Below are positions 1 through 64,000 of a stretch of DNA of 64,000 nt, piece after piece (the first letter of the stretch is position 1; each line of letters starts with the position of its first letter). The stretch is from Eledone cirrhosa. Its lineage: Eukaryota. Made by a program: the position numbers and the translations under genes. The DNA is taken from positions 25,668,001-25,732,000 of the forward strand of contig OZ024754.1 of assembly GCA_964016885.1 (NCBI GenBank). The letters are read 5' to 3'. The notes beneath the pieces are model-generated. The model did no database searches, was not told where the DNA came from, and saw only the letters and a list, made by a program, of their open reading frames with translations.

Positions 1-4
1 AATA

Positions 5-320
5 ATAGTGAAAGATTGGAGAATAACATGATCAACAGTACAAAAAGGGTTTTATTTACAGTATTAACAATTGTTTCATTGATTAGGATGTCTAAAGGTT
101 GCTAATCACTCGAAGTTGTGCCACTCAACCTTCAATTCAGTGTATACCTAATCAAATTATCGGAATAACTGATGATTTGATTAGGCATACACTGTATTGA
201 AGGTTGAGTGGCACAACTTCGAGTGATTAGCAGCCTTTAGACATCCTAATCAATGAAACAATTCTTAATACTGTAAATATAACCCTTTTTGTACTGTTGA
301 CCATGTTATTCTTCATTCTT

Positions 321-327
<7 letters not shown>
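5..327. mobile_element. Foldback/MITE-like long palindrome (two ~159-bp inverted arms, 5-nt loop)
   Basis: 5-163 (atagtgaaaga...atcaaattatcgg) is the reverse complement of 169-327 (ctgatgatttgat...tctttcactat) with about 10 mismatches counted by eye; loop aataa; the right end runs directly into (TA)n. Confidence 0.75.

Positions 328-368
<41 letters not shown>
325..368. repeat. (TA)n microsatellite
   Basis: Perfect TA dinucleotide run. Confidence 0.98.
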
Positions 369-369
<1 letters not shown>

Positions 370-389
370 TAACGTTTCTAGTTTAGTTT

Positions 390-446
390 TGAATGAATCT
401 GAAACCAAGTGGTTGTGAAGTAAAGATCTTAACCATATGGCAATGC
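390..446 (-). mobile_element. Degenerate tRNA-like SINE head remnant
   Basis: Minus strand reads gcattgccatatggttaagatctttacttcacaaccacttggtttcagattcattc, a decayed A-box/B-box tRNA-like head resembling octopus SINE 5' ends as recalled; short and diverged. Confidence 0.3.
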
Positions 447-633
447 GATTACTACGTTTTAAGACTATGAATATCTATTATACTTACGGCGATGTTTGTT
501 TTAAGCCAATGAACATAACACAAGTTGACACTGACTATTGCGTCTGGATCTATCATAAGCAGCATATAATTTTCCTTTTCTAGCTTAAAATATGACTGAA
601 GTAAAATAAAATAAAACTATTCGTATTTTATGT

Positions 634-741
<108 letters not shown>

Positions 742-935
742 TGTATGTATAGTATATTTGATAATATACTGTATGTTTATTTTAAAACATTTTGAAGACC
801 ATTGGCTATGAGTTTTAAAGTAGTGACTATGTCACTTACTTAGTCTCCGCAAAAAGAAAGGGAAGCAAGCGAAGGGATATGCAATCTAGATAACCGCAAT
901 CATATATACATCGCTATTTCAGAGAACTGATACTA

Positions 936-1870
<935 letters not shown>

Positions 1871-1932
<62 letters not shown>
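1871..1932. repeat. (TA)n microsatellite
   Basis: Perfect TA run. Confidence 0.98.
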
Positions 1933-1934
<2 letters not shown>

Positions 1935-1970
1935 TAGTTCCACAAGTATAAGTAGTTCCATAAGTAGTTC

Positions 1971-2513
1971 ATGTGTCTGTTTAACAGACACAGGATGAAA
2001 CTAGGATACTCCTGTGCTAAGAATATGAAGGCCCACATCACCAACAGCCCTAATAGCAGCACCCCACCAGGATTCTCTTGCCGAAGGCCTGAAGCGTGTC
2101 CCCTTCAACAACAATGCAGCTGTAATTTACGAAACTGTGGTCACTCTAACCGACCAAATCAACAACAAGAGGTTAAATCCTATGTAGGTATGGCGGAGGG
2201 CCGCTTTAAAGAATACTTCCTGAATCATCAGTCGACCTTCAGATACCCGGACAGACGATCGTCCACGAAGCCCGCGAGCCACGTATGGTCCCTCAAGGAC
2301 ACAGGCGTAGATTACTCCATCCAATGGAAAGTTATTACTAAGTCTAAGCCATACGCAAGTGGAAATCGGTCTTGTGGACTGTGCATTGAAGAAAGGATCG
2401 ATATCCTGAGAAGTCTACGTAATAGCGCTTGCCTAAATTCAAGGAATGAACTTTTTTCACGTTGTCCACACGTCTGTAAACACATATTATATAATTACAA
2501 AGCTCCAGATTGA
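1971..2513 (+). pseudogene. C-terminal GIY-YIG endonuclease region of a Penelope-like element (RT missing)
   Basis: 180-aa ORF with LFNRHRMKLGYSC..NM, Cys cluster SCRRPEACPLQQQC, YVGMAEGRFK...NHQSTFR, SHVWSLKD, IQWKVI, CGLCIEER and LNSRNELFSRCPH, matching PLE endonuclease motifs; the first GIY strand region looks corrupted and the usual catalytic Arg appears substituted (FKEY). Confidence 0.85.
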
Positions 2514-2686
2514 CTAACATCAACAATCTATAATATTCTGAATAACATGAAAAATTTATTCCGTTCATCCACAGTTATCTCCCTCGTATCGATCTATTGT
2601 GGGTTTACCTCCCCCAGGGGAAGTGACTGTTTCTGTACATGCGTATTCGTACTATTGTTTTTCCTTTTCCGTACAACTTCATTTAG

Positions 2687-2728
2687 ACCGAGCTGAGGAT
2701 CCGAATAAGTGAAACAATTGTTCTCGGT
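2687..2728 (+). ncRNA. Minimal type I hammerhead ribozyme motif (PLE-type), stem II degenerate
   Basis: ACCGAG-CUGAGGA-uccgaauaagu-GAAA-CAAUUG-UU-CUCGGU: perfect 6-bp stem I, CUGANGA and GAAA core, palindromic stem III, GUU cleavage triplet (after 2722). Confidence 0.75.
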
Positions 2729-2808
2729 ATGGTGAACTAACTGTTGTGGAACTACTACTACCAAACTCATCCCATGGACTGAGTGCTCTACTACTACGGA
2801 TATAACAC

Positions 2809-2900
2809 ATATATATAAATGTGTATTTATATATACATACATATATATATATATGTAACACACATATACATAACTATACATACACACATAAATATATATC
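2809..2900. repeat. Degenerate TA/TACA low-complexity tract
   Basis: Mixed tata/taca/tgta run. Confidence 0.8.
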
Positions 2901-3057
2901 AGTATAATAAAACACATGTTCAGGTTACAGCCACTTTGTGACAGATTTGTCAGAGAAGTGTTTATGTGAACAAGTATGTTCTGTAATAACTTCCTCCCAC
3001 ACCTCATTCTCTCTCATAGTGTTGACAAGACATCGGCCCATATCATATGAACAAACA

Positions 3058-3105
3058 ATATATATGTATACATACATATATATATATATATGTATATATA
3101 CATAT
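3058..3105. repeat. Degenerate (TA)n tract
   Basis: Interrupted TA run. Confidence 0.85.
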
Positions 3106-3119
3106 TTACAAATTTATTG

Positions 3120-3670
3120 ATATATGGATTGTTTCTGCTTTTATCATTCTCGTTCGGGTTATTTCTATCTCTAGATCTTTATATTTGGATAATTTTTCCA
3201 TTTCCTGGGTGGATATATCGTCATCTGTGAGAATTTATATATCAACTAGAAGGCATTTTTTCTGTGTGGCCTTTGATTATAATATTTGTTCGGTTGATCT
3301 CCCTGTTTGTATTTATCAGTATATCCCAAGATATGGTTGTTTTGTCATTCCCTAATACCTTTTCTGGTGTAGGTCTGTACCAACCTTTTCGGTTGGTATT
3401 TCATAATATTGGCATAACTTCCAGTGCATTAAATCCAAACTCTATCATGTCTGTGGATATATTCTTTTTTTTTTTTTGCTAAGTCTGGGCAGCCAGAGAT
3501 AATGTGGTTAATTGTTTCTTCCCCTCCACCACCACATATTCTGCAGTTACTTACTATGTTCTGTTTCATTATTTATTGGGGGGGGGGGTCTGGCGGGGAG
3601 GTTTTAATCTTGAGCTGCAATAAGAAATCCGTCAGTCACGGCTCTGGGCCCAGTACTTCTTAACCAGTCA
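3120..3670 (-). mobile_element. Decayed 3' fragment of an R4/Dong-like non-LTR retrotransposon (CCHC knuckle plus restriction-like endonuclease)
   Basis: Minus-strand translation across frameshifts: WLRSTG...DGFLIAAQD*, CRICGGGGEETINHIISGCPDLA, EYIHRHDRV, HWKLCQYYEIPT, TTISWD, EMEKLSKYKDLEIEI; stops and poly-G/poly-T expansions show it is dead. Confidence 0.85.
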
Positions 3671-3672
3671 GT

Positions 3673-3876
3673 CGGAGGTGGAGTGGCAGAATCGTTAAAG
3701 AGTCGGGCAAAATGCTTTGCAACATTTAGATATGGCCTTTTATGTTTTGAGTTCAAATCCGGCCGAGGTCGGGTCAGCTTTGTCTTTCATATTTTCAAGA
3801 TCGATAAAATAAAGTACCAGTAAAATACTTCCCCCTTCCCAGACTGTTGCCCTTTAACTAATGTTAGAAAGAATTG
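3673..3876 (+). mobile_element. tRNA-derived SINE (octopus-type)
   Basis: A-box tggcagaatcg (3684), B-box gagttcaaatcc (3749-3760), then gccgaggtcg...ctttgtctttcat...tcgataaaataaagtaccagt, which resembles the body of abundant Octopus SINEs as recalled. Confidence 0.75.
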
Positions 3877-4097
3877 TAATTATTGTGCATAACTTACCGG
3901 AACTTTTATTGAGGGTGCTACCTGCGCTTGTTCTCTTAAAAGGGTGGCATTACATTTTGAGTATAACTCCAAAGGATGAAGCAACATTTGCTTACCTGCA
4001 CACATTTCAAAATATTTACTGTATGCCGAAATTTGAAGGTTCACGTAACAAAGCAACACGATAATTCTATCCAAAACTTTCATGAAAGACATGATTA

Positions 4098-4100
<3 letters not shown>

Positions 4101-4151
<51 letters not shown>
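4101..4151. repeat. (TA)n microsatellite
   Basis: Perfect TA run. Confidence 0.98.
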
Positions 4152-4152
<1 letters not shown>

Positions 4153-4183
4153 CCGTCAAGGTTGTTTTTCCACGGTTATGTCA

Positions 4184-4288
4184 ATATTTATAAAACAAAT
4201 CTTGTATTTTATCTGATGAAAGCGCACCAAGAATGCCTTGGTTGTCCTTGAAATATATATAATAAAATAATTATGGTTTTATAAATAT
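4184..4288 (+). ncRNA. Type I hammerhead ribozyme with extended stem I
   Basis: Distal stem I AUAUUUAUAAAAC(4184-4196)/GUUUUAUAAAUAU(4276-4288); internal loop; proximal stem I AUUUUAU(4206-4212)/AUAAAAU(4262-4268); CUGAUGA 4213-4219; stem II AAG..ACCAAG-aaugc-CUUGGU..CUU; GAAA 4250-4253; palindromic UAUAUA; UA cleavage site after 4261. Confidence 0.85.
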
Positions 4289-4405
4289 AGTTTCCATTTA
4301 TTAATATATTGAATATTTACTCCAGTAAATTGTTGAGTGCTTTATATCAGTTATAAACTTTTAAGCTTGTTGGAATCTCAATAAATTAAATATAACTTCT
4401 GCATG

Positions 4406-4411
<6 letters not shown>

Positions 4412-4442
<31 letters not shown>
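4412..4442. repeat. (TG)n microsatellite
   Basis: Perfect TG run. Confidence 0.97.
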
Positions 4443-4444
<2 letters not shown>

Positions 4445-4747
4445 TTTACGATTCTTAGTTGACTTTTACTTTGTGGTTGTGTATTTTGAGGTCAGTAATA
4501 ATTGGTTGGTTTCTGGTTTCGGTTTAAGATTTAATCCTTAGTTATATGATTCTGGATATTTTGTTAGATACGAAGTATTTGGTGAGTCATATTTGGTTGG
4601 AGTTGACGTTGTTGTAGTGTCTGGAATGTTATATACTTTCATAACAGTCTAATTGTATGGTGTGTCTTGAGAAGTTTTATGGTTTGTTTGAATTCATACA
4701 TTTTGATGCAGGGCAGGGTTATGTACAGAAAAAAAAAAGAATTAAAT

Positions 4748-4848
<101 letters not shown>

Positions 4849-4896
4849 GTTACCTGTGTAGTTATATCAATGGCGTTGCTACTTCTGTTGCTGCAG

Positions 4897-5238
4897 TTAT
4901 TGTTGTTGTTGTTGATTGGTGGTGGTGTTGGTGGTGGTGGCGGTAGTAGTGGTGATGGTGGTGGTTGTAGTGGTGGTGGATGTAGTGGGGGGTGTTAGAG
5001 GTGGTTGTAGAGATGGTAGTGGTGGTGGTGTGGTGGTAGAGGTGGTTGTAGAGGTGGTGGTGGTATGGTGGTGTGGTGGTTGTGGTGGGGTGGTGGGGGT
5101 GTCGGTGTGGTGGAAGAAATGGTTGTATAAGTGGTGTGGTGGTAGTGTGGTGGTGATGGTAGAGGTGGTTGTAGAGGTGGTGGTGGTGGTGGTGGTGATG
5201 ATAGTGGTGTGGTGGTGGTGGTGGTGGTGGTGTGGTGT
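4897..5238. repeat. Degenerate (GTT)n/(GGT)n trinucleotide low-complexity tract
   Basis: Imperfect ggt/gtt/gta triplet repeats with internal agaggtggttgt duplications. Confidence 0.93.
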
Positions 5239-5410
5239 TATCGTTTAACTCGGGTTGAGTGTGATAACGGATGTTTTCTTATTTAATTTTCTTTTTTGTC
5301 CTAAATATTATCTTCCTTCTCTCAACAAACATTCAATGTTTCTCTGTAGTTTGTCTTTGTATTTATGTGTATCCATGTTACTTGTGTGTTGTGTGTGCAT
5401 TTATACGTAA

Positions 5411-5632
5411 TACATACATATATACATACAAACATTCATATATACATACTTCCATACATATATACAGACAAATACACACATACATACATTCACAATTACA
5501 AACATTCATACATACATATACACATACATATATATACACACATACATACATACATACATACATACATACATACATACATACATACATACATACATACATA
5601 CATACATACATACATACATACATACATACATA
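5411..5632. repeat. (TACA)n microsatellite, degenerate on the left and perfect from ~5542
   Basis: Tetranucleotide run. Confidence 0.96.
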
Positions 5633-5931
5633 GGACATTGTGACGTCATAGCAAATATATTTGAATTAATCTATTATAAAAAGACAATAACAACAAAAAT
5701 AAATACAAAAGAAAAATGGGGGAGTGTACGATATCTAGACCTTTGATTGGACAACATATCTCAGCTGAACCACGTGAATAACACTATGAAAACGCTGTCA
5801 TGGACAGCAGCCAGCGATATCCACGACATCGACCATTCCATATGTAACGAGATGTCCTATCATTTTACCATCAAAACGGTTTAATCTTGACTTGAAGTTA
5901 AGGGGCGAAAAACTCGTTTGAAGTGGGGCAG

Positions 5932-8900
5932 GTTTCTTCTCAGACAACCTTCTGCTGTCCACCTCTCCTGAGAGTTTCTTCTCAGACGACCTTCTGTGTC
6001 CGCCTCTCCTGAGAGTTTCTTCTCAGACAACCTGCTGCTGTCCAGCTCTCCCTGAGAGTTTCTTCTCAGACGACCTTCTGCTGTCCACCTCTCCTGAGAG
6101 TTTCTTCTCAGACAACCTTCTGCTGTCCACCTCTCCTGAGAGTTTCTTCTCAGACGACCTTCTGCTGTCCAGCTCTCCTGAGAGTTTCTTCTCAGACGAC
6201 CTTCTGCTGTCCACCTCTCCTGAGAGTTTCTTCTCAGACAACCTTCTGCTGTCCACCTCTCTCTGAGAGATTCTTCTCAGACAACCTGTGGCTGTCCAGC
6301 TCTCCCTGAGAGTTTCTTCTCAGACGACCTTCTGCTGTCCAGCTCTCCTGGCAGTTTCTTCTCAGACAATCTTCTGCTGTCCAGCTGTCCTAAAAGTTTC
6401 TTCTCAGACAACCTTCTGCTGTCCACCTCTCCTGAGAGTTTCTTCTCAGACAACCTTCTGCTGTCCAGATGTCCTGAGAGTTTCTTCTCAGACGACCTTC
6501 TGCTGTCCAGCTCTCCTGAGAGTTTCTTCTCAGACAACCTGCTGCTGTCCACCTCTCCTGAGAGTTTCTTCTCAGACAACCTGCTGCTGTCCACCTCTCC
6601 TGAGAGTTTCTTCTCAGACGACCTTCTGCTGTCCAGCTCTCCTGAGAGTTTCTTCTCAGACAACCTTCTGCTGTCCAGCTCTCCTGAGTGTTTCTTCTCA
6701 GACAACCTTCTGATGTCCAGCTCTCCTGAGAGTTTCTTCTCAGACAACCTGCTGCTGTCCACCTCTCCTGAGAATTTCTTCTCAGACAACCTGTTGCTGT
6801 CCACCTCTCCTGAGAGTTTCTTCACAGACAAGCTGTTGCTGTCCAGCTCTCCCTGAGAGATTCTTCTCAGACGACCTTCTGCTGTTCACCTGTCCTGAGA
6901 GTTTCTTCTCAGACAACCTGCCGCTGTCCACCTCTCCTGAGAGTTTCTTCTCAGACAACCTGCTGCTGTCCACCTCTCCTGAGAGTTTCTTCTCAGACAA
7001 CCTTCTGCTGTCCACCTCTCCTGAGAGTTTCTTCTCAGACAACCTTCTGCTGTCCAGCTCTCCTGAGAGTTTCTTCTCAGACAACCTGCTGCTGTCCAGC
7101 TCTCTTGAGAGTTTCTTCTCGGACAACCTTCTGCTCTCCACCTCTCCTGAGAGTTTCCTCTCAGACAAGCTGTTGCTGTCCAGCACTCCCTGAGAGATTC
7201 TTCTCAGACGACCTTCTGCTGTCCACCTGTCCTGAGAGTTTCTTCTCAGACAACCTGCCGCTGTCCACCTCTCCTGAGAGTTTCTTCTCAGACAACCTTC
7301 TGCTGTCCGCCTCTCCTGAGAGTTTCTTCTCAGACAACCTGCTGCTGTCCAGCTCTCCCTGAGAGTTTCTTCTCAGACGACCTTCTGCTGTCCACCTCTC
7401 CTGAGAGTTTCTTCTCAGACAACCTTCTGCTGTCCACCTCTCCTGAGAGTTTCTTCTCAGACGACCTTCTGCTGTCCAGCTCTCCTGAGAGTATCTTCTC
7501 AGACGACCTTCTGCTGTCCAGCTCTCCTGAGAGTTTCTTCTCAGACGACCTTCTGCTGTCCACCTCTCCTGAGAGTTTCTTCTCAGACAACCTTCTGCTG
7601 TCCACCTCTCTCTGAGAGATTCTTCTCAGACAACCTGTGGCTGTCCAGCTCTCCCTGAGAGTTTCTTCTCAGACGACCTTCTGCTGTCCAGCTCTCCTGG
7701 CAGTTTCTTCTCAGACAATCTTCTGCTGTCCAGCTGTCCTAAAAGTTTCTTCTCAGACAACCTTCTGCTGTCCACCTCTCCTGAGAGTTTCTTCTCAGAC
7801 AACCTTCTGCTGTCCAGATGTCCTGAGAGTTTCTTCTCAGACGACCTTCTGCTGTCCAGCTCTCCTGAGAGTTTCTTCTCAGACAACCTTCTGCTGTCCA
7901 GCTCTCCTGAGAGTTTCTTCTCAGACAACCTGCTGCTGTCCACCTCTCCTGAGAGTTTCTTCTCAGACGACCTTCTGCTGTCCAGCTCTCCTGAGAGTTT
8001 CTTCTCAGACAACCTTCTGCTGTCCAGCTCTCCTGAGAGTTTCTTCTCAGACAACCTTCTGCTGTCGAGCTCTCCTGAGAGTTTCTTCTCAGACAACCTG
8101 CTGCTGTCCACCTCTCCTGAGAATTTCTTCTCAGACAACCTGTTGCTGTCCACCTCTCCTGAGAGTTTCTTCACAGACAAGCTGTTGCTGTCCAGCTCTC
8201 CCTGAGAGATTCTTCTCAGACGACCTTCTGCTGTTCACCTGTCCTGAGAGTTTCTTCTCAGACAACCTGCCGCTGTCCACCTCTCCTGAGAGTTTCTTCT
8301 CAGACAACCTGCTGCTGTCCACCTCTCCTGAGAGTTTCTTCTCAGACAACCTTCTGCTGTCCACCTCTCCTGAGAGTTTCTTCTCAGACAACCTTCTGCT
8401 GTCCAGCTCTCCTGAGAGTTTCTTCTCAGACAACCTGCTGCTGTCCAGCTCTCGTGAGAGTTTCTTCTCGGACAACCTTCTGCTCTCCACCTCTCCTGAG
8501 AGTTTCCTCTCAGACAAGCTGTTGCTGTCCAGCACTCCCTGAGAGATTCTTCTCAGACGACCTTCTGCTGTCCACCTGTCCTGAGAGTTTCTTCTCAGAC
8601 AACCTGCCGCTGTCCACCTCTCCTGAGAGTTTCTTCTCAGACAACCTTCTGCTGTCCGCCTCTCCTGAGAGTTTCTTCTCAGACAACCTGCTGCTGTCCA
8701 GCTCTCCCTGAGAGTTTCTTCTCAGACGACCTTCTGCTGTCCACCTCTCCTGAGAGTTTCTTCTCAGACAACCTTCTGCTGTCCACCTCTCCTGAGAGTT
8801 TCTTCTCAGACAACCTTCTGCTGTCCACCTCTCCTGAGAGTTTCTTCTCAGACGACCTTCTGCTGTCCAGCTCTCCTGAGAGTTTCTTCTCAGACAACCT

Positions 8901-11900
8901 TCTGCTGTCCGCCTCTCCTGAGAGTTTCTTCTCAGACAACCTGCTGCTGTCCAGCTCTCCCTGAGAGTTTCTTCTCAGACGACCTTCTGCTGTCCACCTC
9001 TCCTGAGAGTTTCTTCTCAGACAACCTTCTGCTGTCCACCTCTCCTGAGAGTTTCTTCTCAGACGACCTTCTGCTGTCCAGCTCTCCTGAGAGTTTCTTC
9101 TCAGACGACCTTCTGCTGTCCACCTCTCCTGAGAGTTTCTTCTCAGACAACCTTCTGCTGTCCACCTCTCTCTGAGAGATTCTTCTCAGACAACCTGTGG
9201 CTGTCCAGCTCTCCCTGAGAGTTTCTTCTCAGACGACCTTCTGCTGTCCAGCTCTCCTGGCAGTTTCTTCTCAGACAATCTTCTGCTGTCCAGCTGTCCT
9301 AAAAGTTTCTTCTCAGACAACCTTCTGCTGTCCACCTCTCCTGAGAGTTTCTTCTCAGACAACCTTCTGCTGTCCAGATGTCCTGAGAGTTTCTTCTCAG
9401 ACGACCTTCTGCTGTCCAGCTCTCCTGAGAGTTTCTTCTCAGACAACCTTCTGCTGTCCAGCTCTCCTGAGAGTTTCTTCTCAGACAACCTGCTGCTGTC
9501 CACCTCTCCTGAGAGTTTCTTCTCAGACGACCTTCTGCTGTCCAGCTCTCCTGAGAGTTTCTTCTCAGACAACCTTCTGCTGTCCAACTCTCCTGAGAGT
9601 TTCTTCTCAGACAACCTTCTGCTGTCGAGCTCTCCTGAGAGTTTCTTCTCAGACAACCTGCTGCTGTCCACCTCTCCTGAGAATTTCTTCTCAGACAACC
9701 TGTTGCTGTCCACCTCTCCTGAGAGTTTCTTCACAGACAAGCTGTTGCTGTCCAGCTCTCCCTGAGAGATTCTTCTCAGACGACCTTCTGCTGTTCACCT
9801 GTCCTGAGAGTTTCTTCTCAGACAACCTGCCGCTGTCCACCTCTCCTGAGAGTTTCTTCTCAGACAACCTGCTGCTGTCCACCTCTCCTGAGAGTTTCTT
9901 CTCAGACAACCTTCTGCTGTCCACCTCTCCTGAGAGTTTCTTCTCAGACAACCTTCTGCTGTCCAGCTCTCCTGAGAGTTTCTTCTCAGACAACCTGCTG
10001 CTGTCCAGCTCTCGTGAGAGTTTCTTCTCGGACAACCTTCTGCTCTCCACCTCTCCTGAGAGTTTCCTCTCAGACAAGCTGTTGCTGTCCAGCACTCCCT
10101 GAGAGATTCTTCTCAGACGACCTTCTGCTGTCCACCTGTCCTGAGAGTTTCTTCTCAGACAACCTGCCGCTGTCCACCTCTCCTGAGAGTTTCTTCTCAG
10201 ACAACCTTCTGCTGTCCGCCTCTCCTGAGAGTTTCTTCTCAGACAACCTGCTGCTGTCCAGCTCTCCCTGAGAGTTTCTTCTCAGACGACCTTCTGCTGT
10301 CCACCTCTCCTGAGAGTTTCTTCTCAGACAACCTTCTGCTGTCCACCTCACCTGAGAGTTTCTTCTCAGACGACCTTCTGCTGTCCAGCTCTCCTGAGAG
10401 TTTCTTCTCAGACGACCTTCTGCTGTCCACCTCTCCTGAGAGTTTCTTCTCAGACAACCTTCTGCTGTCCACCTCTCTCTGAGAGATTCTTCTCAGACAA
10501 CCTGTGGCTGTCCAGCTCTCCCTGAGAGTTTCTTCTCAGACGACCTTCTGCTGTCCAGCTCTCCTGGCAGTTTCTTCTCAGACAATCTTCTGCTGTCCAG
10601 CTGTCCTAAAAGTTTCTTCTCAGACAACCTTCTGCGGTCCACCTCTCCTGAGAGTTTCTTCTCAGACAACCTTCTGCTGTCCAGATGTCCTGAGAGTTTC
10701 TTCTCAGACGACCTTCTGCTGTCCAGCTCTCCTGAGAGTTTCTTCTCATACAAACTTCTGCTGTCCAGCTCTCCTGAGAGTTTCTTCTCAGACAACCTGC
10801 TGCTGTCCACCTCTCCTGAGAGTTTCTTCTCAGACAACCTGCTGCTGTCCACCTCTCCTGAGAGTTTCTTCTCAGACGACCTTCTGCTGTCCAGCTCTCC
10901 TGAGAGTTTCTTCTCAGACAACCTTCTGCTGTCCAGCTCTCCTGAGAGTTTCTTCTCAGACAACCTGTTGCTGTCCAGCTCTCCTGAGAGTTTCTTCTCA
11001 GACAACCTGCTGCTGTCCACCTCTCCTGAGAATTTCTTCTCAGACAACCTGTTGCTGTCCACCTCTCCTGAGAGTTTCTTCACAGACAAGCTGTTGCTGT
11101 CCAGCTCTCCCTGAGAGATTCTTCTCAGACGACCTTCTGCTGTTCACCTGTCCTGAGAGTTTCTTCTCAGACAACCTGCCGCTGTCCACCTCTCCTGAGA
11201 GTTTCTTCTCAGACAACCTGCTGCTGTCCACCTCTCCTGAGAGTTTCTTCTCAGACAACCTTCTGCTGTCCACCTCTCCTGAGAGTTTCTTCTCAGACAA
11301 CCTTCTGCTGTCCAGCTCTCCTGAGAGTTTCTTCTCAGACAACCTGCTGCTGTCCAGCTCTCGTGAGAGTTTCTTCTCGGACAACCTTCTGCTCTCCACC
11401 TCTACTGAGAGTTTCCTCTCAGACAAGCTGTTGCTGTCCAGCACTCCCTGAGAGATTCTTCTCAGACGACCTTCTGCTGTCCACCTGTCCTGAGAGTTTC
11501 TTCTCAGACAACCTGCCGCTGTCCACCTCTCCTGAGAGTTTCTTCTCAGACAACCTTCTGCTGTCCGCCTCTCCTGAGAGTTTCTTCTCAGACAACCTGC
11601 TGCTGTCCAGCTCTCCCTGAGAGTTTCTTCTCAGACGACCTTCTGCTGTCCACCTCTCCTGAGAGTTTCTTCTCAGACAACCTTCTGCTGTCCACCTCTC
11701 CTGAGAGTTTCTTCTCAGACGACCTTCTGCTGTCCAGCTCTCCTGAGAGTTTCTTCTCAGACGACCTTCTGCTGTCCACCTCTCCTGAGAGTTTCTTCTC
11801 AGACAACCTTCTGCTGTCCACCTCTCTCTGAGAGATTCTTCTCAGACAACCTGTGGCTGTCCAGCTCTCCCTGAGAGTTTCTTCTCAGACGACCTTCTGC

Positions 11901-14900
11901 TGTCCAGCTCTCCTGGCAGTTTCTTCTCAGACAATCTTCTGCTGTCCAGCTGTCCTAAAAGTTTCTTCTCAGACAACCTTCTGCGGTCCACCTCTCCTGA
12001 GAGTTTCTTCTCAGACAACCTTCTGCTGTCCAGATGTCCTGAGAGTTTCTTCTCAGACGACCTTCTGCTGTCCAGCTCTCCTGAGAGTTTCTTCTCAGAC
12101 AAACTTCTGCTGTCCAGCTCTCCTGAGAGTTTCTTCTCAGACAACCTGCTGCTGTCCACCTCTCCTGAGAGTTTCTTCTCAGACAACCTGCTGCTGTCCA
12201 CCTCTCCTGAGAGTTTCTTCTCAGACGACCTTCTGCTGTCCAGCTCTCCTGAGAGTTTCTTCTCAGACAACCTTCTGCTGTCCAGCTCTCCTGAGAGTTT
12301 CTTCTCAGACAACCTGTTGCTGTCCAGCTCTCCTGAGAGTTTCTTCTCAGACAACCTGCTGCTGTCCACCTCTCCTGAGAATTTCTTCTCAGACAACCTG
12401 TTGCTGTCCACCTCTCCTGAGAGTTTCTTCACAGACAAGCTGTTGCTGTCCAGCTCTCCCTGAGAGATTCTTCTCAGACGACCTTCTGCTGTTCACCTGT
12501 CCTGAGAGTTTCTTCTCAGACAACCTGCCGCTGTCCACCTCTCCTGAGAGTTTCTTCTCAGACAACCTGCTGCTGTCCACCTCTCCTGAGAGTTTCTTCT
12601 CAGACAACCTTCTGCTGTCCACCTCTCCTGAGAGTTTCTTCTCAGACAACCTTCTGCTGTCCAGCTCTCCTGAGAGTTTCTTCTCAGACAACCTTCTGCT
12701 GTCCAGCTCTCTTGAGAGTTTCTTCTCGGACAACCTTCTGCTCTCCACCTCTCCTGAGAGTTTCCTCTCAGACAAGCTGTTGCTGTCCAGCACTCCCTGA
12801 GAGATTCTTCTCAGACGACCTTCTGCTGTCCACCTGTCCTGAGAGTTTCTTCTCAGACAACCTGCCGCTGTCCACCTCTCCTGAGAGTTTCTTCTCAGAC
12901 AACCTTCTGCTGTCCAGCTCTCCTGAGAGTTTCTTCTCAGACAACCTTCTGCTGTCCAGCTCTCCTGAGAGTTTCTTCTCAGACAACCTGCTGCTGTCCA
13001 CCTCTCCTGAGAGTTTCTTCTCAGACAACCTTCTTCTGTCCACCTCTCCTGAGAGTTTCTTCTCAGACAACCTGTTGCTGTCCAGCTCTCCCTGAGAGTT
13101 TCTTCTCAGACAACCTGCTGCTGTGCACCTGTCCTGAGAGTTTCTTGTCAGACAACCTGCTGCTGTCCACCTCTCCTGAGAGTTTCTTCTCAGGCAACCT
13201 GTTGCTGTCCACCTCTCCCTGAGAGTTTCTTCTCAGACAACCTGCTGCTGTCCACCACTCCTGAGAGTTTCTTCTCACACGACCTACTGCTGTTCAGCTC
13301 TCCCTGAGAGTTTCTTCTCAAACAACCTTCTGCTGTCAACCTCTACTGAGAGTTTCTTCTCAGACAACCTTCTGCTGTCCTGCTCTCCTGAGAGTTTCTT
13401 CTCAGACAACCTGTTGCTGTCCAGCTCTCCTGAGAGTTTCTTCCCAGACAACCTTATGCTGTCCACCTCTCCTGAGAGTTTCTTCTCAGACGACCTTCTG
13501 CTGTCCACCTCTCCTGAGAGTTTCTTCTCAGACAACCTTCTGCTGTCCAGCTCTCCTGAGAGTTTCTTCTCAGACAAGCTTCTGCTGTCCACCTCCCCTG
13601 AGAGTTTCTTCTCAGACGACCTTCTGCTGTCCAGCTCTCCCTGAGAGTCTCTTCTAAGACAACCTGCTGCTGTCCACCTCTCCTGAGAGTTTCTTCTCAG
13701 ACAACATTCTGCTATCCACCTCTCCGGAGTGTTTCTTCTCAGACAACCTTCTGCTGTCCAGCTCTCCTGAGAGTTTCTCCTCAGACAACCTTCTGCTGTC
13801 CACCTCTCCTGAGAGTTTCTTCTCAGACGACATTCTGCTGTCCAGCTCTCCTGAGAGTTTCTTCTCAGACAACCTGCTGCTGTCCACCTCTCCTGAGAGT
13901 TTCTTCTCAGACAACCTGCTGCTGTCCAGCTCTCTTGAGAGATTCTTCTCGGACAACCTTCTGCTCTCCACCTCTCCTGAGAGTTTCCTCTCAGACAAGC
14001 TGTTGCTGTCCAGCACTCCCTGAGAGATTCTTCTCAGACGACCTTCTGCTGTCCACCTGTCCTGAGAGTTTCTTCTCAGACAACCTGCCGCTGTCCACCT
14101 CTCCTGAGAGTTTCTTCTCAGACAACCTTCTGCTGTCCGCCTCTCCTGAGAGTTTCTTCTCAGACAACCTGCTGCTGTCCAGCTCTCCCTGAGAGTTTCT
14201 TCTCAGACGACCTTCTGCTGTCCACCTCTCCTGAGAGTTTCTTCTCAGACAACCTTCTGCTGTCCACCTCTCCTGAGAGTTTCTTCTCAGACGACCTTCT
14301 GCTGTCCAGCTCTCCTGAGTGTTTCTTCTCAGACGACCTTCTGCTGTCCACCTCTCCTGAGAGTTTCTTCTCAGACAACCTTCTGCTGTCCACCTCTCTC
14401 TGAGAGATTCTTCTCAGACAACCTGTGGCTGTCCAGCTCTCCCTGAGAGTTTCTTCTCAGACGACCTTCTGCTGTCCAGCTCTCCTGGCAGTTTCTTCTC
14501 AGACAATCTTCTGCTGTCCAGCTGTCCTAAAAGTTTCTTCTCAGACAACCTTCTGCTGTCCACCTCTCCTGAGAGTTTCTTCTCAGACAACCTTCTGCTG
14601 TCCAGATGTCCTGAGAGTTTCTTCTCAGACGACCTTCTGCTGTCCAGCTCTCCTGAGAGTTTCTTCTCAGACAACCTTCTGCTGTCCAGCTCTCCTGAGA
14701 GTTTCTTCTCAGACAACCTGCTGCTGTCCACCTCTCCTGAGAGTTTCTTCTCAGACAACCTGCTGCTGTCCACCTCTCCTGAGAGTTTCTTCTCAGACGA
14801 CCTTCTGCTGTCCAGCTCTCCTGAGAGTTTCTTCTCAGACAACCTTCTGCTGTCCAGCTCTCCTGAGAATTTCTTCTCAGACAACCTGTTGCTGTCCAGC

Positions 14901-17900
14901 TCTCCTGAGAGTTTCTTCTCAGACAACCTGCTGCTGTCCACCTCTCCTGAGAATTTCTTCTCAGACAACCTGTTGCTGTCCACCTCTCCTGAGAGTTTCT
15001 TCACAGACAAGCTGTTGCAGTCCAGCTCTCCCTGAGAGATTCTTCTCAGACGACCTTCTGCTGTTCACCTGTCCTGAGAGTTTCTTCTCAGACAACCTGC
15101 CACTGTCCACCTCTCCTGAGAGTTTCTTCTCAGACAACCTTCTGCTGTCCACCTCTCCTGAGAGTTTCTTCTCAGACAACCTTCTGCTGTCCAGCTCTCC
15201 TGAGAGTTTCTTCTCAGACAACCTTCTGCTCTCCACCTCTCCTGAGAGTTTCCTCTCAGACAAGCTGTTGCTGTCCAGCACTCCCTGAGAGATTCTTCTC
15301 AGACGACCTTCTGCTGTCCACCTGTCCTGAGAGTTTCTTCTCAGACAACCTGCCGCTGTCCACCTCTCCTGAGAGTTTCTTCTCAGACAACCTTCTGCTG
15401 TCCAGCTCTCCTGAGAGTTTCTTCTCAGACAACCTTCTGCTGTCCAGCTCTCCTGAGAGTTTCTTCTCAGACAACCTGCTGCTGTCCACCTCTCCTGAGA
15501 GTTTCTTCTCAGACAACCTTCTTCTGTCCACCTCTCCTGAGAGTTTCTTCTCAGACAACCTGTTGCTGTCCAGCTCTCCCTGAGAGTTTCTTCTCAGACA
15601 ACCTGCTGCTGTGCACCTCTCCTGAGAGTTTCTTGTCAGACAACCTGCTGCTGTCCACCTCTCCTGAGAGTTTTTTCTCAGGCAACCTGTTGCTGTCCAC
15701 CTCTCCCTGAGAGTTTCTTCTCAGACAACCTGCTGCCTTCCATCTCTCCTGAGAGTTTCTTCTCAGACAACCTGCTGCTGTCCACCTCTCCTGAGAGTTT
15801 CTTCTCACACGACCTGCTGCTGTTCAGCTCTCCCTGAGAGTTTCTTCTCAAACAACCTTCTGCTGTCAACCTCTCCTGAGAGTTTCTTCTCAGACAACCT
15901 TCTGCTGTCCAGCTCTCCTGAGAGTTTCTTCTCAGACAACCTGTTGCTGTCCAGCTCTCCTGAGAGTTTCTTCCCAGACAACCTTATGCTGTCCACCTCT
16001 CCTGAGAGTTTCTTCTCAGACGACCTTCTGCTGTCCACCTCTCCTGAGAGTTTCTTCTCAGACAACCTTCTGCTGTCCAGCTCTCCTGAGAGTTTCTTCT
16101 CAGACAAGCTTCTGCTGTCCACCTCCCCTGAGAGTTTCTTCTCAGACGACCTTCTGCTGTCCAGCTCTCCCTGAGAGTCTCTTCTAAGACAACCTGCTGC
16201 TGTCCACCTCTCCTGAGAGTTTCTTCTCAGACAACATTCTGCTATCCATCTCTCCGGAGAGTTTCTTCTCAGACAACCTTCTGCTGTCCAGCTCTCCTGA
16301 GAGTTTCTCCTCAGACAACCTTCTGCTGTCCACCTCTCCTGAGAGTTTCTTCTCAGACGACATTCTGCTGTCCAGCTCTCCTGAGAGTTTCTTCTCGGAC
16401 AAACTGCTGCTGTCCACCTCTCCTGAGAGTTTCTTCTCAGACAACCTGCTGCTGTCCACCTCTCCTGAGAGTTTCTTCTCAGACGACCTTCTGCTGTCCA
16501 GCTCTCCTGAGAGTTTCTTCTCAGACAACCTGCTGCTGTCCACCTCTCCTGAGAGTTTCTTCTCAGACAACCTTCTGCTGTCCAGCTCTCCCTGAGAGTT
16601 TCTTCTTAGACAACCTTCTGCTGTCCAGCTCTCACTGAGAGTTTCTTCTCAGACGACCTTCTGCTGTCCAGCTCTCCTGAGAGTTTCTTCTCAGACGACC
16701 TTCTGTGTCCGCCTCTCCTGAGAGTTTCTTCTCAGACAACCTGCTGCTGTCCAGCTCTCCCTGAGAGTTTCTTCTCAGACGACCTTCTGCTGTCCACCTC
16801 TCCTGAGAGTTTCTTCTCAGACAACCTTCTGCTGTCCACCTCTCCTGAGAGTTTCTTCTCAGACGACCTTCTGCTGTCCAGCTCTCCTGAGAGTTTCTTC
16901 TCAGACGACCTTCTGCTGTCCACCTCTCCTGAGAGTTTCTTCTCAGACAACTTTCTGCTGTCCACCTCTCTCTGAGAGATTCATCTCAGACAACCTGTGG
17001 CTGTCCAGCTCTCCCTGAGAGTTTCTTCTCAGACGACATTCTGCTGTCCATCACTCCTGGCAGTTTCTTCTCAGACAATCTTCTGCTGTCCAGCTGTCCT
17101 AAAAGTTTCTTCTCAGACAACCTTCTGCTGTCCACCTCTCCTGAGAGTTTCTTCTCAGACAACCTTCTGCTGTCCAGATCTCCTGAGAGTTTCTTCTCAG
17201 ACGACCTTCTGCTGTCCAGCTCTCCTGAGAGTTTCTTCTCAGACAACCTTCTGCTGTCCAGCTCTCCTGAGAGTTTCTTCTCAGACAACCTGCTGCTGTC
17301 CACCTCTCCTGAGAGTTTCTTCTCAGACAACCTGCTGCTGTCCACCTCTCCTGAGAGTTTCTTCTCAGACGACCTTCTGCTGTCCAGCTCTCCTGAGAGT
17401 TTCTTCTCAGACAACCTTCTGCTGTCCAGCTCTCCTGAGAGTTTCTTCTCAGACAACATTCTGCTGTCCAGCTCTCCTGAGAGTTTCTTCTCAGACAACC
17501 TGCTGCTGTCCACCTCTCCTGAGAATTTCTTCTCAGACAACCTGTTGCTGTCCACCTCTCCTGAGAGTTTCTTCTCAGACAAGCTGTTGCTGTCCAGCTC
17601 TCCCTGAGAGATTCTTCTCAGACGACCATCTGCTGTTCACCTGTCCTGAGAGTTTCTTCTCAGACAACCTGCTGCTGTCCACCTCTCCTGAGAGTTTCTT
17701 CTCAGACGACATTCTGCTGTCCAGCTCTCCTGAGAGTTTCTTCTCAGACAACCTTCTGCTGTCCAGCTCTCCTGAGAGTTTCTTCTCAGACAACCTGCTG
17801 CTGTCCACCTCTCCTGAGAGTTTCTTCTCAGACAACCTGCTGCTGTCCACCTCTCCTGAGAGTTTCTTCTCAGACGACCTTATGCTGTCCAGCTCTCCTG

Positions 17901-20900
17901 AGAGTTTCTTCTCAGACAACCTTCTGCTGTCCAGCTCTCCTGAGAGTTTCTTCTCAGACAACCTGCTGCTGTCCAGCTCTCCTGAGAGTTTCTTCTCAGA
18001 CAACCTGCTGCTGTCCACCTCTCCTGAGAATTTCTTCTCAGACAACCTGTTGCTGTCCACCTCTCCTGAGAGTTTCTTCACAGACAAGCTGTTGCTGTCC
18101 AGCTCTCCCTCAGAGATTCTTCTCAGACGACCTTCTGCTGTTCACCTGTCCTGAGAGTTTCTTCTAAGACAACCTGCCGCTGTCCACCTCTCCTGAGAGT
18201 TTCTTCTCAGACAACCTGCTGCTGTCCACCTCTCCTGAGAGTTTCTTCTCAGACAACCTTCTGCTGTCCACCTCTCCTGAGAGTTTCTTCTCAGACAACC
18301 TTCTGCTGTCCAGCTCTCCTGAGAGTTTCTTCTCAGACAACCTGCTGCTGTCCAGCTCTCTTGAGAGTTTCTTCTCGGACAACCTTCTGCTCTCCACCTC
18401 TCCTGAGAGTTTCCACTCAGACAAGCTGTTGCTGTCCAGCACTCCCTGAGAGATTCTTCTCAGACGACCTTCTGCTGTCCACCTGTCCTGAGAGTTTCTT
18501 CTCAGACAACCTGCCGCTGTCCACCTCTCCTGAGAGTTTCTTCTCAGACAACCTTCTGCTGTCCAGCTCTCCTGAGAGTTTCTTCTCAGACAACCTGCTG
18601 CTGTCCACCTCTCCTGAGAGTTTCTTCTCAGACAACCTTCTTCTGTCCACCTCTCCTGAGAGTTTCTTCTCAGACAACCTGTTGCTGTCCAGCTCTCCCT
18701 GAGAGTTTCTTCTCAGACAACCTGCTGCTGTGCACCTCTCCTGAGAGTTTCTTGTCAGACAACCTGCTGCTGTCCACCTCTCCTGAGAGTTTCTTCTCAG
18801 GCAACCTGTTGCTGTCCACCTCTCCCTGAGAGTTTCTTCTCAGACAACCTGCTGCCTTCCATCTCTCCTGAGAGTTTCTTCACAGACAACCTGCTGCTGT
18901 CCACCTCTCCTGAGAGTTTCTTCTCACACGACCTACTGCTGTTCAGCTCTCCCTGAGAGTTTCTTCTCAAACAACCTTCTGCTGTCAACCTCTCCTGAGA
19001 GTTTCTTCTCAGACAACCTTCTGCTGTCCAGCTCTCCTGAGAGTTTCTTCTCAGACAACCTGTTGCTGTCCAGCTCTCCTGAGAGTTTCTTCCCAGACAA
19101 ACTGCTGCTGTCCACCTCTCCTGAGAGTTTCTTCTCAGACGACCTTCTGCTGTCCACCTCTCCTGAGAGTTTCTTCTCAGACAACCTTCTGCTGTCCAGC
19201 TCTCCTGAGAGTTTCTTCTCAGACAAGCTTCTGCTGTCCACCTCCACTGAGAGTTTCTTCTCAGACGACCTGCCGCTGTCCAGCTCTCCCTGAGAGTCTC
19301 TTCTAAGACAACCTGCTGCTGTCCACCTCTCCTGAGAGTTTCTTCTCAGACAACATTCTGCTATCCACCTCTCCGGAGAGTTTCTTCTCAGACAACCTTC
19401 TGCTGTCCAGCTCTCCTGAGAGTTTCTCCTCAGACAATCTTCTGCTGTCCACCTCTCCTGAGAGTTTCTTCTCAGACGACATTCTGCTGTCCAGCTCTCC
19501 TGAGAGTTTCTTCTCGGACAAACTGCTGCTGTCCACCTCTCCTGAGAGTTTCTTCTCAGACAACCTGCTGCTGTCCACCTCTCCTGAGAGTTTCTTCTCA
19601 GACGAACTTCTGCTGTCCAGCTCTCCTGAGAGTTTCTTCTCAGACAACCTGCTGCTGTCCACCTCTCCTGAGAGTTTCTTCTCAGACAACCTTCTGCTGT
19701 CCAGCTCTCCCTGAGAGTTTCTTCTTAGACAACCTTCTGCTGTCCAGCTCTCACTGAGAGTTTCTTCTCAGACGACCTTCTGCTGTCCAGCTCTCCTGAG
19801 AGTTTCTTCTCAGACGACCTTCTGTGTCTGCCTCTCCTGAGAGTTTCTTCTCAGACAACCTTCTGCTGTCCACCTCTCTCTGAGAGATTCTTCTCAGACA
19901 ACCTGTGGCTGTCCAGCTCTCCCTGAGAGTTTCTTCTCAGACGACCTTCTGCTGTCCAGCTCTCCTGGCAGTTTCTTCTCAGACAATCTTCTGCTGTCCA
20001 GCTGTCCTAAAAGTTTCTTCTCAGACAACCTTCTGCTGTCCACCTCTCCTGAGAGTTTCTTCTCAGACAACCTTCTGCTGTCCAGATGTCCTGAGAGTTT
20101 CTTCTCAGACGACCTTCTGCTGTCCACCTCTCCTGAGAGTTTCTTCTCAGACAACCTTCTGCTGTCCAGCTCTCCTGAGAGTTTCTTCTCAGACAACCTG
20201 CCGCTGTCCACCTCTCCTGAGAGTTTCTTCTCAGACAACCTGCTGCTGTCCACCTCTCCTGAGAGTTTCTTCTCAGACAACCTTCTGCTGTCCACCTCTC
20301 CTGAGAGTTTCTTCTCAGACAACCTTCTGCTGTCCAGCTCTCCTGAGAGTTTCTTCTCAGACAACCTGCTGCTATCCAGCTCTCTTGAGAGTTTCTTCTC
20401 GGACAACCTTCTGCTCTCCACCTCTCCTGAGAGTTTCCTCTCAGACAAGCTGTTGCTGTCCAGCACTCCCTGAGAGATTCTTCTCAGACGACCTTCTGCT
20501 GTCCACCTGTCCTGAGAGTTTCTTCTCAGACAACCTGCCGCTGTCCACCTCTCCTGAGAGTTTCTTCTCAGACAACCTTCTGCTGTCCAGCTCTCCTGAG
20601 AGTTTCTTCTCAGACAACCTGCTGCTGTGCACCTCTCCTGAGAGTTTCTTGTCAGACAACCTGCTGCTGTCCACCTCTCCTGAGAGTTTATTCTCAGGCA
20701 ACCTGTTGCTGTCCACCTCTCCCTGAGAGTTTCTTCTCAGACAACCTGCTGCCTTCCATCTCTCCTGAGAGTTTCTTCTCAGACAACCTGCTGCTGTCCA
20801 CCTCTCCTGAGAGTTTCTTCTCACACGACCTGCTGCTGTTCAGCTCTCCCTGAGAGTTTCTTCTCAAACAACCTTCTGCTGTCAACCTCTCCTGAGAGTT

Positions 20901-23900
20901 TCTTCTCAGACAACCTTCTGCTGTCCAGCTCTCCTGAGAGTTTCTTCTCAGACAACCTGTTGCTGTCCAGCTCTCCTGAGAGTTTCTTCCCAGACAACCT
21001 TATGCTGTCCACCTCTCCTGAGAGTTTCTTCTCAGACGACCTTCTGCTGTCCACCTCTCCTGAGAGTTTCTTCTCAGACAACCTTCTGCTGTCCAGCTCT
21101 CCTGAGAGTTTCTTCTCAGACAAGCTTCTGCTGTCCACCTCCCCTGAGAGTTTCTTCTCAGACGACCTTCTGCTGTCCAGCTCTCCCTGAGAGTCTCTTC
21201 TAAGACAACCTGCTGCTGTCCACCTCTCCTGAGAGTTTCTTCTCAGACAACATTCTGCTATCCACCTCTCCGGAGAGTTTCTTCTCAGACAACCTTCTGC
21301 TGTCCAGCTCTCCTGAGAGTTTCTCCTCAGACAACCTTCTGCTGTCCACCTCTCCTGAGAGTTTCTTCTCAGACGACATTCTGCTGTCCAGCTCTCCCTG
21401 AGAGTCTCTTCTAAGACAACCTGCTGATGTCCACCTCTCCTGAGAGTTTCTTCTCGGACAAACTGCTGCTGTCCACCTCTCCTGAGAGTTTCTTCTCAGA
21501 CAACCTGCTGCTGTCCACCTCTCCTGAGAGTTTCTTCTCAGACAACCTTCTGCTGTCCAGCTCTCCCTGAGAGTTTCTTCTTAGACAACCTTCTGCTGTC
21601 CAGCTCTCACTGAGAGTTTCTTCTCAGACGACCTTCTGCTGTCCAGCTCTCCTGAGAGTTTCTTCTCAGACGACCTTCTGTGTCCGCCTCTCCTGAGAGT
21701 TTCTTCTCAGACAACCTGCTGCTGTCCAGCTCTCCCTGAGAGTTTCTTCTCAGACGACCTTCTGCTGTCCACCTCTCCTGAGAGTTTCTTCTCAGACAAC
21801 CTTCTGCTGTCCACCTCTCCTGAGAGTTTCTTCTCAGACGACCTTCTGCTGTCCAGCTCTCCTGAGAGTTTCTTCTCAGACGACCTTCTGCTGTCCACCT
21901 CTCCTGAGAGTTTCTTCTCAGACAACCTTCTGCTGTCCACCTCTCTCTGAGAGATTCATCTCAGACAACCTGTGGCTGTCCAGCTCTCCCTGAGAGTTTC
22001 TTCTCAGACGACCTTCTGCTGTCCATCTCTCCTGGCAGTTTCTTCTCAGACAATCTTCTGCTGTCCAGCTGTCCTAAAAGTTTCTTCTCAGACAACCTTC
22101 TGCTGTCCACCTCTCCTGAGAGTTTCTTCTCAGACAACCTTCTGCTGTCCACCTCTCCTGAGAGTTTCTTCTCAGACAACCTTCTGCTGTCCACCTCTCC
22201 TGAGAGTTTCTTCTCAGACAACCTTCTGCTGTCCACCTCTCCTGAAAGTTTCTTCTCAGACAACCTTCTGCTGTCCACCTCTCCTGAGAGTTTCTTCTCA
22301 GACAACCTTCTGCTGTCCAGATCTACTGAGAGTTTCTTCTCAGACGACCTTCTGCTGTCCAGCTCTCCTGAGAGTTTCTTCTCAGACAACCTTCTGCTGT
22401 CCAGCTCTCCTGAGAGTTTCTCCTCAGACAACCTTCTGCTGTCCACCTCTCCTGAGAGTTTCTTCTCAGACGACATTCTGCTGTCCAGCTCTCCTGAGAG
22501 TTTCTTCTCGGACAAACTGCTGCTGTCCACCTCTCCTGAGAGTTTCTTCTCAGACAACCTGCTGCTGTCCACCTCTCCTTAGAGTTTCTTCTCAGACGAC
22601 CTTCTGTTGTCCAGCTCTCCTGAGAGTTTCTTCTCAGACAACCTGCTGCTGTCCACCTCTCCTGAGAGTTTCTTCTCAGACAACCTTCTGCTGTCCAGCT
22701 CTCCCTGAGAGTTTCTTCTTAGACAACCTTCTGCTGTCCAGCTCTCACTGAGAGTTTCTTCTCAGACGACCTTCTGCTGTCCAGCTCTCCTGAGAGTTTC
22801 TTCTCAGACGACCTTCTGTGTCTGCCTCTCCTGAGAGTTTCTTCTCAGACAACCTGCTGCTGTCCAGCTCTCCCTGAGAGTTTCTTCTCAGACGACCTTC
22901 TGCTGTCCACCTCTCCTGAGAGTTTCTTCTCAGACAACCTTCTGCTGTCCACCTCTCCTGAGAGTTTCTTCTCAGACGACCTTCTGCTGTCCAGCTCTCC
23001 TGAGAGTTTCTTCTCAGACGACCTTCTGCTGTCCACCTCTCCTGAGAGTTTCTTCTCACACGACCTGCTGCTGTTCAGCTCTCCCTGAGAGTTTCTTCTC
23101 AAACAACCTTCTGCTGTCAACCTCTCCTGAGAGTTTCTTCTCAGACAACCTTCTGCTGTCCAGCTCTCCTGAGAGTTTCTTCTCAGACAACCTGTTTCTG
23201 TCCAGCTCTCCTGAGAGTTTCTTCCCAGACAACCTTATGCTGTCCACCTCTCCTGAGAGTTTCTTCTCAGACGACCTTCTGCTGTCCACCTCTCCTGAGA
23301 GTTTCTTCTCAGACAACCTTCTGCTGTCCAGCTCTCCTGAGAGTTTCTTCTCAGACAAGCTTCTGCTGTCCACCTCCCCTGAGAGTTTCTTCTCAGACGA
23401 CCTTCTGCTGTCCAGCTCTCCCTGAGAGTCTCTTCTAAGACAACCTGCTGCTGTCCACCTCTCCTGAGAGTTTCTTCTCAGACAACATTCTGCTATCCAC
23501 CTCTCCGGAGAGTTTCTTCTCAGACAACCTTCTGCTGTCCAGCTCTCCTGAGAGTTTCTCCTCAGACAACCTTCTGCTGTCCACCTCTCCTGAGAGTTTC
23601 TTCTCAGACGACATTCTGCTGTCCAGCTCTCCCTGAGAGTCTCTTCTAAGACAACCTGCTGCTGTCCACCTCTCCTGAGAGTTTCTTCTCGGACAAACTG
23701 CTGCTGTCCACCTCTCCTGAGAGTTTCTTCTCAGACAACCTGCTGCTGTCCACCTCTCCTGAGAGTTTCTTCTCAGACAACCTTCTGCTGTCCAGCTCTC
23801 CCTGAGAGTTTCTTCTTAGACAACCTTCTGCTGTCCAGCTCTCACTGAGAGTTTCTTCTCAGACGACCTTCTGCTGTCCAGCTCTCCTGAGAGTTTCTTC

Positions 23901-26900
23901 TCAGACGACCTTCTGTGTCCGCCTCTCCTGAGAGTTTCTTCTCAGACAACCTGCTGCTGTCCAGCTCTCCCTGAGAGTTTCTTCTCAGACGACCTTCTGC
24001 TGTCCACCTTTCCTGAGAGTTTCTTCTCAGACAACCTTCTGCTGTCCACCTCTCCTGAGAGTTTCTTCTCAGACGACCATCTGCTGTCCAGCTCTCCTGA
24101 GAGTTTCTTCTCAGACGACCTTCTGCTGTCCACCTCTCCTGAGAGTTTCTTCTCAGACAACCTTCTGCTGTCCACCTCTCTCTGAGAGATTCATCTCAGA
24201 CAACCTGTGGCTGTCCAGCTCTCCCTGAGAGTTTCTTCTCAGACGACCTTCTGCTGTCCATCTCTCCTGGCAGTTTCTTCTCAGACAATCTTCTGCTGTC
24301 CAGCTGTCCTAAAAGTTTCTTCTCAGACAACTTTCTGCTGTCCACCTCTCCTGAGAGTTTCTTCTCAGACAACCTTCTGCTGTCCACCTCTCCTGAGAGT
24401 TTCTTCTCAGACAACCTTCTGCTGTCCACCTCTCCTGAGAGTTTCTTCTCAGACAACCTTCTGCTGTCCACCTCTCCTGAAAGTTTCTTCTCAGACAACC
24501 TTCTGCTGTCCACCTCTCCTGAGAGTTTCTTCTCAGACAACCTTCTGCTGTCCAGATCTCCTGAGAGTTTCTTCTCAGACGACCTTCTGCTGTCCAGCTC
24601 TCCTGAGAGTTTCTTCTCAGACAACCTTCTGCTGTCCAGCTCTCCTGAGAGTTTCTCCTCAGACAACCTTCTGCTGTCCACCTCTCCTGAGAGTTTCTTC
24701 TCAGACGACATTCTGCTGTCCAGCTCTCCTGAGAGTTTCTTCTCGGACAAACTGCTGCTGTCCACCTCTCCTGAGAGTTTCTTCTCAGACAACCTGCTGC
24801 TGTCCACCTCTCCTGAGAGTTTCTTCTCAGACGACCTTCTGCTGTCCAGCTCTCCTGAGAGTTTCTTCTCAGACAACCTGCTGCTGTCCACCTCTCCTGA
24901 GAGTTTCTTCTCAGACAACCTTCTGCTGTCCAGCTCTCCCTGAGAGTTTCTTCTTAGACAACCTTCTGCTGTCCAGCTCTCACTGAGAGTTTCTTCTCAG
25001 ACGACCTTCTGCTGTCCAGCTCTCCTGAGAGTTTCTTCTCAGACGACCTTCTGTGTCTGCCTCTCCTGAGAGTTTCTTCTCAGACAACCTGCTGCTGTCC
25101 AGCTCTCCCTGAGAGTTTCTTCTCAGACGACCTTCTGCTGTCCACCTCTCCTGAGAGTTTCTTCTCAGACAACCTTCTGCTGTCCACCTCTCCTGAGAGT
25201 TTCTTCTCAGACGACCTTCTGCTGTCCAGCTCTCCTGAGAGTTTCTTCTCAGACGACCTTCTGCTGTCCACCTCTCCTGAGAGTTTCTTCTCAGACAACC
25301 TTCTGCTGTCCACCTCTCTCTGAGAGATTCTTCTCAGACAACCTGTGGCTGTCCAGCTCTCCCTGAGAGTTTCTTCTCAGACGACCTTCTGCTGTCCAGC
25401 TCTCCTGGCAGTTTCTTCTCAGACAATCTTCTGCTGTCCAGCTGTCCTAAAAGTTTCTTCTCAGACAACCTTCTGCTGTCCACCTCTCCTGAGAGTTTCT
25501 TCTCAGACAACCTTCTGCTGTCCAGATGTCCTGAGAGTTTCTTCTCAGACGACCTTCTGCTGTCCAGCTCTCCTGAGAGTTTCTTCTCAGACAACCTTCT
25601 GCTGTCCAGCTCTCCTGAGAGTTTCTTCTCAGACAACCTTCTGCTGTCCAGCTCTCCTGAGAGTTTCTTCTCAGACAACCTGCCGCTGTCCACCTCTCCT
25701 GAGAGTTTCTTCTCAGACAACCTGCTGCTGTCCACCTCTCCTGAGAGTTTCTTCTCAGACAACCTTCTGCTGTCCACCTCTCCTGAGAGTTTCTTCTCAG
25801 ACAACCTTCTGCTGTCCAGCTCTCCTGAGAGTTTCTTCTCAGACAACCTGCTGCTATCCAGCTCTCTTGAGAGTTTCTTCTCGGACAACCTTCTGCTCTC
25901 CACCTCTCCTGAGAGTTTCCTCTCAGACAAGCTGTTGCTGTCCAGCACTCCCTGAGAGATTCTTCTCAGACGACCTTCTGCTGTCCACCTGTCCTGAGAG
26001 TTTCTTCTCAGACAACCTGCCGCTGTCCACCTCTCCTGAGAGTTTCTTCTCAGACAACCTTCTGCTGTCCAGCTCTCCTGAGAGTTTCTTCTCAGACATC
26101 CTTCTGCTGTCCAGCTCTCCTGAGAGTTTCTTCTCAGACAACCTGCTGCTGTCCAGCTCTCCTGAGAGTTTCTTCTCAGACAACCTTCTTCTGTCCACCT
26201 CTCCTGAGAGTTTCTTCTCAGACAACCTGTTGCTGTCCAGCTCTCCCTGAGAGTTTCTCCTCAGACAACCTGCTGCTGTGCACCTCTCCTGAGAGTTTCT
26301 TGTCAGACAACCTGCTGCTGTCCACCTCTCCTGAGAGTTTCTTCTCAGGCAACCTGTTGCTGTCCACCTCTCCCTGAGAGTTTCTTCTCAGACAACCTGC
26401 TGCCTTCCATCTCTCCTGAGAGTTTCTTCTCAGACAACCTGCTGCTGTCCACCTCTCCTGAGAGTTTCTTCTCACACGACCTGCTGCTGTTCAGCTCTCC
26501 CTGAGAGTTTCTTCTCAAACAACCTTCTGCTGTCAACCTCTCCTGAGAGTTTCTTCACAGACAACCTTCTGCTGTCCAGCTCTCCTGAGAGTTTCTTCTC
26601 AGACAACCTGTTGCTGTCCAGCTCTCCTGAGAGTTTCTTCCCAGACAACCTTATGCTGTCCACCTCTCCTGAGAGTTTCTTCTCAGACGACCTTCTGCTG
26701 TCCACCTCTCCTGAGAGTTTCTTCTCAGACAACCTTCTGCTGTCCAGCTCTCCTGAGAGTTTCTTCTCAGACAAGCTTCTGCTGTCCACCTCCCCTGAGA
26801 GTTTCTTCTCAGACGACCTTCTGCTGTCCAGCTCTCCCTGAGAGTCTCTTCTAAGACAACCTGCTGCTGTCCACCTCTCCTGAGAGTTTCTTCTCAGACA

Positions 26901-29900
26901 ACATTCTGCTATCCACCTCTCCGGAGAGTTTCTTCTCAGACAACCTTCTGCTGTCCAGCTCTCCTGAGAGTTTCTCCTCAGACAACCTACTGCTGTCCAC
27001 CTCTCCTGAGAGTTTCTTCTCAGACGACATTCTGCTGTCCAGCTCTACCTGAGAGTCTCTTCTAAGACAACCTGCTGCTGTCCACCTCTCCTGAGAGTTT
27101 CTTCTCGGACAAACTGCTGCTGTCCACCTCTCCTGAGAGTTTCTTCTCAGACAACCTGCTGCTGTCCACCTCTCCTGAGAGTTTCTTCTCAGACAACCTT
27201 CTGCTGTCCAGCTCTCCCTGAGAGTTTCTTCTTAGACAACCTTCTGCTGTCCAGCTCTCACTGAGAGTTTCTTCTCAGACGACCTTCTGCTGTCCAGCTC
27301 TCCTGAGAGTTTCTTCTCAGACGACCTTCTGTGTCCGCCTCTCCTGAGAGTTTCTTCTCAGACAACCTGCTGCTGTCCAGCTCTCCCTGAGAGTTTCTTC
27401 TCAGACGACCTCCTGCTGTCCACCTCTCCTGAGAGTTTCTTCTCAGACAACCTTCTGCTGTCCACCTCTCCTGAGAGTTTCTTCTCAGACGACCTTCTGC
27501 TGTCCAGCTCTCCTGAGAGTTTCTTCTCAGACGACCTTCTGCTGTCCACCTCTCCTGAGAGTTTCTTCTCAGACAACCTTCTGCTGTCCACCTCTCTCTG
27601 AGAGATTCATCTCAGACAACCTGTGGCTGTCCAGCTCTCCCTGAGAGTTTCTTCTCAGACGACCTTCTGCTGTCCATCTCTCCTGGCAGTTTCTTCTCAG
27701 ACAATCTTCTGCTGTCCAGCTGTCCTAAAAGTTTCTTCTCAGACAACCTTCTGCTGTCCACCTCTCCTGAGAGTTTCTTCTCAGACAACCTTCTGCTGTC
27801 CAGATCTCCTGAGAGTTTCTTCTCAGACGACCTTCTGCTGTCCAGCTCTCCTGAGAGTTTCTTCTCAGACAACCTTCTGCTGTCCAGCTCTCCCTGAGAG
27901 ATTCTTCTCAGACGACCATCTGCTGTTCACCTGTCCTGAGAGTTTCTTCTCAGACAACCTGCTGCTGTCCACCTCTCCTGAGAGTTTCTTCTCAGACGAC
28001 ATTCTGCTGTCCAGCTCTCCTGAGAGTTTCTTCTCAGACAACCTTCTGCTGTCCAGCTCTCCTGAGAGTTTCTTCTCAGACAACCTGCTGCTGTCCACCT
28101 CTCCTGAGAGTTTCTTCTCAGACAACCTGCTGCTGTACACCTCTCCTGAGAGTTTCTTCTCAGACAACCTTATGCTGTCCAGCTCTCCTGAGAGTTTCTT
28201 CTCAGACAACCTGCTGCTGTCCAGCTCTCCTGAGAGTTTCTTCTCAGACAACCTGCTGCTGTCCACCTCTCCTGAGAATTTCTTCTCAGACAACCTGTTG
28301 CTGTCCACCTCTCCTGAGAGTTTCTTCACAGACAAGCTGTTGCTGTCCAGCTCTCCCTGAGAGATTCTTCTCAGACGACCTTCTGCTGTTCACCTGTCCT
28401 GAGAGTTTCTTCTCAGACAACCTGCCGCTGTCCACCTCTCCTGAGAGTTCCTTCTCAGACAACCTGCTGCTGTCCACCTCTCCTGAGAGTTTCTTCTCAG
28501 ACAACCTTCTGCTGTCAGCCTCTCCTGAGAGTTTCTTCTCAGACAACCTTCTGCTGTCCAGCTCTCCTGAGAGTTTCTTCTCAGACAACCTGCTGCTGTC
28601 CAGCTCTCTTGAGAGTTTCTTCTCGGACAACCTTCTGCTCTCCACCTCTCCTGAGAGTTTCCTCTCAGACAAGCTGTTGCTGTCCAGCACTCCCTGAGAG
28701 ATTCTTCTCAGACGACCTTCTGCTGTCCACCTGTCCTGAGAGTTTCTTCTCAGACAACCTGCCGCTGTCCACCTCTCCTGAGAGTTTCTTCTCAGACAAC
28801 CTTCTGCTGTCCAGCTCTCCTGAGAGTTTCTTCTCAGACAACCTTCTGCTGTCCAGCTCTCCTGAGAGTTTCTTCTCAGACAACCTGCTGCTGTTCACCT
28901 CTCCTGAGAGTTTCTTCTCAGACAACCTTCTTCTGTCCACCTCTCCTGAGAGTTTCTTCTCAGACAACCTGTTGCTGTCCAGCTCTCTCTGAGAGTTTCT
29001 TCTCAGACAACCTGCTGCTGTGCACCTCTCCTGAGAGTTTCTTGTCAGACAACCTGCTGCTGTCCACCTCTCCTGAGAGTTTCTTCTCAGGCAACCTGTT
29101 GCTGTCCACCTCTCCCTGCGAGTTTCTTCTCAGACAACCTGCTGCCTTCCATCTCTCCTGAGAGTTTCTTCTCAGACAACCTGCTGCTGTCCACCTCTCC
29201 TGAGAGTTTCTTCTCACACGACCTACTGCTGTTCAGCTCTCCCTGGGAGTTTCTTCTCAAACAACCTTCTGCTGTCAACCTCTCCTGAGAGTTTCTTCTC
29301 AGACAACCTTCTGCTGTCCAGCTCTCCTGAGAGTTTCTTCCCAGACAACCTTATGCTGTCCACCTCTCCTGAGAGTTTCTTCTCAGACGACCTTCTGCTG
29401 TCCACCTCTCCTGAGAGTTTCTTCTCAGACAACCTTCTGCTGTCCAGCTCTCCTGAGAGTTTCTTCTCAGACAAGCTTCTGCAGTCCACCTCCCCTGAGA
29501 GTTTCTTCTCAGACGACCTGCCGCTGTCCAGCTCTCCCTGAGAGTCTCTTCTAAGACAACCTGCTGCTGTCCACCTCTCCTGAGAGTTTCTTCTCAGACA
29601 ACATTCTGCTATCCACCTCTCCGGAGAGTTTCTTCTCAGACAACCTTCTGCTGTCCAGCTCTCCTGAGAGTTTCTCCTCAGACAACCTTCTGCTGTCCAC
29701 CTCTCCTGAGAGTTTCTTCTCAGACGACATTCTGCTGTCCAGCTCTCCTGAGAGTTTCTTCTCGGACAAACTGCTGCTGTCCACCTCTCCTGAGAATTTC
29801 TTCTCAGACAACCTGCTGCTGTCCACCTCTCCTGAGGGTTTCTTCTCAGACGACCTTCTGCTGTCCAGCTCTCCTGAGAGTTTCTTCTCAGACAACCTGC

Positions 29901-32900
29901 TGCTGTCCACCTCTCCTGAGAGTTTCTTCTCAGACAACCTTCTGCTGTCCAGCTCTCCCTGAGAGTTTCTTCTTAGACAACCTTCTGCTGTCCAGCTCTC
30001 ACTGAGAGTTTCTTCTCAGACGACCTTCTGCTGTCCAGCTCTCCTGAGAGTTTCTTCTCAGACGACCTTCTGTGTCCGCCTCTCCTGAGAGTTTCTTCTC
30101 AGACAACCTGCTGCTGTCCACCTCTCCTGAGACTTTCTTCTCAGACAACCTTCTGCTGTCCACCTCTCTCTGAGAGATTCTTCTCAGACAACCTGTGGCT
30201 GTCCAGCTCTCCCTGAGAGTTTCTTCTCAGACGACCTTCTGCTGTCCAGCTCTCCTAGCAGTTTCTTCTCAGACAATCTTCTGCTGTCCAGCTGTCCTAA
30301 AAGTTTCTTCTCAGACAACCTTCTGCTGTCCACCTCTCCTGAGAGTTTCTTCTCAGACAACCTTCTGCTGTCCAGATCTCCTGAGAGTTTCTTCTAAGAC
30401 GACCTTCTGCTGTCCAGCTCTCCTGAGAGTTTCTTCTCAGACAACCTTCTGCTGTCCAGCTCTCCTGAGAGTTTCTTCTCAGACAACCTGCTGCTGTCCA
30501 CCTCTCCTGAGAGTTTCTTCTCAGACAACCTGCTGCTGTCCACCTCTCCTGAGAGTTTCTTCTCAGACGACCTTCTGTTGTCCACCTCTCCTGAGAGTTT
30601 CTTCTCAGACAACCTGCTGCTGTCCAGCTCTCTTGAGAGTTTCTTCTCGGACAACCTTCTGCTCTCCACCTCTCCTGAGAGTTTCCTCTCAGACAAGCTG
30701 TTGCTGTCCAGCACTCCCTGAGAGATTCTTCTCAGACGACCTTCTGCTGTCCACCTGTCCTGAGAGTTTCTTCTCAGACAACCTGCCGCTGTCCACCTCT
30801 CCTGAGAGTTTCTTCTCAGACAACCTTCTGCTGTCCGCCTCTCCTGAGAGTTTCTTCTCAGACAACCTGCTGCTGTCCAGCTCTCCCTGAGAGTTTCTTC
30901 TCAGACGACCTTCTGCTGTCCACCTCTCCTGAGAGTTTCTTCTCAGACAACCTTCTGCTGTCCACCTCTCCTGAGAGTTTCTTCTCAGACGACCTTCTGC
31001 TGTCCAGCTCTCCTGAGAGTTTCTTCTCAGACGACCTTCTGCTGTCCACCTCTCCTGAGAGTTTCTTCTCAGACAACCTTCTGCTGTCCACCTCTCTCTG
31101 AGAGATTCTTCTCAGACAACCTGTGGCTGTCCAGCTCTCCCTGAGAGTTTCTTCTCAGACGACCTTCTGCTGTCCAGCTCTCCTGGCAGTTTCTTCTCAG
31201 ACAATCTTCTGCTGTCCAGCTGTCCTAAAAGTTTCTTCTCAGACAACCTTCTGCTGTCCACCTCTCCTGAGAGTTTCTTCTCAGACAAACTTCTGCTGTC
31301 CAGATGTCCTGAGAGTTTCTTCTCAGACGACCTTCTGCTGTCCAGCTCTCCTGAGAGTTTCTTCTCAGACAACCTTCTGCTGTCCAGCTCTCCTGAGAGT
31401 TTCTTCTCAGACAACCTGCTGCTGTCCACCTCTCCTGAGAGTTTCTTCTCAGACAACCTGCTGCTGTCCACCTCTCCTGAGAGTTTCTTCTCAGACGACC
31501 TTCTGCTGTCCAGCTCTCCTGAGAGTTTCTTCTCAGACAACCTTCTGCTGTCCAGCTCTCCTGAGAGTTTCTTCTCAGACAACCTGTTGCTGTCCAGCTC
31601 TCCTGAGAGTTTCTTCTCAGACAACCTGCTGCTGTCCACCTCTCCTGAGAATTTCTTCTCAGACAACCTGTTGCTGTCCACCTCTCCTGAGAGTTTCTTC
31701 ACAGACAAGCTGTTGCAGTCCAGCTCTCCCTGAGAGATTCTTCTCAGACGACCTTCTGCTGTTCACCTGTCCTGAGAGTTTCTTCTCAGACAACCTGCCG
31801 CTGTCCACCTCTCCTGAGAGTTTCTTCTCAGACAACCTGCTGCTGTCCACCTCTCCTGAGAGCTTCTTCTCAGACAACCTTCTGCTGTCCACCTCTCCTG
31901 AGAGTTTCTTCTCAGACAACCTTCTGCTGTCCAGCTCTCCTGAGAGTTTCTTCTCAGACAACCTGCTGCTGTCCAGCTCTCTTGAGAGTTTCTTCTCGGA
32001 CAACCTTCTGCTCTCCACCTCTCCTGAGAGTTTCCTCTCAGACAAGCTGTTGCTGTCCAGCACTCCCTGAGAGATTCTTCTCAGACGACCTTCTGCTGTC
32101 CACCTGTCCTGAGAGTTTCTTCTCAGACAACCTGCCGCTGTCCACCTCTCCTGAGAGTTTCTTCTCAGACAACCTTCTGCTGTCCAGCTCTCCTGAGAGT
32201 TTCTTCTCAGACAACCTGTTGCTGTCCAGCTCTCCTGAGAGTTTCTTCTCAGACAACGTGCTGCTGTCCACCTCTCCTGAGAATTTCTTCTCAGACAACC
32301 TGTTGCTGTCCACCTCTCCTGAGAGTTTCTTCACAGACAAGCTGTTGCAGTCCAGCTCTCCCTGAGAGATTCTTCTCAGACGACCTTCTGCTGTTCACCT
32401 GTCCTGAGAGTTTCTTCTCAGACAACCAGCCGCTGTCCACCTCTCCTGAGAGTTTCTTCTCAGACAACCTGCCGCTGTCCACCTCTCCTGAGAGTTTCTT
32501 CTCAGACAACCTGCTGCTGTCCACCTCTCCTGAGAGTTTCTTCTCAGACAACCTTCTGCTGTCCACCTCTCCTGAGAGTTTCTTCTCAGACAACCTTCTG
32601 CTGTCAAGCTCTCCTGAGAGTTTCTTCTCAGACAACCTGCTGCTGTCCAGCTCTCTTGAGAGTTTCTTCTCGGACAACCTTCTGCTCTCCACCTCTCCTG
32701 AGAGTTTCCTCTCAGACAAGCTGTTGCTGTCCAGCACTCCCTGAGAGATTCTTCTCAGACGACCTTCTGCTGTCCACCTGTCCTGAGAGTTTCTTCTCAG
32801 ACAACCTGCCGCTGTCCACCTCTCCTGAGAGTTTCTTCTCAGACAACCTTCTGCTGTCCAGCTCTCCTGAGAGTTTCTTCTCAGACAACCTGTTGCTGTC

Positions 32901-35900
32901 CAGCTCTCCTGAGAGTTTCTTCTCAGACAACCTGCTGCTGTCCACCTCTCCTGAGAATTTCTTCTCAGACAACCTGTTGCTGTCCACCTCTCCTGAGAGT
33001 TTCTTCACAGACAAGCTGTTGCAGTCCAGCTCTCCCTGAGAGATTCTTCTCAGACGACCTTCTGCTGTTCACCTGTCCTGAGAGTTTCTTCTCAGACAAC
33101 CTGCCGCTGTCCACCTCTCCTGAGAGTTTCTTCTCAGACAACCTGCTGCTGTCCACCTCTCCTGAGAGTTTCTTCTCAGACAACCTTCTGCTGTCCACCT
33201 CTCCTGAGAGTTTCTTCTCAGACAACCTTCTGCTGTCCAGCTCTCCTGAGAGTTTCTTCTCAGACAACCTGCTGCTGTCCAGCTCTCTTGAGAGTTTCTT
33301 CTCGGACAACCTTCTGCTCTCCACCTCTCCTGAGAGTTTCCTCTCAGACAAGCTGTTGCTGTCCAGCACTCCCTGAGAGATTCTTCTCAGACGACCTTCT
33401 GCTGTCCACCTGTCCTGAGAGTTTCTTCTCAGACAACCTGCCGCTGTCCACCTCTCCTGAGAGTTTCTTCTCAGACAACCTTCTGCTGTCCAGCTCTCCT
33501 GAGAGTTTCTTCTCAGACAACCTTCTGCTGTCCAGCTCTCCTGAGAGTTTCTTCTCAGACAACCTGCTGCTGTCCACCTCTCCTGAGAGTTTCTTCTCAG
33601 ACAACCTTCTTCTGTCCACCTCTCCTGAGAGTTTCTTCTCAGACAACCTGTTGCTGTCCAGCTCTCCCTGAGAGTTTCTTCTCAGACAACCTGCTGCTGT
33701 CCACCTCTCCTGAGAGTTTCTTCTCACACGACCTACTGCTGTTCAGCTCTCCCTGAGAGTTTCTTCTCAAACAACCTTCTGCTGTCAACCTCTCCTGAGA
33801 GTTTCTTCTCAGACAACCTTCTGCTGTCCAGCTCTCCTGAGAGTTTCTTCTCAGACAACCTGTTGCTGTCCAGCTCTCCTGAGAGTTTCTTCCCAGACAA
33901 CCTTATGCTGTCCACCTCTCCTGAGAGTTTCTTCTCAGACGACCTTCTGCTGTCCACCTCTCCTGAGAGTTTCTTCTCAGACAATCTTCTGCTGTCCAGC
34001 TCTCCTGAGAGTTTCTTCTCAGACAAGCTTCTGCTGTCCACCTCCCCTGAGAGTTTCTTCTCAGACGACCTTCTGCTGTCGAGCTCTCCCTGAGAGTCTC
34101 TTCTAAGACAACCTGCTGCTGTCCACCTCTCCTGAGAGTTTCTTCTCAGACAACATTCTGCTATCCACCTCTCCGGAGAGTTTCTTCTCAGACAACCTTC
34201 TGCTGTCCAGCTCTCCTGAGAGTTTCTCCTCAGACAACCTTCTGCTGTCCACCTCTCCTGAGAGTTTCTTCTCAGACGACATTCTGCTGTCCATCTCTCC
34301 TGAGAGTTTCTTCTCGGACAAACTGCTGCTGTCCACCTCTCCTGAGAGTTTCTTCTCAGACAACCTGCTGCTGTCCACCTCTCCTGAGAGTTTCTTCTCA
34401 GACGACCTTCTGCTGTCCAGCTCTCCTGAGAGTTTCTTCTCAGACAACCTGCTGCTGTCCACCTCTCCTGAGAGTTTCTTCTCAGACAACCTTCTGCTGT
34501 CCAGCTCTCCCTGAGAGTTTCTTCTTAGACAACCTTCTGCTGTCCAGCTCTCACTGAGAGTTTCTTCTCAGACGACCTTCTGCTGTCCAGCTCTCCTGAG
34601 AGTTTCTTCTCAGACGACCTTCTGTGTCCGCCTCTCCTGAGAGTTTCTTCTCAGACAACCTGCTGCTGTCCAGCTCTCCCTGAGAGTTTCTTCTCAGACG
34701 ACCTTCTGCTGTCCACCTCTCCTGAGAGTTTCTTCTCAGACAACCTTCTGCTGTCCACCTCTCCTGAGAGTTTCTTCTCAGACGACCTTCTGCTGTCCAG
34801 CTCTCCTGAGAGTTTCTTCTCAGACGACCTTCTGCTGTCCACCTCTCCTGAGAATTTCTTCTCAGACAACCTGTTGCTGTCCACCTCTCCTGAGAGTTTC
34901 TTCACAGACAAGCTGTTGCAGTCCAGCTCTCCCTGAGAGATTCTTCTCAGACGACCTTCTGCTGTTCACCTGTCCTGAGAGTTTCTTCTCAGACAACCTG
35001 CCGCTGTCCACCTCTCCTGAGAGTTTCTTCTCAGACAACCTGCTGCTGTCCACCTCTCCTGAGAGCTTCTTCTCAGACAACCTTCTGCTGTCCACCTCTC
35101 CTGAGAGTTTCTTCTCAGACAACCTTCTGCTGTCCAGCTCTCCTGAGAGTTTCTTCTCAGACAACCTGCTGCTGTCCAGCTCTCTTGAGAGTTTCTTCTC
35201 GGACAACCTTCTGCTCTCCACCTCTCCTGAGAGTTTCCTCTCAGACAAGCTGTTGCTGTCCAGCACTCCCTGAGAGATTCTTCTCAGACGACCTTCTGCT
35301 GTCCACCTGTCCTGAGAGTTTCTTCTCAGACAACCTGCCGCTGTCCACCTCTCCTGAGAGTTTCTTCTCAGACAACCTTCTGCTGTCCAGCTCTCCTGAG
35401 AGTTTCTTCTCAGACAACCTGTTGCTGTCCAGCTCTCCTGCGAGTTTCTTCTCAGACAACGTGCTGCTGTCCACCTCTCCTGAGAATTTCTTCTCAGACA
35501 ACCTGTTGCTGTCCACCTCTCCTGAGAGTTTCTTCACAGACAAGCTGTTGCAGTCCAGCTCTCCCTGAGAGATTCTTCTCAGACGACCTTCTGCTGTTCA
35601 CCTGTCCTGAGAGTTTCTTCTCAGACAACCAGCCGCTGTCCACCTCTCCTGAGAGTTTCTTCTCAGACAACCTGCCGCTGTCCACCTCTCCTGAGAGTTT
35701 CTTCTCAGACAACCTGCTGCTGTCCACCTCTCCTGAGAGTTTCTTCTCAGACAACCTTCTGCTGTCCACCTCTCCTGAGAGTTTCTTCTCAGACAACCTT
35801 CTGCTGTCCAGCTCTCCTGAGAGTTTCTTCTCAGACAACCTGCTGCTGTCCAGCTCTCTTGAGAGTTTCTTCTCGGACAACCTTCTGCTCTCCACCTCTC

Positions 35901-38900
35901 CTGAGAGTTTCCTCTCAGACAAGCTGTTGCTGTCCAGCACTCCCTGAGAGATTCTTCTCAGACGACCTTCTGCTGTCCACCTGTCCTGAGAGTTTCTTCT
36001 CAGACAACCTGCCGCTGTCCACCTCTCCTGAGAGTTTCTTCTCAGACAACCTTCTGCTGTCCAGCTCTCCTGAGAGTTTCTTCTCAGACAACCTGTTGCT
36101 GTCCAGCTCTCCTGAGAGTTTCTTCTCAGACAACCTGCTGCTGTCCACCTCTCCTGAGAATTTCTTCTCAGACAACCTGTTGCTGTCCACCTCTCCTGAG
36201 AGTTTCTTCACAGACAAGCTGTTGCAGTCCAGCTCTCCCTGAGAGATTCTTCTCAGACGACCTTCTGCTGTTCACCTGTCCTGAGAGTTTCTTCTCAGAC
36301 AACCTGCCGCTGTCCACCTCTCCTGAGAGTTTCTTCTCAGACAACCTGCTGCTGTCCACCTCTCCTGAGAGTTTCTTCTCAGACAACCTTCTGCTGTCCA
36401 CCTCTCCTGAGAGTTTCTTCTCAGACAACCTTCTGCTGTCCAGCTCTCCTGAGAGTTTCTTCTCAGACAACCTGCTGCTGTCCAGCTCTCTTGAGAGTTT
36501 CTTCTCGGACAACCTTCTGCTCTCCACCTCTCCTGAGAGTTTCCTCTCAGACAAGCTGTTGCTGTCCAGCACTCCCTGAGAGATTCTTCTCAGACGACCT
36601 TCTGCTGTCCACCTGTCCTGAGAGTTTCTTCTCAGACAACCTGCCGCTGTCCACCTCTCCTGAGAGTTTCTTCTCAGACAACCTTCTGCTGTCCAGCTCT
36701 CCTGAGAGTTTCTTCTCAGACAACCTTCTGCTGTCCAGCTCTCCTGAGAGTTTCTTCTCAGACAACCTGCTGCTGTCCACCTCTCCTGAGAGTTTCTTCT
36801 CAGACAACCTTCTTCTGTCCACCTCTCCTGAGAGTTTCTTCTCAGACAACCTGTTGCTGTCCAGCTCTCCCTGAGAGTTTCTTCTCAGACAACCTGCTGC
36901 TGTCCACCTCTCCTGAGAGTTTCTTCTCACACGACCTACTGCTGTTCAGCTCTCCCTGAGAGTTTCTTCTCAAACAACCTTCTGCTGTCAACCTCTCCTG
37001 AGAGTTTCTTCTCAGACAACCTTCTGCTGTCCAGCTCTCCTGAGAGTTTCTTCTCAGACAACCTGTTGCTGTCCAGCTCTCCTGAGAGTTTCTTCCCAGA
37101 CAACCTTATGCTGTCCACCTCTCCTGAGAGTTTCTTCTCAGACGACCTTCTGCTGTCCACCTCTCCTGAGAGTTTCTTCTCAGACAATCTTCTGCTGTCC
37201 AGCTCTCCTGAGAGTTTCTTCTCAGACAAGCTTCTGCTGTCCACCTCCCCTGAGAGTTTCTTCTCAGACGACCTTCTGCTGTCGAGCTCTCCCTGAGAGT
37301 CTCTTCTAAGACAACCTGCTGCTGTCCACCTCTCCTGAGAGTTTCTTCTCAGACAACATTCTGCTATCCACCTCTCCGGAGAGTTTCTTCTCAGACAACC
37401 TTCTGCTGTCCAGCTCTCCTGAGAGTTTCTCCTCAGACAACCTTCTGCTGTCCACCTCTCCTGAGAGTTTCTTCTCAGACGACATTCTGCTGTCCAGCTC
37501 TCCTGAGAGTTTCTTCTCGGACAAACTGCTGCTGTCCACCTCTCCTGAGAGTTTCTTCTCAGACAACCTGCTGCTGTCCACCTCTCCTGAGAGTTTCTTC
37601 TCAGACGACCTTCTGCTGTCCAGCTCTCCTGAGAGTTTCTTCTCAGACAACCTGCTGCTGTCCACCTCTCCTGAGAGTTTCTTCTCAGACAACCTTCTGC
37701 TGTCCAGCTCTCCCTGAGAGTTTCTTCTTAGACAACCTTCTGCTGTCCAGCTCTCACTGAGAGTTTCTTCTCAGACGACCTTCTGCTGTCCAGCTCTCCT
37801 GAGAGTTTCTTCTCAGACGACCTTCTGTGTCCGCCTCTCCTGAGAGTTTCTTCTCAGACAACCTGCTGCTGTCCAGCTCTCCCTGAGAGTTTCTTCTCAG
37901 ACGACCTTCTGCTGTCCACCTCTCCTGAGAGTTTCTTCTCAGACAACCTTCTGCTGTCCACCTCTCCTGAGAGTTTCTTCTCAGACGACCTTCTGCTGTC
38001 CAGCTCTCCTGAGAGTTTCTTCTCAGACGACCTTCTGCTGTCCACCTCTCCTGAGAGTTTCTTCTCAGACAACCTTCTGCTGTCCACCTCTCTCTGAGAG
38101 ATTCATCTCAGATAACCTGTGGCTGTCCAGCTCTCCCTGAGAGTTTCTTCTCAGACGACCTTCTGCTGTCCAGCTCTCCTGGCAGTTTCTTCTCAGACAA
38201 TCTTCTGCTGTCCAGCTGTCCTAAAAGTTTCTTCTCAGACAACCTTCTGCTGTCCACCTCTCCTGAGAGTTTCTTCTCAGACAAACTTCTGCTGTCCAGA
38301 TGTCCTGAGAGTTTCTTCTCAGACGACCTTCTGCTGTCCAGCTCTCCTGAGAGTTTCTTCTCAGACAACCTTCTGCTGTCCAGCTCTCCTGAGAGTTTCT
38401 TCTCAGACAACCTGCTGCTGTCCACCTCTCCTGAGAGTTTCTTCTCAGACAACCTGCTGCTGTCCACCTCTCCTGAGAGTTTCTTCTCAGACGACCTTCT
38501 GCTGTCCAGCTCTCCTGAGAGTTTCTTCTCAGACAACCTTCTGCTGTCCAGCTCTCCTGAGAGTTTCTTCTCAGACAACCTGTTGCTGTCCAGCTCTCCT
38601 GAGAGTTTCTTCTCAGACAACCTGCTGCTGTCCACCTCTCCTGAGAATTTCTTCTCAGACAACCTGTTGCTGTCCACCTCTCCTGAGAGTTTCTTCACAG
38701 ACAAGCTGTTGCAGTCCAGCTCTCCCTGAGAGATTCTTCTCAGACGACCTTCTGCTGTTCACCTGTCCTGAGAGTTTCTTCTCAGACAACTTGCCGCTGT
38801 CCACCTCTCCTGAGAGTTTCTTCTCAGACAACCTGCTGCTGTCCACCTCTCCTGAGAGTTTCTTCTCAGACAACCTTCTGCTGTCCACCTCTCCTGAGAG

Positions 38901-41900
38901 TTTCTTCTCAGACAACCTTCTGCTGTCCAGCTCTCCTGAGAGTTTCTTCTCAGACAACCTGCTGCTGTCCAGCTCTCTTGAGAGTTTCTTCTCGGACAAC
39001 CTTCTGCTCTCCACCTCTCCTGAGAGTTTCCTCTCAGACAAGCTGTTGCTGTCCAGCACTCCCTGAGAGATTCTTCTCAGACGACCTTCTGCTGTCCACC
39101 TGTCCTGAGAGTTTCTTCTCAGACAACCTTCTGCTGTCCAGCTCTCCTGAGAGTTTCTTCTCAGACAACCTGTTGCTGTCCAGCTCTCCTGAGAGTTTCT
39201 TCTCAGACAACGTGCTGCTGTCCACCTCTCCTGAGAATTTCTTCTCAGACAACCTGTTGCTGTCCACCTCTCCTGAGAGTTTCTTCACAGACAAGCTGTT
39301 GCAGTCCAGCTCTCCCTGAGAGATTCTTCTCAGACGACCTTCTGCTGTTCACCTGTCCTGAGAGCTTCTTCTCAGACAACCAGCCGCTGTCCACCTCTCC
39401 TGAGAGTTTCTTCTCAGACAACCTGCCGCTGTCCACCTCTCCTGAGAGTTTCTTCTCAGACAACCTGCTGCTCTCCACCTCTCCTGAGAGTTTCTTCTCA
39501 GACAACCTTCTGCTGTCCACCTCTCCTGAGAGTTTCTTCTCAGACAACCTTCTGCTGTCCAGCTCTCCTGAGTGTTTCTTCTCAGACAACCTGCTGCTGT
39601 CCAGCTCTCTTGAGAGTTTCTTCTCGGACAACCTTCTGCTCTCCACCTCTCCTGAGAGTTTCCTCTCAGACAAGCTGTTGCTGTCCAGCACTCCCTGAGA
39701 GATTCTTCTCAGACGACCTTCTGCTGTCCACCTGTCCTGAGAGTTTCTTCTCAGACAACCTGCCGCTGTCCACCTCTCCTGAGAGTTTCTTCTCAGACAA
39801 CCTTCTGCTGTCCAGCTCTCCTGAGAGTTTCTTCTCAGACAACCTGTTGCTGTCCAGCTCTCCTGAGAGTTTCTTCTCAGACAACCTGCTGCTGTCCACC
39901 TCTCCTGAGAATTTCTTCTCAGACAACCTGTTGCTGTCCACCTCTCCTGAGAGTTTCTTCACAGACAAGCTGTTGCAGTCCAGCTCTCCCTGAGAGATTC
40001 TTCTCAGACGACCTTCTGCTGTTCACCTGTCCTGAGAGTTTCTTCTCAGACAACCTGCCGCTGTCCACCTCTCCTGAGAGTTTCTTCTCAGACAACCTGC
40101 TGCTGTCCACCTCTCCTGAGAGTTTCTTCTCAGACAACCTTCTGCTGTCCACCTCTCCTGAGAGTTTCTTCTCAGACAACCTTCTGCTGTCCAGCTCTCC
40201 TGAGAGTTTCTTCTCAGACAACCTGCTGCTGTCCAGCTCTCTTGAGAGTTTCTTCTCGGACAACCTTCTGCTCTCCACCTCTCCTGAGAGTTTCCTCTCA
40301 GACAAGCTGTTGCTGTCCAGCACTCCCTGAGAGATTCTTCTCAGACGACCTTCTGCTGTCCACCTGTCCTGAGAGTTTCTTCTCAGACAACCTGCCGCTG
40401 TCCACCTCTCCTGAGAGTTTCTTCTCAGACAACCTTCTGCTGTCCAGCTCTCCTGAGAGTTTCTTCTCAGACAACCTTCTGCTGTCCAGCTCTCCTGAGA
40501 GTTTCTTCTCAGACAACCTGCTGCTGTCCACCTCTCCTGAGAGTTTCTTCTCAGACAACCTTCTTCTGTCCACCTCTCCTGAGAGTTTCTTCTCAGACAA
40601 CCTGTTGCTGTCCAGCTCTCCCTGAGAGTTTCTTCTCAGACAACCTGCTGCTGTCCACCTCTCCTGAGAGTTTCTTCTCACACGACCTACTGCTGTTCAG
40701 CTCTCCCTGAGAGTTTCTTCTCAAACAACCTTCTGCTGTCAACCTCTCCTGAGAGTTTCTTCTCAGACAACCTTCTGCTGTCCAGCTCTCCTGAGAGTTT
40801 CTTCTCAGACAACCTGTTGCTGTCCAGCTCTCCTGAGAGTTTCTTCCCAGACAACCTTATGCTGTCCACCTCTCCTGAGAGTTTCTTCTCAGACGACCTT
40901 CTGCTGTCCACCTCTCCTGAGAGTTTCTTCTCAGACAATCTTCTGCTGTCCAGCTCTCCTGAGAGTTTCTTCTCAGACAAGCTTCTGCTGTCCACCTCCC
41001 CTGAGAGTTTCTTCTCAGACGACCTTCTGCTGTCGAGCTCTCCCTGAGAGTCTCTTCTAAGACAACCTGCTGCTGTCCACCTCTCCTGAGAGTTTCTTCT
41101 CAGACAACATTCTGCTATCCACCTCTCCGGAGAGTTTCTTCTCAGACAACCTTCTGCTGTCCAGCTCTCCTGAGAGTTTCTCCTCAGACAACCTTCTGCT
41201 GTCCACCTCTCCTGAGAGTTTCTTCTCAGACGACATTCTGCTGTCCAGCTCTCCTGAGAGTTTCTTCTCGGACAAACTGCTGCTGTCCACCTCTCCTGAG
41301 AGTTTCTTCTCAGACAACCTGCTGCTGTCCACCTCTCCTGAGAGTTTCTTCTCAGACGACCTTCTGCTGTCCAGCTCTCCTGAGAGTTTCTTCTCAGACA
41401 ACCTGCTGCTGTCCACCTCTCCTGAGAGTTTCTTCTCAGACAACCTTCTGCTGTCCAGCTCTCCCTGAGAGTTTCTTCTTAGACAACCTTCTGCTGTCCA
41501 GCTCTCACTGAGAGTTTCTTCTCAGACGACCTTCTGCTGTCCAGCTCTCCTGAGAGTTTCTTCTCAGACGACCTTCTGTGTCCGCCTCTCCTGAGAGTTT
41601 CTTCTCAGACAACCTGCTGCTGTCCAGCTCTCCCTGAGAGTTTCTTCTCAGACGACCTTCTGCTGTCCACCTCTCCTGAGAGTTTCTTCTCAGACAACCT
41701 TCTGCTGTCCACCTCTCCTGAGAGTTTCTTCTCAGACGACCTTCTGCTGTCCAGCTCTCCTGAGAGTTTCTTCTCAGACGACCTTCTGCTGTCCACCTCT
41801 CCTGAGAGTTTCTTCTCAGACAACCTTCTGCTGTCCACCTCTCTCTGAGAGATTCATCTCAGACAACCTGTGGCTGTCCAGCTCTCCCTGAGAGTTTCTT

Positions 41901-44900
41901 CTCAGACGACCTTCTGCTGTCCAGCTCTCCTGGCAGTTTCTTCTCAGACAATCTTCTGCTGTCCAGCTGTCCTAAAAGTTTCTTCTCAGACAACCTTCTG
42001 CTGTCCACCTCTCCTGAGAGTTTCTTCTCAGACAACCTTCTGCTGTCCAGATCTCCTGAGAGTTTCTTCTCAGACGACCTTCTGCTGTCCAGCTCTCCTG
42101 AGAGTTTCTTCTCAGACAACCTTCTGCTGTCCAGCTCTCCTGAGAGTTTCTTCTCAGACAACCTGCTGCTGTCCACCTCTCCTGAGAGTTTCTTCTCAGA
42201 CAACCTGCTGCTGTCCACCTCTCCTGAGAGTTTCTTCTCAGACGACCTTCTGCTGTCCAGCTCTCCTGAGAGTTTCTTCTCAGACAACCTTCTGCTGTCC
42301 AGCTCTCCTGAGAGTTTCTTCTCAGACAACCTTCTGCTGTCCAGCTCTCCTGAGAGTTTCTTCTCAGACAACCTGCTGCTGTCCACCTCTCCTGAGAATT
42401 TCTTCTCAGACAACCTGTTGCTGTCCACCTCTCCTGAGAGTTTCTTCTCAGACAAGCTGTTGCTGTCCAGCTCTCCCTGAGAGATTCTTCTCAGACGACC
42501 TTCTGCTGTTCACCTGTCCTGAGAGTTTCTTCTCAGACAACCTGCTGCTGTCCACCTCTCCTGAGAGTTTCTTCTCAGACGACATTCTGCTGTCCAGCTC
42601 TCCTGAGAGTTTCTTCTCAGACAACCTTCTGCTGTCCAGCTCTCCTGAGAGTTTCTTCTCAGACAACCTGCTGCTGTCCACCTCTCCTGAGAGTTTCTTC
42701 TCAGACAACCTGCTGCTGTCCACCTCTCCTGAAAGTTTCTTCTCAGACGACCTTATGCTGTCCAGCTCTCCTGAGAGTTTCTTCTCAGACAACCTTCTGC
42801 TGTCCAGCTCTCCTGAGAGTTTCTTCTCAGACAACCTGCTGCTGTCCAGCTCTCCTGAGAGTTTCTTTTCAGACAACCTGCTGCTGTCCACCTCTCCTGA
42901 GAATTTCTTCTCAGACAAACTGTTGCTGTCCACCTCTCCTGAGAGTTTCTTCACAGACAAGCTGTTGCTGTCCAGCTCTCCCTGAGAGATTCTTCTCAGA
43001 CGACCTTCTGCTGTTCACCTGTCCTGAGAGTTTCTTCTCAGACAACCTGCCGCTGTCCACCTCTCCTGAGAGTTTCTTCTCAGACAACCTGCTGCTGTCC
43101 ACCTCTCCTGAGAGTTTCTTCTCAGACAACCTTCTGCTGTCCACCTCTCCTGAGAGTTTCTTCTCAGACAACCTTCTGCTGTCCAGCTCTCCTGAGAGTT
43201 TCTTCTCAGACAACCTGCTGCTGTCCAGCTCTCTTGAGAGTTTCTTCTCGGACAACCTTCTGCTCTCCACCGCTCCTGAGAGTTTCCTCTCAGACAAGCT
43301 GTTGCTGTCCAGCACTCCCTGAGAGATTCTTCTCAGACGACCTTCTGCTGTCCACCTGTCCTGAGAGTTTCTTCTCAGACAACCTGCCGCTGTCCACCTC
43401 TCCTGAGAGTTTCTTCTCAGACAACCTTCTGCTGTCCAGCGCTCCTGAGAGTTTCTTCTCTGACAACCTTCTGCTGTCCAGCTCTCCTGCGAGTTTCTTC
43501 TCAGACAACCTGCTGCTGTCCACCTCTCCTGAGAGTTTCTTCTCAGACAACCTTCTTCTGTCCACCTCTCCTGAGAGTTTCTTCTCAGACAACCTGTTGC
43601 TGTCCAGCTCTCCCTGAGAGTTTCTTCTCAGACAACCTGCTGCTGTGCACCTCTCCTGAGAGTTTCTTGTCAGACAACCTGCAGCTGTCCAACTCTCCTG
43701 AGAGTTTCTTCTCAGGCAACCTGTTTCTGTCCACCTCTCCCTGAGAGTTTCTTCTCAGACAACCTGCTGCCTTCTATCTCTCCTGAGAGTTTCTTCTCAG
43801 ACAACCTGCTGCTGTCCACCTCTCCTGAGAGTTTCTTCTCACACGACCTACTGCTGTTCAGCTCTCCCTGAGAGTTTCTTCTCAAACAACCTTCTGCTGT
43901 CAACCTCTCCTGAGAGTTTCTTCTCAGACAACCTTCTGCTGTCCAGCTCTCCTGAGAGTTTCTTCTCAGACAACCTGTTGCTGTCCAGCTCTCCTGAGAG
44001 TTTCTTCCCAGACAACCTTATGCTGTCCACCTCTCCTGAGAGTTTCTTCTCAGACGACCTTCTGCTGTCCACCTCTCCTGAGAGTTTCTTCTCAGACAAC
44101 CTTCTGCTGTCCAGCTCTCCTGAGAGTTTCTTCTCAGACAAGCTTCTGCTGTCCACCTCCCCTGAGAGTTTCTTCTCAGACGACCTGCCGCTGTCCAGCT
44201 CTCCCTGAGAGTTTCTTCTCAGACAACATTCTGCTATCCACCTCTCCGGAGAGTTTCTTCTCAGACAACCTTCTGCTGTCCAGCTCTCCTGAGAGTTTCT
44301 CCTCAGACAACCTTCTGCTGTCCACCTCTCCTGAGAGTTTCTTCTCAGACGACATTCTGCTGTCCAGCTCTCCTGAGAGTTTCTTCTCGGACAAACTGCT
44401 GCTGTCCACCTCTCCTGAGAGTTTCTTCTCAGACAACCTGCTGCTGTCCACCTCTCCTGAGAGTTTCTTCTCAGACGACCTTCTGCTGTCCAGCTCTCCT
44501 GAGAGTTTCTTCTCAGACAACCTGCTGCTGTCCACCTCTCCTGAGAGTTTCTTCTCAGACAACCTTCTGCTGTCCAGCTCTCCCTGAGAGTTTCTTCTTA
44601 GACAACCTTCTGCTGTCCAGCTCTCACTGAGAGTTTCTTCTCAGACGACCTTCTGCTGTCCAGCTCTCCTGAGAGTTTCTTCTCAGACGACCTTCTGTGT
44701 CCGCCTCTCCTGAGAGTTTCTTCTCAGACAACCTGCTGCTGTCCAGCTCTCCCTGAGAGTTTCTTCTCAGACGACCTTCTGCTGTCCACCTCTCCTGAGA
44801 GTTTCTTCTCAGACAACCTTCTGCTGTCCACCTCTCCTGAGAGTTTCTTCTCAGACGACCTTCTGCTGTCCAGCTCTCCTGAGAGTTTCTTCTCAGACGA

Positions 44901-47900
44901 CCTTCTGCTGTCCACCTCTCCTGAGAGTTTCTTCTCAGACAACCTTCTGCTGTCCTCCTCTCTCTGAGAGATTCTTCTCAGACAACCTGTGGCTGTCCAG
45001 CTCTCCCTGAGAGTTTCTTCTCAGACGACCTTCTGCTGTCCAGCTCTCCTGGCAGTTTCTTCTCAGACAATCTTCTGCTGTCCAGCTGTCCTAAAAGTTT
45101 CTTCTCAGACAACCTTCTGCTGTCCACCTCTCCTGAGAGTTTCTTCTCAGACAACCTTCTGCTGTCCAGATCTCCTGAGAGTTTCTTCTCAGACGACCTT
45201 CTGCTGTCCAGCTCTCCTGAGAGTTTCTTCTCAGACAACCTTCTGCTGTCCAGCTCTCCTGAGAGTTTCTTCTCAGACAACCTGCTGCTGTCCACCTCTC
45301 CTGAGAGTTTCTTCTCAGACAACCTGCTGCTGTCCACCTCTCCTGAGAGTTTCTTCTCAGACGACCTTCTGTTGTCCAGCTCTCCTGAGAGTTTCTTCTC
45401 AGACAACCTTCTGCTGTCCAGCTCTCCTGAGAGTTTCTTCTCAGACAACCTTCTGCTGTCCAGCTCCCCTGAGAGTTTCTTCTCAGACAACCTGCTGCTG
45501 TCCACCTCTCCTGAGAATTTCTTCTCAGACAACCTGTTGCTGTCCACCTCTCCTGAGAGTTTCTTCTCAGACAAGCTGTTGCTGTCCAGCTCTCCCTGAG
45601 AGATTCTTCTCAGACGACCTTCTGCTGTTCACCTGTCCTGAGAGTTTCTTCTCAGACAACCTGCTGCTGTCCACCTCTCCTGAGAGTTTCTTCTCAGACG
45701 ACATTCTGCTGTCCAGCTCTCCTGAGAGTTTCTTCTCGGACAAACTGCTGCTGTCCACCTCTCCTGAGAGTTTCTTCTCAGACAACCTGCTGCTGTCCAC
45801 CTCTCCTGAGAGTTTCTTCTCAGACGACCTTCTGCTGTCCAGCTCTCCTGAGAGTTTCTTCTCAGACAACCTGCTGCTGTCCACCTCTCCTGAGAGTTTC
45901 TTCTCAGACAACCTTCTGCTGTCCAGCTCTCCCTGAGAGTTTCTTCTTAGATAACCTTCTGCTGTCCAGTTCTCACTGAGAGTTTCTTCTCAGGCGACCT
46001 TCTGCTGTCCAGCTCTCCTGAGAGTTTCTTCTCAGACGACCTTCTGTGTCCGCCTCTCCTGAGAGTTTCTTCTCAGACAACCTGCTGCTGTCCAGCTCTC
46101 CCTGAGAGTTTCTTCTCAGACGACCTTCTGCTGTCCACATTTCCTGAGAGTTTCTTCTCAGACAACCTTCTGCTGTCCACCTCTCCTGAGAGTTTCTTCT
46201 CAGACGACCTTCTGCTGTCCAGCTCTCCTGAGAGTTTCTTCTCAGACGACCTTCTGCTGTCCACCTCTCCTGAGAGTTTCTTCTCAGACAACCTTCTGCT
46301 GTCCACCTCTCTCTGAGAGATTCTTCTCAGACAACCTGTGGCTGTCCAGCTCTCCCTGAGAGTTTCTTCTCAGACGACCTTCTGCTGTCCAGCTCTCCTG
46401 GCAATTTCTTCTCAGACAATCTTCTGCTGTCCAGCTGTCCTAAAAGTTTCTTCTCAGACAACCTTCTGCTGTCCACCTCTCCTGAGAGTTTGTTCTCAGA
46501 CAACCTTCTGCTGTCCAGATCTCCTGAGAGTTTCTTCTCAGACGACCTTCTGCTGTCCAGCTCTCCTGAGAGTTTCTTCTCAGACAACCTTCTGCTGTCC
46601 AGCTCTCCTGAGAGTTTCTTCTCAGACAACCTGCTGCTGTCCACCTCTCCTGAGAGTTTCTTCTCAGACAACCTGCTGCTGTCCACCTCTCCTGAGAGTT
46701 TCTTCTCAGACGACCTTCTGCTGTCCAGCTCTCCTGAGAGTTTCTTCTCAGACAACCTTCTGCTGTCCAGCTCTCCTGAGAGTTTCTTCTCAGACAACCT
46801 TCTGCTGTCCAGCTCTCCTGAGAGTTTCTTCTCAGACAACCTGCTGCTGTCCACTTCTCCTGAGAATTTCTTCTCAGACAACCTGTTGCTGTCCACCTCT
46901 CCTGAGAGTTTCTTCTCAGACAAGCTGTTGCTGTCCAGCTCTCCCTGAGAGATTCTTCTCAGACGACCTTCTGCTGTTCACCTGTCCTGAGAGTTTCTTC
47001 TCAGACAACCTGCTGCTGTCCACCTCTCCTGAGAGTTTCTTCTCAGACAACCTTCTGCTGTCCACCTCTCCTGAGAGTTTCTTCTCAGACAACCTTCTGC
47101 TGTCCAGCTCTCCTGAGAGTTTCTTCTCAAACAACCTGCTGCTGTCCAGCTCTCTTGAGAGTTTCTTCTCAGACAACCTTCTGCTCTCCACCTCTCCTGA
47201 GAGTTTCTTCTCAGACAACCTTCTTCTGTCCACCTCTCCTGAGAGTTTCTTCTCAGACAACCTGTTGCTGTCCAGCTCTCCCTGAGAGTTTCTTCTCAGA
47301 CAACCTGCTGCTGTGCACCTCTCCTGAGAGTTTCTTGTCAGACAACCTGCTGCTGTCCACCTCTCCTGAGAGTTTCTTCTCAGACGACCTACTGCTGTTC
47401 AGCTCTCCCTGAGAGTTTCTTCTCAAACAACCTTCTGCTGTCAACCTCTCCTGAGAGTTTCTTCTCAGACAACCTTCTGCTGTCCAGCTCTCCTGAGAGT
47501 TTCTTCACAGACAACCTGTTGCTGTCCAGCTCTCCTGAGAGTTTCTTCTCAGACAACCTTCTGCTGTCCACCTCTCCTGATAGTTTCTTCTCAGACGGCC
47601 TTCTGCTGTCCACCTCTCCTGAGAGTTTCTTCTCAGACAACCTTCTGCTGTCCACCTCTCCTGAGAGTTTCTTCTCAGACAAGCTTCTGCTGTCCACCTC
47701 CCCTGAGAGTTTCTTCTCAGACGACCTTCTGCTGTCGAGCTCTCCCTGAGAGTCTCTTCTAAGACAACCTGCTGCTGTCCACCTCTCCTGAGAGTTTCTT
47801 CTCAGACAACATTCTGCTATCCACCTCTCCGGAGAGTTTCTTCTCAGACAACCTTCTGCTGTCCAGCTCTCCTGAGAGTTTCTCCTCAGACAACCTTCTG

Positions 47901-50900
47901 CTGTCCACCTCTCCTGAGAGTTTCTTCTCAGACGACATTCTGCTGTCCAGCTCTCCTGAGAGTTTCTTCTCGGACAAACTGCTGCTGTCCACCTCTCCTG
48001 AGAGTTTCTTCTCAGACAACCTGCTGCTGTCCACCTCTCCTGAGAGTTTCTTCTCAGACGACCTTCTGCTGTCCAGCTCTCCTGAGAGTTTCTTCTCAGA
48101 CAACCTGCTGCTGTCCACCTCTCCTGAGAGTTTCTTCTCAGACAACCTTCTGCTGTCCAGCTCTCCCTGAGAGTTTCTTCTTAGACAACCTTCTGCTGTC
48201 CAGCTCTCACTGAGAGTTTCTTCTCAGACGACCTTCTGCTGTCCAGCTCTCCTGAGAGTTTCTTCTCAGACGACCTTCTGTGTCCGCCTCTCCTGAGAGT
48301 TTCTTCTCAGACAACCTGCTGCTGTCCAGCTCTCCCTGAGAGTTTCTTCTCAGACGACCTTCTGCTGTCCACCTCTCCTGAGAGTTTCTTCTCAGACAAC
48401 CTTCTGCTGTCCACCTCTCCTGAGAGTTTCTTCTCAGACGACCTTCTGCTGTCCAGCTCTCCTGAGAGTTTCTTCTCAGACGACCTTCTGCTGTCCACCT
48501 CTCCTGAGAGTTTCTTCTCAGACAACCTTCTGCTGTCCACCTCTCTCTGAGAGATTCATCTCAGACAACCTGTGGCTGTCCAGCTCTCCCTGAGAGTTTC
48601 TTCTCAGACGACCTTCTGCTGTCCAGCTCTCCTGGCAGTTTCTTCTCAGACAATCTTCTGCTGTCCAGCTGTCCTAAAAGTTTCTTCTCAGACAACCTTC
48701 TGCTGTCCACCTCTCCTGAGAGTTTCTTCTCAGACAACCTTCTGCTGTCCAGATCTCCTGAGAGTTTCTTCTCAGACGACCTTCTGCTGTCCAGCTCTCC
48801 TGAGAGTTTCTTCTCAGACAACCTTCTGCTGTCCAGCTCTCCTGAGAGTTTCTTCTCAGACAACCTGCTGCTGTCCACCTCTCCTGAGAGTTTCTTCTCA
48901 GACAACCTGCTGCTGTCCACCTCTCCTGAGAGTTTCTTCTCAGACGACCTTCTGCTGTCCAGCTCTCCTGAGAGTTTCTTCTCAGACAACCTTCTGCTGT
49001 CCAGCTCTCCTGAGAGTTTCTTCTCAGACAACCTTCTGCTGTCCAGCTCTCCTGAGAGTTTCTTCTCAGACAACCTGCTGCTGTCCACCTCTCCTGAGAA
49101 TTTCTTCTCAGACAACCTGTTGCTGTCCACCTCTCCTGAGAGTTTCTTCTCAGACAAGCTGTTGCTGTCCACCTCTCCTGAGAGTTTCTTCTCAGACAAC
49201 CTTCTGCTGTCCAGCTCTCCTGAGAGTTTCTTCTCAGACAACCTGCTGCTGTCCAGCTCTCCTGAGAGTTTCTTCTCAGACGACCTTCTGCTGTTCACCT
49301 GTCCTGAGAGTTTCTTCTCAGACAACCTGCTGCTGTCCACCTCTCCTGAGAGTTTCTTCTCAGACGACATTCTGCTGTCCAGCTCTCCTGAGAGTTTCTT
49401 CTCAGACAACCTTCTGCTGTCCAGCTCTCCTGAGAGTTTCTTCTCAGACAACCTGCTGCTGTCCACCTCTCCTGAGAGTTTCTTCTCAGACAACCTTCTG
49501 CTGTCCAGCTCTCCTGAGAGTTTCTTCTCAGACAACCTGCTGCTGTCCAGCTCTCCTGAGAGTTTCTTCTCAGACGACCTTCTGCTGTTCACCTGTCCTG
49601 AGAGTTTCTTCTCAGACAACCTGCTGCTGTCCACCTCTCCTGAGAGTTTCTTCTCAGACGACATTCTGCTGTCCAGCTCTCCTGAGAGTTTCTTCTCAGA
49701 CAACCTTCTGCTGTCCAGCTCTCCTGAGAGTTTCTTCTCAGACAACCTGCTGCTGTCCACCTCTCCTGAGAGTTTCTTCTCAGACAACCTGCTGCTGTCC
49801 ACCTCTCCTGAAAGTTTCTTCTCAGACGACCTTATGCTGTCCAGCTCTCCTGAGAGTTTCTTCTCAGACAACCTTCTGCTGTCCAGCTCTCCTGAGAGTT
49901 TCTTCTCAGACAACCTGCTGCTGTCCACCTCTCCTGAGAGTTTCTTCTCAGACAACCTGCTGCTGTCCACCTCTCCTGAAAGTTTCTTCTCAGACGACCT
50001 TATGCTGTCCAGCTCTCCTGAGAGTTTCTTCTCAGACAACCTTCTGCTGTCCAGCTCTCCTGAGAGTTTCTTCTCAGACAACCTGCTGCTGTCCAGCTCT
50101 CCTGAGAGTTTCTTCTCAGACAACCTGCTGCTGTCCACCTCTCCTGAGAATTTCTTCTCAGACAACCTGTTGCTGTCCACCTCTCCTGAGAGTTTCTTCA
50201 CAGACAAGCTGTTGCTGTCCAGCTCTCCCTGAGAGATTCTTCTCAGACGACCTTCTGCTGTTCACCTGTCCTGAGAGTTTCTTCTCAGACAACCTGCCGC
50301 TGTCCACCTCTCCTGAGAGTTTCTTCTCAGACAACCTGTTGCTGTCCAGCTCTCCCTGAGAGTTTCTTCTCAGACAACCTGCTGCTGTGCACCTCTCCTG
50401 AGAGTTTCTTGTCAGACAACCTGCTGCTGTCCACCTCTCCTGAGAGTTTCTTCTCAGGCAACCTGTTTCTGTCCACCTCTCCCTGAGAGTTTCTTCTCAG
50501 ACAACCTGCTGCCTTCTATCTCTCCTGAGAGTTTCTTCTCAGACAACCTGCTGCTGTCCACCTCTCCTGAGAGTTTCTTCTCACACGACCTACTGCTGTT
50601 CAGCTCTCCCTGAGAGTTTCTTCTCAAACAACCTTCTGCTGTCAACCTCTCCTGAGAGTTTCTTCTCAGACAACCTTCTGCTGTCCAGCTCTCCTGAGAG
50701 TTTCTTCTCAGACAACCTGTTGCTGTCCAGCTCTCCTGAGAGTTTCTTCCCAGACAACCTTATGCTGTCCACCTCTCCTGAGAGTTTCTTCTCAGACGAC
50801 CTTCTGCTGTCCACCTCTCCTGAGAGTTTCTTCTCAGACAACCTTCTGCTGTCCAGCTCTCCTGAGAGTTTCTTCTCAGACAAGCTTCTGCTGTCCACCT

Positions 50901-53900
50901 CCCCTGAGAGTTTCTTCTCAGACAACCTGCTGCTGTCCACCTCGCCTGAGAGTTTCTTCTCAGACAACCTGTTGCTGTCCACCTCTCCCTGAGAGTTTCT
51001 TCTCAGACGACCTTCTGCTGTCCACCTGTCCTGAGAGTTTCTTCTCAGACAACCTGCCGCTGTCCACCTCTCCTGAGAGTTTCTTCTCAGACAACCTTCT
51101 GCTGTCCAGCTCTCCTGAGAGTTTCTTCTCAGACAACCTTCTGCTGTCCAGCTCTCCTGAGAGTTTCTTCTCAGACAACCTTCTGCTGTCCAGCTCTCCT
51201 GAGAGTTTCTTCTCAGACAACCTTCTGCTGTCCACCTCTCCTGAGAGTTTCTTCTCAGACAACCTTCTTCTGTCCACCTCTCCTGAGAGTTTCTTCTCAG
51301 ACAACCTGTTGCTGTCCAGCTCTCCTGAGAGTTTCTTCTCAGACAACCTTCTGCTGTCCACCTCTCCTGATAGTTTCTTCTCAGACGGCCTTCTGCTGTC
51401 CACCTCTCCTGAGAGTTTCTTCTCAGACAACCTTCTGCTGTCCAGCTCTCCTGAGAGTTTCTTCTCAGACAAGCTTCTGCTGTCCACCTCCCCTGAGAGT
51501 TTCTTCTCAGACGACCTTCTGCTGTCGAGCTCTCCCTGAGAGTCTCTTCTAAGACAACCTGCTGCTGTCCACCTCTCCTGAGAGTTTCTTCTCAGACAAC
51601 ATTCTGCTATCCACCTCTCCGGAGAGTTTCTTCTCAGACAACCTTCTGCTGTCCAGCTCTCCTGAGAGTTTCTCCTCAGACAACCTTCTGCTGTCCACCT
51701 CTCCTGAGAGTTTCTTCTCAGACGACATTCTGCTGTCCAGCTCTCCTGAGAGTTTCTTCTCGGACAAACTGCTGCTGTCCACCTCTCCTGAGAGTTTCTT
51801 CTCAGACAACCTGCTGCTGTCCACCTCTCCTGAGAGTTTCTTCTCAGACGACCTTCTGCTGTCCAGCTCTCCTGAGAGTTTCTTCTCAGACAACCTGCTG
51901 CTGTCCACCTCTCCTGAGAGTTTCTTCTCAGACAACCTTCTGCTGTCCAGCTCTCCCTGAGAGTTTCTTCTTAGACAACCTTCTGCTGTCCAGCTCTCAC
52001 TGAGAGTTTCTTCTCAGACGACCTTCTGCTGTCCAGCTCTCCTGAGAGTTTCTTCTCAGACGACCTTCTGTGTCCGCCTCTCCTGAGAGTTTCTTCTCAG
52101 ACAACCTGCTGCTGTCCAGCTCTCCCTGAGAGTTTCTTCTCAGACGACCTTCTGCTGTCCACCTCTCCTGAGAGTTTCTTCTCAGACAACCTTCTGCTGT
52201 CCACCTCTCCTGAGAGTTTCTTCTCAGACGACCTTCTGCTGTCCAGCTCTCCTGAGAGTTTCTTCTCAGACGACCTTCTGCTGTCCACCTCTCCTGAGAG
52301 TTTCTTCTCAGACAACCTTCTGCTGTCCACCTCTCTCTGAGAGATTCATCTCAGACAACCTGTGGCTGTCCAGCTCTCCCTGAGAGTTTCTTCTCAGACG
52401 ACCTTCTGCTGTCCAGCTCTCCTGGCAGTTTCTTCTCAGACAATCTTCTGCTGTCCAGCTGTCCTAAAAGTTTCTTCTCAGACAACCTTCTGCTGTCCAC
52501 CTCTCCTGAGAGTTTCTTCTCAGACAACCTTCTGCTGTCCAGATCTCCTGAGAGTTTCTTCTCAGACGACCTTCTGCTGTCCAGCTCTCCTGAGAGTTTC
52601 TTCTCAGACAACCTTCTGCTGTCCAGCTCTCCTGAGAGTTTCTTCTCAGACAACCTGCTGCTGTCCACCTCTCCTGAGAGTTTCTTCTCAGACAACCTGC
52701 TGCTGTCCACCTCTCCTGAGAGTTTCTTCTCAGACGACCTTCTGCTGTCCAGCTCTCCTGAGAGTTTCTTCTCAGACAACCTTCTGCTGTCCAGCTCTCC
52801 TGAGAGTTTCTTCTCAGACAACCTTCTGCTGTCCAGCTCTCCTGAGAGTTTCTTCTCAGACAACCTGCTGCTGTCCACCTCTCCTGAGAATTTCTTCTCA
52901 GACAACCTGTTGCTGTCCACCTCTCCTGAGAGTTTCTTCTCAGACAAGCTGTTGCTGTCCACCTCTCCTGAGAGTTTCTTCTCAGACAACCTTCTGCTGT
53001 CCAGCTCTCCTGAGAGTTTCTTCTCAGACAACCTGCTGCTGTCCAGCTCTCCTGAGAGTTTCTTCTCAGACGACCTTCTGCTGTTCACCTGTCCTGAGAG
53101 TTTCTTCTCAGACAACCTGCTGCTGTCCACCTCTCCTGAGAGTTTCTTCTCAGACGACATTCTGCTGTCCAGCTCTCCTGAGAGTTTCTTCTCAGACAAC
53201 CTTCTGCTGTCCAGCTCTCCTGAGAGTTTCTTCTCAGACAACCTGCTGCTGTCCACCTCTCCTGAGAGTTTCTTCTCAGACAACCTGCTGCTGTCCACCT
53301 CTCCTGAAAGTTTCTTCTCAGACGACCTTATGCTGTCCAGCTCTCCTGAGAGTTTCTTCTCAGACAACCTTCTGCTGTCCAGCTCTCCTGAGAGTTTCTT
53401 CTCAGACAACCTGCTGCTGTCCAGCTCTCCTGAGAGTTTCTTCTCAGACAACCTGCTGCTGTCCACCTCTCCTGAGAATTTCTTCTCAGACAACCTGTTG
53501 CTGTCCACCTCTCCTGAGAGTTTCTTCACAGACAAGCTGTTGCTGTCCAGCTCTCCCTGAGAGATTCTTCTCAGACGACCTTCTGCTGTTCACCTGTCCT
53601 GAGAGTTTCTTCTCAGACAACCTGCCGCTGTCCACCTCTCCTGAGAGTTTCTTCTCAGACAACCTGTTGCTGTCCAGCTCTCCCTGAGAGTTTCTTCTCA
53701 GACAACCTGCTGCTGTGCACCTCTCCTGAGAGTTTCTTGTCAGACAACCTGCTGCTGTCCACCTCTCCTGAGAGTTTCTTCTCAGGCAACCTGTTTCTGT
53801 CCACCTCTCCCTGAGAGTTTCTTCTCAGACAACCTGCTGCCTTCTATCTCTCCTGAGAGTTTCTTCTCAGACAACCTGCTGCTGTCCACCTCTCCTGAGA

Positions 53901-56900
53901 GTTTCTTCTCACACGACCTACTGCTGTTCAGCTCTCCCTGAGAGTTTCTTCTCAAACAACCTTCTGCTGTCAACCTCTCCTGAGAGTTTCTTCTCAGACA
54001 ACCTTCTGCTGTCCAGCTCTCCTGAGAGTTTCTTCTCAGACAACCTGTTGCTGTCCAGCTCTCCTGAGAGTTTCTTCCCAGACAACCTTATGCTGTCCAC
54101 CTCTCCTGAGAGTTTCTTCTCAGACGACCTTCTGCTGTCCACCTCTCCTGAGAGTTTCTTCTCAGACAACCTTCTGCTGTCCAGCTCTCCTGAGAGTTTC
54201 TTCTCAGACAAGCTTCTGCTGTCCACCTCCCCTGAGAGTTTCTTCTCAGACGACCTGCCGCTGTCCAGCTCTCCCTGAGAGTTTCTTCTCAAACAACCTT
54301 CTGCTGTCAACCTCTCCTGAGAGTTTCTTCTCAGACAACCTTCTGCTGTCCAGCTCTCCTGAGAGTTTCTTCTCAGACAACCTTCTGCTGTCCACCTCTC
54401 CTGAGAGTTTCTTCTCAGACGACCTTCTGCTGTCCAGCTCTCCTGAGAGTTTCTTCTCAGACAACCTGCTGCTGTCCACCTCTCCTGAGAGTTTCTTCTC
54501 AGACAACCTTCTGCTGTCCAGCTCTCCCTGAGAGTTTCTTCTTAGACAACCTTCTGCTGTCCAGCTCTCACTGAGAGTTTCTTCTCAGACGACCTTCTGC
54601 TGTCCAGCTCTCCTGAGAGTTTCTTCTCAGACGACCTTCTGTGTCCGCCTCTCCTGAGAGTTTCTTCTCAGACAACCTGCTGCTGTCCAGCTCTCCCTGA
54701 GAGTTTCTTCTCAGACGACCTTCTGCTGTCCACCTCTCCTGAGAGTTTCTTCTCAGACAACCTTCTGCTGTCCACCTCTCCTGAGAGTTTCTTCTCAGAC
54801 GACCTTCTGCTGTCCAGCTCTCCTGAGAGTTTCTTCTCAGACGACCTTCTGCTGTCCACCTCTCCTGAGAGTTTCTTCTCAGACAACCTTCTGCTGTCCA
54901 CCTCTCTCTGAGAGATTCATCTCAGACAACCTGTGGCTGTCCAGCTCTCCCTGAGAGTTTCTTCTCAGACGACCTTCTGCTGTCCAGCTCTCCTGGCAGT
55001 TTCTTCTCAGACAATCTTCTGCTGTCCAGCTGTCCTAAAAGTTTCTTCTCAGACAACCTTCTGCTGTCCACCTCTCCTGAGAGTTTCTTCTCAGACAACC
55101 TTCTGCTGTCCAGATCTCCTGAGAGTTTCTTCTCAGACGACCTTCTGCTGTCCAGCTCTCCTGAGAGTTTCTTCTCAGACAACCTTCTGCTGTCCAGCTC
55201 TCCTGAGAGTTTCTTCTCAGACAACCTGCTGCTGTCCACCTCTCCTGAGAGTTTCTTCTCAGACAACCTGCTGCTGTCCACCTCTCCTGAGAGTTTCTTC
55301 TCAGACGACCTTCTGCTGTCCAGCTCTCCTGAGAGTTTCTTCTCAGACAACCTTCTGCTGTCCAGCTCTCCTGAGAGTTTCTTCTCAGACAACCTTCTGC
55401 TGTCCAGCTCTCCTGAGAGTTTCTTCTCAGACAACCTGCTGCTGTCCACCTCTCCTGAGAATTTCTTCTCAGACAACCTGTTGCTGTCCACCTCTCCTGA
55501 GAGTTTCTTCTCAGACAAGCTGTTGCTGTCCACCTCTCCTGAGAGTTTCTTCTCAGACAACCTTCTGCTGTCCAGCTCTCCTGAGAGTTTCTTCTCAGAC
55601 AACCTGCTGCTGTCCAGCTCTCCTGAGAGTTTCTTCTCAGACGACCTTCTGCTGTTCACCTGTCCTGAGAGTTTCTTCTCAGACAACCTGCTGCTGTCCA
55701 CCTCTCCTGAGAGTTTCTTCTCAGACGACATTCTGCTGTCCAGCTCTCCTGAGAGTTTCTTCTCAGACAACCTTCTGCTGTCCAGCTCTCCTGAGAGTTT
55801 CTTCTCAGACAACCTGCTGCTGTCCACCTCTCCTGAGAGTTTCTTCTCAGACAACCTGCTGCTGTCCACCTCTCCTGAAAGTTTCTTCTCAGACGACCTT
55901 ATGCTGTCCAGCTCTCCTGAGAGTTTCTTCTCAGACAACCTTCTGCTGTCCAGCTCTCCTGAGAGTTTCTTCTCAGACAACCTGCTGCTGTCCAGCTCTC
56001 CTGAGAGTTTCTTCTCAGACAACCTGCTGCTGTCCACCTCTCCTGAGAATTTCTTCTCAGACAACCTGTTGCTGTCCACCTCTCCTGAGAGTTTCTTCAC
56101 AGACAAGCTGTTGCTGTCCAGCTCTCCCTGAGAGATTCTTCTCAGACGACCTTCTGCTGTTCACCTGTCCTGAGAGTTTCTTCTCAGACAACCTGCCGCT
56201 GTCCACCTCTCCTGAGAGTTTCTTCTCAGACAACCTGTTGCTGTCCAGCTCTCCCTGAGAGTTTCTTCTCAGACAACCTGCTGCTGTGCACCTCTCCTGA
56301 GAGTTTCTTGTCAGACAACCTGCTGCTGTCCACCTCTCCTGAGAGTTTCTTCTCAGGCAACCTGTTTCTGTCCACCTCTCCCTGAGAGTTTCTTCTCAGA
56401 CAACCTGCTGCCTTCTATCTCTCCTGAGAGTTTCTTCTCAGACAACCTGCTGCTGTCCACCTCTCCTGAGAGTTTCTTCTCACACGACCTACTGCTGTTC
56501 AGCTCTCCCTGAGAGTTTCTTCTCAAACAACCTTCTGCTGTCAACCTCTCCTGAGAGTTTCTTCTCAGACAACCTTCTGCTGTCCAGCTCTCCTGAGAGT
56601 TTCTTCTCATACAACCTGTTGCTGTCCAGCTCTCCTGAGAGTTTCTTCCCAGACAACCTTATGCTGTCCACCTCTCCTGAGAGTTTCTTCTCAGACGACC
56701 TTCTGCTGTCCACCTCTCCTGAGAGTTTCTTCTCAGACAACCTTCTGCTGTCCAGCTCTCCTGAGAGTTTCTTCTCAGACAAGCTTCTGCTGTCCACCTC
56801 CCCTGAGAGTTTCTTCTCAGACAACCTGCTGCTGTCCACCTCGCCTGAGAGTTTCTTCTCAGACAACCTGTTGCTGTCCACCTCTCCCTGAGAGTTTCTT

Positions 56901-59900
56901 CTCAGACGACCTTCTGCTGTTCACCTGTCCTGAGAGTTTCTTCTCAGACAACCTGCCGCTGTCCACCTCTCCTGAGAGTTTCTTCTCAGACAACCTGTTG
57001 CTGTCCAGCTCTCCCTGAGAGTTTCTTCTCAGACAACCTGCTGCTGTGCACCTCTCCTGAGAGTTTCTTGTCAGACAACCTGCTGCTGTCCACCTCTCCT
57101 GAGAGTTTCTTCTCAGACAACCTGCTGCTGTCCACCTCTCCTGAGAGTTTCTTCTCAGACGACCTTCTGCTGTCCAGCTCTCCTGAGAGTTTCTTCTCAG
57201 ACAACCTGTTGCTGTCCAGCTCTCCCTGAGAGTTTCTTCTCAGACAACCTGCTGCTGTCCAGCTCTCCTGAGAGTTTCTTCTCAGACAACCTGCTGCTGT
57301 CCACCTCTCCTGAGAGTTTCTTCTCAGACAACCTGCTGCTGTCCACCTCTCCTGAGAGTTTCTTCTCAGACGACCTTCTGCTGTCCAGCTCTCCTGAGAG
57401 TTTCTTCTCAGACAACCTTCTGCTGTCCAGCTCTCCTGAGAGTTTCTTCTCAGACAACCTTCTGCTGTCCAGCTCTCCTGAGAGTTTCTTCTCAGACAAC
57501 CTGCTGCTGTCCACCTCTCCTGAGAATTTCTTCTCAGACAACCTGTTGCTGTCCACCTCTCCTGAGAGTTTCTTCTCAGACAAGCTGTTGCTGTCCACCT
57601 CTCCTGAGAGTTTCTTCTCAGACAACCTTCTGCTGTCCAGCTCTCCTGAGAGTTTCTTCTCAGACAACCTGCTGCTGTCCAGCTCTCCTGAGAGTTTCTT
57701 CTCAGACGACCTTCTGCTGTTCACCTGTCCTGAGAGTTTCTTCTCAGACAACCTGCTGCTGTCCACCTCTCCTGAGAGTTTCTTCTCAGACGACATTCTG
57801 CTGTCCAGCTCTCCTGAGAGTTTCTTCTCAGACAACCTTCTGCTGTCCAGCTCTCCTGAGAGTTTCTTCTCAGACAACCTGCTGCTGTCCACCTCTCCTG
57901 AGAGTTTCTTCTCAGACAACCTGCTGCTGTCCACCTCTCCTGAAAGTTTCTTCTCAGACGACCTTATGCTGTCCAGCTCTCCTGAGAGTTTCTTCTCAGA
58001 CAACCTTCTGCTGTCCAGCTCTCCTGAGAGTTTCTTCTCAGACAACCTGCTGCTGTCCAGCTCTCCTGAGAGTTTCTTCTCAGACAACCTGCTGCTGTCC
58101 ACCTCTCCTGAGAATTTCTTCTCAGACAACCTGTTGCTGTCCACCTCTCCTGAGAGTTTCTTCACAGACAAGCTGTTGCTGTCCAGCTCTCCCTGAGAGA
58201 TTCTTCTCAGACGACCTTCTGCTGTTCACCTGTCCTGAGAGTTTCTTCTCAGACAACCTGCCGCTGTCCACCTCTCCTGAGAGTTTCTTCTCAGACAACC
58301 TGTTGCTGTCCAGCTCTCCCTGAGAGTTTCTTCTCAGACAACCTGCTGCTGTGCACCTCTCCTGAGAGTTTCTTGTCAGACAACCTGCTGCTGTCCACCT
58401 CTCCTGAGAGTTTCTTCTCAGGCAACCTGTTTCTGTCCACCTCTCCCTGAGAGTTTCTTCTCAGACAACCTGCTGCCTTCTATCTCTCCTGAGAGTTTCT
58501 TCTCAGACAACCTGCTGCTGTCCACCTCTCCTGAGAGTTTCTTCTCACACGACCTACTGCTGTTCAGCTCTCCCTGAGAGTTTCTTCTCAAACAACCTTC
58601 TGCTGTCAACCTCTCCTGAGAGTTTCTTCTCAGACAACCTTCTGCTGTCCAGCTCTCCTGAGAGTTTCTTCTCAGACAACCTGTTGCTGTCCAGCTCTCC
58701 TGAGAGTTTCTTCCCAGACAACCTTATGCTGTCCACCTCTCCTGAGAGTTTCTTCTCAGACGACCTTCTGCTGTCCACCTCTCCTGAGAGTTTCTTCTCA
58801 GACAACCTTCTGCTGTCCAGCTCTCCTGAGAGTTTCTTCTCAGACAAGCTTCTGCTGTCCACCTCCCCTGAGAGTTTCTTCTCAGACGACCTGCCGCTGT
58901 CCAGCTCTCCCTGAGAGTTTCTTCTCAAACAACCTTCTGCTGTCAACCTCTCCTGAGAGTTTCTTCTCAGACAACCTTCTGCTGTCCAGCTCTCCTGAGA
59001 GTTTCTTCTCAGACAACCTTCTGCTGTCCACCTCTCCTGAGAGTTTCTTCTCAGACGACCTTCTGCTGTCCAGCTCTCCTGAGAGTTTCTTCTCAGACAA
59101 CCTGCTGCTGTCCACCTCTCCTGAGAGTTTCTTCTCAGACAACCTTCTGCTGTCCAGCTCTCCCTGAGAGTTTCTTCTTAGACAACCTTCTGCTGTCCAG
59201 CTCTCACTGAGAGTTTCTTCTCAGACGACCTTCTGCTGTCCAGCTCTCCTGAGAGTTTCTTCTCAGACGACCTTCTGTGTCCGCCTCTCCTGAGAGTTTC
59301 TTCTCAGACAACCTGCTGCTGTCCAGCTCTCCCTGAGAGTTTCTTCTCAGACGACCTTCTGCTGTCCACCTCTCCTGAGAGTTTCTTCTCAGACAACCTT
59401 CTGCTGTCCACCTCTCCTGAGAGTTTCTTCTCAGACGACCTTCTGCTGTCCAGCTCTCCTGAGAGTTTCTTCTCAGACGACCTTCTGCTGTCCACCTCTC
59501 CTGAGAGTTTCTTCTCAGACAACCTTCTGCTGTCCACCTCTCTCTGAGAGATTCATCTCAGACAACCTGTGGCTGTCCAGCTCTCCCTGAGAGTTTCTTC
59601 TCAGACGACCTTCTGCTGTCCAGCTCTCCTGGCAGTTTCTTCTCAGACAATCTTCTGCTGTCCAGCTGTCCTAAAAGTTTCTTCTCAGACAACCTTCTGC
59701 TGTCCACCTCTCCTGAGAGTTTCTTCTCAGACAACCTTCTGCTGTCCAGATCTCCTGAGAGTTTCTTCTCAGACGACCTTCTGCTGTCCAGCTCTCCTGA
59801 GAGTTTCTTCTCAGACAACCTTCTGCTGTCCAGCTCTCCTGAGAGTTTCTTCTCAGACAACCTGCTGCTGTCCACCTCTCCTGAGAGTTTCTTCTCAGAC

Positions 59901-62900
59901 AACCTGCTGCTGTCCACCTCTCCTGAGAGTTTCTTCTCAGACGACCTTCTGCTGTCCAGCTCTCCTGAGAGTTTCTTCTCAGACAACCTTCTGCTGTCCA
60001 GCTCTCCTGAGAGTTTCTTCTCAGACAACCTTCTGCTGTCCAGCTCTCCTGAGAGTTTCTTCTCAGACAACCTGCTGCTGTCCACCTCTCCTGAGAATTT
60101 CTTCTCAGACAACCTGTTGCTGTCCACCTCTCCTGAGAGTTTCTTCTCAGACAAGCTGTTGCTGTCCACCTCTCCTGAGAGTTTCTTCTCAGACAACCTT
60201 CTGCTGTCCAGCTCTCCTGAGAGTTTCTTCTCAGACAACCTGCTGCTGTCCAGCTCTCCTGAGAGTTTCTTCTCAGACGACCTTCTGCTGTTCACCTGTC
60301 CTGAGAGTTTCTTCTCAGACAACCTGCTGCTGTCCACCTCTCCTGAGAGTTTCTTCTCAGACGACATTCTGCTGTCCAGCTCTCCTGAGAGTTTCTTCTC
60401 AGACAACCTTCTGCTGTCCAGCTCTCCTGAGAGTTTCTTCTCAGACAACCTGCTGCTGTCCACCTCTCCTGAGAGTTTCTTCTCAGACAACCTGCTGCTG
60501 TCCACCTCTCCTGAAAGTTTCTTCTCAGACGACCTTATGCTGTCCAGCTCTCCTGAGAGTTTCTTCTCAGACAACCTTCTGCTGTCCAGCTCTCCTGAGA
60601 GTTTCTTCTCAGACAACCTGCTGCTGTCCAGCTCTCCTGAGAGTTTCTTCTCAGACAACCTGCTGCTGTCCACCTCTCCTGAGAATTTCTTCTCAGACAA
60701 CCTGTTGCTGTCCACCTCTCCTGAGAGTTTCTTCACAGACAAGCTGTTGCTGTCCAGCTCTCCCTGAGAGATTCTTCTCAGACGACCTTCTGCTGTTCAC
60801 CTGTCCTGAGAGTTTCTTCTCAGACAACCTGCCGCTGTCCACCTCTCCTGAGAGTTTCTTCTCAGACAACCTGCTGCTGTCCACCTCTCCTGAAAGTTTC
60901 TTCTCAGACGACCTTATGCTGTCCAGCTCTCCTGAGAGTTTCTTCTCAGACAACCTTCTGCTGTCCAGCTCTCCTGAGAGTTTCTTCTCAGACAACCTGC
61001 TGCTGTCCAGCTCTCCTGAGAGTTTCTTCTCAGACAACCTGCTGCTGTCCACCTCTCCTGAGAATTTCTTCTCAGACAACCTGTTGCTGTCCACCTCTCC
61101 TGAGAGTTTCTTCACAGACAAGCTGTTGCTGTCCAGCTCTCCCTGAGAGATTCTTCTCAGACGACCTTCTGCTGTTCACCTCTCTCTGAGAGATTCATCT
61201 CAGACAACCTGTGGCTGTCCAGCTCTCCCTGAGAGTTTCTTCTCAGACGACCTTCTGCTGTCCAGCTCTCCTGGCAGTTTCTTCTCAGACAATCTTCTGC
61301 TGTCCAGCTGTCCTAAAAGTTTCTTCTCAGACAACCTTCTGCTGTCCACCTCTCCTGAGAGTTTCTTCTCAGACAACCTTCTGCTGTCCAGATCTCCTGA
61401 GAGTTTCTTCTCAGACGACCTTCTGCTGTCCAGCTCTCCTGAGAGTTTCTTCTCAGACAACCTTCTGCTGTCCAGCTCTCCTGAGAGTTTCTTCTCAGAC
61501 AACCTGCTGCTGTCCACCTCTCCTGAGAGTTTCTTCTCAGACAACCTGCTGCTGTCCACCTCTCCTGAGAGTTTCTTCTCAGACGACCTTCTGCTGTCCA
61601 GCTCTCCTGAGAGTTTCTTCTCAGACAACCTGCCGCTGTCCACCTCTCCTGAGAGTTTCTTCTCAGACAACCTGTTGCTGTCCAGCTCTCCCTGAGAGAT
61701 TCTTCTCAGACGACCTTCTGCTGTTCACCTGTCCTGAGAGTTTCTTCTCAGACAACCTGCCGCTGTCCACCTCTCCTGAGAGTTTCTTCTCAGACAACCT
61801 GCTGCTGTCCACCTCTCCTGAAAGTTTCTTCTCAGACGACCTTATGCTGTCCAGCTCTCCTGAGAGTTTCTTCTCAGACAACCTTCTGCTGTCCAGCTCT
61901 CCTGAGAGTTTCTTCTCAGACAACCTGCTGCTGTCCAGCTCTCCTGAGAGTTTCTTCTCAGACAACCTGCTGCTGTCCACCTCTCCTGAGAATTTCTTCT
62001 CAGACAACCTGTTGCTGTCCACCTCTCCTGAGAGTTTCTTCACAGACAAGCTGTTGCTGTCCAGCTCTCCCTGAGAGATTCTTCTCAGACGACCTTCTGC
62101 TGTTCACCTCTCTCTGAGAGATTCATCTCAGACAACCTGTGGCTGTCCAGCTCTCCCTGAGAGTTTCTTCTCAGACGACCTTCTGCTGTCCAGCTCTCCT
62201 GGCAGTTTCTTCTCAGACAATCTTCTGCTGTCCAGCTGTCCTAAAAGTTTCTTCTCAGACAACCTTCTGCTGTCCACCTCTCCTGAGAGTTTCTTCTCAG
62301 ACAACCTTCTGCTGTCCAGATCTCCTGAGAGTTTCTTCTCAGACGACCTTCTGCTGTCCAGCTCTCCTGAGAGTTTCTTCTCAGACAACCTTCTGCTGTC
62401 CAGCTCTCCTGAGAGTTTCTTCTCAGACAACCTGCTGCTGTCCACCTCTCCTGAGAGTTTCTTCTCAGACAACCTGCTGCTGTCCACCTCTCCTGAGAGT
62501 TTCTTCTCAGACGACCTTCTGCTGTCCAGCTCTCCTGAGAGTTTCTTCTCAGACAACCTTCTGCTGTCCAGCTCTCCTGAGAGTTTCTTCTCAGACAACC
62601 TTCTGCTGTCCAGCTCTCCTGAGAGTTTCTTCTCAGACAACCTGCTGCTGTCCACCTCTCCTGAGAATTTCTTCTCAGACAACCTGTTGCTGCCCACCTC
62701 TCCTGAGAGTTTCTTCTCAGACGACCTTCTGCTGTCCACCTCTCCTGAGAGTTTCTTCTCAGACAACCTTCTGCTGTCCACCTCTCTCTGAGAGATTCAT
62801 CTCAGACAACCTGTGGCTGTCCAGCTCTCCCTGAGAGTTTCTTCTCAGACGACCTTCTGCTGTCCAGCTCTCCTGGCAGTTTCTTCTCAGACAATCTTCT

Positions 62901-64000
62901 GCTGTCCAGCTGTCCTAAAAGTTTCTTCTCAGACAACCTTCTGCTGTCCACCTCTCCTGAGAGTTTCTTCTCAGACAACCTTCTGCTGTCCAGATCTCCT
63001 GAGAGTTTCTTCTCAGACGACCTTCTGCTGTCCAGCTCTCCTGAGAGTTTCTTCTCAGACAACCTTCTGCTGTCCAGCTCTCCTGAGAGTTTCTTCTCAG
63101 ACAACCTGCTGCTGTCCACCTCTCCTGAGAGTTTCTTCTCAGACAACCTGCTGCTGTCCACCTCTCCTGAGAGTTTCTTCTCAGACGACCTTCTGCTGTC
63201 CAGCTCTCCTGAGAGTTTCTTCTCAGACAACCTTCTGCTGTCCAGCTCTCCTGAGAGTTTCTTCTCAGACAACCTTCTGCTGTCCAGCTCTCCTGAGAGT
63301 TTCTTCTCAGACAACCTGCTGCTGTCCACCTCTCCTGAGAATTTCTTCTCAGACAACCTGTTGCTGTCCACCTCTCCTGAGAGTTTCTTCTCAGACAAGC
63401 TGTTGCTGTCCACCTCTCCTGAGAGTTTCTTCTCAGACAACCTTCTGCTGTCCAGCTCTCCTGAGAGTTTCTTCTCAGAGAACCTGCTGCTGTCCAGCTC
63501 TCCTGAGAGTTTCTTCTCAGACGACCTTCTGCTGTTCACCTGTCCTGAGAGTTTCTTCTCAGACAACCTGCTGCTGTCCACCTCTCCTGAGAGTTTCTTC
63601 TCAGACGACATTCTGCTGTCCAGCTCTCCTGAGAGTTTCTTCTCAGACAACCTTCTGCTGTCCAGCTCTCCTGAGAGTTTCTTCTCAGACAACCTGCTGC
63701 TGTCCACCTCTCCTGAGAGTTTCTTCTCAGACAACCTGCTGCTGTCCACCTCTCCTGAAAGTTTCTTCTCAGACGACCTTATGCTGTCCAGCTCTCCTGA
63801 GAGTTTCTTCTCAGACAACCTTCTGCTGTCCAGCTCTCCTGAGAGTTTCTTCTCAGACAACCTGCTGCTGTCCAGCTCTCCTGAGAGTTTCTTCTCAGAC
63901 AACCTGCTGCTGTCCACCTCTCCTGAGAATTTCTTCTCAGACAACCTGTTGCTGTCCACCTCTCCTGAGAGTTTCTTCACAGACAAGCTGTTGCTGTCCA
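5932..64000. repeat. 42-bp tandem satellite array (~1,380 monomers, continues past the window end) with higher-order structure
   Basis: Head-to-tail GAGAGTTTCTTCTCAGACRACCTKCTGCTGTCCASCTCTCCT in a single orientation; recurrent 43-bp (+1 in ctctccc/ctctctc/ctctcac) and 40-bp (ctgtgtccgcc) variants; monomer is 50% GC and ~69% pyrimidine on the + strand; no inserted foreign sequence seen. Confidence 0.99.

What the first reader, a model, noticed from the sequence alone, without database searches (positions are those of the whole stretch)
4149..4400. Stand-alone ~250-bp element with an apparently intact extended hammerhead ribozyme (retrozyme or solo pLTR candidate)
Seen: all hammerhead core positions present (CUGAUGA, GAAA, UA), a 7-bp proximal plus 13-bp distal stem I separated by an internal loop, a 3+6-bp stem II and palindromic UAUAUA stem III. 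It is flanked by further hairpins (auaaccgu/acgguuau at 4149-4179; auuuacu/aguaaau near 4315-4330), sits between (TA)n and (TG)n, and has no adjacent ORF. Its sequence is unrelated to the hammerhead at 2687, so it is a second family. Established: small non-coding hammerhead-bearing repeats (non-LTR retrozymes) in invertebrates yield self-cleaved and circular RNAs and are thought to be mobilised by PLEs. Inference: a possibly uncatalogued ribozyme-carrying mobile RNA family in this genome.
Basis: partly seen in the sequence, partly recalled or inferred. Interest (0 to 1): 0.75.

Follow-up and report, generated by a model that had tools for sequence, protein, structure and literature searches.

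The report
Truncated end of a Penelope-like retroelement
This hammerhead-shaped 250-base piece is one of about ten thousand short end fragments of a protein-coding Penelope-like jumping gene, likely left by copying that stopped early, so it is a new family of a known kind and not a stand-alone ribozyme RNA.

Summary
The hammerhead motif is real (core 4213-4261; 0.002 descriptor hits per shuffle), but the element is not stand-alone. Window 4151-4403 is the terminal repeat (pLTR) plus a 92-nt tail of an abundant Hydra-clade Penelope-like element. An exact 19-mer over the core occurs at least 9,887 times. The same sequence lies 50 nt before the start codon of a 740-aa RT/GIY-YIG frame and again behind it: 16 of 20 RT-selected loci carry it downstream in sense. 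Copies sit in (TA)n, have ragged 5' ends and two fixed 3' ends (4311, 4403); head-to-head pairs join one of each in 37 of 48. Retrozyme-type arrays are absent: 81 close same-strand pairs, irregularly spaced. Likely mechanism: target-primed reverse transcription from two internal start sites on uncleaved leader RNA. Cleavage and expression are untested. One extra: each fixed end is followed, about 8 nt on, by a similar small hairpin, a candidate start signal. This scan noted that hairpin before on other DNA of this genome; the second family in the window fits it only at its short end.

The parts
4101..4150 (.). (TA)n target microsatellite at the 5' junction
   Evidence: 4101-4151, period 2; junction
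4151..4311 (+). 5'-truncated pLTR of a Hydra-clade Penelope-like element, up to the short fixed end (S)
4151..4177 (+). AACCGT/ACGGTT hairpin; frequent 5' junction and inversion switch point in other copies
4184..4288 (+). type I hammerhead motif with extended stem I (13 + 8 bp), interrupted stem II and palindromic stem III; predicted cut after A4261
4213..4219 (+). core CUGAUGA
   Evidence: conservation
4250..4261 (+). core GAAA, palindromic stem III, UA cleavage dinucleotide
4312..4403 (+). 92-nt tail between the two fixed ends; it is the 5' UTR of the full element and ends 50 nt before the ATG
4319..4340 (+). small bulged hairpin ACTC...GAGT-GC, 8 nt behind the short end; candidate RT start signal (inferred)
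4404..4442 (.). TA remnant and (TG)n at the 3' junction

Best explanation
Shown: the same sequence flanks an RT/GIY-YIG frame at both ends, copies end at two fixed points, 5' ends are ragged with a pile-up that stops about 18 nt upstream of this copy's start, and inverted pairs mostly join one short and one long end. Inferred: the two fixed ends are RT start sites, as in the anole Poseidon element; each end of the broken target primes at one of them; the 5' pile-up marks the transcription start; the hammerhead would cut only as a dimer or with protein help, and in this lone copy is likely a passenger.
For: Link to ORF: 4 of 4 extended loci hold RT/EN frames; 16 of 20 RT-selected loci have the hammerhead terminus in sense 0.8-2.4 kb behind the RT match; 28 of 30 loci found with tail plus ATG have the ORF behind it and 22 of 30 an intact core before it. 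Two ends: 227 of 255 distinct matches end at S or L; loose ends with TA runs fall at the same places in contigs of four runs of one study. Pairs: LS 37, LL 6, SS 5; P = 1e-4 against 50%. Uncleaved template: 2 of 227 5' ends fall in the 10-nt bin holding the cut site. 5' pile-up: 17 of 31 distinct position-ordered copies start within 59-80 nt of the core. Hydra motifs RWR, DKT, CxCX5C, CxxC and CxH present (criteria from PMC8557442 section 11). Tail = stretch between two RT start sites, and unprocessed RNA is the main substrate, in PMC11167929.
Against: Most copies carry no ORF nearby (2 of 30), which a non-autonomous short family would also give. 4 of 20 RT loci lack the downstream terminus, one (L059) lacks any copy. 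Pfam and PDB sequence searches do not recognise the protein; the clade call rests on motifs, a by-eye comparison with published sequences and a feature-based atlas search, not on a tree. The element is about 4 kb, longer than the 'generally <3 kb' of Hydra. Loci for the end and pair counts were mostly chosen by similarity, so the pair test is biased. The transcription start, expression and cleavage were not observed.
Confidence: 0.9

Rival explanations
1. A non-LTR retrozyme: a non-coding tandem repeat cut by its hammerheads into monomers that circularise and are re-inserted.
For: Type I core intact in 65 of 81 aligned copies; about ten thousand mostly ORF-free copies; retrozymes derive from pLTRs (bioRxiv 10.64898/2026.07.22.740005).
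Against: Only 81 same-strand core pairs 100-400 nt apart against at least 9,887 single cores. The 15 inspected have spacings of 130-398 nt, mostly with TA runs, inverted pieces or other insertions between copies of different subfamilies. The listing shows no run longer than three. The sequence is the 5' UTR and 3' end of a coding element.
Confidence: 0.03
2. A SINE-like non-autonomous derivative: short stubs are themselves transcribed and re-copied in trans by the element's RT, with a preferred 5' end.
For: 5' ends pile up in a 22-nt zone (17 of 31); stubs far outnumber ORF-linked copies.
Against: A long-end stub lacks the sequence behind its own start site, including the second hairpin. 5' ends still scatter from 3 to over 400 nt before the core. 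Stubs of several subfamilies match ORF-linked termini. This copy lacks the last 18 nt up to the pile-up limit.
Confidence: 0.06
3. A solo pLTR left by recombination between the two direct pLTRs of a full element, as with solo LTRs.
For: Full elements have direct pLTRs about 3.7 kb apart (C1:12383248 and 12386924, L056 and L060).
Against: Simple 5' truncation gives the same product without a second step; 19 of the top 30 copies have an inverted partner, which recombination does not make. It cannot be excluded for this one copy.
Confidence: 0.05

Closest known systems
Hydra clade of Penelope-like elements, e.g. Hydra-1_Obim (Craig et al. 2021, PMC8557442)
   Same: C-terminal GIY-YIG, RW[K/R], DKT, CxCX5C, CxxC and CxH motifs, sense hammerhead near the 3' end, (TA)n targets, inverted 5' partners, one-sided tail.
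   Different: About 4 kb with a 1.2-1.6 kb AT-rich 3' UTR; 92-nt tail against 30-40; hammerhead with 21-bp interrupted stem I, 11-pair stem II and an all-A/U stem III, unlike any row of File S2; the terminus differs from Hydra-1_Obim by eye.
Poseidon_Ac, anole Penelope-like element (Frangieh et al. 2024, PMC11167929)
   Same: Two fixed ends bounding a tail, AT-rich targets, copies that span the hammerhead cut site.
   Different: There the start sites lie 111-118 nt inside the ORF in an AC-rich stem-loop and the ATG overlaps the hammerhead; here both ends lie in the 5' UTR, about 140 and 50 nt before the ATG.
Metazoan non-LTR retrozymes (Cervera and de la Pena 2020, PMC7229834; bioRxiv 10.64898/2026.07.22.740005)
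   Same: Type I hammerhead with weak palindromic stem III, low GC, size near 250 nt, no coding capacity in the stub.
   Different: No fixed-unit tandem arrays, direct link to an ORF, ragged 5' ends; circles not shown.
[quoted passage not shown]
   Same: Thousands of single motifs attributed to truncated PLEs, some pairs on opposite strands 100-700 bp apart, predicted dimeric activity.
   Different: This motif keeps a stem III palindrome and a long stem I, so it is not the minimal form.

Membership tests
Type I hammerhead ribozyme | Core CUGANGA / GAAA / UH with stems I-III | tested here: met
   core intact in 65 of 81 copies
Type I hammerhead ribozyme | Stems kept by compensatory change | tested here: inconclusive
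   94.1% of cells paired; 25 two-sided cells against 8.8 shuffled (0/500), all in stem II, but 4 pairs against 4.1 (348/500) and a slid control reaches 24 cells; stem I varies mainly to G.U
Type I hammerhead ribozyme | Match to an Rfam hammerhead model | tested here: not met
Type I hammerhead ribozyme | Self-cleavage | not testable with these tools
   monomer stem III has pair probability 0.0
Penelope-like element (EN+) | Single ORF with RT and C-terminal GIY-YIG between pLTRs | tested here: met
   L060: terminus, 740-aa frame, terminus; atlas neighbours carry RVT_1, HTH_animal and GIY-YIG on part of their members; Pfam itself gave no hit
Penelope-like element (EN+) | 5' truncation, inverted 5' partner, one-sided tail | tested here: met
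Hydra clade | RWK, DKT, CxCX5C, CxxC and CxH motifs | tested here: met
   RWR 37, DKT 120, CNCRNKSNC 600, CSLC 692, CKH 719; criteria
Hydra clade | No CCHH motif in the endonuclease | tested here: inconclusive
   none seen by eye in the printed frame; no formal alignment
Hydra clade | Insertion into (TA)n; sense hammerhead at the 3' end | tested here: met
Hydra clade | Generally shorter than 3 kb (descriptive) | tested here: not met
   about 4.0 kb in L060
Hydra clade | RT phylogeny inside the clade | not tested
   published reference proteins were read but not entered into tools
Non-LTR retrozyme | Tandem repeats of a fixed 150-450 bp unit, each with a hammerhead | tested here: not met
Non-LTR retrozyme | Independent of a coding element | tested here: not met
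Non-LTR retrozyme | Expressed as circular RNA | not testable with these tools
   no run on record as RNA was listed

The most novel reading that the evidence does not exclude
Hydra-clade elements position their reverse transcriptase with a small bulged hairpin (RCTC, inner stem, 1-2 nt bulge, GAGY, then RC) a few bases 3' of each start site. A doubled hairpin gives two start sites, one used by each end of the cut target, which would explain both the tail and the inverted pairs; most insertions are run-off copies of the uncleaved 5' leader.
Probability: 0.4. Interest if true: 0.55.

Novelty: new member of a known kind. Interest (0 to 1): 0.28.

Why it matters
As an annotation it is ordinary: thousands of lone hammerheads in animal genomes are known to be truncated Penelope-like ends. 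It is a caution that a lone hammerhead in (TA)n should be tested against RT-linked copies before being called a retrozyme. The value lies in the family as a test case. Two sharp ends, a short/long pairing bias and a duplicated motif behind each end give exact predictions for how these telomerase-related enzymes choose where to start and how inverted insertions form, which the papers read here leave open.

Tried and rejected
Rfam at gathering score and at E<=10: no hammerhead match. Pfam on six ORF pieces: only two sub-threshold DUF hits. PDB sequence search: nothing meaningful. Sequencing runs: no RNA holder listed; the four runs laid are contigs of unrecorded kind from one study and say nothing on expression or RNA ends. 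An ORF antisense to the hammerhead was considered after and rejected: those pieces belong to inverted 5' arms. A peak of 5' ends at the cleavage site was sought and not found: 2 of 227 in bin 105-114, 7 in bin 95-104 where the TA-rich stem III gives microhomology. Core conservation as proof of selection was rejected: the unpaired flank 4289-4300 is as conserved (0.975) as the core. A pseudoknot between the two 5' UTR motifs was dropped: the alignment fold gives two local hairpins and a nested helix with no two-sided change, and single-sequence folds are not better than shuffles (z -0.82 and +0.41). The hairpin rule failed at the long end of the second family: no pattern match, and the 5' UTR of L135, typical of 40 copies, has a different stem there. 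Some values of 221-267 in the top-30 group come from inverted arms and were not used. No target-site duplication can be read in the microsatellite. The large protein searches and folding were not used.

Full report
1. Observation. The motif is as described, with small corrections. The core runs CTGATGA 4213-4219, GAAA 4250-4253, TATATA, then TA 4260-4261. Stem I has 8 proximal and 13 distal pairs, and stem II has 11 pairs with a mismatch and a bulge. My descriptor found 1 hit in window 1-5900 and 0.002 per shuffle over 500 shuffles. Stem III does not form in the monomer; its 8-nt A/U palindrome could pair between two copies at -3.2 kcal/mol. Rfam has no matching model.

2. It is a high-copy repeat. 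A search of the own genome (3.0 Gb) gave 2,977 candidates; the 40 scored were 95-100% identical. An exact 19-mer over stem I and the core occurs at least 9,887 times, with 0 for the reversed control; the forward count is exactly 5,000 and may be a ceiling. In 81 aligned copies from several subfamilies the core is intact in 65. Pairing is kept in 94.1% of cells. Two-sided changes occur only in stem II (25 cells against 8.8 shuffled; the pair count of 4 is not above shuffles; a slid control reaches 24), so covariation is suggestive only.

3. It is the terminus of a coding element. Of the top 30 copies, 19 have an inverted partial copy within 1.5 kb upstream, and some continue into a long AT-rich stretch. 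Four such loci, chosen for that stretch and extended to 10 kb, all hold RT and endonuclease frames, sense to a copy of the terminus in three. In the reverse test I took 20 of 134 RT matches, favouring high identity and long frames: 16 have the hammerhead terminus in sense downstream, 3 more have a copy upstream only, 1 has none. In L056, L060, L066 and L069 the repeat precedes the ORF directly; the ATG lies 50 nt after the long end. Of 30 loci found with tail plus ATG, 28 have ORF homology behind and 22 an intact core before. L060 shows the whole plan: terminus, 740-aa frame, about 1.4 kb of 3' UTR, terminus, about 4.0 kb in all.

4. Clade. The frame has RWR, DKT, CxCX5C, CxxC and CxH, the features given for the Hydra clade in PMC8557442 (section 11 read whole; passages; supplement parts 1, 2, 52, 53 and search passages). 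By eye it aligns with the published Hydra-1_Obim protein but the termini differ. Atlas neighbours score 0.96-0.98 and carry HTH_animal, GIY-YIG and RVT_1 on part of their members. Pfam and PDB searches were blank. No tree was built. That the host is octopus-like is my inference from genome size and repeat content, not a result.

5. Copy anatomy. Among 255 distinct matches in 219 loci, 100 end at the short end (window 4311), 127 at the long end (about 4403) and 28 elsewhere. Nearly all ends printed run into a TA run, apart from those that continue into the ORF. Contigs of four runs from one study show TA loose ends at the same two places. Head-to-head pairs with both ends typed are LS 37, LL 6, SS 5 (P = 1e-4 against 50%); 13 pairs with an untyped end were set aside, and the loci are mostly similarity-selected. 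In L015 and L018 the inverted arm reaches further upstream than the direct arm, so it is not a simple fold-back of the first cDNA. In the position-ordered sample, 17 of 31 distinct copies start 59-80 nt before the core, 8 start closer and 6 further (four reciprocal duplicates removed, offsets good to about 6 nt). Two of 30 have ORF sequence within 1.5 kb. Few 5' ends fall at the cut site (2 of 227).

6. Retrozyme test. Two cores on one strand 100-400 nt apart occur 81 times. The 15 inspected have spacings of 130-398 nt and look like nested insertions. The listing shows four overlapping pairs (trimers) and nothing longer. Tandem organisation defines non-LTR retrozymes (PMC7229834, passages; bioRxiv 10.64898/2026.07.22.740005, first fifth and passages; its supplements were not seen). 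That feature is not met. PMC4209133 (first quarter read) already reports single and opposite-strand PLE hammerheads as truncated elements.

7. Mechanism. In the anole element, reverse transcription starts at two internal sites, the tail is the stretch between them, both target strands are cut and extended, unprocessed RNA is the main substrate and the ribozyme needs protein (PMC11167929, first half read). By analogy (inferred): a transcript starts in the pLTR, the endonuclease nicks (TA)n, and the RT primes at S or L and copies toward the 5' end through the uncut hammerhead. Most products end near the RNA's 5' end and give 230-330-nt stubs; priming of both target ends gives S/L inverted pairs. 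The window copy is a long-end stub without a partner that stops at the AACCGT hairpin, about 18 nt short of the pile-up limit. It has no second hammerhead of its family nearby in 1-5900, so it is likely inert unless it pairs in trans.

8. The extra feature. The 36 nt behind S and behind L resemble each other: in 23 of 24 copies scored no shuffle of 300 reached the alignment score, in one copy 1 did; 4 of 28 rows were not scored; the copies are related and the shuffles were of single letters. Each stretch holds a 4-bp stem about 8 nt from the end: ACTC/GAGT in 23 of 29, GCTC/GAGC in 22 of 28. The second family has it behind its short end in 36 of 47 copies but not behind its long end. Several published Hydra consensus sequences show it by eye. 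I noted it before the look-up that showed two earlier reports of this scan with the same idea on other pieces of this genome; these are AI notes, not independent support. The main text of PMC8557442 has no 'hairpin' or 'stem-loop', and the listings of searches showed no paper on such a motif. The library lacks most subscription journals. PMC13282606 (passages) mentions Penelope-like elements in Octopus vulgaris but not hammerheads or Hydra.

9. Verdict. Observation confirmed. The retrozyme reading is not supported; the piece is a truncated pLTR plus tail of a Hydra-clade element, a new member of a known kind (confidence 0.9, interest 0.28). The boldest reading left open is the twin-hairpin start signal (probability 0.4, interest 0.55).

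Noticed in passing
window 5932-64000: One tandem array of a 42-bp unit, about 1,378 copies at 91% match, GC 51% with strong skews. All six frames have 436-553 stops, longest open stretch 602 codons, so likely a minisatellite.
   Followed up: partly
window 1968-2800 (+): 5'-truncated copy of a second Hydra-like family: endonuclease piece 29% identical to the first family, hammerhead-like motif near 2690-2727, two fixed ends about 65 nt apart, (TA)n targets.
   Followed up: yes
window about 2765-2787: The ACTC...GAGT-RC hairpin follows the short end of the second family at one fixed offset in 36 of 47 copies; not found behind its long end.
   Followed up: yes
PMC8557442 File S7: By eye the same hairpin occurs twice in the 5' UTR of Hydra-1_Ajap and in the tails of Hydra-2_Ajap and Hydra-2_Amil, with looser forms in Hydra-1_Crog; not seen at the 3' ends of Hydra-1_Amil or Hydra-1_Obim.
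   Followed up: partly
window 96-236: Near-perfect inverted repeat of about 60 bp per arm; miRNA-family scores stay below gathering. Possibly a MITE or a head-to-head insertion.
   Followed up: no
L205-L219, L005, L010: Copies of different subfamilies insert into each other's (TA)n ends, forming clusters.
   Followed up: partly
L060:2374-4593, L058, L059: Several copies keep open frames of 690-740 codons; L060 carries substitutions in RT motifs. No copy was checked for full integrity.
   Followed up: no
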